From: Candidatus Hermodarchaeota archaeon
GTDB taxonomy: Archaea; Asgardarchaeota; Heimdallarchaeia; Hodarchaeales; Hodarchaeaceae
Reading direction: 5' to 3'
Assembly (NCBI GenBank): GCA_048886185.1
Contig: JBHLKY010000029.1
Location: forward strand, 11,881-43,453
Length of the DNA stretch: 31,573 bases
The notes below the pieces were generated by a model that was not told the origin of the DNA, did no database searches, and saw only the letters and a list, made by a program, of their open reading frames with translations. Of this stretch, positions 1-31,573 are shown in pieces. Positions within the stretch are counted from its first letter, which is position 1. Every line of letters begins with the position of its first letter. Made by a program: the position numbers and the translations under genes.

Positions 1-179
1 TAGCTTAAACCTCTATTCATACTCTTGAACACATATTGAATAGCTTTTAATCTTTCATCAGGGAGAATTGTTACAACAATTACTTCAAATCCTTTCTGTT
101 GATAGATTGATACGAACTTTTGAACATGAACACTAGTAGCACTTCCAAGAATCATAATTCGGGTTGTTTTCCTCTTCAT
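1..179 (-). CDS. Glycosyltransferase family 4 (GT-B), N-terminal fragment truncated by window edge
   Basis: Not in the ORF track; translated by hand from ATG at 179 on the minus strand and open to base 1: MKRKTTRIMILGSATSVHVQKFVSIYQQKGFEVIVVTILPDERLK... The pattern beta-strand, HxxK/RF..Y...GxEVxVVT is typical of GT4 N-termini. Confidence 0.7.
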   Translation of the reverse strand, partial: MKRKTTRIMILGSATSVHVQKFVSIYQQKGFEVIVVTILPDERLKAIQYVFKSMNRGLS

Positions 180-242
180 AAAGACATCTCTTACTGATGA
201 AGATCTATTTAACTGTAATTTATCATTTATTATTTATGATTC

Positions 243-257
243 CTAGAGAATCTCTAG
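243..257. promoter_or_regulatory. 15-bp palindrome in divergent intergenic region (possible operator)
   Basis: CTAGAGA-A-TCTCTAG lies between the divergent GT4 and methyltransferase genes. Function is inferred only. Confidence 0.25.
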
Positions 258-414
258 TATTAAGTTTGTTGTTAAATAAGTATCTCGATAGAAATAACGA
301 AATAAAGTGTCAAAAAGTATTCTTCAACTAACATATCCAAAATTATTATGACTAAACCACGAATAAAACAGGAATAATGAGAGTTATCTTAATATCCAAT
401 TCAAACGTGTTGAT

Positions 415-1017
415 ATGAATCAAGTTAAAAAATATGAAAAGCGTTTCTATATATATCAAAGAATGCTGAACTTACGGCCAACAGATTCAATTCTTGATCT
501 CGGTTGTGGGCAAGGGATACTAATCACAAGATTCAAAAACTTATGTAAACATGTAACAGGAGTTGATATTTCTGAAGAAGCGATAAAAATTGCTTCTCGT
601 CTTAATCCAGAATGTGAATTCTTGATTAAAGATATTGAAGACCTAAATTTTGCAAAAAAGTCATTTGACATAGTTTATTGTTTTGAAACTCTTCAATATA
701 TCCAAAATCAACAGCTTGCTCTGAGAAAAATGTTTGAATTTGCTAGAAGAGCAGTTGTGATTTCTGTACCAAATTATGATTCTTTGTGGGCTCAACTAAT
801 TAAGGCAAAACAAGCTTTAATAGGTATCGGCTGTTACCCAAATTCTCCTACAACACGATGGTTTAAAAAAAACCAAATTAGTAATTTTCCAAAAATAAAG
901 TACGAACTTCATTCTTTTGCAACAAAAATGGAAAGAGGATTTTCAGGAACTATCAGATTCCATTTGAACAGACTGTTAACGAACAACCTCTATATTGTTG
1001 CTAGGTATGACCTCTAA
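415..1017 (+). CDS. Class I SAM-dependent methyltransferase
   Basis: Motif I ILDLGCGQG, acidic motif II TGVDIS, and SFDIVYCFETLQYI. It sits among glycosyltransferase genes. Confidence 0.9.
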   Translation: MNQVKKYEKRFYIYQRMLNLRPTDSILDLGCGQGILITRFKNLCKHVTGVDISEEAIKIASRLNPECEFLIKDIEDLNFAKKSFDIVYCFETLQYIQNQQLALRKMFEFARRAVVISVPNYDSLWAQLIKAKQALIGIGCYPNSPTTRWFKKNQISNFPKIKYELHSFATKMERGFSGTIRFHLNRLLTNNLYIVARYDL

Positions 1018-1165
1018 AAACCAATCTTTCTGGAATATTTTGAATAAATTCTTATCAGGTTTGAGCTTCATTTTCAATTCATTATTACTTATCTCTTATT
1101 TCTACTACATTTAAAATGAGATATTTTCTTAATTTTAATCTTGTACTAATTTATTCTATTTTTAA

Positions 1166-3583
1166 TCAATAAAAAAAGACCTCATATAAATCGAAATCTG
1201 AATTAGAAAATAGCTTCCCAAAAAAAGTATTATTAACTTCTAAAGATTCAAAAAAAAGGGAGTTTGTCTTAGTTGAAGTATTATAAAGGTTATAATAAAG
1301 ATTTTGAGCTGCAGGAACTATTATAAATTTGATTGGGACATTTAAATCAGTTTTAAAGTCTGTTACAAACGTATAGTTGAAAGGAGTTCGAAGCACACCA
1401 ATTAGTTCTGTTAGATTAGTACTTGTAAAAAACGGGTCTCCTAGAAAGAAGTTTCGTTGGTAATAAATATCAATTACAGGTTGATGAGTAAAAAATTGAA
1501 AACCTGGGGTTTGATAAGTCATTATTCCTACAAGTGGCTGATTCTGCTGCTGAATAATTCTTACAAGTTCTTGGTATTCAGCTCTATATTCATATTCATG
1601 AATAGCATGAAATTCGTTTATGTCCCCCTGCGTATAGAGAAGCAGATACGATTGAACAGCTAGTGGAATCATGATAATCAAACAAAGAAGGATGGTACTT
1701 ATCCAAGTAATGTTGATCTTCTTTTTAAACCAAGACAATACATAAGCTAGATCTAAAAGTAGAGCATTAATCCAAGTGCTTGTTATTTTCTTTTGGTAAG
1801 ATCTTAATTGTTGGGCTGGATTCTTAATTATAAAAAAAAGAACCAATAAACTGAATCCAATAGCTTGAAGAACTAATATCTCTGGATGTTGATAATAATT
1901 TAAAGCAGCTTGATTATAACGGAAACCAATTATCTCCTGAGTTTGTTCGGAGATTGATAAGGAATCTAATGGAATTAAGTAATAAAAATTAAAAACACCA
2001 AGAAAAATAAACATTATTTCCACAAAATCTCTATTAGTTTTTGTTTTAATATTTCTTATCAATTGATAAAGTCCCCAAGAAACAAGAAGGATCATCGGAG
2101 TAATAATAGGAGCTAAATAGCGAATTGATCCAACCAAATAATAAGCAGACCAAATCCCAAAAAAAGTAAGGATCCAAATAAGAGGAGAAATAGCGGGATG
2201 ATAATTTTTAACAGCATAAATCTTCAGAATTACCCAGAATAAAGTAAAAATAGTACCTAGAAGTAAGATTGATACAGCGGAAATAAAATTAATATGATGA
2301 ACAGTTTCAAGGGTATGTAGCATCGGATCTGAGGATTGTTGGGGATAAGTCCATATAATCGATTCAGATAAACGAAAATATAGATGATAGATTTCATCCC
2401 ATACCGATCTTGAAATCGAAATTCGATCTAACAACCAGAGACTCCCACAAATCATTCCCATACCGATTGCGATGAGTTGAATGAGTGCTTTTTTAGGATT
2501 ATCTGATGGTTTTTCTTTAATGATTAGAAAACTGACTATTGAAAGAGAAGCAATAATTGGAAATATGGCACCAATAAAAATCTTAGTTGCTGCTTGGGCG
2601 CATAGAAATATTCCCAAAACAGTAATTATTGCCAGCTTACCTTTTTTTCCCTTTTGACCAGTAGGAAGCAATAATACCAGGATTATTGGTAAAGTCCATC
2701 CTGTGATTTTTGTAAATAGTGAAGTAACTAGCCCCATGCCCATAAATATTCCCAAACTCAAAATCGATGGGGATTTATACCATTTCAAACTAAAATAACA
2801 TGTCACAGAAAAAAAATAGCATAGATAGAGATCTTGATAGAATGCCCAATAATTCATTAGCCAATATGTGAAAGGGAGCACTAATACAAAAATAGCAGCA
2901 GTCAATGCTAGCGATCTATCATTAAAAATTTCTAAGGAAAAGTCATATATTAGGAAAACTAATCCAAGAAGGAAAAGAAACGGGATAAGATTTATTGCTA
3001 ATTCCCCTGTGATATAATAAGTATAAACATAGAGAAGAACATTAAGTGGACTTTTGACTACTGGAAGAAATGATAAGTAGTTAACTTCTGTAATCCTTCC
3101 CGTCTGATAAAAAACTTCAGCTTCAGGAAAGTAATAGTATAAAGCGTCAAAACCACGCAAAGGTAAGATAGTCTCAAGAATGAGATAATCCAGAAGTAAA
3201 ATAGCGATTAGAACAATTCGATAGTCCTTAAACGATTTTAAATCAAAATTAAAGTTCTCAAGACCAACGAGTGCTTTTTGTAGCTGAGTATATCCTATAA
3301 TTATAGTTATCATTAATCCTAGTAGGAAATATAACAAACACCAACTATTGAAATCAATTAAATTGATAGAATAACTGCCAACTGAGAGTCTCCAAACTCC
3401 ATTAGGTTGAATTCCTATCCATGTCAGAGGAAGAATGAGGCTGAAGATTCCAATCAGTAAAAAAATGTTGAAGTACTCTGTTTTACGGAAAGTTTTGGGC
3501 TCGAATTTATGGAGGATTCGCCAAATTCCAGCTCCTATAGCTAGAATTGTTATAATTGGGAATAAATCCAAAATTGAGACCAT
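1166..3583 (-). CDS. Polytopic membrane glycosyltransferase, GT-C fold (ArnT/PMT/GT39-like)
   Basis: 805 aa with many hydrophobic helices; loop motif RGFDALYYYFPEAE followed by YQDLYLCYF, TKITG and RYLAPI, and a soluble C-terminal tail. Confidence 0.7.
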   Translation of the reverse strand: MVSILDLFPIITILAIGAGIWRILHKFEPKTFRKTEYFNIFLLIGIFSLILPLTWIGIQPNGVWRLSVGSYSINLIDFNSWCLLYFLLGLMITIIIGYTQLQKALVGLENFNFDLKSFKDYRIVLIAILLLDYLILETILPLRGFDALYYYFPEAEVFYQTGRITEVNYLSFLPVVKSPLNVLLYVYTYYITGELAINLIPFLFLLGLVFLIYDFSLEIFNDRSLALTAAIFVLVLPFTYWLMNYWAFYQDLYLCYFFSVTCYFSLKWYKSPSILSLGIFMGMGLVTSLFTKITGWTLPIILVLLLPTGQKGKKGKLAIITVLGIFLCAQAATKIFIGAIFPIIASLSIVSFLIIKEKPSDNPKKALIQLIAIGMGMICGSLWLLDRISISRSVWDEIYHLYFRLSESIIWTYPQQSSDPMLHTLETVHHINFISAVSILLLGTIFTLFWVILKIYAVKNYHPAISPLIWILTFFGIWSAYYLVGSIRYLAPIITPMILLVSWGLYQLIRNIKTKTNRDFVEIMFIFLGVFNFYYLIPLDSLSISEQTQEIIGFRYNQAALNYYQHPEILVLQAIGFSLLVLFFIIKNPAQQLRSYQKKITSTWINALLLDLAYVLSWFKKKINITWISTILLCLIIMIPLAVQSYLLLYTQGDINEFHAIHEYEYRAEYQELVRIIQQQNQPLVGIMTYQTPGFQFFTHQPVIDIYYQRNFFLGDPFFTSTNLTELIGVLRTPFNYTFVTDFKTDLNVPIKFIIVPAAQNLYYNLYNTSTKTNSLFFESLEVNNTFFGKLFSNSDFDLYEVFFY

Positions 3584-3704
3584 TTATGAAACCGACTTTA
3601 TTTGCCATGCTTCTTGCAAGAGAACATAAAGATATTTTTGGAAGTTGTTTTTTCACATTATTTGTCCCAGATACCAAATTATACAGTCTAGAACAGCTTA
3701 AAAT

Positions 3705-3730
3705 CCAAGCTTCCAACGATAAAAGCTTGG
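3705..3730. promoter_or_regulatory. 8-10-8 inverted repeat in divergent promoter region
   Basis: CCAAGCTT-ccaacgataa-AAGCTTGG between the divergent GT-C and FtsX permease genes. Confidence 0.3.
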
Positions 3731-3811
3731 TGGAAACCCACATACGGTCTATGATTGTTTTCATTAACTCTGAATGTTTCCATTTTTATTCCAATTTAAG
3801 GTGTTTTAATA

Positions 3812-4972
3812 TTGCTCGCAAAGTTTGCTTTACGAATCATTGGTAGGAGTCAGAAACATTCTTTCCGCTCCATAATAGGTTTAGCATTAATTATTTCAAT
3901 GATGGTGGCTACATCAGGAGTGATTTCTGGGCTTTCAGTTCACATTTTTGGAATTACAAAAAAAGCTGGGGAGTCTCCCAGTATATATATTCAATCAAAA
4001 GATCCTTCAGAGGGAATACCTGCTAAAGTCTTAGAGCTATTAAATCATACAAATATTAATCAAATTCTTCCAGTTTCTGAGAAAATAATTTCACTTTCCT
4101 CTGAAACTGAGTCCTTTAACTGTTATTTAGTTGGAACAAATGTTTCTGAATTTATGAGTTATTATTCTTGGGCGGAAGTTTCTGCTGGTAGGCTTCCTCG
4201 ATCTAATACAAATTTCACTGAATGTTTGGTAGGAAAAGATCTTTCTACAATTCTTGGAACTTCAGGAATAACCATTTCTAAGGGCACTGGGCAATTATTA
4301 GTTGTTGGGATCATCCAAAATGTAAAAGAGTTTCAGAATACTGTTATTATTGATATAGCTGACTATACCAAGATATTCAACCAGAGTTTGAATCAAATTA
4401 AGTATCAGCGAATTAAAATCAGTTTAAAAAACGGCTATTTCATTAAGGAAACCATAAACTATCTAAATACTCTTTTAAAGGATTATCTGCAGACTTTAAC
4501 CATTAAACCAGAACAACAAGCTGATATTTTCACTTCTAATCTTTTTTCTGATGTTATGACCCAATTAAATCTTTTGTTTGGAATATTATTCATAATTACA
4601 TTAATTAGAACCTATCATGCAATTTCTTGGTTCGTACAAGATTACGAACGAGATCTTTTGATCATGAGATCAATGGGGCTGTCTTCTTCTCAACTAGCCT
4701 TTCTAATAATATTTCTCGCTGAAGTAATTAGTAATATAGGATTTCTTATAGGAACTTTGTTCGGAATCTTGATACCTTCACTTATATTCACTTTAATATA
4801 CATATTTTCTATAGGAGGGTTTTTAGTGCCTGAATTTAATATAACTGTTATATTAACGCTGTTTATTTTATCCAATATTGTGACACTAGTGGCGGTTATT
4901 TTTCCTGTTCTCTATATTATCCGAAAAAAACCCAGTACTCTTTCGTTGTCAAGACGTGACATAGATAGGTAG
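3812..4972 (+). CDS. ABC transporter permease, FtsX/MacB (type VII) family
   Basis: TM1, an extracytoplasmic MacB-like domain (AGRLP..ECLVGKDL..VVGII), then three TMs with YERDLLIMRSMGLS. TTG start with AAGGTG upstream. Confidence 0.85.
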   Translation: MLAKFALRIIGRSQKHSFRSIIGLALIISMMVATSGVISGLSVHIFGITKKAGESPSIYIQSKDPSEGIPAKVLELLNHTNINQILPVSEKIISLSSETESFNCYLVGTNVSEFMSYYSWAEVSAGRLPRSNTNFTECLVGKDLSTILGTSGITISKGTGQLLVVGIIQNVKEFQNTVIIDIADYTKIFNQSLNQIKYQRIKISLKNGYFIKETINYLNTLLKDYLQTLTIKPEQQADIFTSNLFSDVMTQLNLLFGILFIITLIRTYHAISWFVQDYERDLLIMRSMGLSSSQLAFLIIFLAEVISNIGFLIGTLFGILIPSLIFTLIYIFSIGGFLVPEFNITVILTLFILSNIVTLVAVIFPVLYIIRKKPSTLSLSRRDIDR

Positions 4973-4982
4973 GGCTCCTATA

Positions 4983-7946
4983 TTGATACAGATACTACAT
5001 CCAAATATCACTGTGTTGGCCAAGATAAAGATATTTACCATTAAAGATCTCTGGTTATTCTTATTGGGTATTATCTTTATTTCTATGACTTCGGGAGCTA
5101 TTGGTGCTTTTATGCTTGGCGTTAGAGAGGAAGAATTTTTTATTGGAGAAGCAGATAATATTTTGATCGTAACACAACCAGGAGCTACGACACCTTTTAC
5201 AGGACAAGTACCTGAGTCAATGCAAGGGGATATTCAGAAAATTAGAGGAGTAATTTCAGTCAGTCCTGAAACTCTTGGGTTATGTATTATTCAAAATTTG
5301 AATGATAAGACTGTGGTTGTGCGAGGAATCACTGCTGATTTCTCTAAGCTTACTCCAACACAAGTAAAAGCTGGTTCATGGTTTAATCCCATTTATTATC
5401 AAGTTAATAATACCCAGATTAACGTAACTCAGGTCAATGGAGTGATGGTAGGTTACCTTTTAGCTTCAGATCTTGGTTTGGCATGTGGTGACAGAATTCA
5501 ACTAGCTGCTACCTTAACGGATATGGTTGTGGATGTGGTAGTTACAGGGATAATTGTCTCCAATTCCCCCTGTGATGAGGAAATATTAGTTTCATTAGAT
5601 CTTGGAAAAACGTTATCTGCCAAACAGTCTCCTTTTGTTTCCATTCTTCGGGTATTGATCGATGAGAATATTACCTCAAAAAATTCATTATTTAATTTAT
5701 TAAACACTGAATACACAGTTCCCATTTTAATCAAAACAAGGGATCCTAAACTGACTAATACAATAATGGAAACCCCTATTGTAGTTTATACCCCCTATGG
5801 TGAGCATATTGAAACAAAATTTGTAGAAAAGGAGAATAGAACTGAATTTAAATTACAATTTGGGACATATGAATTTGTAGCCACTCCTCCTGAAAATCCA
5901 AGTAGTATCCCATTAACAGTATTTGTGAACCAAAGTTTCGATACTGCCTTTGAGATAACGATAGGACAGGAGTTTCATGATCTTCATCTTAATATTACAT
6001 ATAATAAACAACCATCCCATGAAGCCTCAGTTTTTATAAGGAGAAAGTTTAAACCAGAAGAAAGTTATTCACTAAATACGAGTTCTGAGGGCATAGTTCA
6101 TTTTCTTAACCTACCAGAAGACTTCTATACAGTTTATATAGATTATAAAGAGATTTTTCGGCAAATTACTATTAATTTAAACCAATCTACTCAGATTGAC
6201 ATAGAATTAGAATGTTCGCTAACATTAAATACCATTGATATCTCATCTGGACTTCAGGTGAATGGAGGGCTTGTGAAAATCTTCAAAAAGCCATATTTTA
6301 TTGAGGTTTATAATGATCCAAATTATCTGAGTGGAACCCCTATATTTTTGGATCGTGGGTCCTATCAGGTAGAATTTCAATACAATAATATTACTAGAAC
6401 ACTCTCTACAATCGTTAATATGAGTACATTTGAAACAATTTATGTTGGAAATGCTACCTTGAGTGTATGGGTTCGGGGAGAAACTGGTCTCGGTTTGAAT
6501 TCCGCTAATGTGAGCGCAGTGATGTACAATGGAAAAAAATATCAGGGATTTACAAATACAACTGGGCATTGTGAGCTTCAACTTGAAGTGGATTTAAATT
6601 ATAATTTTGAGGTGATCCCTTCTGAGAATCAAAGTAGGGTGTTCGAGCTACCTTTGTTCTTTAGAAAATCATCTTCTATAATTATTGATTTCCTTACCTC
6701 GTATCGTTTAGACATTATTACTTTAAATGGAAGTATGAATAATATTGTAAATAATGTTTTATCAGGATGTAATGTTACAATATTCAAGGGAAATAAGAGA
6801 ATTTTTTCTGATATAACAAATTCTTCTGGTCAAATAACTATTAATCTTTCCGAACCAGGTGTTTACAAAGTTTTTGCAGAGAAAAATGGATTTAATTGGG
6901 TAAGTGATATTATAATTCAATCTAGCCATAGAGAATATAAAATAAAGTTGGGAAAAGTACATCTGTTGATTTCAGCTCAAACTGTAACTGGGTCTCCAGT
7001 ATTAGGAGTTAGGTTCGAATTATGGGATCATTTTTCAAATGAAACTTATAGTGACACTACCAACTCTAGTGGATTAGCTGAATTATTTTTCCCTAAGGGC
7101 AAATACAAACTTCAAATATATAAAGAAGGCTTTTTCTCTGAAGAGAATGTTTCGTTTTCAATAAGTCAATACTCTACAATTGTAAGAATAATTGAACTAG
7201 GTGGAAACGTTTCAATACGTTTAACGAACCAGCTTTATCAGAAAATTGGTCAAGCATATATTGTTTTAACTAATGAATATTATAATACAGAATACATAGG
7301 ATTTACCAATCATATCGGTGAATTAATACTTTATAATATCCCTTGGGGGAACTACTCGGTTTACATCACTTATAGTGAGGAGATTTTCCCAAGACAGATA
7401 TTAGATTTTGTTGGAAAAAGCATAATTCTCGACATTCAGATTGAATCTTATGTAGATCTCAATGAGTATGGTTATGGCCAAGGATTAACTACATTCTCAG
7501 TTGTATTATCCTCTGAATATGTATCGGGTTTTTTACAGACAACCTTAGAGATTTTCGTTACAGCATTTACAAGCTTGATAATAATAATTTCCGTTCTGTC
7601 TTTATTAAGTATTACATCCGTTATTTCCCATCCGATTGTCTCCAATAATAAATCAATTAAGACATTTCGTCAATTAGGGGCCACACGAGAGCAAATTGTA
7701 TTTGGGGTGGTAGCGCATCTTAGTATTTTAGGAATGATAGCGAGTATTTTCGGAGTTTTTTCAGGAATGTGGATTATGACTGCATTCCCTAGTTTACAGA
7801 AAATAAATATCGGTGGTGTGATTTTCAGGCCTATAATAGATTTTTGGCTGCTCCTCCTGATAGTTATCTCGAATTTATTAGTAATTATTATTAAAGCAGG
7901 ACAGAAATCAAATGAACTCTATTCACTACAGTTTCATGCAACCTAG
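4983..7946 (+). CDS. FtsX/MacB-family permease with large ectodomain of carboxypeptidase-regulatory-like beta-sandwich repeats
   Basis: 987 aa: TM1, MacB-like domain (VMVGYLLASDLGLACGDRI..VVVTGII), about 600 aa of repeats, and a C-terminal FtsX domain (IKTFRQLGATREQI). The exact start is uncertain. Confidence 0.85.
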   Translation: MIQILHPNITVLAKIKIFTIKDLWLFLLGIIFISMTSGAIGAFMLGVREEEFFIGEADNILIVTQPGATTPFTGQVPESMQGDIQKIRGVISVSPETLGLCIIQNLNDKTVVVRGITADFSKLTPTQVKAGSWFNPIYYQVNNTQINVTQVNGVMVGYLLASDLGLACGDRIQLAATLTDMVVDVVVTGIIVSNSPCDEEILVSLDLGKTLSAKQSPFVSILRVLIDENITSKNSLFNLLNTEYTVPILIKTRDPKLTNTIMETPIVVYTPYGEHIETKFVEKENRTEFKLQFGTYEFVATPPENPSSIPLTVFVNQSFDTAFEITIGQEFHDLHLNITYNKQPSHEASVFIRRKFKPEESYSLNTSSEGIVHFLNLPEDFYTVYIDYKEIFRQITINLNQSTQIDIELECSLTLNTIDISSGLQVNGGLVKIFKKPYFIEVYNDPNYLSGTPIFLDRGSYQVEFQYNNITRTLSTIVNMSTFETIYVGNATLSVWVRGETGLGLNSANVSAVMYNGKKYQGFTNTTGHCELQLEVDLNYNFEVIPSENQSRVFELPLFFRKSSSIIIDFLTSYRLDIITLNGSMNNIVNNVLSGCNVTIFKGNKRIFSDITNSSGQITINLSEPGVYKVFAEKNGFNWVSDIIIQSSHREYKIKLGKVHLLISAQTVTGSPVLGVRFELWDHFSNETYSDTTNSSGLAELFFPKGKYKLQIYKEGFFSEENVSFSISQYSTIVRIIELGGNVSIRLTNQLYQKIGQAYIVLTNEYYNTEYIGFTNHIGELILYNIPWGNYSVYITYSEEIFPRQILDFVGKSIILDIQIESYVDLNEYGYGQGLTTFSVVLSSEYVSGFLQTTLEIFVTAFTSLIIIISVLSLLSITSVISHPIVSNNKSIKTFRQLGATREQIVFGVVAHLSILGMIASIFGVFSGMWIMTAFPSLQKINIGGVIFRPIIDFWLLLLIVISNLLVIIIKAGQKSNELYSLQFHAT
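5720..7470 (+). repeat. About 6-7 degenerate beta-sandwich protein repeats of roughly 80 aa (approximate bounds)
   Basis: Recurrent TNxxG / GxYxV motifs: NTSSEGIVHF..DFYTV, FTNTTGHCEL, ITNSSGQITI..GVYKV, TTNSSGLAEL..GKYKL, FTNHIGELIL..GNYSV. Confidence 0.7.
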
Positions 7947-7996
7947 AAATTAGAAATCACTATTTAACCTTTGTTGAATCTTAACTTGAAACTGAA

Positions 7997-8010
7997 GAAG
8001 TTATAACTTC
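7997..8010. promoter_or_regulatory. Perfect 14-bp palindrome centred on TTATAA (possible TATA box/operator)
   Basis: GAAGTTATAACTTC, ending 58 nt upstream of the ATG at 8068. Confidence 0.35.
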
Positions 8011-8067
8011 AATTAGGGTGTAAATTTATCATCATTTCATTAATCAGTTTGAAGACGGTTAATTTCG

Positions 8068-9285
8068 ATGTTCCACTTGAAGCAAAGAATTAACTCCATT
8101 TATGTTTCCAGAAATCTGAAAGTTCACTTAGTGATGTTGCTATTTCATGCCAGTTTATTCATCACTCTATTGATAATAGCATTCTTAATCTTCCAATCAG
8201 ACCCTTACAATTCTTTATGGTCAGCTGGCATTCATTACAAACATGCAAACGATTCATGGAAATTTATAGCCAATACCATGAATCCTATACACTCTCCTTA
8301 CCCTTATCATCTGATTGCTACTAGTCTCCATTATTTTGTATTGTACAAGGTGTTTTTAGTTTTCATCCCCTCTCTACCTGCAATAACTCTGTCAGTTTTA
8401 ATAGTTCAATTTACTGCCTCTTTATTCACAGTTTTTCTTCTTTATCACCTTTTTCTTGAAGTTTTCCAATTAGATATCCAAAAGAGTTTGGTACTTGTTG
8501 TTTTATACGATTTCATATTTCTTAGTCCTTTTTTATTACTTGCTGTTTCTGAAATTCTATTCTTGTTCTATCAATTAGTAGCATGGACTTGTTTTATTAA
8601 ACATCGTTATTTCTATGCGGCCATTGCAACAGCAATGACTTTTGCCTTACGATTTAATGGCGCGTTTTTTGTGATAGGTATTGTTATATTGTTTTGTTTA
8701 AAATGGTGGGAATCAAAGAACATTTCCCTTAGATTACTTATAAATACCAGCATCACAGCAATCATAATGCTTATTATTGGGTTTAGTTCATTTATCATCT
8801 CTTGGTTTGGATCGGGCGATTTTTGGATACCATTAACATCACAACAGTGGGCCTACGATTACTATCAAGAATTTATATCAACTAATATCTTCTCTTTTCC
8901 CTTTCTCTGGTGGTTAGATTATATTCAATGGGTATATTTCTCTAATTCTCTGATCGAAGTATTATACATGGTATTAGGAATAATAGCTCTTGGATTAGGA
9001 TTTTTGTCTCTTTATGCCCTCTTAAAATGGGAGGAAAGTAATGCATTGGGATTATCCTACTCTATGGCCATGATTTATGCTACTGGATTTTTAGGTATTA
9101 ATATTATAGTGACAGGAAGCAATTTCGCTCGTTTTCTTTGCTATACCTTTCCTGTTTTTCCAGTATTCCCATCCTTATTACGTAAATATACTTTTTCTCC
9201 CCTTCTTCTTTTAATCTTAGTAATTCTTTCTGGATTTTGGGGAATAGTCTTTAATATCATATGGTGGCTATCTTATCTCATTTGA
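8068..9285 (+). CDS. GT-C membrane mannosyltransferase-like protein (PIG-V/GT76- or GT39-like)
   Basis: Polytopic. The segments SEILFLFYQLVAW..HRYFYAAIATAMTFALRFNGAFF and NFARFLCYTFPVF resemble the SE.LF...R..G and RY....FP motifs of PIG-V-like mannosyltransferases. Confidence 0.65.
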   Translation: MFHLKQRINSIYVSRNLKVHLVMLLFHASLFITLLIIAFLIFQSDPYNSLWSAGIHYKHANDSWKFIANTMNPIHSPYPYHLIATSLHYFVLYKVFLVFIPSLPAITLSVLIVQFTASLFTVFLLYHLFLEVFQLDIQKSLVLVVLYDFIFLSPFLLLAVSEILFLFYQLVAWTCFIKHRYFYAAIATAMTFALRFNGAFFVIGIVILFCLKWWESKNISLRLLINTSITAIIMLIIGFSSFIISWFGSGDFWIPLTSQQWAYDYYQEFISTNIFSFPFLWWLDYIQWVYFSNSLIEVLYMVLGIIALGLGFLSLYALLKWEESNALGLSYSMAMIYATGFLGINIIVTGSNFARFLCYTFPVFPVFPSLLRKYTFSPLLLLILVILSGFWGIVFNIIWWLSYLI

Positions 9286-9327
9286 AAAAAGATTTGTTTG
9301 ACTAGTCAGAAAGGAACTGAACTTGGA

Positions 9328-9336
9328 TTTTTTTTT
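9328..9336 (+). terminator. Oligo-T tract, candidate archaeal terminator
   Basis: Nine consecutive Ts starting 43 nt after the stop at 9285, between convergent genes. Confidence 0.45.
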
Positions 9337-9387
9337 AATATACCAAACGATAATACAATTAAGAATGATGATTTTTTCTTTTTTCCT

Positions 9388-10386
9388 CTATATTGGTACC
9401 AAAGAGTTGACAGTTTCAATTACATACTGAAGATTTTGTTCTGGGACATCTAGAGGTAAAACACAACCTGGAGCATAAATTAATCCACGATCGTTAAATT
9501 TTTTAAACAGAGTTTTAATTGAATGTTGTATATCATCTTTACTGCCTTTTCGGATTAAATTCATTTCATCAAGGCCCCCCAATAATGCTCCCTTAAAATC
9601 TTGCCGTGCCTCTTGAAGACTTGGGGCTGTTCGTTGATCATGCCAGTTTATCCCACTGATATTTGGGAGCTGAGTAGCCCACTTAAAATGTGGATTCTCG
9701 CCATGTAAATGTAGGATGTTAAACAGCACTTTCTTAGTAACATTTTGTAAAAGGATTTTCATTGGTTGAAATTCGAAGTCTTGTATTTCCTCTTTTGGAA
9801 GGGCTGGATTAAAATGCTGTGTGGCAAGAAAGAGTCCATTAGCTCCCGCGTCTAAAACAGCATTGGCAAATTCACTTGTAAGTTTAGTAAGCATGCTAAT
9901 TTGACCAAGCAGAAGCTGACGATCTTGCATTAAATGCTTTAAGAGAGAAGGATCCAGTTTAGCGGCCACCATAAATGGAGAAAAAACTGTCATCATGGTC
10001 GGGATAACATTCTCAACTTCTCTATGAATTAGTTCTACTGCTTTGATCTGGGCACCAAATTCACCATCATTTGGATCTACTGGTTCAAGGGTTTCCCAGT
10101 CATTTATTGATGAAATTGGAGGTTGTTCACAAATACGAGAGCCAGAAATAGGATTATAATTTCCTAAGGTAGCTCCAAAATCTACAACACAATAACTTCC
10201 ATGTGGGGAGATTTTCATGAGGTCTGACTTAAATTTTGCTTGATATTCGATCTGTGCCCTTGCTAATCCTTCAGATGTTTTATCTGCCTCTGGAAAGTGT
10301 TTCCAGAGAGCATAGGGAACTTTTTCTGCTTTTTGACCTTTAAACGTGGCTTTTAATAGTGAAAATCGGTCGTAATTTTCCATCAT
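9388..10386 (-). CDS. Uroporphyrinogen decarboxylase (URO-D)/MtaA superfamily protein, non-canonical subfamily
   Basis: KVPYALWKHF, TVFSPF, LDAGANGLFLA, ILHLHG, GINW, LLGGLDE and IYAPGCVLP fit the fold. It lacks the HemE MRQAGR motif. Confidence 0.8.
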   Translation of the reverse strand: MMENYDRFSLLKATFKGQKAEKVPYALWKHFPEADKTSEGLARAQIEYQAKFKSDLMKISPHGSYCVVDFGATLGNYNPISGSRICEQPPISSINDWETLEPVDPNDGEFGAQIKAVELIHREVENVIPTMMTVFSPFMVAAKLDPSLLKHLMQDRQLLLGQISMLTKLTSEFANAVLDAGANGLFLATQHFNPALPKEEIQDFEFQPMKILLQNVTKKVLFNILHLHGENPHFKWATQLPNISGINWHDQRTAPSLQEARQDFKGALLGGLDEMNLIRKGSKDDIQHSIKTLFKKFNDRGLIYAPGCVLPLDVPEQNLQYVIETVNSLVPI

Positions 10387-10505
10387 TATTCGATCCTTGG
10401 ATGTCTCGTACTATTGATTAATTTTCTGTACATCAAAACAGAATCGAGAATTATGCCTTTAAGAGTTTAAAAGATCAAGAAAAAAATAGAGCTGTTTGAA
10501 GTATT

Positions 10506-11165
10506 GTGGTGTTAATCATTTCCTTACCGAACCCAACTCATTCTGCTGCTTTTTTCTTGTATTCTTTTCATCTTTTTAACCATTATGAACCAGTGGGAAG
10601 ATATAAGTTGTCACAGGAGTTGTGTATCTCCAGTGCAAAAACTCGGATAATTCTAGAGAAATTAGTGGACGCAAAACTTGTTGAAGTACTGAATAGAAGA
10701 CGGGGGCACCAACTTTCTTCTCATGGAAAGGAGGTTTGGCAAAGATATCAAAATTTTTTGCACATTCCTACTCAGCGTATTCATTTAGGACGAGATTATA
10801 CTCTTGGAAAGAAGGATGCTGTCGTTTGTGTCAATGGATCGGGTATCAAACGACTTAATACAGTTGTTTTACGGGATGAATCTCTGATGAATGGAGCTTT
10901 AGGGTGCACTGTCTTTCTGAAGGATCAGTCAGAACAATTCTTTCTCCTAGACACGATATATCCCCCACTACCAAAGGTATCACTGTCTGATAGAAAAGTC
11001 AGAAAGAGGTTATCTTCTGTATCAATGGACATCCTATGGCCTAAAATCATAATTATAGTTGGTACTGCCGATCATATTATCAACGCTCAAATAGGGGCCA
11101 TTTCTGCAGCACTTTTGTTACTCCCCGAAGATATTTCACAGTTTTTTCATAAGATCATGCAATAA
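10506..11165 (+). CDS. Winged-HTH plus DUF4443 domain protein (putative regulator)
   Basis: wHTH VGRYKLSQELCISSAKTRIILEKL..GHQLSSHG, followed by LRDESLMNGALGCTV and IIIVGTAD..AQIGAISAAL. GTG start. Confidence 0.7.
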   Translation: MVLIISLPNPTHSAAFFLYSFHLFNHYEPVGRYKLSQELCISSAKTRIILEKLVDAKLVEVLNRRRGHQLSSHGKEVWQRYQNFLHIPTQRIHLGRDYTLGKKDAVVCVNGSGIKRLNTVVLRDESLMNGALGCTVFLKDQSEQFFLLDTIYPPLPKVSLSDRKVRKRLSSVSMDILWPKIIIIVGTADHIINAQIGAISAALLLLPEDISQFFHKIMQ

Positions 11166-11184
11166 AACATTATCTCAAGAATAA

Positions 11185-12228
11185 TTATAGACAATATGGA
11201 TACAGTGGAATTTTAGTGCTACAAGAAGGGCAATAGTGTTTCTGAAGATCTATTTTTCTTTCTATATGGTATCCAGTCCTTTTAATGAGCAGCTTCTGAC
11301 ATTTAGGGCAATAGGTGTTTTCTAAAGGGTGGCCTGGAACATTTCCAAGGTAGACATAATTCATACCTTCTGCGTGAGCGATTTGATGGGCTTTCTCCAA
11401 AGTACTGAGAGGCGTAACGTTGCCCTCCGTAAACTGATAATCAGGGTAAAATCGTGTAAAATGAAGGGGAATATTAGGATCAATGTTAACTAATCGTGTT
11501 GCTACCTGTTTAAAGAAGTTGATTGAATCATTAACCGTTGGTATGATTAAACAAATGATTTCTATATGTACTCCCTCACGATAAGCAGTGATAATATTAT
11601 TCCAAACTCTTTCCACCTTGGCTTTACAGTATTTTTTTACTGTTTTTGAAGATCCCTTGACTGTAATACTCATTCCAGTCATCCCTGCTTCAATTAACAG
11701 TTTAAGGGCAGGATTTGTCATGTAGCCATTTGTCACAAACATTCGGTAAGTTTCAGGTTTACAAAGTCGAAAAACATCTAGTGCATATTCTAAAGATAAT
11801 GTAGGCTCGTTGAATGAAACTGAGATTCCCTGAGCTTTTTTATTGTTTTCTGTATTCTTGACTAGTTCTTCAGGGCTTCGAAAGTCTGAAGAATGCATTT
11901 TAAACGGATAACGTTTACTTATACGCCAATTTTGGCACCATGGGCATGAAAAGTTACATGAAAAAGAGCCTATTGTTGAAGCATGTGAACCAGGGTAGTA
12001 ATGGAATAGAGGTTTCTTTTCAATTGGATTGATAGAGAAAGAGGAGATTAAACCATAATTTATACAATAAAGAGTTCCCTCAATATTAGTACGCGTTTGA
12101 CAACGACCATATCCACCTTCGGGTATTAAGCAATGATGCCAACAAGTTTCACACTGAATTTTAGAATGTCCTTTCTGTGTAAAAAGGAGAGCTTCCTTTT
12201 TAAAGATATTTTCTGTCGATAAAACCAA
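11185..12228 (-). CDS. amrS: AmmeMemoRadiSam system radical SAM enzyme
   Basis: N-terminal CETCWHHC..GRC, NPIEKKPLFHYYPG, radical SAM motif CNFSCPWCQNWRIS, SFNEP, LHFTRFYPDY and C-terminal CPKC/CPSC. Confidence 0.9.
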   Translation of the reverse strand: MVLSTENIFKKEALLFTQKGHSKIQCETCWHHCLIPEGGYGRCQTRTNIEGTLYCINYGLISSFSINPIEKKPLFHYYPGSHASTIGSFSCNFSCPWCQNWRISKRYPFKMHSSDFRSPEELVKNTENNKKAQGISVSFNEPTLSLEYALDVFRLCKPETYRMFVTNGYMTNPALKLLIEAGMTGMSITVKGSSKTVKKYCKAKVERVWNNIITAYREGVHIEIICLIIPTVNDSINFFKQVATRLVNIDPNIPLHFTRFYPDYQFTEGNVTPLSTLEKAHQIAHAEGMNYVYLGNVPGHPLENTYCPKCQKLLIKRTGYHIERKIDLQKHYCPSCSTKIPLYPYCL

Positions 12229-12237
12229 TTATCTCAC

Positions 12238-12705
12238 TTATCTTTCAGATTTCTTCATTTTAGTAGGTCTTGAGGTTAAAAGGTGTTGAAACCATGGCGG
12301 AAGATAAATTCCTTCCTCCACTCGGTCACCATTTGGAAGATAAGGTTTAATATCAAGAACTGGGGTGCCATCAATTGCGTCGATGTGATCCACATATACC
12401 CGATGTTCCACTACTTCCATAATCTTGACCAATGTCATTCCAAGTGGATTTGGACGTCTTGGAGAACGTGTTGCAAAAGTCCCCATCTTTTCTGGAGGAT
12501 AAAGAGCATTAGTGACTCGGGGAATCGTTTTTCTGACATTTCTTGCTTCGGAAGTATCGTTTTCGTGAATCCACCAAATAACAAACACATGAGAAATTGT
12601 TTCAAGTCGGTAAAGTCCTAAAGAATAATCCGATAAAATATCTAAATACTCCTCATTCTTTTCTTTTCGTACAAATCCTATAGGATAAACCTTGTACATT
12701 TCCAT
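12238..12705 (-). CDS. tsaA: TrmO/TsaA tRNA (t6A37)-N6 methyltransferase family protein
   Basis: YPIGFV, SHVFVIWWIH, GTFATRSPRRPNPLGMTLV and IDAIDGTPVLDIKPY. Confidence 0.92.
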   Translation of the reverse strand: MEMYKVYPIGFVRKEKNEEYLDILSDYSLGLYRLETISHVFVIWWIHENDTSEARNVRKTIPRVTNALYPPEKMGTFATRSPRRPNPLGMTLVKIMEVVEHRVYVDHIDAIDGTPVLDIKPYLPNGDRVEEGIYLPPWFQHLLTSRPTKMKKSER

Positions 12706-12750
12706 AATATTCTACCTCTAAAAGATTCAACTTCTATTGAAGACAAAATC

Positions 12751-13779
12751 TTATCCTAATCTTAATGATTTTACAACCTCTATTTGTTCTTCAGTTTCAG
12801 CGAAGACTCCTAGATTCCCAAGGCGTATATTTTTCAATCCCTCCTCTCTCAAAACCCAATAACTGGTCATCATCTCATTGAACGTAGGATGACGGTGATC
12901 TTTCAGCTTATATGTGCTAAAAAAGGCTAATAAGGTCATAGGAATAGAAGAGTCAACATTTGCGACATGACATGCTATTTGTCGGTGCTGATCTGTCTCT
13001 ACAATCCCAGGAATGTATAAAATTAGGACTTCTACTGTGAAATCTAAATCAACCATCACGGCTAAGCTCTCTAAGACTGTTGAATTAGAGGTTCCACATA
13101 ATTTTCGATAGCTCACTTCATCATACGCCTTGATATCCAGCCAGAAAGAATCCACACCACCATCACGTAAGATTTCAAGATTCTTCTTTGTTAGAGCATA
13201 TCCGTTGGTCTCTACTAATACCCACAGTTTATTGTCAGTTACATCTTTGATTCTTTCGGCAGCTAACGCATAGTATTGAGGATTACATGTAAGATCTCCC
13301 CCTGTAAAGGCGATAATATTACGAGCTGGTCCAAATCCCTGAGGAGAGAAGACAATTTGGGATCGTGTTAATTTACGGGGACAATACTTCGAGGGCCTTC
13401 CAAATAATATACACGATCCACAATGATGACAGAGATCTTCAGCATGCCACATAGTAGCCCTAGAGCGGGGTTCTTCGACAGTAATGGATCTGCAATAATC
13501 ACTTGCTAATACAGCTAACATATCATTACTTATCCACTCCCCATTCATAATTTTTGAGAAATCTGACGAATGACATTTTAAGCAATCGTGATTACAGCCA
13601 GATGAGTAAACTGAGAAATAATCCTCGGGTCTAGATAAGAGCCATGATTTTATTAAGCGTTCGTATACCCCCTCTCTCATTCTTATTGTTACTTCACATG
13701 CGGGTTTCATTTCCCCAGTGAACGTTTGAGTCAAACAATTCCCCCTCGGAACTCCTTGGCTAGCGAGAAGACATTTCAT
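12751..13779 (-). CDS. Radical SAM protein (PflA-like, archaeal subfamily) with extra Cys cluster
   Basis: GCNHDCLKCH (CxxxCxxC), insert CHHCGSC..YCP, AFTGGD, VETNG and WLDIKA. Confidence 0.88.
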   Translation of the reverse strand: MKCLLASQGVPRGNCLTQTFTGEMKPACEVTIRMREGVYERLIKSWLLSRPEDYFSVYSSGCNHDCLKCHSSDFSKIMNGEWISNDMLAVLASDYCRSITVEEPRSRATMWHAEDLCHHCGSCILFGRPSKYCPRKLTRSQIVFSPQGFGPARNIIAFTGGDLTCNPQYYALAAERIKDVTDNKLWVLVETNGYALTKKNLEILRDGGVDSFWLDIKAYDEVSYRKLCGTSNSTVLESLAVMVDLDFTVEVLILYIPGIVETDQHRQIACHVANVDSSIPMTLLAFFSTYKLKDHRHPTFNEMMTSYWVLREEGLKNIRLGNLGVFAETEEQIEVVKSLRLG

Positions 13780-14027
13780 TTATACTCAGTACCTTTCTGT
13801 AAAAATTCTAGATAAATGCAAATCTTTTGAAAAATCCTCCTAGTTTATAATTAATATAGTTTCTAGTATCAAAAACACAGGATAATTATAAATTATACAC
13901 AATTTTAAACATGTATTTGGGGTTTATATTTATTAAGAAAACTTCCATTATTATTAATAGAATATTAACATTATTAAATGTTGTGTTTTTGTTAGTTATC
14001 GTTATTTTTCTGAAATCGTATTACCAA

Positions 14028-14049
14028 ATATAGGTCAAAATACCTATAT
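14028..14049. promoter_or_regulatory. Candidate repressor operator next to the TATA box of the ABC importer operon
   Basis: ATATAGGT-caaaat-ACCTATAT is a perfect 8-6-8 inverted repeat, followed by TTTATA at 14051-14056. Confidence 0.5.
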
Positions 14050-14101
14050 ATTTATACTCGATTAACAAATAAACTGATCAAATTCTTTGATGTGATTTTT
14101 T

Positions 14102-15193
14102 TTGGCTATTAAACATTATTTTATGATCAATTTATTCTTATTATCTCTAATAGGTTTATTTTTTGTTGGAAATCATGCTATTAATAATACCAAGGGTAGT
14201 AAAACTGCTTTAGTTGTTCCAATGCCCCCAGTTATGGTAACTGATACTAATCAACTTTCTTCTTCTGTTTACCCTTTGAATCTTATTGATGGCAATAACC
14301 GAAACGTGACAATTTCAAAGGAACCACAACACATTATTAGTATTGCACCCAGTGTTACTGAAGTAATATTCGCCGTTGGCGCGGGTGACAAGCTGATAGC
14401 GATTGACTTCAATAGTAACTATCCTAATGAGACTAAAGACTTACCAAAAATATCTAATTATCCCTCTCTAGACACTGAAACGATTATTGCTCTTGGTCCC
14501 GACTTAATATTTGGAGCAGGTATTACTAGTCAAGATGACATCAAGCTTTTAGAAAATCAGGGATTTACAGTATTTATTTTAGCTCCCTTTGATGTAAAAG
14601 ATATTTTAGCTGATATAGAAGTGGTAGGTCTCATCACAGATCATGAAGCTGAAGCAAATATTCTTAAGTCCTCCCTTCAAGAATGTCTTGATGAGATAGA
14701 ACAGAATGTTTCTACGCTCGCTTTTAAACCCAAAATATACATTGAATATTTTTCTGAGCCTTTGTACACATTTGGAAAAGGGACATATGGTCATGATCTG
14801 ATTGAGCTAGCAGGAGGCATCAACATTGCTGAAAATGCTACTGGACTCTATCCTCAAATCAACAATGAGTTTGTAATAATCCAAAATCCCGATTTAATTT
14901 TTTATGCAGAGGGCCCTTGGACAACCACCAATCTCACCACAATAAGTAAACGAACAGGTTGGAGCTCAATTAATGCGGTTAAAAATGGACACATATATCC
15001 TATTAATGAAGACTGGATTTCTCGAGGAGGTCCCAGGATAATAGATGCTCTGGAAGAGATCTTCTCAAAAGTTAAATTAGCAACTTCCCCAAGTAATAAT
15101 AACCGAATCACTACGGCGTTTGAATGGTATTGGATTCTTATACTCATTCCAATCTTTGTTATTATGGTTGAAAGACGTCACTCTTCATCATAA
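14102..15193 (+). CDS. Cobalamin/iron-chelate ABC transporter substrate-binding protein (BtuF-like) with C-terminal membrane anchor
   Basis: EPQHIISIAPSVTEVIFAVG, IIALGPDLI, LIELAGGINIA and SRGGPRIIDALEEI. Ends in TTAFEW, a TM helix and RRH. No lipobox Cys. Confidence 0.85.
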   Translation: MAIKHYFMINLFLLSLIGLFFVGNHAINNTKGSKTALVVPMPPVMVTDTNQLSSSVYPLNLIDGNNRNVTISKEPQHIISIAPSVTEVIFAVGAGDKLIAIDFNSNYPNETKDLPKISNYPSLDTETIIALGPDLIFGAGITSQDDIKLLENQGFTVFILAPFDVKDILADIEVVGLITDHEAEANILKSSLQECLDEIEQNVSTLAFKPKIYIEYFSEPLYTFGKGTYGHDLIELAGGINIAENATGLYPQINNEFVIIQNPDLIFYAEGPWTTTNLTTISKRTGWSSINAVKNGHIYPINEDWISRGGPRIIDALEEIFSKVKLATSPSNNNRITTAFEWYWILILIPIFVIMVERRHSSS

Positions 15194-15242
15194 AAACTTG
15201 AAACTTCATGTTTCTAATTTAAAAAGGGTGTAATTCGAGACA

Positions 15243-16391
15243 ATGTCTAGATTCTTACTCAAATTCAATGATATGCAAAATTCAATTGACATACATGAAT
15301 TTTATCGTAAAAGGAAATTATTTTGGACATTAATCCTTCTTCTCAGTACACTAGTATTAGTATTTAGTGGTTTCATCGCCCTTTTATTTGGATCTGCAGG
15401 CCCAATTGGCCCAGCAAGTACCAGAATTTTAACTATTTCAGATGTTATTCACCAAATAAGTAAAAATAGTTTTCAGGTTATCTTCCAGTTTCTAGGAGTT
15501 TCCATTCAAGAAGAAAATACCGCCCAGAAAATCATTGTATGGGATATTCGGTTTCCTAGGATCATAATGGGTGCCCTTGCCGGTATGGCATTGGCTGTAG
15601 CAGGAACCATCATGCAAGCACTGTTCAGAAATCCTATGGCTGATCCTTATATTCTTGGGTTAGCATCTGGGGCTTCTGTTGGGGCATCATTAGCGATAAT
15701 TGCTGGTGGGACCATAGGTTTCCTTGCTGGATACACTCTTCCAGTATTTGCTTTTGGGGGTTCGCTACTTACTATCATTGTTGTCTATTCTATCTCGAAT
15801 ATTCGCGGGATGGTTAGGATTGACACCTTACTATTATCTGGGATTGCTGTGGGATCTTTTATGGCTGCTGTAACCTCTTTTCTTACTTATATTTCTGGTC
15901 AACATCTAAGACCAATAATCTTCTGGTTAATGGGTGGTCTATCCTTAACTGAGGGTGATTGGGAATCTATTATGATAGCTGCTTTGATAATTATCCCTTC
16001 CTGTATTATTTGTCTACTCTTTTCCCGACCTTTAAATCTGATATTGTTAGGGGAGGAAACTGCGCAATATCGGGGATTAGATGTTCAAAAAGTCCAAAAA
16101 ATCTTATTAGTTTTTTCTTCATTGATTACAGGTGTTTCTGTGGCGTTTACTGGTGTGATCGGTTTTGTAGGGCTAATAATACCCCATTTAGTTCGATTGA
16201 TTACAGGTCCAGATCATAGGATCTTACTTCCAGTTTCTGCATTAATTGGAGCCAGCTTCTTGATTATTGCTGATGTTGTCGCCAAAACAGTCCTATATCC
16301 GACTGAATTACCTGTTGGTATTATTACAGCTCTCTGTGGCACACCATTCTTCATATACCTACTAAGAAAACAAAGAAAGGTAGGATATTGA
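15243..16391 (+). CDS. FecCD/BtuC-family ABC permease
   Basis: IVWDIRFPRI, MQALFRNPMADPYILG, LGEETAQYRGLDV, GVIGFVGLIIPHLVR and ELPVGIITA. Confidence 0.93.
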   Translation: MSRFLLKFNDMQNSIDIHEFYRKRKLFWTLILLLSTLVLVFSGFIALLFGSAGPIGPASTRILTISDVIHQISKNSFQVIFQFLGVSIQEENTAQKIIVWDIRFPRIIMGALAGMALAVAGTIMQALFRNPMADPYILGLASGASVGASLAIIAGGTIGFLAGYTLPVFAFGGSLLTIIVVYSISNIRGMVRIDTLLLSGIAVGSFMAAVTSFLTYISGQHLRPIIFWLMGGLSLTEGDWESIMIAALIIIPSCIICLLFSRPLNLILLGEETAQYRGLDVQKVQKILLVFSSLITGVSVAFTGVIGFVGLIIPHLVRLITGPDHRILLPVSALIGASFLIIADVVAKTVLYPTELPVGIITALCGTPFFIYLLRKQRKVGY

Positions 16392-16405
16392 TATAAGGTG
16401 TAAAG

Positions 16406-17203
16406 ATGGAATTAAATGTAAAAAATTTGTCATTTAGTTATGAAAATATCGATGTACTCTCTGACATTTCTTTCAAAGCGATTGATAGACGAGTAACTGG
16501 TGTTATAGGCCCGAACGGTTCAGGAAAGACCACACTCCTTCGATGCATAGCGAACATCTTGAAGCCATTTCAAGGAACCGTTTCAATTGGTGATACAGAT
16601 ACTCGTATGTTAAGTAACAAGGAACTAGCAAAAGTACTTTCTGTAGTACCTCAACTGACTAGTTTCACTACTGGGTTTACCGTTTTTGAGACTGTATTGC
16701 TAGGAAGGTATCCCCATCTAGGAATATTTCAACGTGAATCAAAACAAGATTATGAAGTCGTAAATTCTACATTAGAGCGAGTTGGGATATCACATTTAAA
16801 AAATAGAGATGTAGATGAGTTAAGTGGGGGAGAAAAACAGCTTGTAACAATTGCACTTGCGCTTGCACAAGACCCCCAAATTTTGTGCCTTGATGAACCA
16901 ACGCTTCATCTTGATATCAATATGCGGTACATGATTATGGATTTGTGTAAAGAAATTTGCTATGAGAAGGGAATTGTAGTGATTATTGTTCTCCATGACC
17001 TTGCTCTAGCTGCACAGTACTGTGATGACATTATTATCCTTAAAAATGGGCGAATAAAAGCAATGGGTTCACCTGATGAAGTAATAATAGAAGAATTCAT
17101 CTTTGACACTTATGGAGTTGAAGTAATAGTTAAAAAAGATGAATTATCAGGATTAAAGTATATTCTCCCAAATATTGGTCATAAGGCTAAAGCTCTTCTC
17201 TGA
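16406..17203 (+). CDS. ABC ATPase of iron-chelate/cobalamin importer (FepC/BtuD-like)
   Basis: GPNGSGKTT, LSGGEKQ, LDEPTLHLD and VLHDL. Confidence 0.93.
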   Translation: MELNVKNLSFSYENIDVLSDISFKAIDRRVTGVIGPNGSGKTTLLRCIANILKPFQGTVSIGDTDTRMLSNKELAKVLSVVPQLTSFTTGFTVFETVLLGRYPHLGIFQRESKQDYEVVNSTLERVGISHLKNRDVDELSGGEKQLVTIALALAQDPQILCLDEPTLHLDINMRYMIMDLCKEICYEKGIVVIIVLHDLALAAQYCDDIIILKNGRIKAMGSPDEVIIEEFIFDTYGVEVIVKKDELSGLKYILPNIGHKAKALL

Positions 17204-17273
17204 TGGTGCTTTATCATATCAAGACGGATTCGCTTAGAAAAATTCTTCATCCAAGTGTATCGAAAAAATTCTC

Positions 17274-18182
17274 ATGAATAATGTATTTGTCGTTGTGTTT
17301 TCGATAATTATTCTCTTTCTTCTAGGGATTTTACTGAGATCTGCCAATATTCTTAAGCAAGAAGACGCGGATGTTTTTTTAAAAATTGTATTCTACGTTT
17401 CGTTGCCCGCACTGATTCTTAGCACCCTACCAGCTGTAGTTATTAATTTAAATTTCTTCATTTTACCTATAATCGCTTCTGTAATAATTATTATTACTTT
17501 CATGGTTTCTAGTATATTGATAAGACATATGAACTTGGAGGAGAAGACAAAGGGGGCCTTCGTAGTTGGAACTATGATTATGAACTTAGGGTTTAACATT
17601 CCGTTTGTACTAGGAGTTTATGGACATGAGGGATTCGCTCGAGCATCTTTTTTTGATATTGGTAATATAGTTTTAACCTTGTCCTTAACATACTATATCG
17701 CTCAGAGATATGGTTCAGATAACAGCAAGAAGAAAATTTCTTTCTTAAATAAGAAATTATTAACCTCTCCGCCATTAGTTGCGTTAATTATTGGAATTTC
17801 AGTCAATTTTTCTGGTATTTCCTTTGATTCCAGTATTAATTATTTATTAGAACTGTTAAGTGGGTTATTGACACCCCTCCTTATGTTATCGGTAGGTATT
17901 TATTTCAATCCGAAGCTAGATCGTATTGTTCCTATTTTTCAAGTAATAACTTTACGAATGGGGTGGGGATTAATATTAGGGGTTGTTTTCGCGCTTTTAT
18001 TAGGATTGGATGATCTTACCACTAAAATAGTTCTTATTAGCTCCGCAGCTCCTGTTGGTTTTAATACACTAACATTTGCTTCACTTGAAGAATTAGATAA
18101 GGAGTTTGCAGCGAATATCCTTTCGTTTTGTATTCCCTTGGGTATTGTAACGATTTCTCTATTATTAATCATTCTTGGATAG
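17274..18182 (+). CDS. AEC (auxin efflux carrier/malate permease) family transporter
   Basis: About 10 TMs with LKIVFYVSLPALI, NLGFNIP, PPLVALIIG, LTPLLMLSVG and SSAAPVG. Confidence 0.88.
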   Translation: MNNVFVVVFSIIILFLLGILLRSANILKQEDADVFLKIVFYVSLPALILSTLPAVVINLNFFILPIIASVIIIITFMVSSILIRHMNLEEKTKGAFVVGTMIMNLGFNIPFVLGVYGHEGFARASFFDIGNIVLTLSLTYYIAQRYGSDNSKKKISFLNKKLLTSPPLVALIIGISVNFSGISFDSSINYLLELLSGLLTPLLMLSVGIYFNPKLDRIVPIFQVITLRMGWGLILGVVFALLLGLDDLTTKIVLISSAAPVGFNTLTFASLEELDKEFAANILSFCIPLGIVTISLLLIILG

Positions 18183-18233
18183 ACAAGAAACAGCCTGTGC
18201 TATTTGTTCCCTAACAGATAGTTTATTGTATAT

Positions 18234-18623
18234 GTGGTAGACATCAGTTTAATCGAGGGATTCATCTTTTCATCAGTAGTACCCCCCAGTATTCGGAAAA
18301 TTCTTGATTCAGGTCGAGGAGAGGTAGCTCAATTGGAACGCCAATACCATATATGGGTACTTATTACAGCTTTGGCTATTTTCGCAGGTATTATTATGAT
18401 GGGGGTGGCAATTATTCTTTTTCTAATCGAAACAAATGAGAATCTGACTATTGTACGACTATTAGTCGGAATAGCAGCTGGGGCTGATTTTATTGTATCT
18501 TATTTTGTCTTTCAAGAAACATTGGCACGTAGACGTTATCTTTTAGAGGTACAAAAATTAATGCTCCAAGGATTGTCATTTCTCGATTCAATACGACGTG
18601 GATTTCGGGATTTTTTTGGATAA
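18234..18623 (+). CDS. Hypothetical membrane protein (2 TM)
   Basis: 129-aa ORF with two hydrophobic helices and a basic cytoplasmic tail. The start (GTG) is uncertain. Confidence 0.6.
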   Translation: MVDISLIEGFIFSSVVPPSIRKILDSGRGEVAQLERQYHIWVLITALAIFAGIIMMGVAIILFLIETNENLTIVRLLVGIAAGADFIVSYFVFQETLARRRYLLEVQKLMLQGLSFLDSIRRGFRDFFG

Positions 18624-18826
18624 TGGTCTGAAATTCGATTTTTAGGTGAAATCAGTAGGTTTTCACAATTTTTACCTAGTAATTTAAAAGCTTTTTAAGA
18701 TTTAAAGCTAATTACAAAGAAATCCCTCTTTAAATCTATATCTAGACACTTAAAAGATATCACTAAGTCTTTAAACTTAATCAACTCGGAACAACAGTTA
18801 ATATCAAACAAGTGAGGAAACTGCAA

Positions 18827-19231
18827 ATGCCCGAAACTCCAATACCAGGGATGGCTTTTCGTGCCCGTTTGTCAAAAAAAGCTGGAAGAGATGCTATAGA
18901 GTTAATTTTCCGTGGGGATTCAATTATAACTGTTGATATTTCAGGGAATTTAACGGAAGTAGCAATTTGTAACGCTCTCAAACAAGCGTGTGTTGAAGCT
19001 GATGTTGAACATCAGATTACTGAAGCAACATTAAATCAAGTGGCGGGAGAACTGTTCAAGCAAGCAGGATTGGGTGAAGGAAAGACTCTGATGCCGCAGG
19101 AATTTGAGCTAGGAGGGGAAGCAACAGAATTGGATCGTAAATTAGCGATTATAATAACTTCATTGCAGAAAATCCATCAGCGCCTCGATAAAATAGAAAC
19201 CTTACTTGAAATTTCAGCAGAACAGAAATAA
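18827..19231 (+). CDS. Hypothetical protein with C-terminal coiled coil
   Basis: ATG at 18827 is preceded by GTGAGGA, so the GTG used by the ORF track is probably the RBS. Heptad tail LDRKLAIIITSLQKIHQRLDKIETLL. Confidence 0.75.
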   Translation: MPETPIPGMAFRARLSKKAGRDAIELIFRGDSIITVDISGNLTEVAICNALKQACVEADVEHQITEATLNQVAGELFKQAGLGEGKTLMPQEFELGGEATELDRKLAIIITSLQKIHQRLDKIETLLEISAEQK

Positions 19232-19249
19232 TCTGTTAGAATATGGAAA

Positions 19250-19384
19250 TCCCTTGGCCGTGATTTGAACACGGGACAACCCGGTATCTGCTAAAGCCCA
19301 ACTAACAACCTTTTCATCGAATCATCCAAGGTGTGGCACCTGCGCCTACAGCCGGGGGCTCTTGCCAGGCTGAGCTACCAAGGG
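19250..19384 (-). tRNA. tRNA-Tyr(GUA) with a 60-nt intron at position 37/38
   Basis: Minus strand: CCCTTGG TA GCTC AGCCTGGCAA GAGC C CCCGG CT GTA G [intron] A CCGGG TTGTC CCGTG TTCAAAT CACGG CCAAGGG A. All four stems pair. C1-G72, A73 and the short variable arm are the archaeal/eukaryotic Tyr type. CCA is not encoded. Mature length is 75 nt. Confidence 0.97.
19286..19345 (-). ncRNA. tRNA-Tyr intron; predicted single-hairpin H/ACA guide RNA targeting U35 of pre-tRNA-Tyr
   Basis: GCGCAGGUGCCACACCUUGGAUGAUUCGAUGAAAAGGUUGUUAGUUGGGCUUUAGCAGAU. Hand-folded: K-loop, 7-bp upper stem, 5+8-nt guide arms complementary to the pre-tRNA around U35, and AGA box 15 nt from the pocket. The intron call is near certain; the guide function is predicted. 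Confidence 0.7.
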
Positions 19385-19403
19385 AGATAATTAATAGGCT
19401 TCC

Positions 19404-19414
19404 TTAATTAAAAA
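19404..19414 (-). promoter_or_regulatory. Candidate TATA box of the tRNA-Tyr gene
   Basis: TTTTTAATTAA on the minus strand, 20-30 nt upstream of tRNA position 1. Confidence 0.4.
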
Positions 19415-19987
19415 CCAATAAATTTCTTTTAATATAGTTTTTTTACCAAAAACTTACGTAATGACCGAATAATTATTTTTTTTAAATTCATTGTGATTCT
19501 ATTGACTGGGTGTTTTAACGTGATGATTGCATTTTTCTTAAATTCACTAAAAAATGGACATAAATGAGCTTCTTTTACAGTAATATCTGAATTCTTATTA
19601 TATATGAATTTCGCTCTAACACTTCTTTTAGCAAGTAAAAGTTCAATGTATGTCCTAAGGGCATTGATTTCTGACATTAATACTCTATATGCTTTTTCCA
19701 ATACTAATTCTTTTTCTTTGAATGAAAAACCCTCAAAATGATGGATTTGAAATTGTCATCAACTTGCGGGTATCGAAAACATTAAATCATCAAAAGAATA
19801 TTTATTAAAGCCAAAGGTAATTTCGTCAAACAATCTATAGAAACAGTAACCATCATTAATCAGTAGGATTAACTTGCTATTATATTACATAACACTAGAG
19901 AGGCGTGGAATTCTATGATTTGACATGTATGGCTAAAAACCTAAAAGGAAATTGTTGAATAGTTTGGTAAAGTTTTTCTTGAAAATA

Positions 19988-21409
19988 ATGAAGCTCTCAA
20001 AAGTTAATGTTCTTTTTCTCATTCTTCTAACAAACTTAAATCTCTCAATGGCTATAAGCCCAAGAAATATAACTCATACTAGCGAAAGAAACTTTCTGAA
20101 GGTCTCTTCTTCGAAAGAGGCTGATTACAGGATTCCAATAATCTTTAAGCTGGATGATTTTCGCGTATCTGATCCAAATCCAGTTTTTTTTTCTGTTCTC
20201 TCATTATTTCAAGAATATTCTATCTCTGTAAGTCTAGGGGTAATCCTTGATTCAACCAATAATTATACTTCCTATGCTTTTTTAAAAAATTTGTGTGAGG
20301 ATGATTCTGATATTTTCTTTCACGGGATTGAACATTGGAATAAAGATAAACATACTCTTGAAGAATTTGGAATAGATGTCAGCTATCATAAGCAATTAGT
20401 GAAGTTTCAGCAAGCTATTACCATATCTGAGCGTTTTGGCTTGGAAATGATAGTATTTGGTGCACCTGGAAACGGTTATTCAGATTTTACAAAGAAAGCT
20501 CTAATAGAAACGGGCTTTAAAGGTATGTTCGTTAAAAACGTGGAAGAAGAGGAAGAAAATCACGAATTTGTGGGGATGAATATTGATTTTTCAGACCTAA
20601 ATTTAGGTTTCTTCACTAATCAACTGACTGGAAAAATCTTGTATGATATGTGGATCACTCCATTCCTAAAAGATAATCTTATTGTCATTCAATTACACCC
20701 TTTTCATTGGAGATCTCCTGGGAGATTAATGGCTTTAGAACAATTCTTTCTTCTACTAAACAATGAAAAGAGAATTAGGAGTATTTCTGCTACTGAATAT
20801 GTATCTAATGTCCTCTATACTGATCAGGTTAAAATAATTTCACACTCTCAAAAAGAGTTTGTAATATCTGGAGAAAATCTATCTAATAAGCAGTTTTATC
20901 TTTTCGACTCTGATGAAAATCAAACAATGTGGGAATTGATTGATCTTCGTTCAAATATTAGTCTGTTTCGGTGGATTAAATGTAAGATGCTTCCAGTATT
21001 TCCGAATCAAAATTACCTGATCCGTAAATACTTAGAAGAACGAATTAATTTCTCAATTTCACAGGAAGATGAACAAATTCGGATTATTTTACCTGTAAAT
21101 CAAAAACTTCAATTTTACCATGTTTTTATTGAAAATGAAAGAAGTGATATCTTCAGAATAATTAATACTAATTATTGTCAAAATCTTTCAATAGTGTTAT
21201 CAAGTGTTCAATCCCCACAAATACTAAAAATTTCAGTAGTTTTTCAATTTAATGATACTTACAGGGTTTTAGAAAGCAGTAAGTGGTTTTGTTTTGGAAA
21301 ATATCAATCCTCACAAGAATTTGATTTTAATAACGCTCTCAACCTTCTAATTGTTGTATCTTTTTGTATAACAATAACTATCTTATTGAGAAGAAAGAGT
21401 GAAAGGTAG
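19988..21409 (+). CDS. Secreted polysaccharide deacetylase-like (DUF2334/NodB) protein with C-terminal TM anchor
   Basis: IIFKLDDF, VSLGVI, FFHGIEH, FGAPGN and IQLHP. Signal-like N-terminus from ATG 19988 (the ORF track starts at TTG 19952). Ends in a TM helix and RRKSER. Confidence 0.75.
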   Translation: MKLSKVNVLFLILLTNLNLSMAISPRNITHTSERNFLKVSSSKEADYRIPIIFKLDDFRVSDPNPVFFSVLSLFQEYSISVSLGVILDSTNNYTSYAFLKNLCEDDSDIFFHGIEHWNKDKHTLEEFGIDVSYHKQLVKFQQAITISERFGLEMIVFGAPGNGYSDFTKKALIETGFKGMFVKNVEEEEENHEFVGMNIDFSDLNLGFFTNQLTGKILYDMWITPFLKDNLIVIQLHPFHWRSPGRLMALEQFFLLLNNEKRIRSISATEYVSNVLYTDQVKIISHSQKEFVISGENLSNKQFYLFDSDENQTMWELIDLRSNISLFRWIKCKMLPVFPNQNYLIRKYLEERINFSISQEDEQIRIILPVNQKLQFYHVFIENERSDIFRIINTNYCQNLSIVLSSVQSPQILKISVVFQFNDTYRVLESSKWFCFGKYQSSQEFDFNNALNLLIVVSFCITITILLRRKSER

Positions 21410-21644
21410 TAGAATTAACCCAAGATGGTTAAATATAAACAAGTTGTAAGACTGTAGAAATGAGTGTTAATTTTCCATTCCAGAATTACAGCCAACCTCT
21501 ATGATACAATAAGGTAATAATAATGAAAATATAAAGACTACATCCAAGAATAACTTTCTTATTTCTAGAAACAGCCATTAGCTTCATCTATTATTTGAGG
21601 ATTCATAAATCAATGGTGTTTTTTCTAAAAGGATTACGAAAATT

Positions 21645-22910
21645 ATGAAAAATGTGACTACTAATATTAAAGTTCTCCTTTTCTGGGATAAGACATCCTG
21701 GTATGCACTTGGAGCACTAACTCCTAGTTTGCAGAAAGCTAATCTTTCATGCGAGATTATCCGAGGTGATGTTGTTACTTCTATTCATAAACAGATAGCC
21801 CAAGGGTACCATGTGATTTATGGTGAATCCGCAAGAATAACAACCTTAGATTCATTAGAGAATCGATTAAAGATGATTAATGAACAGATATCGTCACCAC
21901 AGTTAACCATCGTGATTGGAGGTTCATATGCTTCGGGAAATCCACAAAGAATCTTAAAAATGGGAGCAGATTACGTAGTAATAGGTGAGGGAGAGGTAAC
22001 TTTTCCGGAATTAATCCACACATTAGCTAGTAAAGAAGCTGGAGACATAAGTTTTTTTGTGCTACCCGGAATTGCTTTTCTTAATAAAAACGGAGATTTT
22101 GTACAGACTCCCTCACGAGCTCGGATAGATTTAAATGAACATTGTCCGTACTTAGATAGTGAAATTTTTCCATTACATCCTCCTATTGAACTAATGCGGG
22201 GGTGTGCTTTTCGTTGTCGCTTTTGTCAGGTACCTTATATGTATGGTAATCCACGTTTTCGATCCATTGAAACTATTACTAAGATTGTAGAACATTATGT
22301 TCGACATTTTACACCTCTGAAAAGAAGTGTTGATATTCGCTTCATTGCCCCAAACTCACTTGGATATATGGAGAAGAAACGGGGTCAACCAAACTATGAT
22401 GCTTTGAATGACCTTTTAAAAAGACTCTCACGGTTTGAGATCCGAATTTTTTTTGGTACTTTTCCTTCCGAGATTCGTCCTGAGTACATCACAGAGGAAA
22501 TTGTTTTTTTATTTGACAAGGTGAATAATCGCCAAATTTCTGTTGGGTTTCAGAGCGGATCTGATCGTGTTCTCTCTGCAATGCGTCGAGGGCATTCTGT
22601 TGCTGATGGGCTTCGAGCAAATGATCTGATGGTTTCTCAAGGAATCACTCCTATTTTCGATTTTATTCTAGGAGTTCCTTCTGAAACAACAGTTGAGCAG
22701 TGGCAGACTCTTTCTTTAATTCGAGAGCTAGGAAGAAATGCTCGTGTTCGACTTCACTATTTCATGCCTCTCCCAGGAACACCTTGGGAAAACAGTCAAC
22801 CAGCACTGTTAGATTCAGAGATTCAGTCGGAAATTGGACGGTTAGCTAAAGCAAAAATTATTATGGGAGCATTTGCTAAACAATTCCAAATAGCATTCCA
22901 AGACAAATAG
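21645..22910 (+). CDS. B12-binding domain/radical SAM protein (MJ1487-like archaeal family)
   Basis: IVIGGSYASG and DYVVIGEGE (B12-binding domain); IELMRGCAFRCRFCQ; RFIAPN, FFGTFPSEIRPE, GFQSGSDRVL..MRRGH and FMPLPGTP. Confidence 0.88.
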   Translation: MKNVTTNIKVLLFWDKTSWYALGALTPSLQKANLSCEIIRGDVVTSIHKQIAQGYHVIYGESARITTLDSLENRLKMINEQISSPQLTIVIGGSYASGNPQRILKMGADYVVIGEGEVTFPELIHTLASKEAGDISFFVLPGIAFLNKNGDFVQTPSRARIDLNEHCPYLDSEIFPLHPPIELMRGCAFRCRFCQVPYMYGNPRFRSIETITKIVEHYVRHFTPLKRSVDIRFIAPNSLGYMEKKRGQPNYDALNDLLKRLSRFEIRIFFGTFPSEIRPEYITEEIVFLFDKVNNRQISVGFQSGSDRVLSAMRRGHSVADGLRANDLMVSQGITPIFDFILGVPSETTVEQWQTLSLIRELGRNARVRLHYFMPLPGTPWENSQPALLDSEIQSEIGRLAKAKIIMGAFAKQFQIAFQDK

Positions 22911-23048
22911 AGATTGTTATTCAATTCAATTACCAACAAATATTTATCTCTGAGTAATGTTTTATCATATAAAAGGTAAAGAAAAGTTTATTATATTGAG
23001 GTAATTGGTGTATGATGTAATTCTTTAAACTGCGAGGTGTTACTTAAG

Positions 23049-23351
23049 TTGGAAGTTCGAAATGTATTTGTTGCATTCCTTACAATCCTTTTTTTAATTC
23101 TGATTCTCGGTTCAATTGCAGCTCTGATTTTCCACGTTATCAATTATGATGTTCCCATTTACACCACCCATCAAGGTAGTTCTGGTGGTGAAATAGTTGA
23201 AGAAGTAGTACTGAGTGAGCTGTATATCGGTAAAAGGGATACAAATGTATTTCTTGAAATCCTAGCATTATTTATCTTATCTGGGTGTATATTCTATGCT
23301 GGTTTGTTAAATTACCTCAAAAAACCAACTCTAAAAAGGAGAATGGAATAA
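23049..23351 (+). CDS. Hypothetical membrane protein (2 TM)
   Basis: TTG at 23049 follows GAGGTG (the ORF track starts at the GTG inside this RBS). Two hydrophobic helices. Confidence 0.65.
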   Translation: MEVRNVFVAFLTILFLILILGSIAALIFHVINYDVPIYTTHQGSSGGEIVEEVVLSELYIGKRDTNVFLEILALFILSGCIFYAGLLNYLKKPTLKRRME

Positions 23352-23463
23352 CATGATGGATTTCTTGAGGCACATCTTTATATGTTCCTTTCCTTTTATT
23401 GGATTCCTAATATTTTTCTCACTTAGAATTAAACTTAGATAAAAATCTTTGAGGACAATAATC

Positions 23464-25170
23464 TTGGAGTTCAAAGCTTTTTGTAAAATCATGGAGGAAA
23501 TTGATTCAACTAGTAAGAAGAATGAAAAAGTTACGATATTTGCGTCATTTTTGACAACTTTATCAAACTCTGAATTACCTCTTATCTGCTACTATGCTAC
23601 AGGTCAACCATTTTCAAAAATTTCCGAAAAAAAAATCCAATTTGGCTGGAGTTCTTTCATGAGTGTCGTCCACCAGTTGACTAGCAGAACACCTGACGAT
23701 CTTCGTAGATTTTATAGAAGAAACTCTGATTTTGGGAGTTTGATCGAGTACGCGATTCTACACCGAAAACCTCAATCTCAGCCTCTAGAAAGTTATTTTA
23801 GTCAAACTGAACTAAAAACTCTCACAATCCAAGGCATCAATAAGCACCTCACAAAAATAGCATCATACCAAGGAAAAGGTTCACAAAAAGCCAAAAAAAC
23901 CCAATTATTACATCTACTAAGAAACGCTTCTCCTTTAGAAGCCAAATATATTGCTCGAATTATTACATCTGATACACGAACAGGTTTCCGAGGAGGATTG
24001 TTATTAGATGCAATAGCCCAAGCCTTTGAACGAGTAAACGAACAGGTACGATATGCATATATGGTTCTTAGTGATTTTGGGGATGTTGCTCAAGCAGCTA
24101 AAGATCAATCAATTGATTTATTATCACTTAAACCACAAATATTTCACCCTTTGCGCTCTATGTTAGCATCCAAGATTGAGTCAGCCGAGGAAGCACTTAG
24201 CAGTTATAATAGCTTAGTTTGTGAACCTAAAATCGATGGTTTCCGTGCACAGCTCCATATCAGTAAGAGGGAATGCAAACTCTACTCAAGAAACCTAGAA
24301 GAGGTTACGCATGCGTTCCCCGAAATTATTGATTCCCTCACGATGGATCTTAAAATGCAATTAGCACCTAGTATACTTGATGGGGAAGTTGTCGCTCTCG
24401 TTGATGGCAAACCTGTCTTTTTTCAGGATCTTTCAACTCGTATTCTGCGAAAAAAAGACATCCAAATTTCTGTTGAATCGACTCCCTGTTATTATTATAT
24501 ATTTGACATCCTTGTATACCAAGGAACTTCTCTTTTAAATATACCATTAATGAAAAGAAAGGAAATCCTTGATACCTCTTTTTCTGACTTCAAGAATATC
24601 CGTAAAATAAAATTTCAAACTTTAACAGATATTGAACAAATTCAAATCCAGCTTCAAGAGGCGATTCAAAATGGTTCAGAAGGCTTAATGCTTAAGGATC
24701 CCACATCGGAGTACCAAGCAGGAAAACGGGGTAAAGGATGGTTGAAACTTAAAGTAACATTACCTACGCTCGATCTAGCCATTGTGGGAGCTGAATGGGG
24801 GCATGGAAGGCGAACAGGATGGTTGTCTAATTATCATCTAGCTGCGCGGGGAGCAAATGAATTTCAGGTAATCGGTAAAACTTTCAAAGGATTAACAGAT
24901 CTGGAATTCACACAATTAACTGAACAATTAAAGGATTTGGAACTATCAAAAGAACCATATGGAATAAGTGTACAACCAAAAATCGTGGTAGAAGTCGAAT
25001 TTGACAATATTCAAGAATCATCAAAATATCCTTCAGGGGTGGCATTAAGGTTTGCTAGAATAAAGAGAATACGGAAGGATAAAGATATCGATGAAGTAGA
25101 TAGTATTGAAACAGTCAAACAGCTGTTTCAAGATCAGTTACAACGCCAAAAACGTGCTGGTATAGTGTGA
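23464..25170 (+). CDS. lig: ATP-dependent DNA ligase, archaeal type
   Basis: Motif I EPKIDG, III LDGEVV, IIIa IFDILV, IV EGLMLK, V WLKLK and VI LRFARIKRIRKDK, plus an N-terminal DNA-binding domain. The likely start is TTG 23464 after GAGGA. Confidence 0.97.
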   Translation: MEFKAFCKIMEEIDSTSKKNEKVTIFASFLTTLSNSELPLICYYATGQPFSKISEKKIQFGWSSFMSVVHQLTSRTPDDLRRFYRRNSDFGSLIEYAILHRKPQSQPLESYFSQTELKTLTIQGINKHLTKIASYQGKGSQKAKKTQLLHLLRNASPLEAKYIARIITSDTRTGFRGGLLLDAIAQAFERVNEQVRYAYMVLSDFGDVAQAAKDQSIDLLSLKPQIFHPLRSMLASKIESAEEALSSYNSLVCEPKIDGFRAQLHISKRECKLYSRNLEEVTHAFPEIIDSLTMDLKMQLAPSILDGEVVALVDGKPVFFQDLSTRILRKKDIQISVESTPCYYYIFDILVYQGTSLLNIPLMKRKEILDTSFSDFKNIRKIKFQTLTDIEQIQIQLQEAIQNGSEGLMLKDPTSEYQAGKRGKGWLKLKVTLPTLDLAIVGAEWGHGRRTGWLSNYHLAARGANEFQVIGKTFKGLTDLEFTQLTEQLKDLELSKEPYGISVQPKIVVEVEFDNIQESSKYPSGVALRFARIKRIRKDKDIDEVDSIETVKQLFQDQLQRQKRAGIV

Positions 25171-25178
25171 ATTAATGT

Positions 25179-25487
25179 ATGTCGAAAACTCGAACTAAAA
25201 ATCATAAAAAAGGGAATCCTTGTATAAATCATCCCAACATCTTTAATACCCAAGAATGTGAACGATGTCATGAATATTTTTGTCCAGAATGTTTTATCGA
25301 AGATTGGTCTGTTAACTTCTTTCAGCAGTTTATTGGGCAAAAAAGAGATTTTGTACAAAAAATATATTGTAAACCCTGCCAAAAACGTGTCACCCGAATT
25401 CGTATGATTGCTTATATCGGATTGTTGCTTCTCTTTGGAGGTCCTATTATGTTGTGGCTTATTACAGCAGTTCTATTTCGCATATAG
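25179..25487 (+). CDS. B-box-like zinc finger protein with C-terminal TM helix
   Basis: CINHP..ECERCHEYFCPEC..YCKPC followed by IAYIGLLLLFGGPIMLWLITAVLF. Confidence 0.75.
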   Translation: MSKTRTKNHKKGNPCINHPNIFNTQECERCHEYFCPECFIEDWSVNFFQQFIGQKRDFVQKIYCKPCQKRVTRIRMIAYIGLLLLFGGPIMLWLITAVLFRI

Positions 25488-25507
25488 AGCAGAAAATCTA
25501 GTGAATA

Positions 25508-27223
25508 ATGTTTATAATGGATGATAGTTACTTGCCTTCTCTTTCACTAAAAGATTATCAAGAGAATCGTCAAGAACGGGGAATTTATGATAAACGTAAT
25601 GTTCTCAATGATTTGACTGGAAAAGAATGGTTATTCTCGACAAAAACAGTAATTTCAAAGGCTTTCCCTTCAATCTGGTCACAAAAAACGAGGAGTAGGA
25701 ATTATAACCCCATTCCTAATGATTTGAGTAAGGAGCTAATTGAAACATTCTCGAAACCTGGAGAAACTATTTTAGATCCTTTTGCAGGGATTGGTAGTAC
25801 ATTAATAGGGAGCTATTTTGCTAATACGTATTGTACCCCTCCTAGAAGACATTACATTGGAATCGAAAGTAATTCTGGTCTGGTAAAGATATATTATCAG
25901 TTAATTGAGAAGCTAGGTATTCCAGATCAACAAATGCTAGTTGGTGATCCCATTTCAATTCTATCGAAAGTAAAGAACAATTCGGTTGATTTCATTCTGT
26001 CTGATATCCCAATGTGGGATATTTCTAACTCAAAGGACATAGAAGACATTGGTATGGATTTTGATTTCTTTAAAAGATCCCCGATGGACGCTGTGACCCA
26101 ATGGTGTTTCTCTGTAAGTGATATCTTGTTGGAATCGGTTAAAAAGTTAAAGGAATCTAAATATTGTGTTATTTCACTTCCCAATGGACTTTATGATCAG
26201 AACAATGGAAAATACGAATTTCCCCCAATGAATTTTGCTCTTTCAGGGCTTTTAGCTCATTCTCTTCAAAATATTGGGCTTATTCTCAAAGCTGAGAGAA
26301 TTTGGTTTGATATAAATTCTAATACATTCTATAAGTCATTGTGTCGTCGTTTTCTAGTTTTTCGGAAGGAATCTGCTTTTAAGCTTCATCAAGACCATAT
26401 TCCTGACTTTTTTAACGGGAATATTTTAATAGGAGATACCCACATTATACACAAGTCATTTCCGCCATCATTTAATCATAAGCTTCGAAGTAAGCATGGT
26501 GGAATGAAACCTCCAGAGCTAGCTCAGATTCTGATTGAAAAATATCTGACAGATCCAGAATCAGTCATATTAGATCCTTTTGCGGGAGTTGGAGGAACCT
26601 TACTGGGAGCTAGTTTATCTGGACGAAAAGCTATTGGAATAGATATTAATGAACGTTGGAAAGCTATTTATCTTCAGGTTTCTCAGGAAAATGAATTCAA
26701 ACCTCAGAAGTTTATTGTAGGAGATTCGCGGCAGGTTGTTGATACAGAGATCATGGATAACACTATTGGTTTGATCTTAACCGATGTTCCCTATTGGGCA
26801 ATGGATAAACTTCAAAAAACACGAGGTCGTTTTTCAAAAGCGGGAGAGGAATCACGGGACAAATTACCTTCCCCTCTTCATCGTTTCAACCGAACCTCAA
26901 TTCTTACAATTGACCAATGGCTTGAATTGTTAAATACCGTCTTTAGTAAAAGTTATCCAAAACTTATTGCGGGAAAGTATTTGGTGGTATTCATTGGTAA
27001 TATGTATCGAACCATCAAAGAAGAAAGAAAAAATAAAGTCAAGAAGGTAGGAAAATACCTATTTTTATCATCTATGCTAGCTAGGGTTTTGCAAAATATT
27101 GGATTTCAGTTTGAACATGAAATTATATGGTATTCTCCTGATAAAGCCTTACATGTCTTTGGATATCCATTCTCCTATATTCCCAGTGTAGTCCATCAGA
27201 GTATTCTTGTTTTTAAGAAGTGA
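25508..27223 (+). CDS. Tandem-duplicated N6/N4 amino-methyltransferase (DNA methylase/Trm11-like superfamily)
   Basis: Two copies each of ILDPFAG(I/V)G, IGI(E/D), a motif-IV-like segment (SDIPMW; TDVPYW), LQNIG..E.IW and LVF(R/K)K. Confidence 0.85.
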   Translation: MFIMDDSYLPSLSLKDYQENRQERGIYDKRNVLNDLTGKEWLFSTKTVISKAFPSIWSQKTRSRNYNPIPNDLSKELIETFSKPGETILDPFAGIGSTLIGSYFANTYCTPPRRHYIGIESNSGLVKIYYQLIEKLGIPDQQMLVGDPISILSKVKNNSVDFILSDIPMWDISNSKDIEDIGMDFDFFKRSPMDAVTQWCFSVSDILLESVKKLKESKYCVISLPNGLYDQNNGKYEFPPMNFALSGLLAHSLQNIGLILKAERIWFDINSNTFYKSLCRRFLVFRKESAFKLHQDHIPDFFNGNILIGDTHIIHKSFPPSFNHKLRSKHGGMKPPELAQILIEKYLTDPESVILDPFAGVGGTLLGASLSGRKAIGIDINERWKAIYLQVSQENEFKPQKFIVGDSRQVVDTEIMDNTIGLILTDVPYWAMDKLQKTRGRFSKAGEESRDKLPSPLHRFNRTSILTIDQWLELLNTVFSKSYPKLIAGKYLVVFIGNMYRTIKEERKNKVKKVGKYLFLSSMLARVLQNIGFQFEHEIIWYSPDKALHVFGYPFSYIPSVVHQSILVFKK

Positions 27224-27271
27224 ATATAGGAAGGAAATTAAAGTCAATATACTTCCTGAAAAATATTCTTC

Positions 27272-29200
27272 TTAATCCTTCTTACGATTCTTAATAAGAA
27301 GGCTTATCGCTAAGATGGAAATTACTAACATAAATCCCGTAATTGGAGAAGGACTATTATCCATGCTTGATGAATTAGTAGAACTATTCAGAATGATTGA
27401 AAATGGTTCTGAGAAAGCAATACCGCTGCTGGTTTCATTAAAAAAGTGATATTTTATCCGATACGTATTGTTACCTGCTGAAAGACCTGAAATATCAATT
27501 GCTAACGCTTCCCAGAAATTAGTTTGAAGATTAAAGGTTAAATCACCATTTATTCCTGTAGAATCCCCCGATTCACTTATAATTTCATAAGTAGCGCCGT
27601 CAGCGTCATGCCAGTAGAATCCATTCTGATCATTAACCTGTATATTCCGAATATCGAGAGAAAGTTTACTAGTTGAGTAAGTTACATCACCTGATGAGAT
27701 GATTATCCCCATAGGATTCATTATAAACCAATAATCTTGTGCTGGGGCAGGATCATCATCATTGTGATCTAAATCACCTAATTTTGTATGAGAGCTGATT
27801 GCTAGGACAATCTCATCTGCTGAAAGGCCATAGGTTTCGAGTGAAAAATTTCCATATTGACCAGGGGAAAGTTCAATTGGCACAACTTTAGTATTGAAAG
27901 GAAAGGATGTCGTATTAGTGAAGATAGCTGTGACCAGAAATCTTGAGGTACGATCCCCCTGAAATTCTAGGTTGAAAGGTAATCCAAGTCGATTATTAAA
28001 CTTGAAGTAATCTGTACCCCAATAAGGAACCGAATTCTCATTTCGGGAGATAGCTGATGTATAAAACTCTCCTTCTAAAGAGCTATCGGACATAATGCGA
28101 GAAGTGTTGTAATATCCATATGCTCCGCCTGCAAATGAGGTATCATCCAGATAATTCGCTATCGTCCAGTTTCTAAAAACTTCTTTAAATTGTGCGGTGT
28201 AACCCTCCTCTTGGAGTGCGTACATGACACTAACTGCACTATTCGCTGACTGATTGACTATTTTTTGAATAATACTGGCACCACCATAATGTTCTGCTAG
28301 ATAAAGGAAAAAAGCATAAGCTGCCGCATAATTCGCCATGACCAAACCTTGGCTATCGTAATAATCCCAGTAAGTGAGTGATACGTGAGGATTAGAACGG
28401 AATTTTAGTAAGTAATCGTCATCAGCAAAAGGATCCTCTCCAATGAGAAATTCAGCAAACATAGAGGCTCCTTCATCCAACCAAATATTTTCATCATCAT
28501 CATGAACAAAATGAATCATGTGTTGAAACTCATGTGCGATTGTCTCGAAATCCCCCGCATTAAGTTGTGATAGCCCCTGATTACCATCAATGTGTATAAT
28601 CTCTGCCTCATTACTGTATTTTTGGCTAGGAGTAAGATCTTTATTTAAATATTGGTTCAATGCGTAGAAAAAACCAGCAACATACTGTCCTGAACCCAAC
28701 CCATCAATTATATCGAATACGAGAATGATAATTTTATGATTTCCATCTAAATCTGAAGGAGAACCATAAAATTCCTGAAGAGACGGATAGATAACTCTTT
28801 CAAATGAGCGATTCATATTTTGAAACATCGGATCAAGAGATGATGAAAGATCTGAGTATATCAAACAATGTGGGCCTTCGACTCTTAACGTAACATTGAT
28901 TTGATAATGATCCATAGTTTCAATATTTGGAACCCAAAAGAGTCTAGACTCTCCTACACTTTGGGTAGTCTGAAGATTTGAAGTTGAAGTCTCTTGTTGG
29001 GGAGTTTTGACACTCTTTTGAGATATTTCAGATGATGGATTCGTATTAACGGTATATTGAGGATTGAATTCACTATCAGCTTGAATTGGTGGGGAGTTGT
29101 TGATCCCATTGTTAACCTCAGTCGACACGATAAACATTGACCTTCCTGTTGCGCATATTATTAGTAACAGGAACAGTGATATAATTTTTAAGTAATCCAA
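27272..29200 (-). CDS. Secreted zinc metalloprotease (M30 hyicolysin/M6 immune inhibitor A-like) with C-terminal anchor
   Basis: TIAHEFQHMIH..WLDEGASMFAE; DLDGNHKIIIL and YSNEAEIIHID. TTG start after GGTGA. S/N-rich linker, ITGF, TM helix and KNRKKD at the C-terminus. Confidence 0.85.
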   Translation of the reverse strand: MDYLKIISLFLLLIICATGRSMFIVSTEVNNGINNSPPIQADSEFNPQYTVNTNPSSEISQKSVKTPQQETSTSNLQTTQSVGESRLFWVPNIETMDHYQINVTLRVEGPHCLIYSDLSSSLDPMFQNMNRSFERVIYPSLQEFYGSPSDLDGNHKIIILVFDIIDGLGSGQYVAGFFYALNQYLNKDLTPSQKYSNEAEIIHIDGNQGLSQLNAGDFETIAHEFQHMIHFVHDDDENIWLDEGASMFAEFLIGEDPFADDDYLLKFRSNPHVSLTYWDYYDSQGLVMANYAAAYAFFLYLAEHYGGASIIQKIVNQSANSAVSVMYALQEEGYTAQFKEVFRNWTIANYLDDTSFAGGAYGYYNTSRIMSDSSLEGEFYTSAISRNENSVPYWGTDYFKFNNRLGLPFNLEFQGDRTSRFLVTAIFTNTTSFPFNTKVVPIELSPGQYGNFSLETYGLSADEIVLAISSHTKLGDLDHNDDDPAPAQDYWFIMNPMGIIISSGDVTYSTSKLSLDIRNIQVNDQNGFYWHDADGATYEIISESGDSTGINGDLTFNLQTNFWEALAIDISGLSAGNNTYRIKYHFFNETSSGIAFSEPFSIILNSSTNSSSMDNSPSPITGFMLVISILAISLLIKNRKKD

Positions 29201-29297
29201 GGTTTCTTGTCACCATTGAATCAGATTAATTTGTTTTTTTCTTTGAAGTGGAGTTTATAATTGTATGCTAATGTACCTATTGAAATTGATATCGAAA

Positions 29298-29337
29298 TGA
29301 AACCTTTATGAACAAGCTGAAATTAAACAAGGTTTCA
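29298..29337. other. 9-22-9 inverted repeat between the ABC ATPase and protease genes
   Basis: TGAAACCTT..AAGGTTTCA; possible hairpin or operator. Confidence 0.25.
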
Positions 29338-29384
29338 AAGGATGAATAATGTGTTCTATTACTCTAGAGCGCGAGGGAGAGTTT

Positions 29385-30083
29385 TTATAAGTAGGAATCT
29401 GAAATAATATAGCCATCCTCCATTTTAATTAGTCGCATTCCTGTTTTTAGCATCCCCTCGTCATGAGTTACACATACAATTGTTTTCTTATGAGACTGAT
29501 TTAGGGATCTTAACAGAGTCATGATTTCACCACCTATTGCTGAATCTAGATCACCTGTGGGTTCATCAGCAAGAATTACCTCAGGATCGTTGGCTAGAGA
29601 ACGTGCAATCCCAACTCGTTGTTTCTCTCCTCCAGAAAGTTCGTGAGGTAAATGATGTTTTCGATTTTCTAGGTTGACCAACTTGAGTAGCTCTAAAGCA
29701 CGATACTCACGGTGTTTTCGCTTGACTCCACTAATCAACATGGGTAGTTCAACATTTTCCATAGCAGTAAGGATCGGATGGAGGTTGAAAAACTGAAATA
29801 CAAATCCTAGCTTGTGTCGTCGTAGATCACATAATTCACGGTCACTCAAAGTCGCTAAGTCTTTTTGATGAATGCGAACCGTGCCTGTAGATGGCTGTTC
29901 AAGCCCTGCCATGACATTTATCAGTGTAGATTTTCCGCTCCCAGAAGGGCCCATTACCATGATAAATTCCTCCTTAAGGATGGACAAATTTATATTATTA
30001 AGAGCATCAATAGTGTGGGTTCCAAGAGTGTACCTCTGATTCACATTTTCCAGTTCAATAAACGATTTATTTCCTTCAGACAT
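29385..30083 (-). CDS. LolD/MacB-type ABC ATPase
   Basis: [38 protein letters not shown] and VTHD. ATG 30083 follows GAGGTGA and overlaps the upstream stop (ATGTCTGA). Confidence 0.93.
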
Positions 30084-30951
30084 TTTCAAAGTCACCTCGA
30101 ACTGGAATTAGTGTAGCAAATCCTTCTCTCATTTTAATTTGCACATGGTTTTTGATTCCTGCTTGATGACGAATTTCGTCTGGGATTCGAAGGTTACCGT
30201 GATCATCAACGTATATCACTTCTTCTCGGATTGAAAGAGAAGTTGTTGGGTCTATTGCACGGTGTAATCCTACTATTCTTCCATCCATAATTCGCATGGC
30301 CTTGTTTGTCATATTAGCAAATCTATGGTCATGGGTGACCACAATAAAGGTTTTTCCAAGATTTTTATTCAATAACTTGAAATATTCGATGATTTTAAAA
30401 GTTGTAACGCTATCTAACTCGCCAGTTGGTTCATCTGCGAGGACGATGTCAGGATCATTAGCTAATGCTACAGCAATACCTGCACGTTGGGCTTCTCCTC
30501 CAGACAGCTGTGGTGGCTTGTGGTTAACACGTCCTTCTAATCCAACATCTTTTAACAATTGCTCTGCTCGGTGTTTTTGTTCACCGTAAGTCCATTTTCC
30601 CGAGAGCTTCATTGGCAGCATTACATTCTTTAGCGCATTAAGGCTCCATACTAAATTCCGTTCAGGTAATTGGTATAAGAAACCTACTTGATGACGCCGA
30701 TACAAGGTTAATTGTCGTCTAGTCATTTTAGTAATGATTTTATCTCCTAAAATAATTTCTCCTGATGATGGACGATCAATTCCTCCTACAAGATTCACTA
30801 ATGTGCTCTTCCCAGAACCACTGGGGCCAATAATAGCTATTAGATCTCCCTCGTTGGCCGTGAGTTCAATTCCCCGTAATGCAGGAACTTGAATCTTGCT
30901 TTGCTCGTCCATATATAATTTTATTAGATCTTTACACTCAAGAAACGCCAT
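30076..30951 (-). CDS. LolD/MacB-type ABC ATPase with C-terminal AbrB-like swapped-hairpin extension
   Basis: [17 protein letters not shown] and LADEPTGELD; tail VIYVDDHGNLRIPDEIRHQAGIKNHVQI. Confidence 0.9.
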   Translation of the reverse strand: MAFLECKDLIKLYMDEQSKIQVPALRGIELTANEGDLIAIIGPSGSGKSTLVNLVGGIDRPSSGEIILGDKIITKMTRRQLTLYRRHQVGFLYQLPERNLVWSLNALKNVMLPMKLSGKWTYGEQKHRAEQLLKDVGLEGRVNHKPPQLSGGEAQRAGIAVALANDPDIVLADEPTGELDSVTTFKIIEYFKLLNKNLGKTFIVVTHDHRFANMTNKAMRIMDGRIVGLHRAIDPTTSLSIREEVIYVDDHGNLRIPDEIRHQAGIKNHVQIKMREGFATLIPVRGDFENV

Positions 30952-30955
30952 GAAG

Positions 30956-31573
30956 TCATTCCACCTTTAATATCTTACTGATATCCTTTCTCGTGGCCAT
31001 ATAGGCAGGAATGATGGTTCCTATCGAAGCTGAAATGAAGATTCCAAGTAATATTTGGATTAATAATGCAGTAGGATATGTAACCACAAGTGGTGGGATT
31101 GATTCCCCAAATTGGGTTATCTGGAGGAACATTGTGACAAAGTATACTCCAGTGAAGTATCCGATAATGGAACCAAAGGATAAAATTGTTGCTGCTTCTA
31201 CGAGAAACGATTGTGCTGTTTGAAATTGAGTCATACCGAGGGCTCGTTCTACCCCAATTTCTTTACCTCGTTCAACGTACGTAAAAAAGGCGAACATGAT
31301 TACTCCAATAATTGCCACTGTAAGACAGACGACAAGGTCGGAATTCAGTATTGAAAGTGAAAAACGTCTTCCAAAACCCTCTTTGTATTCTTTGTATGAG
31401 AGAGCGGGCGATTCTGGAGTGATTCCTGTAACATTGTATATTCTTTCTATGGTCTCATCAATATTATCCGTTGAGGCAATTTTTACCTGATATTTGGCTT
31501 TCATTCCTTCAAAATAATTCGATAGGTTGAATCGGTCAAACATTCCTAAACTTCCAACACCCCAAAAATTACG
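30956..31573 (-). CDS. FtsX-family ABC permease, C-terminal part (5' end beyond window)
   Basis: The frame is open from 31543 to the window end (RNFWGVGSLG precedes the track's Met). ERGKEIGVERALGM and three TMs. Confidence 0.88.
   Translation of the reverse strand, partial: RNFWGVGSLGMFDRFNLSNYFEGMKAKYQVKIASTDNIDETIERIYNVTGITPESPALSYKEYKEGFGRRFSLSILNSDLVVCLTVAIIGVIMFAFFTYVERGKEIGVERALGMTQFQTAQSFLVEAATILSFGSIIGYFTGVYFVTMFLQITQFGESIPPLVVTYPTALLIQILLGIFISASIGTIIPAYMATRKDISKILKVE

Follow-up and report, generated by a model that had tools for sequence, protein, structure and literature searches.

A conserved K-loop hairpin in the tRNA-Tyr intron of Asgard archaea may present U35 of its own precursor for H/ACA-like pseudouridylation

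The intron of euryarchaeal pre-tRNA-Trp is a box C/D guide for the 2'-O-methylation of its own tRNA. RNA-guided pseudouridylation is, to our knowledge, known solely with free trans-acting guide RNAs. For pseudouridine 35 (Psi35) of pre-tRNA-Tyr, stand-alone H/ACA sRNAs were described in Sulfolobales and Aeropyrum (Sso1, Sto1, Sac1, Mse2 and Ape7; PMC2651775). Sso1 and sR115 are validated trans guides, which pair with the part of the anticodon stem-loop that lies 5' of U35 and with G37 and the intron, leaving U35-A36 unpaired (PMC2651775; PMC11077068); for sR115, in vivo confirmation came from a deletion (PMC11077068). These papers bear out the statement of an earlier reading, made from the letters of this DNA alone (the sequence-only reading), that such trans guides exist in Sulfolobales. 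In Pyrobaculum, guides without a lower stem were found (sR203-sR210; PMC4652768). Eukaryotic Psi35 is made by Pus7 before splicing and needs the intron (cited in PMC2651775), and the tRNA-Tyr intron is described as the most widely retained tRNA intron in eukaryotes (PMC12168002).

The window analyzed here, a stretch of 31,573 nucleotides from a Hodarchaeales genome, contains an intron-bearing tRNA-Tyr gene (Table 1), in which C1 and G72 are paired and which has orthologues of 72-97% identity in the same genus. The intron bounds given by the sequence-only reading are correct, since ARAGORN reports tRNA-Tyr once the intron is removed. With the intron left in, the gene is miscalled as tRNA-Asn in intron mode, because the 3' guide arm mimics the anticodon stem, and is not called at all without intron mode. 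Rfam searches of the locus at gathering cut-offs and with E up to 10 gave no match; owing to the intron, even the tRNA family was missed. A further ARAGORN call, "tRNA-Trp" at C8:183321, is false; it falls within coding-looking sequence.

Table 1. Coordinates of the tRNA-Tyr gene and of the elements of its intron (positions in the window; i, intron nucleotide)
Feature	Position	Strand	Remarks
tRNA-Tyr(GUA) gene, 60-nt intron at 37/38	19250..19384	(-)	ARAGORN tRNA-Tyr(GTA) after intron removal
5' exon C1..G37	19384..19346	(-)	
Intron	19345..19286	(-)	i1 = 19345, i60 = 19286
3' exon A38..A73	19285..19250	(-)	
Mini-hairpin G37-C11, G1-C10, C2-G9, G3.U8, loop i4-i7	19335..19346	(-)	holds 5' splice site
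Upper stem P2 and K-loop	19305..19334	(-)	5' strand i12-i21 (19334..19325), loop i22-i30 (19324..19316), 3' strand i31-i41 (19315..19305)
3' guide arm i42-i49 UAGUUGGG	19297..19304	(-)	conserved core YAGY
Target 5' part C27..G34	19349..19356	(-)	conserved duplex G34, U33, C32, G31, often G30 and C29
Candidate 'Psi-N' site: U35 (19348), A36 (19347)	19347..19348	(-)	
3' side of splicing motif, i55-i58 GCAG with U35, G34, U33, C32	19285..19291	(-)	central 4-bp helix

For comparison, 68 distinct tRNA-Tyr introns were gathered from Asgard genomes with a search model that already held P2 and the consensus flanks; it gave a single match per genome, in 57 of the 83 genomes of the same class and in families of other classes of the phylum. 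The splicing motif is well preserved in this set. In the source gene the central helix of the bulge-helix-bulge consists of C32-G58, U33-A57, G34-C56 and U35.G55, and the bulges are A36-G37/G1 and A59-U60/A38. All four pairs can form in 41 of the 68 orthologues and three of the four in another 24, and C32 pairs with G(-3) in 59. These are the features of an archaeal bulge-helix-bulge intron at 37/38: a pair between C32 and intron position -3, a 4-bp helix of 32-35 with -3 to -6, and a 3-nt bulge containing the 3' splice site. A helix beneath the 5' bulge was not evident.

Every pairing listed in the sequence-only reading (K-loop, upper stem, eight-pair 3' arm and five-pair 5' arm) is literally present in the source intron. 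P2 comprises A12-U41, C13-G40, A14-U38, C15-G37, C16-G36, U17-A35 and U18-A34, with U39 bulged, and is capped by a K-loop with sheared G20.A32 and A21.G31, an additional G19.A33 and the loop UGAUUCGAU. Among the orthologous introns the stem covaries: five of the seven pairs have changed on both sides, and the covariation score is 0.401, compared with 0.152 after shuffling (0/500) and at most 0.10 after sliding. De novo prediction with RNAalifold likewise recovers P2 and the G37-C pair. The cap is likewise maintained throughout the 68 introns, with a 5' GA in 62 and the variant AA in six, and with NNU directly 5' of the 3' GA in 66. In about 12 lineages the K-loop has become a K-turn with a C-stem of 3-4 bp and an NNU bulge, and these C-stems covary. 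L7Ae binds k-turns with an A at position 2n (PMC3985660), and a K-turn or K-loop with tandem sheared G.A pairs on the upper stem, as seen here, is a hallmark of H/ACA guides. The assignment as an L7Ae-type motif is thus supported, and L7Ae would be expected to bind it. The K-loop was also considered as part of a box C/D RNA; that reading was rejected. Box C/D RNAs have C (RUGAUGA) and D (CUGA) boxes, with guides of 10-12 nt directly 5' of D and D', whereas here the sequence 5' of the GA is not a guide but one self-paired strand of P2, and terminal C/D boxes are missing. The height of the stem matches H/ACA RNAs as well, in which about 10 stacked layers separate the pocket-closing pair from the second G.A (PMC4652768). 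In a parse that did not fix the length of the stem, this distance is 10 layers in 54/68 introns and 9 layers plus a bulged base in 14/68; the source intron has 10 layers plus the bulged U39.

On the 3' side of P2, the source intron pairs UAGUUGGG with C27..G34 in eight consecutive pairs, five Watson-Crick and three G.U. The three nucleotides following P2 are CAG in 52, UAG in 10 and CAA in three of the 68 introns. Pairing starts exactly at G34 (mean run of 5.38 pairs, at most 1.6 in other registers), and involves target positions 31-34 in 63-67 introns, position 30 in 53 and position 29 in 39. Only the first four to six pairs of the arm are conserved; the eight-pair extension is confined to the clade of the source genome. 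Arm bases 5-8 do not covary significantly with stem positions 27-30 (676/5000 and 1015/5000 permutations), so that the 8-bp arm proposed for the source intron is not a conserved feature. Since target bases 30-37 are invariant, it is conservation and not covariation that backs the 3' arm.

The 5' side is organized differently from what had been proposed. The five pairs of the 5' arm exist, but the fifth, C4-G7, would enclose a loop of 2 nt and is thus possible intermolecularly only; within one molecule the arm forms a 4-bp hairpin. A C directly precedes P2 in 67/68 introns (YAG directly follows it in 62/68), and its pair with G37 is invariant (74/74). The second pair of this mini-hairpin is AU in 34 introns, UA in 20, GC in 10, CG in two and GU in one, and is unpaired in one; among 50 distinct flanks it is paired in 49, compared with 21.3 expected by permutation (0/5000). 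The mini-hairpin thus covaries; it has 2-4 bp and loops of 3-8 nt with variable sequence. Most simply, the 5' arm forms in cis and plays the role of the 5' guide duplex, which at just 2-4 bp is short and counts against an H/ACA-like function. The overall architecture is a bipartite complementarity, 4-8 bp from G34 on the 3' side and 2-4 bp from G37, closed by a loop in cis, on the 5' side, with the target U and its 3' neighbor free at the foot of the stem. In all but one or two of the 68 introns the arm helix ends at G34 and the mini-hairpin starts at G37, and U35-A36 are the sole unpaired bases of the junction, as the sequence-only reading had noticed in the source intron. It had also pointed out that the target spans the exon-intron junction, which holds: the target includes intron bases, and hence only the unspliced pre-tRNA fits.

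It could be argued that an intron need only form the bulge-helix-bulge, and that the remainder is neutral sequence resembling a guide by chance. The folding energy of single sequences, pre-tRNA and intron, is indeed no better than for shuffles (z = -1.45 and +0.24), and the absence of an Rfam match would also fit. Support for the proposed module comes from the comparison between genomes and not from energy, and here conservation and covariation across the phylum already contradict chance. In 200,000 trials with the hairpin fixed and the flanks shuffled, an 8+5 bipartite match occurred in just 5e-6 of them. Furthermore, lineages with long introns retain two distinct segments complementary to the anticodon loop, of which the distal one alone serves the splicing motif. 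We therefore regard chance resemblance as very improbable.

A canonical H/ACA guide has a lower stem of 7-9 bp and an ANA/ACA box 14-16 nt 3' of the upper stem, and both elements had been drawn for the source intron. Neither is conserved: the 5' and 3' ends of the introns share no conserved pairing, and in the 68 introns the box shows no peak at a fixed distance: 13 introns have ANA at an offset of 14-15 nt from the stem, and no more than one has ACA there. In the source intron, the AGA at 15 nt belongs to the bulge-helix-bulge motif, and the bases of the presumed basal stem and box (G55, C56, A57 and G58) form the splicing helix with U35, G34, U33 and C32. The lack of a conserved lower stem and of an ACA/ANA for the PUA domain of Cbf5 counts against guidance by this machinery. 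ACA is, however, unnecessary for a typical unpaired UN, and pairing on the 3' side weighs more than on the 5' side (PMC7075261). The introns share with Pyrobaculum sR203-sR210 (PMC4652768) the K-turn or K-loop hairpin, the 10-layer stem from pocket to G.A, the single-stranded guide flanks, the lack of a lower stem and a box that is degenerate or missing altogether; the Pyrobaculum RNAs differ in being free trans sRNAs, mostly directed at rRNA, and neither embedded in an intron nor joined to their target.

The basal stem and AGA that can be drawn 15 nt from P2 would suit a different scheme, in which the intron, excised and perhaps circularized, works as a free H/ACA sRNA with a single hairpin, acting in trans on other pre-tRNA-Tyr molecules. 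The intron of tRNA-Trp offers a precedent for a guide able to act in cis and in trans, the 5' arm of the source intron gains its fifth pair only in trans, and exon-less copies of the module occur in two related genomes. We nevertheless consider this scheme improbable. Stem and box are not conserved and overlap the splicing helix in the source intron, and lifting the loop limit adds no pair in 41 of the 50 distinct flanks. What lies between the paired bases is variable and never shorter than 3 nt, like a hairpin loop, and a hairpin closing in cis normally outcompetes an intermolecular duplex of 3-5 bp.

The reading that we favor, with reservations, is that the intron carries a cis-acting H/ACA-like module of the Pyrobaculum type, without lower stem and ACA, which presents U35 to L7Ae, Nop10 and Cbf5 and alternates with the splicing fold. 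The intron would thus hold two modules using the anticodon loop in mutually exclusive ways. In the first, the L7Ae-type K-loop would cap the hairpin, and a pseudouridylation pocket would be folded in cis: the C before the hairpin would pair with G37 and, together with the first bases of the intron, close a short hairpin, and the YAGY motif after it would pair with G34-G31, often also with G30 and C29. The resulting three-way junction would leave U35 and A36 alone free, 10 stacked layers under the sheared G.A pairs. This geometry is the one in which L7Ae-Nop10-Cbf5 puts a target uridine into the active site, and the pre-tRNA would accordingly present its own U35 for Psi35 formation, dispensing with an additional guide RNA as well as with lower stem and ACA box. 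Once this module melts, the second could form, the bulge-helix-bulge made of the anticodon stem and of C32-U35 with intron positions -3 to -6, which is needed for excision of the intron; we infer this order of events, as well as catalysis by Cbf5 at U35. Computed for all 68 sequences, the energies of the module fold and of the splicing fold are about equal (medians -14.5 and -13.2 kcal/mol), too close to decide between the two. We know of no precedent for a guide covalently joined to its own substrate.

Compared with the stand-alone guides Sso1, Sto1, Sac1, Mse2, Ape7 and sR115, the target uridine, the bipartite target, the free U35-A36, the restriction to unspliced pre-tRNA and the K-turn or K-loop hairpin are the same. 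Those guides, however, are encoded by genes of their own, act in trans, and have a lower stem as well as an ACA spaced 14 nt from the target, while the Asgard module is part of its substrate's intron, forms in cis and shows neither a conserved lower stem nor a conserved box. With the tRNA-Trp intron it has in common that a tRNA intron bears a putative L7Ae-binding guide module for its own pre-tRNA and that guide and splicing folds exclude each other; there, a Nop5-fibrillarin RNP carries out methylation, using C/D and C'/D' boxes with guides of 10-12 nt.

The genome encodes Cbf5 (with DKCLD, TruB_N, TruB_C_2 and PUA domains), Nop10 and two proteins of the L7Ae family. For Gar1, a six-frame search gave no Pfam match; this insensitive search also missed one of four archaeal controls. 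The sequence-only reading had proposed to check whether aPus7/TruD is absent or degenerate. The enzyme is present with its catalytic Asp in the source genome and in all six intron-bearing lineages checked, and is not clearly dead. The Asp is followed by Ala-Ala, with loss of the basic pair, in the source genus only, by KK, KM or HR in the other intron-bearing lineages, and by RN or KR in two lineages with apparently intronless tRNA-Tyr. An association of the module with aPus7 degeneration was therefore discarded, as the lineages compared show no clean correlation.

The presence of aPus7/TruD in every lineage checked counts against guidance by Cbf5 and speaks for a less probable alternative, in which the K-loop hairpin and three-way junction are a structural device bound by L7Ae that does not recruit Cbf5. 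Such a device could be a chaperone or timer that keeps the anticodon loop and the 5' splice site non-spliceable until another event, or a scaffold exposing flipped-out U35-A36 to aPus7, a stand-alone enzyme, just as the eukaryotic intron serves Pus7. The mutually exclusive folds would fit a timing switch, most lineages retain basic residues after the Asp, and the missing ACA box and lower stem would be expected. Pyrococcus abyssi aPus7 modifies U35 of intron-containing tRNA-Tyr and requires A36 (PMC2651775), which is unpaired in the module; H/ACA RNPs, unlike aPus7, accept an A36G change (PMC2651775). What this alternative leaves unexplained is the constant distance of 10 layers from G.A to junction, kept although the lineages differ in stem sequence, bulge position and loop type, and the exact stop of pairing at G34 and restart at G37. 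In addition, we are not aware of any pseudouridine synthase of the stand-alone kind that makes use of L7Ae.

Literature searches brought up no account of an H/ACA-type module carried by an intron, and a 2026 preprint on Asgard tRNA introns makes no mention of Tyr, K-turn or pseudouridine. If the cis-guide reading is true, it would represent a new use of the Cbf5/L7Ae machinery, with a guide in the intron of the substrate and no lower stem or ACA; it would parallel, on the H/ACA side, the C/D intron of tRNA-Trp, and would assign a concrete function to a tRNA intron among the closest archaeal relatives of eukaryotes. This is relevant to the long-standing puzzle that the tRNA-Tyr intron is kept everywhere in eukaryotes and that Psi35 depends on it. 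As in the module proposed here, eukaryotic Psi35 is made before splicing; Pus7, however, is a protein-only enzyme, and the eukaryotic intron has no K-turn hairpin. The larger proposal, that this is the first RNA-guided modification enzyme with guide and substrate in one molecule, and that an ancestral Asgard tRNA-Tyr intron was a self-guiding H/ACA-like Psi35 module, is offered only tentatively, and we think it doubtful. If it holds, the occurrence of the module in Hodarchaeales and other Asgard classes would account both for the persistence of the intron in eukaryotes and for a Psi35 that is still intron-dependent although Pus7 does the chemistry.

The public sequencing runs listed are of sediment metagenome DNA. 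A genome-wide scan for canonical H/ACA sRNAs by means of their K-loops yielded no convincing set with lower stem and ACA. The scan gave 147 strict K-loop hairpins, compared with 91 in a reversed-sequence control, and the sole one inside a called tRNA gene is that of the tRNA-Tyr intron.

The tRNA-Tyr gene of the window was overlooked by ARAGORN in default mode, which found no tRNA there; with introns allowed it was reported as a tRNA-Asn(GUU) with a 43-nt intron (window 19249-19385, minus strand), because the intron segment UUGGG, part of the 3' arm described below, resembles the anticodon stem's own 3' strand. Excision of 60 bases yielded a regular tRNA-Tyr(GUA), and the region had no Rfam match at E values up to 10. 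Automatic annotation may mislabel or overlook tRNA-Tyr in these genomes. The window DNA is present in sediment metagenomes, and in two related chromosomes the orthologous tRNA-Tyr adjoins the same ligase gene. The neighboring region (21645-25170 and downstream, locus L117) encodes a B12-binding radical SAM protein, an ATP-dependent DNA ligase and an N6/N4 DNA methyltransferase; NCBI assembly GCA_048886985.1 records a radical SAM protein identical to that of the window.

Features of the tRNA-Tyr gene, its intron and related loci (intron bases i1-i60 run from 19345 to 19286; G, genome, G000 being that of the window; C, contig; L, locus)
Feature	Position	Strand	Basis or remark
tRNA-Tyr(GUA) gene	19384-19250	minus	window sequence; ARAGORN once intron excised
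Acceptor stem CCCUUGG/CCAAGGG, with C1-G72 pair	in window tRNA-Tyr	minus	window sequence
Anticodon arm CCCGG-CUGUAG...A-CCGGG; D arm and T arm also present	window tRNA-Tyr	minus	window sequence
Intron, 60 bases, anticodon loop, between G37 and A38	19345..19286	minus	window sequence
5' arm in cis: 4-bp hairpin G37-C11, G1-C10, C2-G9, G3.U8; loop i4-i7	window intron	minus	pairing in window sequence
Anticodon-intron helix: i55-i58 (GCAG) with U35, G34, U33, C32; 3-nt bulge A59-U60/A38	window intron	minus	canonical bulge-helix-bulge pairing
aPus7/TruD gene	G000 C3:120227-121074 (L111:1471-2366)		N-masked stretch right behind catalytic GLKDA motif
Exon-less module copy	L004:428-503 (G014 C279)	minus	~1 kb from intact tRNA-Tyr of G014
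tRNA-Tyr complete 5' exon with window-type intron module	L008:1502-1600 (G008 C52)		unrelated AT-rich DNA replaces 3' exon
tRNA-Tyr apparently intronless at 37/38	G093 C1:523749-523775; G086 C12:345-371		CUGUAGA directly followed by 3' stem and T arm

With the pre-tRNA as BLAST query, full-length orthologues including the intron (72-97% identity) were retrieved from 17 of the 21 genomes of the genus; beyond the genus, the query gave exon matches. Twenty anticodon arms were aligned together with their introns, and a covariance model restricted to the anticodon stem and the intron's upper stem was built from this alignment. It matched 57 of 83 genomes of the class, once per genome and each time in tRNA-Tyr, and 35 of 151 genomes sampled across the phylum, with families of other classes represented (f14, 12/25; f17, 2/19; f15, f22 and f27), counts in which a missing match does not equal absence of the module, since some genomes are incomplete. 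Altogether, 68 distinct sequences were obtained. Two near-complete Asgard genomes of other families (G093 and G086) had no match, and their tRNA-Tyr genes are apparently intronless. Within the genus and class, orthologous tRNA-Tyr genes contain one or two extra introns at non-canonical positions, in the D loop (loci L009, L010 and L012) or the T loop or arm (L013, L014, L025 and L018); the constant one is the 37/38 intron with the K-loop module.

The upper stem was picked by its own pairing score alone, its length being free at 9, 10 or 11 layers. Counted from the junction up to the second sheared G.A pair, 54 of the 68 sequences have 10 layers, and the other 14 have 9 layers with a single bulged base. 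A C immediately precedes the stem in 67, and the triplet that follows it is CAG (52), UAG (10) or CAA (3). Both-sided changes occur in five of seven pairs; 92.9% of the cells are paired, versus 77.8% on shuffling (0/500), and the covariation score is 0.401 versus 0.152 (0/500), falling to at most 0.10 on shifting the partner by 1-3 columns. RNAalifold, unprompted, recovers this stem and the G37-C pair. The stem cap has GA (62) or AA (6) as 5' dinucleotide and NNU directly before the 3' GA (66/68), with mostly U.U, U.A or G.A in the layer underneath. In about a dozen sequences from other families, the 5-9 nt loop is swapped for a helix of 3-4 bp (GGU/ACC, GCCA/UGGC, GGUU/AGCC, GGG/CCC) followed by a 3-nt bulge (AAU, UAU or AUU), which is a textbook K-turn. 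An A at position 2n of a K-turn is tolerated (PMC3985660), and this tolerance together with the interchange of loop and K-turn is what one expects of a putative L7Ae site.

The sequence-only reading had proposed that this intron encodes an H/ACA guide aimed at U35 of its own pre-tRNA. The intron coordinates and every pairing it listed are correct, and its 8+5 match to the anticodon region exceeds chance (5e-6 of trials with the hairpin fixed and the flanks shuffled). Four pairs of the five-pair 5' arm stand; the fifth, C4-G7, leaves a 2-nt loop in one molecule. G37, the exon base that opens this mini-hairpin, is paired with the C before the stem in every sequence. The second pair, which joins i1 to the base preceding that C, is A-U in 34, U-A in 20, G-C in 10, C-G in 2 and G.U in 1, with one sequence unpaired; of the 50 distinct flanks, 49 form it, versus 21.3 expected by permutation, and 38 form the third pair, versus 26.1 (both 0/5000). 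The loop varies from 3 to 8 nt (GACaaatGTC, GATgaaaATC, GCCGttaTGGC, GGCGcaaaCGCC, GGTacacACC, GTCaataGAC). Removing the limit on loop size gains no pair in 41 of the 50 flanks, so that a hairpin formed in cis is the simplest reading of the 5' flank.

On the other side of the stem, pairing of the arm with the anticodon loop is confined to the register starting at G34 (mean run 5.38 pairs, versus at most 1.6 for any other register or target start). Positions 34, 33, 32 and 31 are paired in 63-67 of the 68 sequences, position 30 in 53 and position 29 in 39, with no pairing signal past 29, so the conserved duplex measures 4-6 bp, which is what 3' guide strands of archaeal H/ACA pockets usually measure (5-6 nt; PMC4652768); the 8 bp first noticed are a feature of the window's clade. 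Covariation of the arm with the variable stem positions 27-30 was not significant. As had been proposed, U35 and A36 are exactly the bases between the two helices. The comparative data rule out a chance resemblance.

Geometrically, the junction matches a substrate-bound H/ACA guide: the bases immediately 5' of the target U would pair with the 3' pocket strand and those from the second base past it with the 5' strand, leaving 'U-N' unpaired at the foot of the upper stem, with the putative L7Ae site 10 layers up. Ten stacked layers separate productive from non-productive guides in Pyrococcus, and Pyrobaculum H/ACA-like guides, which like the intron module have no lower stem, keep this count, which a stacked bulge can complete (PMC4652768). 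The target design is the same as that of the Sulfolobales and Aeropyrum trans guides for Psi35 of pre-tRNA-Tyr, which were reconstituted in vitro (PMC2651775); deletion of the guide in S. islandicus abolishes the modification (PMC11077068). In Haloferax and Methanocaldococcus systems the ACA is dispensable for a typical unpaired 'UN', and pairing on the 3' side is more important than on the 5' side (PMC7075261); the lack of an ACA box in the module would thus not be fatal. The window genome encodes a complete Cbf5 (domains DKCLD, TruB_N, TruB_C_2 and PUA), Nop10 and two L7Ae-family proteins; Gar1 was not detected there in an insensitive search. The module offers the PUA domain of Cbf5 no obvious anchor. 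Taken together, the geometry, the shared target design, the dispensability of ACA elsewhere and the protein genes lead us to lean towards a putative H/ACA-like pocket that would act in cis to form Psi35 before the RNA adopts its splicing fold. In the tRNA-Trp C/D intron, too, the guide fold is used first and the RNA then refolds for splicing; we know of no precedent for a guide covalently joined to its own target. Machinery and target are known, and the cis, intron-borne, box-less arrangement would be new: the papers that literature searches found on trans Psi35 guides, the H/ACA-like class, the C/D intron and Asgard tRNA introns (a 2026 preprint) describe no K-turn or H/ACA-type module in a tRNA-Tyr intron.

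The splicing helix is kept with four of four pairs in 41 and three of four in 24 of the 68 sequences, C32:G(-3) being paired in 59. Long introns therefore retain two distinct complements of the anticodon loop, YAGY adjoining the hairpin and GYRG close to the 3' end; the shortest introns use one segment, YAGCCGAN, for both registers. The module and the bulge-helix-bulge cannot coexist, because G31-G34 are used in both, U35 is free in one and paired in the other, and the 5' splice site lies within the mini-hairpin but is required in a bulge. Their computed energies are similar.

The module might instead be an L7Ae-bound structural or timing element, possibly presenting U35-A36 to aPus7. The aPus7 gene, which the sequence-only reading had proposed to check for absence or degeneration, is present in the window genome and in other intron-bearing lineages, as such an element would have it, but the 10-layer ruler is left unexplained, and we regard this alternative as rather unlikely. 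The enzyme of the window genus reads GLKD-AA: the basic pair that follows the catalytic Asp is gone, much as in Sulfolobales (Ala/Thr-Asn/Cys), and the motif IIIa lysine is retained. There is no clean tie between the module and a crippled aPus7, since other intron-bearing lineages have KK, KM or HR after the Asp. Orthologues in the genus are about 400 aa long and read GLKDAAAETYQR; the copy in the window genome is N-masked just past the motif. TruD Pfam scores are much higher in G093 and G086, the two genomes without a model match (427 and 380 bits), than in intron-bearing lineages (about 240-350 bits, summed, in three such genomes other than that of the window, whose N-masked copy scores lower).

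The guide had also been given a basal stem and an ANA box, as would suit a free intron acting in trans on another pre-tRNA. The anticodon-intron helix and bulge of the splicing fold account for the supposed AGA box and for half of the basal stem; a lower stem is not conserved among the 68 sequences, and an ANA box lies at 14-15 nt in only 13, ACA practically never. Conservation gives such a free guide no support, and we regard it as improbable, although exon-less copies of the module in two genomes speak for it; trans activity may exist on top of the cis fold. The copy in L004 consists of CUCAGUUGUAG, the mini-hairpin, the K-loop hairpin, UAGUUGGGG and then AAUAAUAUUUUU; it lacks a 3' exon as well as any acceptor or D arm upstream. 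Its segment resembling positions 27-34 pairs 8/8 with its own arm via one-sided changes, and the upper stem is preserved through a U.G change. This copy may represent a stand-alone guide or a partial duplicate of recent origin. The L008 locus may represent a split gene, pseudogene or guide gene. Its upstream promoter-like sequence is the same as that of the window gene, and an intact tRNA-Tyr with the other intron subtype (L025) lies 2.4 kb away on the opposite strand.

Follow-up and report, generated by a model that had tools for sequence, protein, structure and literature searches.

A tRNA-Tyr intron of a Heimdallarchaeia genome that may act in cis as an H/ACA-like guide for pseudouridine 35 in the precursor to which it belongs

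The only tRNA-Tyr gene detected in the assembly of this Heimdallarchaeia genome (4.84 Mb, 35% GC) contains an intron that, with a probability of about 0.6, serves in cis and independently of an ACA box as an H/ACA-like self-guide, directing the formation of pseudouridine 35 ahead of splicing. The whole stretch of DNA that was analysed, here called the window, comprises 31,573 nt (C29:11881-43453). The gene and the elements of its intron are listed in Table 1, in which i1 to i60 denote intron bases.

The gene is 93-95% identical to the copies of Ca. Heimdallarchaeota bin76 and bin6, which belong to the same genus. Neither the gene nor its intron was detected by default ARAGORN or by Rfam (gathering and E-value thresholds), and the intron mode of ARAGORN miscalled the gene as tRNA-Asn. 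In total, ARAGORN reported 23 tRNA genes for this genome, the majority of them intron-bearing and several probably miscalled. The neighbouring genes examined, encoding transporters, a DUF2334 protein and a B12-binding radical SAM protein, are unrelated. An A/T-rich stretch upstream of the tRNA (19385-19440, minus strand) could contain a TATA-like promoter.

Table 1. Coordinates of the tRNA-Tyr gene and of its intron elements in the window
Feature	Position	Strand	Remarks
tRNA-Tyr(GUA) gene with intron	19250..19384	minus	C1-G72, A73
Exon 1	19346..19384	minus	C32 = 19351, U35 (predicted target) = 19348, A36 = 19347, G37 = 19346
Intron, 60 nt, canonical position 37/38 (after G37)	19286..19345	minus	boundaries from anticodon stem and homologs
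AGGUG-CCA-CACCU hairpin (i5-i17)	19329..19341	minus	peculiar to this genome
5' pocket arm GCC (i9-11)	19335..19337	minus	small hairpin with G37-i1-i2 of the same molecule
Upper ('GA') stem, 10 layers, i12-21 with i31-41	19305..19334	minus	
K-loop (i20-32): tandem G20.A32 and A21.G31, A29-U30 preceding the 3' GA	19314..19326	minus	conserved in homologs
3' pocket arm UAGUUGGG (i42-49)	19297..19304	minus	complementary to G34-C27; U35-A36 left unpaired
CUUU (i50-53)	19293..19296	minus	can extend 3' arm onto D-arm bases (guide fold) or make weak lower stem
GCAG (i55-58)	19288..19291	minus	3' strand of 4-bp BHB central helix
AGA (i57-59), proposed ANA box	19287..19289	minus	15 nt past first 3'-guide base; 1-nt tail
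Exon 2	19250..19285	minus	

Two alternative folds can be drawn for the precursor. In the guide fold, a bipartite pocket pairs with the target through 3-4 bp on one side and 8 bp on the other and leaves U35-A36 free; the 5' part consists of G37-C11, G1-C10 and C2-G9, which enclose a 6-nt loop, with G3.U8 as a possible fourth pair. The pocket lies below a K-loop, the predicted site of L7Ae. In the splicing fold, an archaeal BHB motif at position 37/38 is formed by a 4-bp central helix (C32-G58, U33-A57, G34-C56 and U35.G55) and the 3' bulge A59-U60-A38, and the 5' bulge is relaxed because of a C2.A54 mismatch. This helix had been predicted earlier from the single sequence, and both its presence and its numbering were confirmed. 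The accompanying claim that the two folds are mutually exclusive also held, because i42-45 and i55-58 both pair with bases 32-34.

The design was compared across 85 distinct Asgard Tyr introns using a parser that requires a K-motif, a stem and a YRGY arm. In total, 66 of the 85 introns were accepted, including 54 of the 58 within the class of this genome; among the four class members that failed, three had passed an earlier version of the parser. The distance from the pocket to the GA pairs was 10 layers in 54 of the 66 homologs, 9 in 10 and 11 in 2, under a parser that permitted only 9-11 layers and gave a small bonus for 10. Ten layers is the productive stem length in H/ACA RNPs (PMC4652768), and a K-turn or K-loop on an upper stem of about this length, as in classic H/ACA RNAs, is thus found in the window and in those 54 homologs. 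The YRGY core of the 3' arm, directed against bases 31-34, occurs in all 66 parsed homologs, as the parsing criterion demands, with 4-9 contiguous base pairs. In 12/66 homologs, the 4-nt guide core even shares bases with the BHB strand. The BHB central helix comprises four pairs in 41/66 homologs and three pairs in 22/66.

The 5' arm varies together with its partner in the intron. The base preceding the stem pairs with G37 in 65/66 homologs, the next 5'-arm base pairs with intron base 1 in 62/66 (A-U 31, U-A 22, G-C 8 and G.U 1), and pairing to i2 is available in 45/66. The 61 Watson-Crick pairs with i1 compare with a mean of 26.5 and a maximum of 41 in 5000 permutations; the homolog genomes are kin, so that the counts are not independent and the permutation is not a formal p-value. 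All three types of Watson-Crick pairs were found inside a single genus. Mature tRNA was considered as a target and rejected: A38, the corresponding base of exon 2, was pairable in only 33/66 homologs, against the 62/66 for i1. The 5' arm therefore tracks intron base 1 and not exon 2, which identifies the unspliced pre-tRNA as the target.

None of 100,000 dinucleotide shuffles of this intron passed a strict motif test, which 42/66 homologs passed. A loose version was passed by 764 of 20,000 shuffles (157 of them with a 5' arm), and therefore only the strict test and the conservation were counted. Judged on sequence, the guide architecture is not due to chance.

The relative stability of the two folds was estimated in several ways. 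When the BHB bulges were forced open, the predicted energies for this precursor were -43.0 kcal/mol for the guide fold and -40.0 kcal/mol for the splice fold, and the guide fold lay below the splice fold in 57/66 homologs (median guide minus splice, -4.6 kcal/mol). With the bulges unforced and the upper stem enforced, the ensemble of this precursor preferred the BHB helix (0.72) to the guide helix (0.12), and proteins must therefore capture the guide fold. In these models, in which the energies depend on whether the bulges are forced open and which leave out K-loop and protein effects, the two folds lie within a few kcal/mol of each other, and proteins would decide between them. The free intron folded no better than its shuffles (z 0.24); folding energy is therefore no evidence for a guide design. 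Additionally, the guide fold was not seen among the minimum-free-energy folds of truncated precursors that mimic co-transcriptional folding, and therefore no kinetic argument can be drawn from them.

The following order of events is proposed. In the guide fold, the K-loop stem would bind L7Ae and dock onto Nop10-Cbf5(-Gar1). The strand 3' of the stem would pair with exon bases 34 to 27, and G37-i1-i2 would turn back to pair with i11-9. In the resulting three-way junction, U35-A36 alone would stay unpaired, at a distance of 10 layers from the K-loop above. Because target and guide are covalently linked, neither a lower stem nor an ACA would be required. U35 would be isomerised in this fold, after which the RNP would depart. 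The anticodon stem would then close, i55-58 and exon 2 would displace the guide arm (i42-45) from bases 32-35, and the relaxed BHB would be cut by EndA and ligated by RtcB. Since the folds are exclusive and intron bases form part of the target side, modification is expected before splicing, which would end the activity of the guide instead of starting it.

The intron family appears to be nearly ubiquitous among Heimdallarchaeia and to occur sporadically in other archaeal phyla. More tentatively, the family might be a two-state RNA that recruits H/ACA proteins for the pseudouridylation of its own anticodon in cis and that also controls when it is spliced: bound by the RNP, the guide fold would block the BHB until U35 is modified and so act as a checkpoint. 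The family might also be a forerunner of the intron dependence of eukaryotic pseudouridine 35. Heimdallarchaeia are generally placed closest to eukaryotes, and it is in this group that the design is found, while pseudouridine 35 is intron-dependent in eukaryotes.

The original prediction had put a different switch in its headline: an ANA box would be hidden in the splicing conformer, excision would activate the guide and circularization might turn it off. Formulated as a rival for this subclade only, excision would free the AGA and a lower stem, the linear intron would guide other pre-tRNAs, and the circle would be the off state. We regard this as unlikely. This genome and five close relatives do keep the AGA 15 nt from the pocket, but an ANA at the distance of classic H/ACA RNAs (14-16 nt from the pocket) is present in only 11/66 homologs, and 47/66 introns end at most 16 nt from the pocket, with 11/66 ending just 8 nt past the first guide base. 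Six of the 11 carriers belong to this subclade, three come from nearly identical genomes in a different family, and two more make up the rest. In the first nine, the motif is AGA with a 1-nt tail, and its AG is the BHB strand that pairs with U33 and C32; other homologs have GG, UA, CG and other combinations at this position. A57 and G58 are accounted for by BHB pairing, and the AGA of this intron is a by-product of the BHB.

The lower stem fared similarly. With the upper stem enforced, the free introns of the subclade allow 3.5-6 lower-stem pairs, yet at least three pairs are predicted in only 12/66 free introns. In place of the 7-9 bp of classic H/ACA RNAs, the window offers five weak pairs, and the lower stem adds about -0.3 kcal/mol. 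G1-C56, part of the basal stem envisaged earlier, has a probability of 0.05 in the linear intron and of 0.02 after circularization; the 4-nt AGAU loop predicted for the circle is correct only if this pair forms. Predictions for the free intron show its 3' arm as mostly sequestered (probability of 0.09 that A43 is unpaired), and the open-pocket fold reaches -4.0 kcal/mol against -12.7 kcal/mol. The AGGUG/CACCU hairpin, said to mask the 5' guide arm, does exist and has a probability of 0.53 when the precursor is folded in silico at 37 °C without constraints, but it is complete in 1/63 homologs. It is already broken in a 98%-identical gene (G003) and also in a metatranscriptome contig of a close relative.

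RtcB is encoded by the genome, and the archaeal tRNA-Trp box C/D intron is a precedent for guiding in trans, which it does both while still part of the pre-tRNA and after excision (PMC4090602). The ACA box, on the other hand, is dispensable for typical pockets (PMC7075261), and hiding it would therefore not make a switch; guides without lower stem and ACA function in vivo and in vitro (PMC11077068). Because ANA, basal stem and masking hairpin are not conserved, the hidden-ANA and circle-off switch adds little. The original prediction had also named another branch, refolding in cis with modification before splicing, and it is this branch that the i1 covariation, the short closing loops, the very short duplexes and the homologs lacking a 5' arm support.

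A second rival concerns the enzyme. Genes for Cbf5 (with an intact motif II, HGGTLD), Nop10, L7Ae and RtcB are present in the genome, together with two EndA subunits, one of which carries the catalytic motifs. Gar1 was missed at an E-value of 0.001, and its weak match was confirmed via the protein of a relative (E 2e-4). The intron fold might, however, serve to present U35 to aPus7, a stand-alone enzyme of the TruD family, or the K-loop and L7Ae might merely chaperone folding or time splicing, with Cbf5 not being the catalyst in either case. aPus7 was found in 59 of the 61 genomes searched and retains the lysine of motif IIIa, and a stand-alone enzyme could therefore make pseudouridine 35. This lysine is more important than the RH/KR pair of motif II, which is replaced by KDAA, KDAL, KDAH or KDAW in the aPus7 of this order; motif II is also altered in Sulfolobales (PMC2651775). 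Moreover, a hairpin with a YAGY strand and no K-motif occurs in many archaeal Tyr introns (49/70 against about 26 expected from shuffles, the genomes being kin and not independent), and eukaryotic Pus7 makes pseudouridine 35 in an intron-dependent manner (PMC2651775).

We nevertheless consider a role of aPus7 or a mere chaperone improbable. In this genome, the aPus7/TruD gene (G000:C3:120194-121068, L168) is in two pieces, residues about 100-236 being missing right after the catalytic Asp, which may reflect a pseudogene or an assembly error, while the intron design is intact. We know of no reason for aPus7 to require a ten-layer distance. The ten layers between pocket and GA pairs are the ruler of H/ACA RNPs (PMC4652768), and they recur in distant phyla. 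The changes in aPus7 lend mild support to an RNA-guided route. Most genomes of the genus carry the gene as one uninterrupted full-length frame; in one other, G011, it is likewise split.

Action in cis, as the preferred self-guide reading holds, was weighed against action in trans. Covariation alone cannot separate cis from trans between two precursors. The closing loops of the 5' arm measure 3-8 nt in all homologs but one, and total guide-target pairing is 5-7 bp in 19/66 homologs, which is weak for a trans guide. The same spacing from K-motif to YRGY was found beyond Asgard archaea, in Methanosarcinales, Woesearchaeota, Ignicoccus pacificus, Thermogladius, Thermofilales and others. In six non-Asgard introns, the stem is preceded by no more than 3 nt, so that there is no real 5' arm, and their target is a 5'-side loop on one continuous hairpin. 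They share this topology with the S. islandicus RNAs sR563 and sR109, which are self-modified by Cbf5 at uridines located 5' to the stem, via 2-4 bp with their own 3' arm (PMC11077068). Loop length, short duplexes, absent 5' arms and the sR563/sR109 topology favour cis. That the intron of one unspliced pre-tRNA guides U35 of another is very unlikely: every covarying pair could form between molecules too, and the tRNA-Trp C/D guide does act in trans from its pre-tRNA, but intramolecular versions of the same pairs should outcompete a second molecule, the duplexes go down to 5-7 bp, and pairing halts at the steric limit of the hairpin, such that only 7 of the 47 loops at this limit (3-4 nt) would continue pairing with a second molecule. 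A loose genome scan for other pocket-complementary sites returned 91 matches, too many to be informative. In one metatranscriptome, a single contig of depth 2 from an unspliced relative (which may be DNA) was found, and no splice or circle junction.

Other archaeal Tyr introns show different arrangements. Many of them (L033, L075, L089, L110, L123 and further loci of Nitrososphaeria and Bathyarchaeia, and also L232-L239) have no K-motif but carry a 5' hairpin followed by CAGC, which is complementary to bases 31-34. In the same introns, a second block is complementary to the D arm (CCAGGC with GCCUGG; CCAAGC with GCUUGG in L089). They may represent a related fold that presents U35. Most Thermoprotei Tyr introns are short or do not have the motif, which hints at a possible complementary distribution of the intronic motif and trans guides. 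Most of the Thermoprotei introns (L257-L280 and others) start with a conserved UGRGR at any length, perhaps a binding site for trans guides of the sR115 type. Truncated Tyr copies were observed in two genomes (see loci L008 and L216). In G008, a copy (L008, G008:C52:122273-122353) with exon 1 and most of an intron of the type described here lies about 2.4 kb from a complete Tyr gene, on the opposite strand, and the complete gene has a different intron type; G014 also has a partial copy. These copies are possibly integration scars. In addition, the tRNA-Tyr gene of several relatives (L009-L011, L013, L014 and L018) appears to be interrupted by a second intron, located in the D loop or the T arm.

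In the literature that was searched, in which "H/ACA" is not searchable as a term and subscription journals are mostly absent, no tRNA-Tyr intron was described as containing an H/ACA-like guide. For archaeal tRNA introns, the reported guides belong to the C/D class (that of tRNA-Trp, for which action in trans was demonstrated, and that of tRNA-Met, as a proposal), and the guides known to direct pseudouridine 35 have genes of their own. If true, an H/ACA-like intron acting in cis would be a new arrangement with guide and substrate in one molecule. The self-guide reading gives the long tRNA-Tyr intron a concrete function and predicts in which order modification and splicing take place. It is testable in organisms in culture that carry the design, Ignicoccus pacificus DSM 13166 and Thermogladius sp. 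KZ2Tp1.

Compared with known systems, the Tyr intron stands outside the classic H/ACA family, being without a lower stem and without a conserved ANA. It is closest in form to the atypical H/ACA-like guides, such as S. islandicus sR109, sR136, sR148 and sR563 and the H/ACA-like RNAs of Pyrobaculum (PMC11077068, PMC4652768), with which it shares a 10-layer K-turn or K-loop stem, a dominant 3' arm and the lack of a conserved lower stem and ACA. Unlike the Tyr intron, these guides are independent small RNAs that act in trans, mainly on rRNA; the module described here was found inside a tRNA-Tyr intron in every case, its arms match its own precursor, its predicted target is its own anticodon, and it must refold for splicing. 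The trans guides Sso1/sR115, Sto1, Sac1, Mse2 and Ape7 (PMC2651775, PMC11077068) likewise target U35, leave U35-A36 unpaired and recognise the exon-intron junction of the precursor, hence modification before splicing, and they too occur in hosts with an altered aPus7 motif II. They are encoded by genes of their own and have the lower stem and ACA of classic guides, whereas the guide of the Tyr intron lies inside its substrate. The archaeal tRNA-Trp box C/D intron (PMC4090602) also encodes a guide for its own tRNA species, but it directs 2'-O-methylation in trans through a two-box C/D RNP; the Tyr intron has a single K-loop, an H/ACA-type pocket and no Rfam C/D match across its length, and its action is predicted to be in cis. 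Finally, eukaryotic Pus7 modifies the same site of pre-tRNA-Tyr before splicing and needs the intron (PMC2651775), but it does so as a protein-only enzyme, with neither a K-loop nor an RNA guide.
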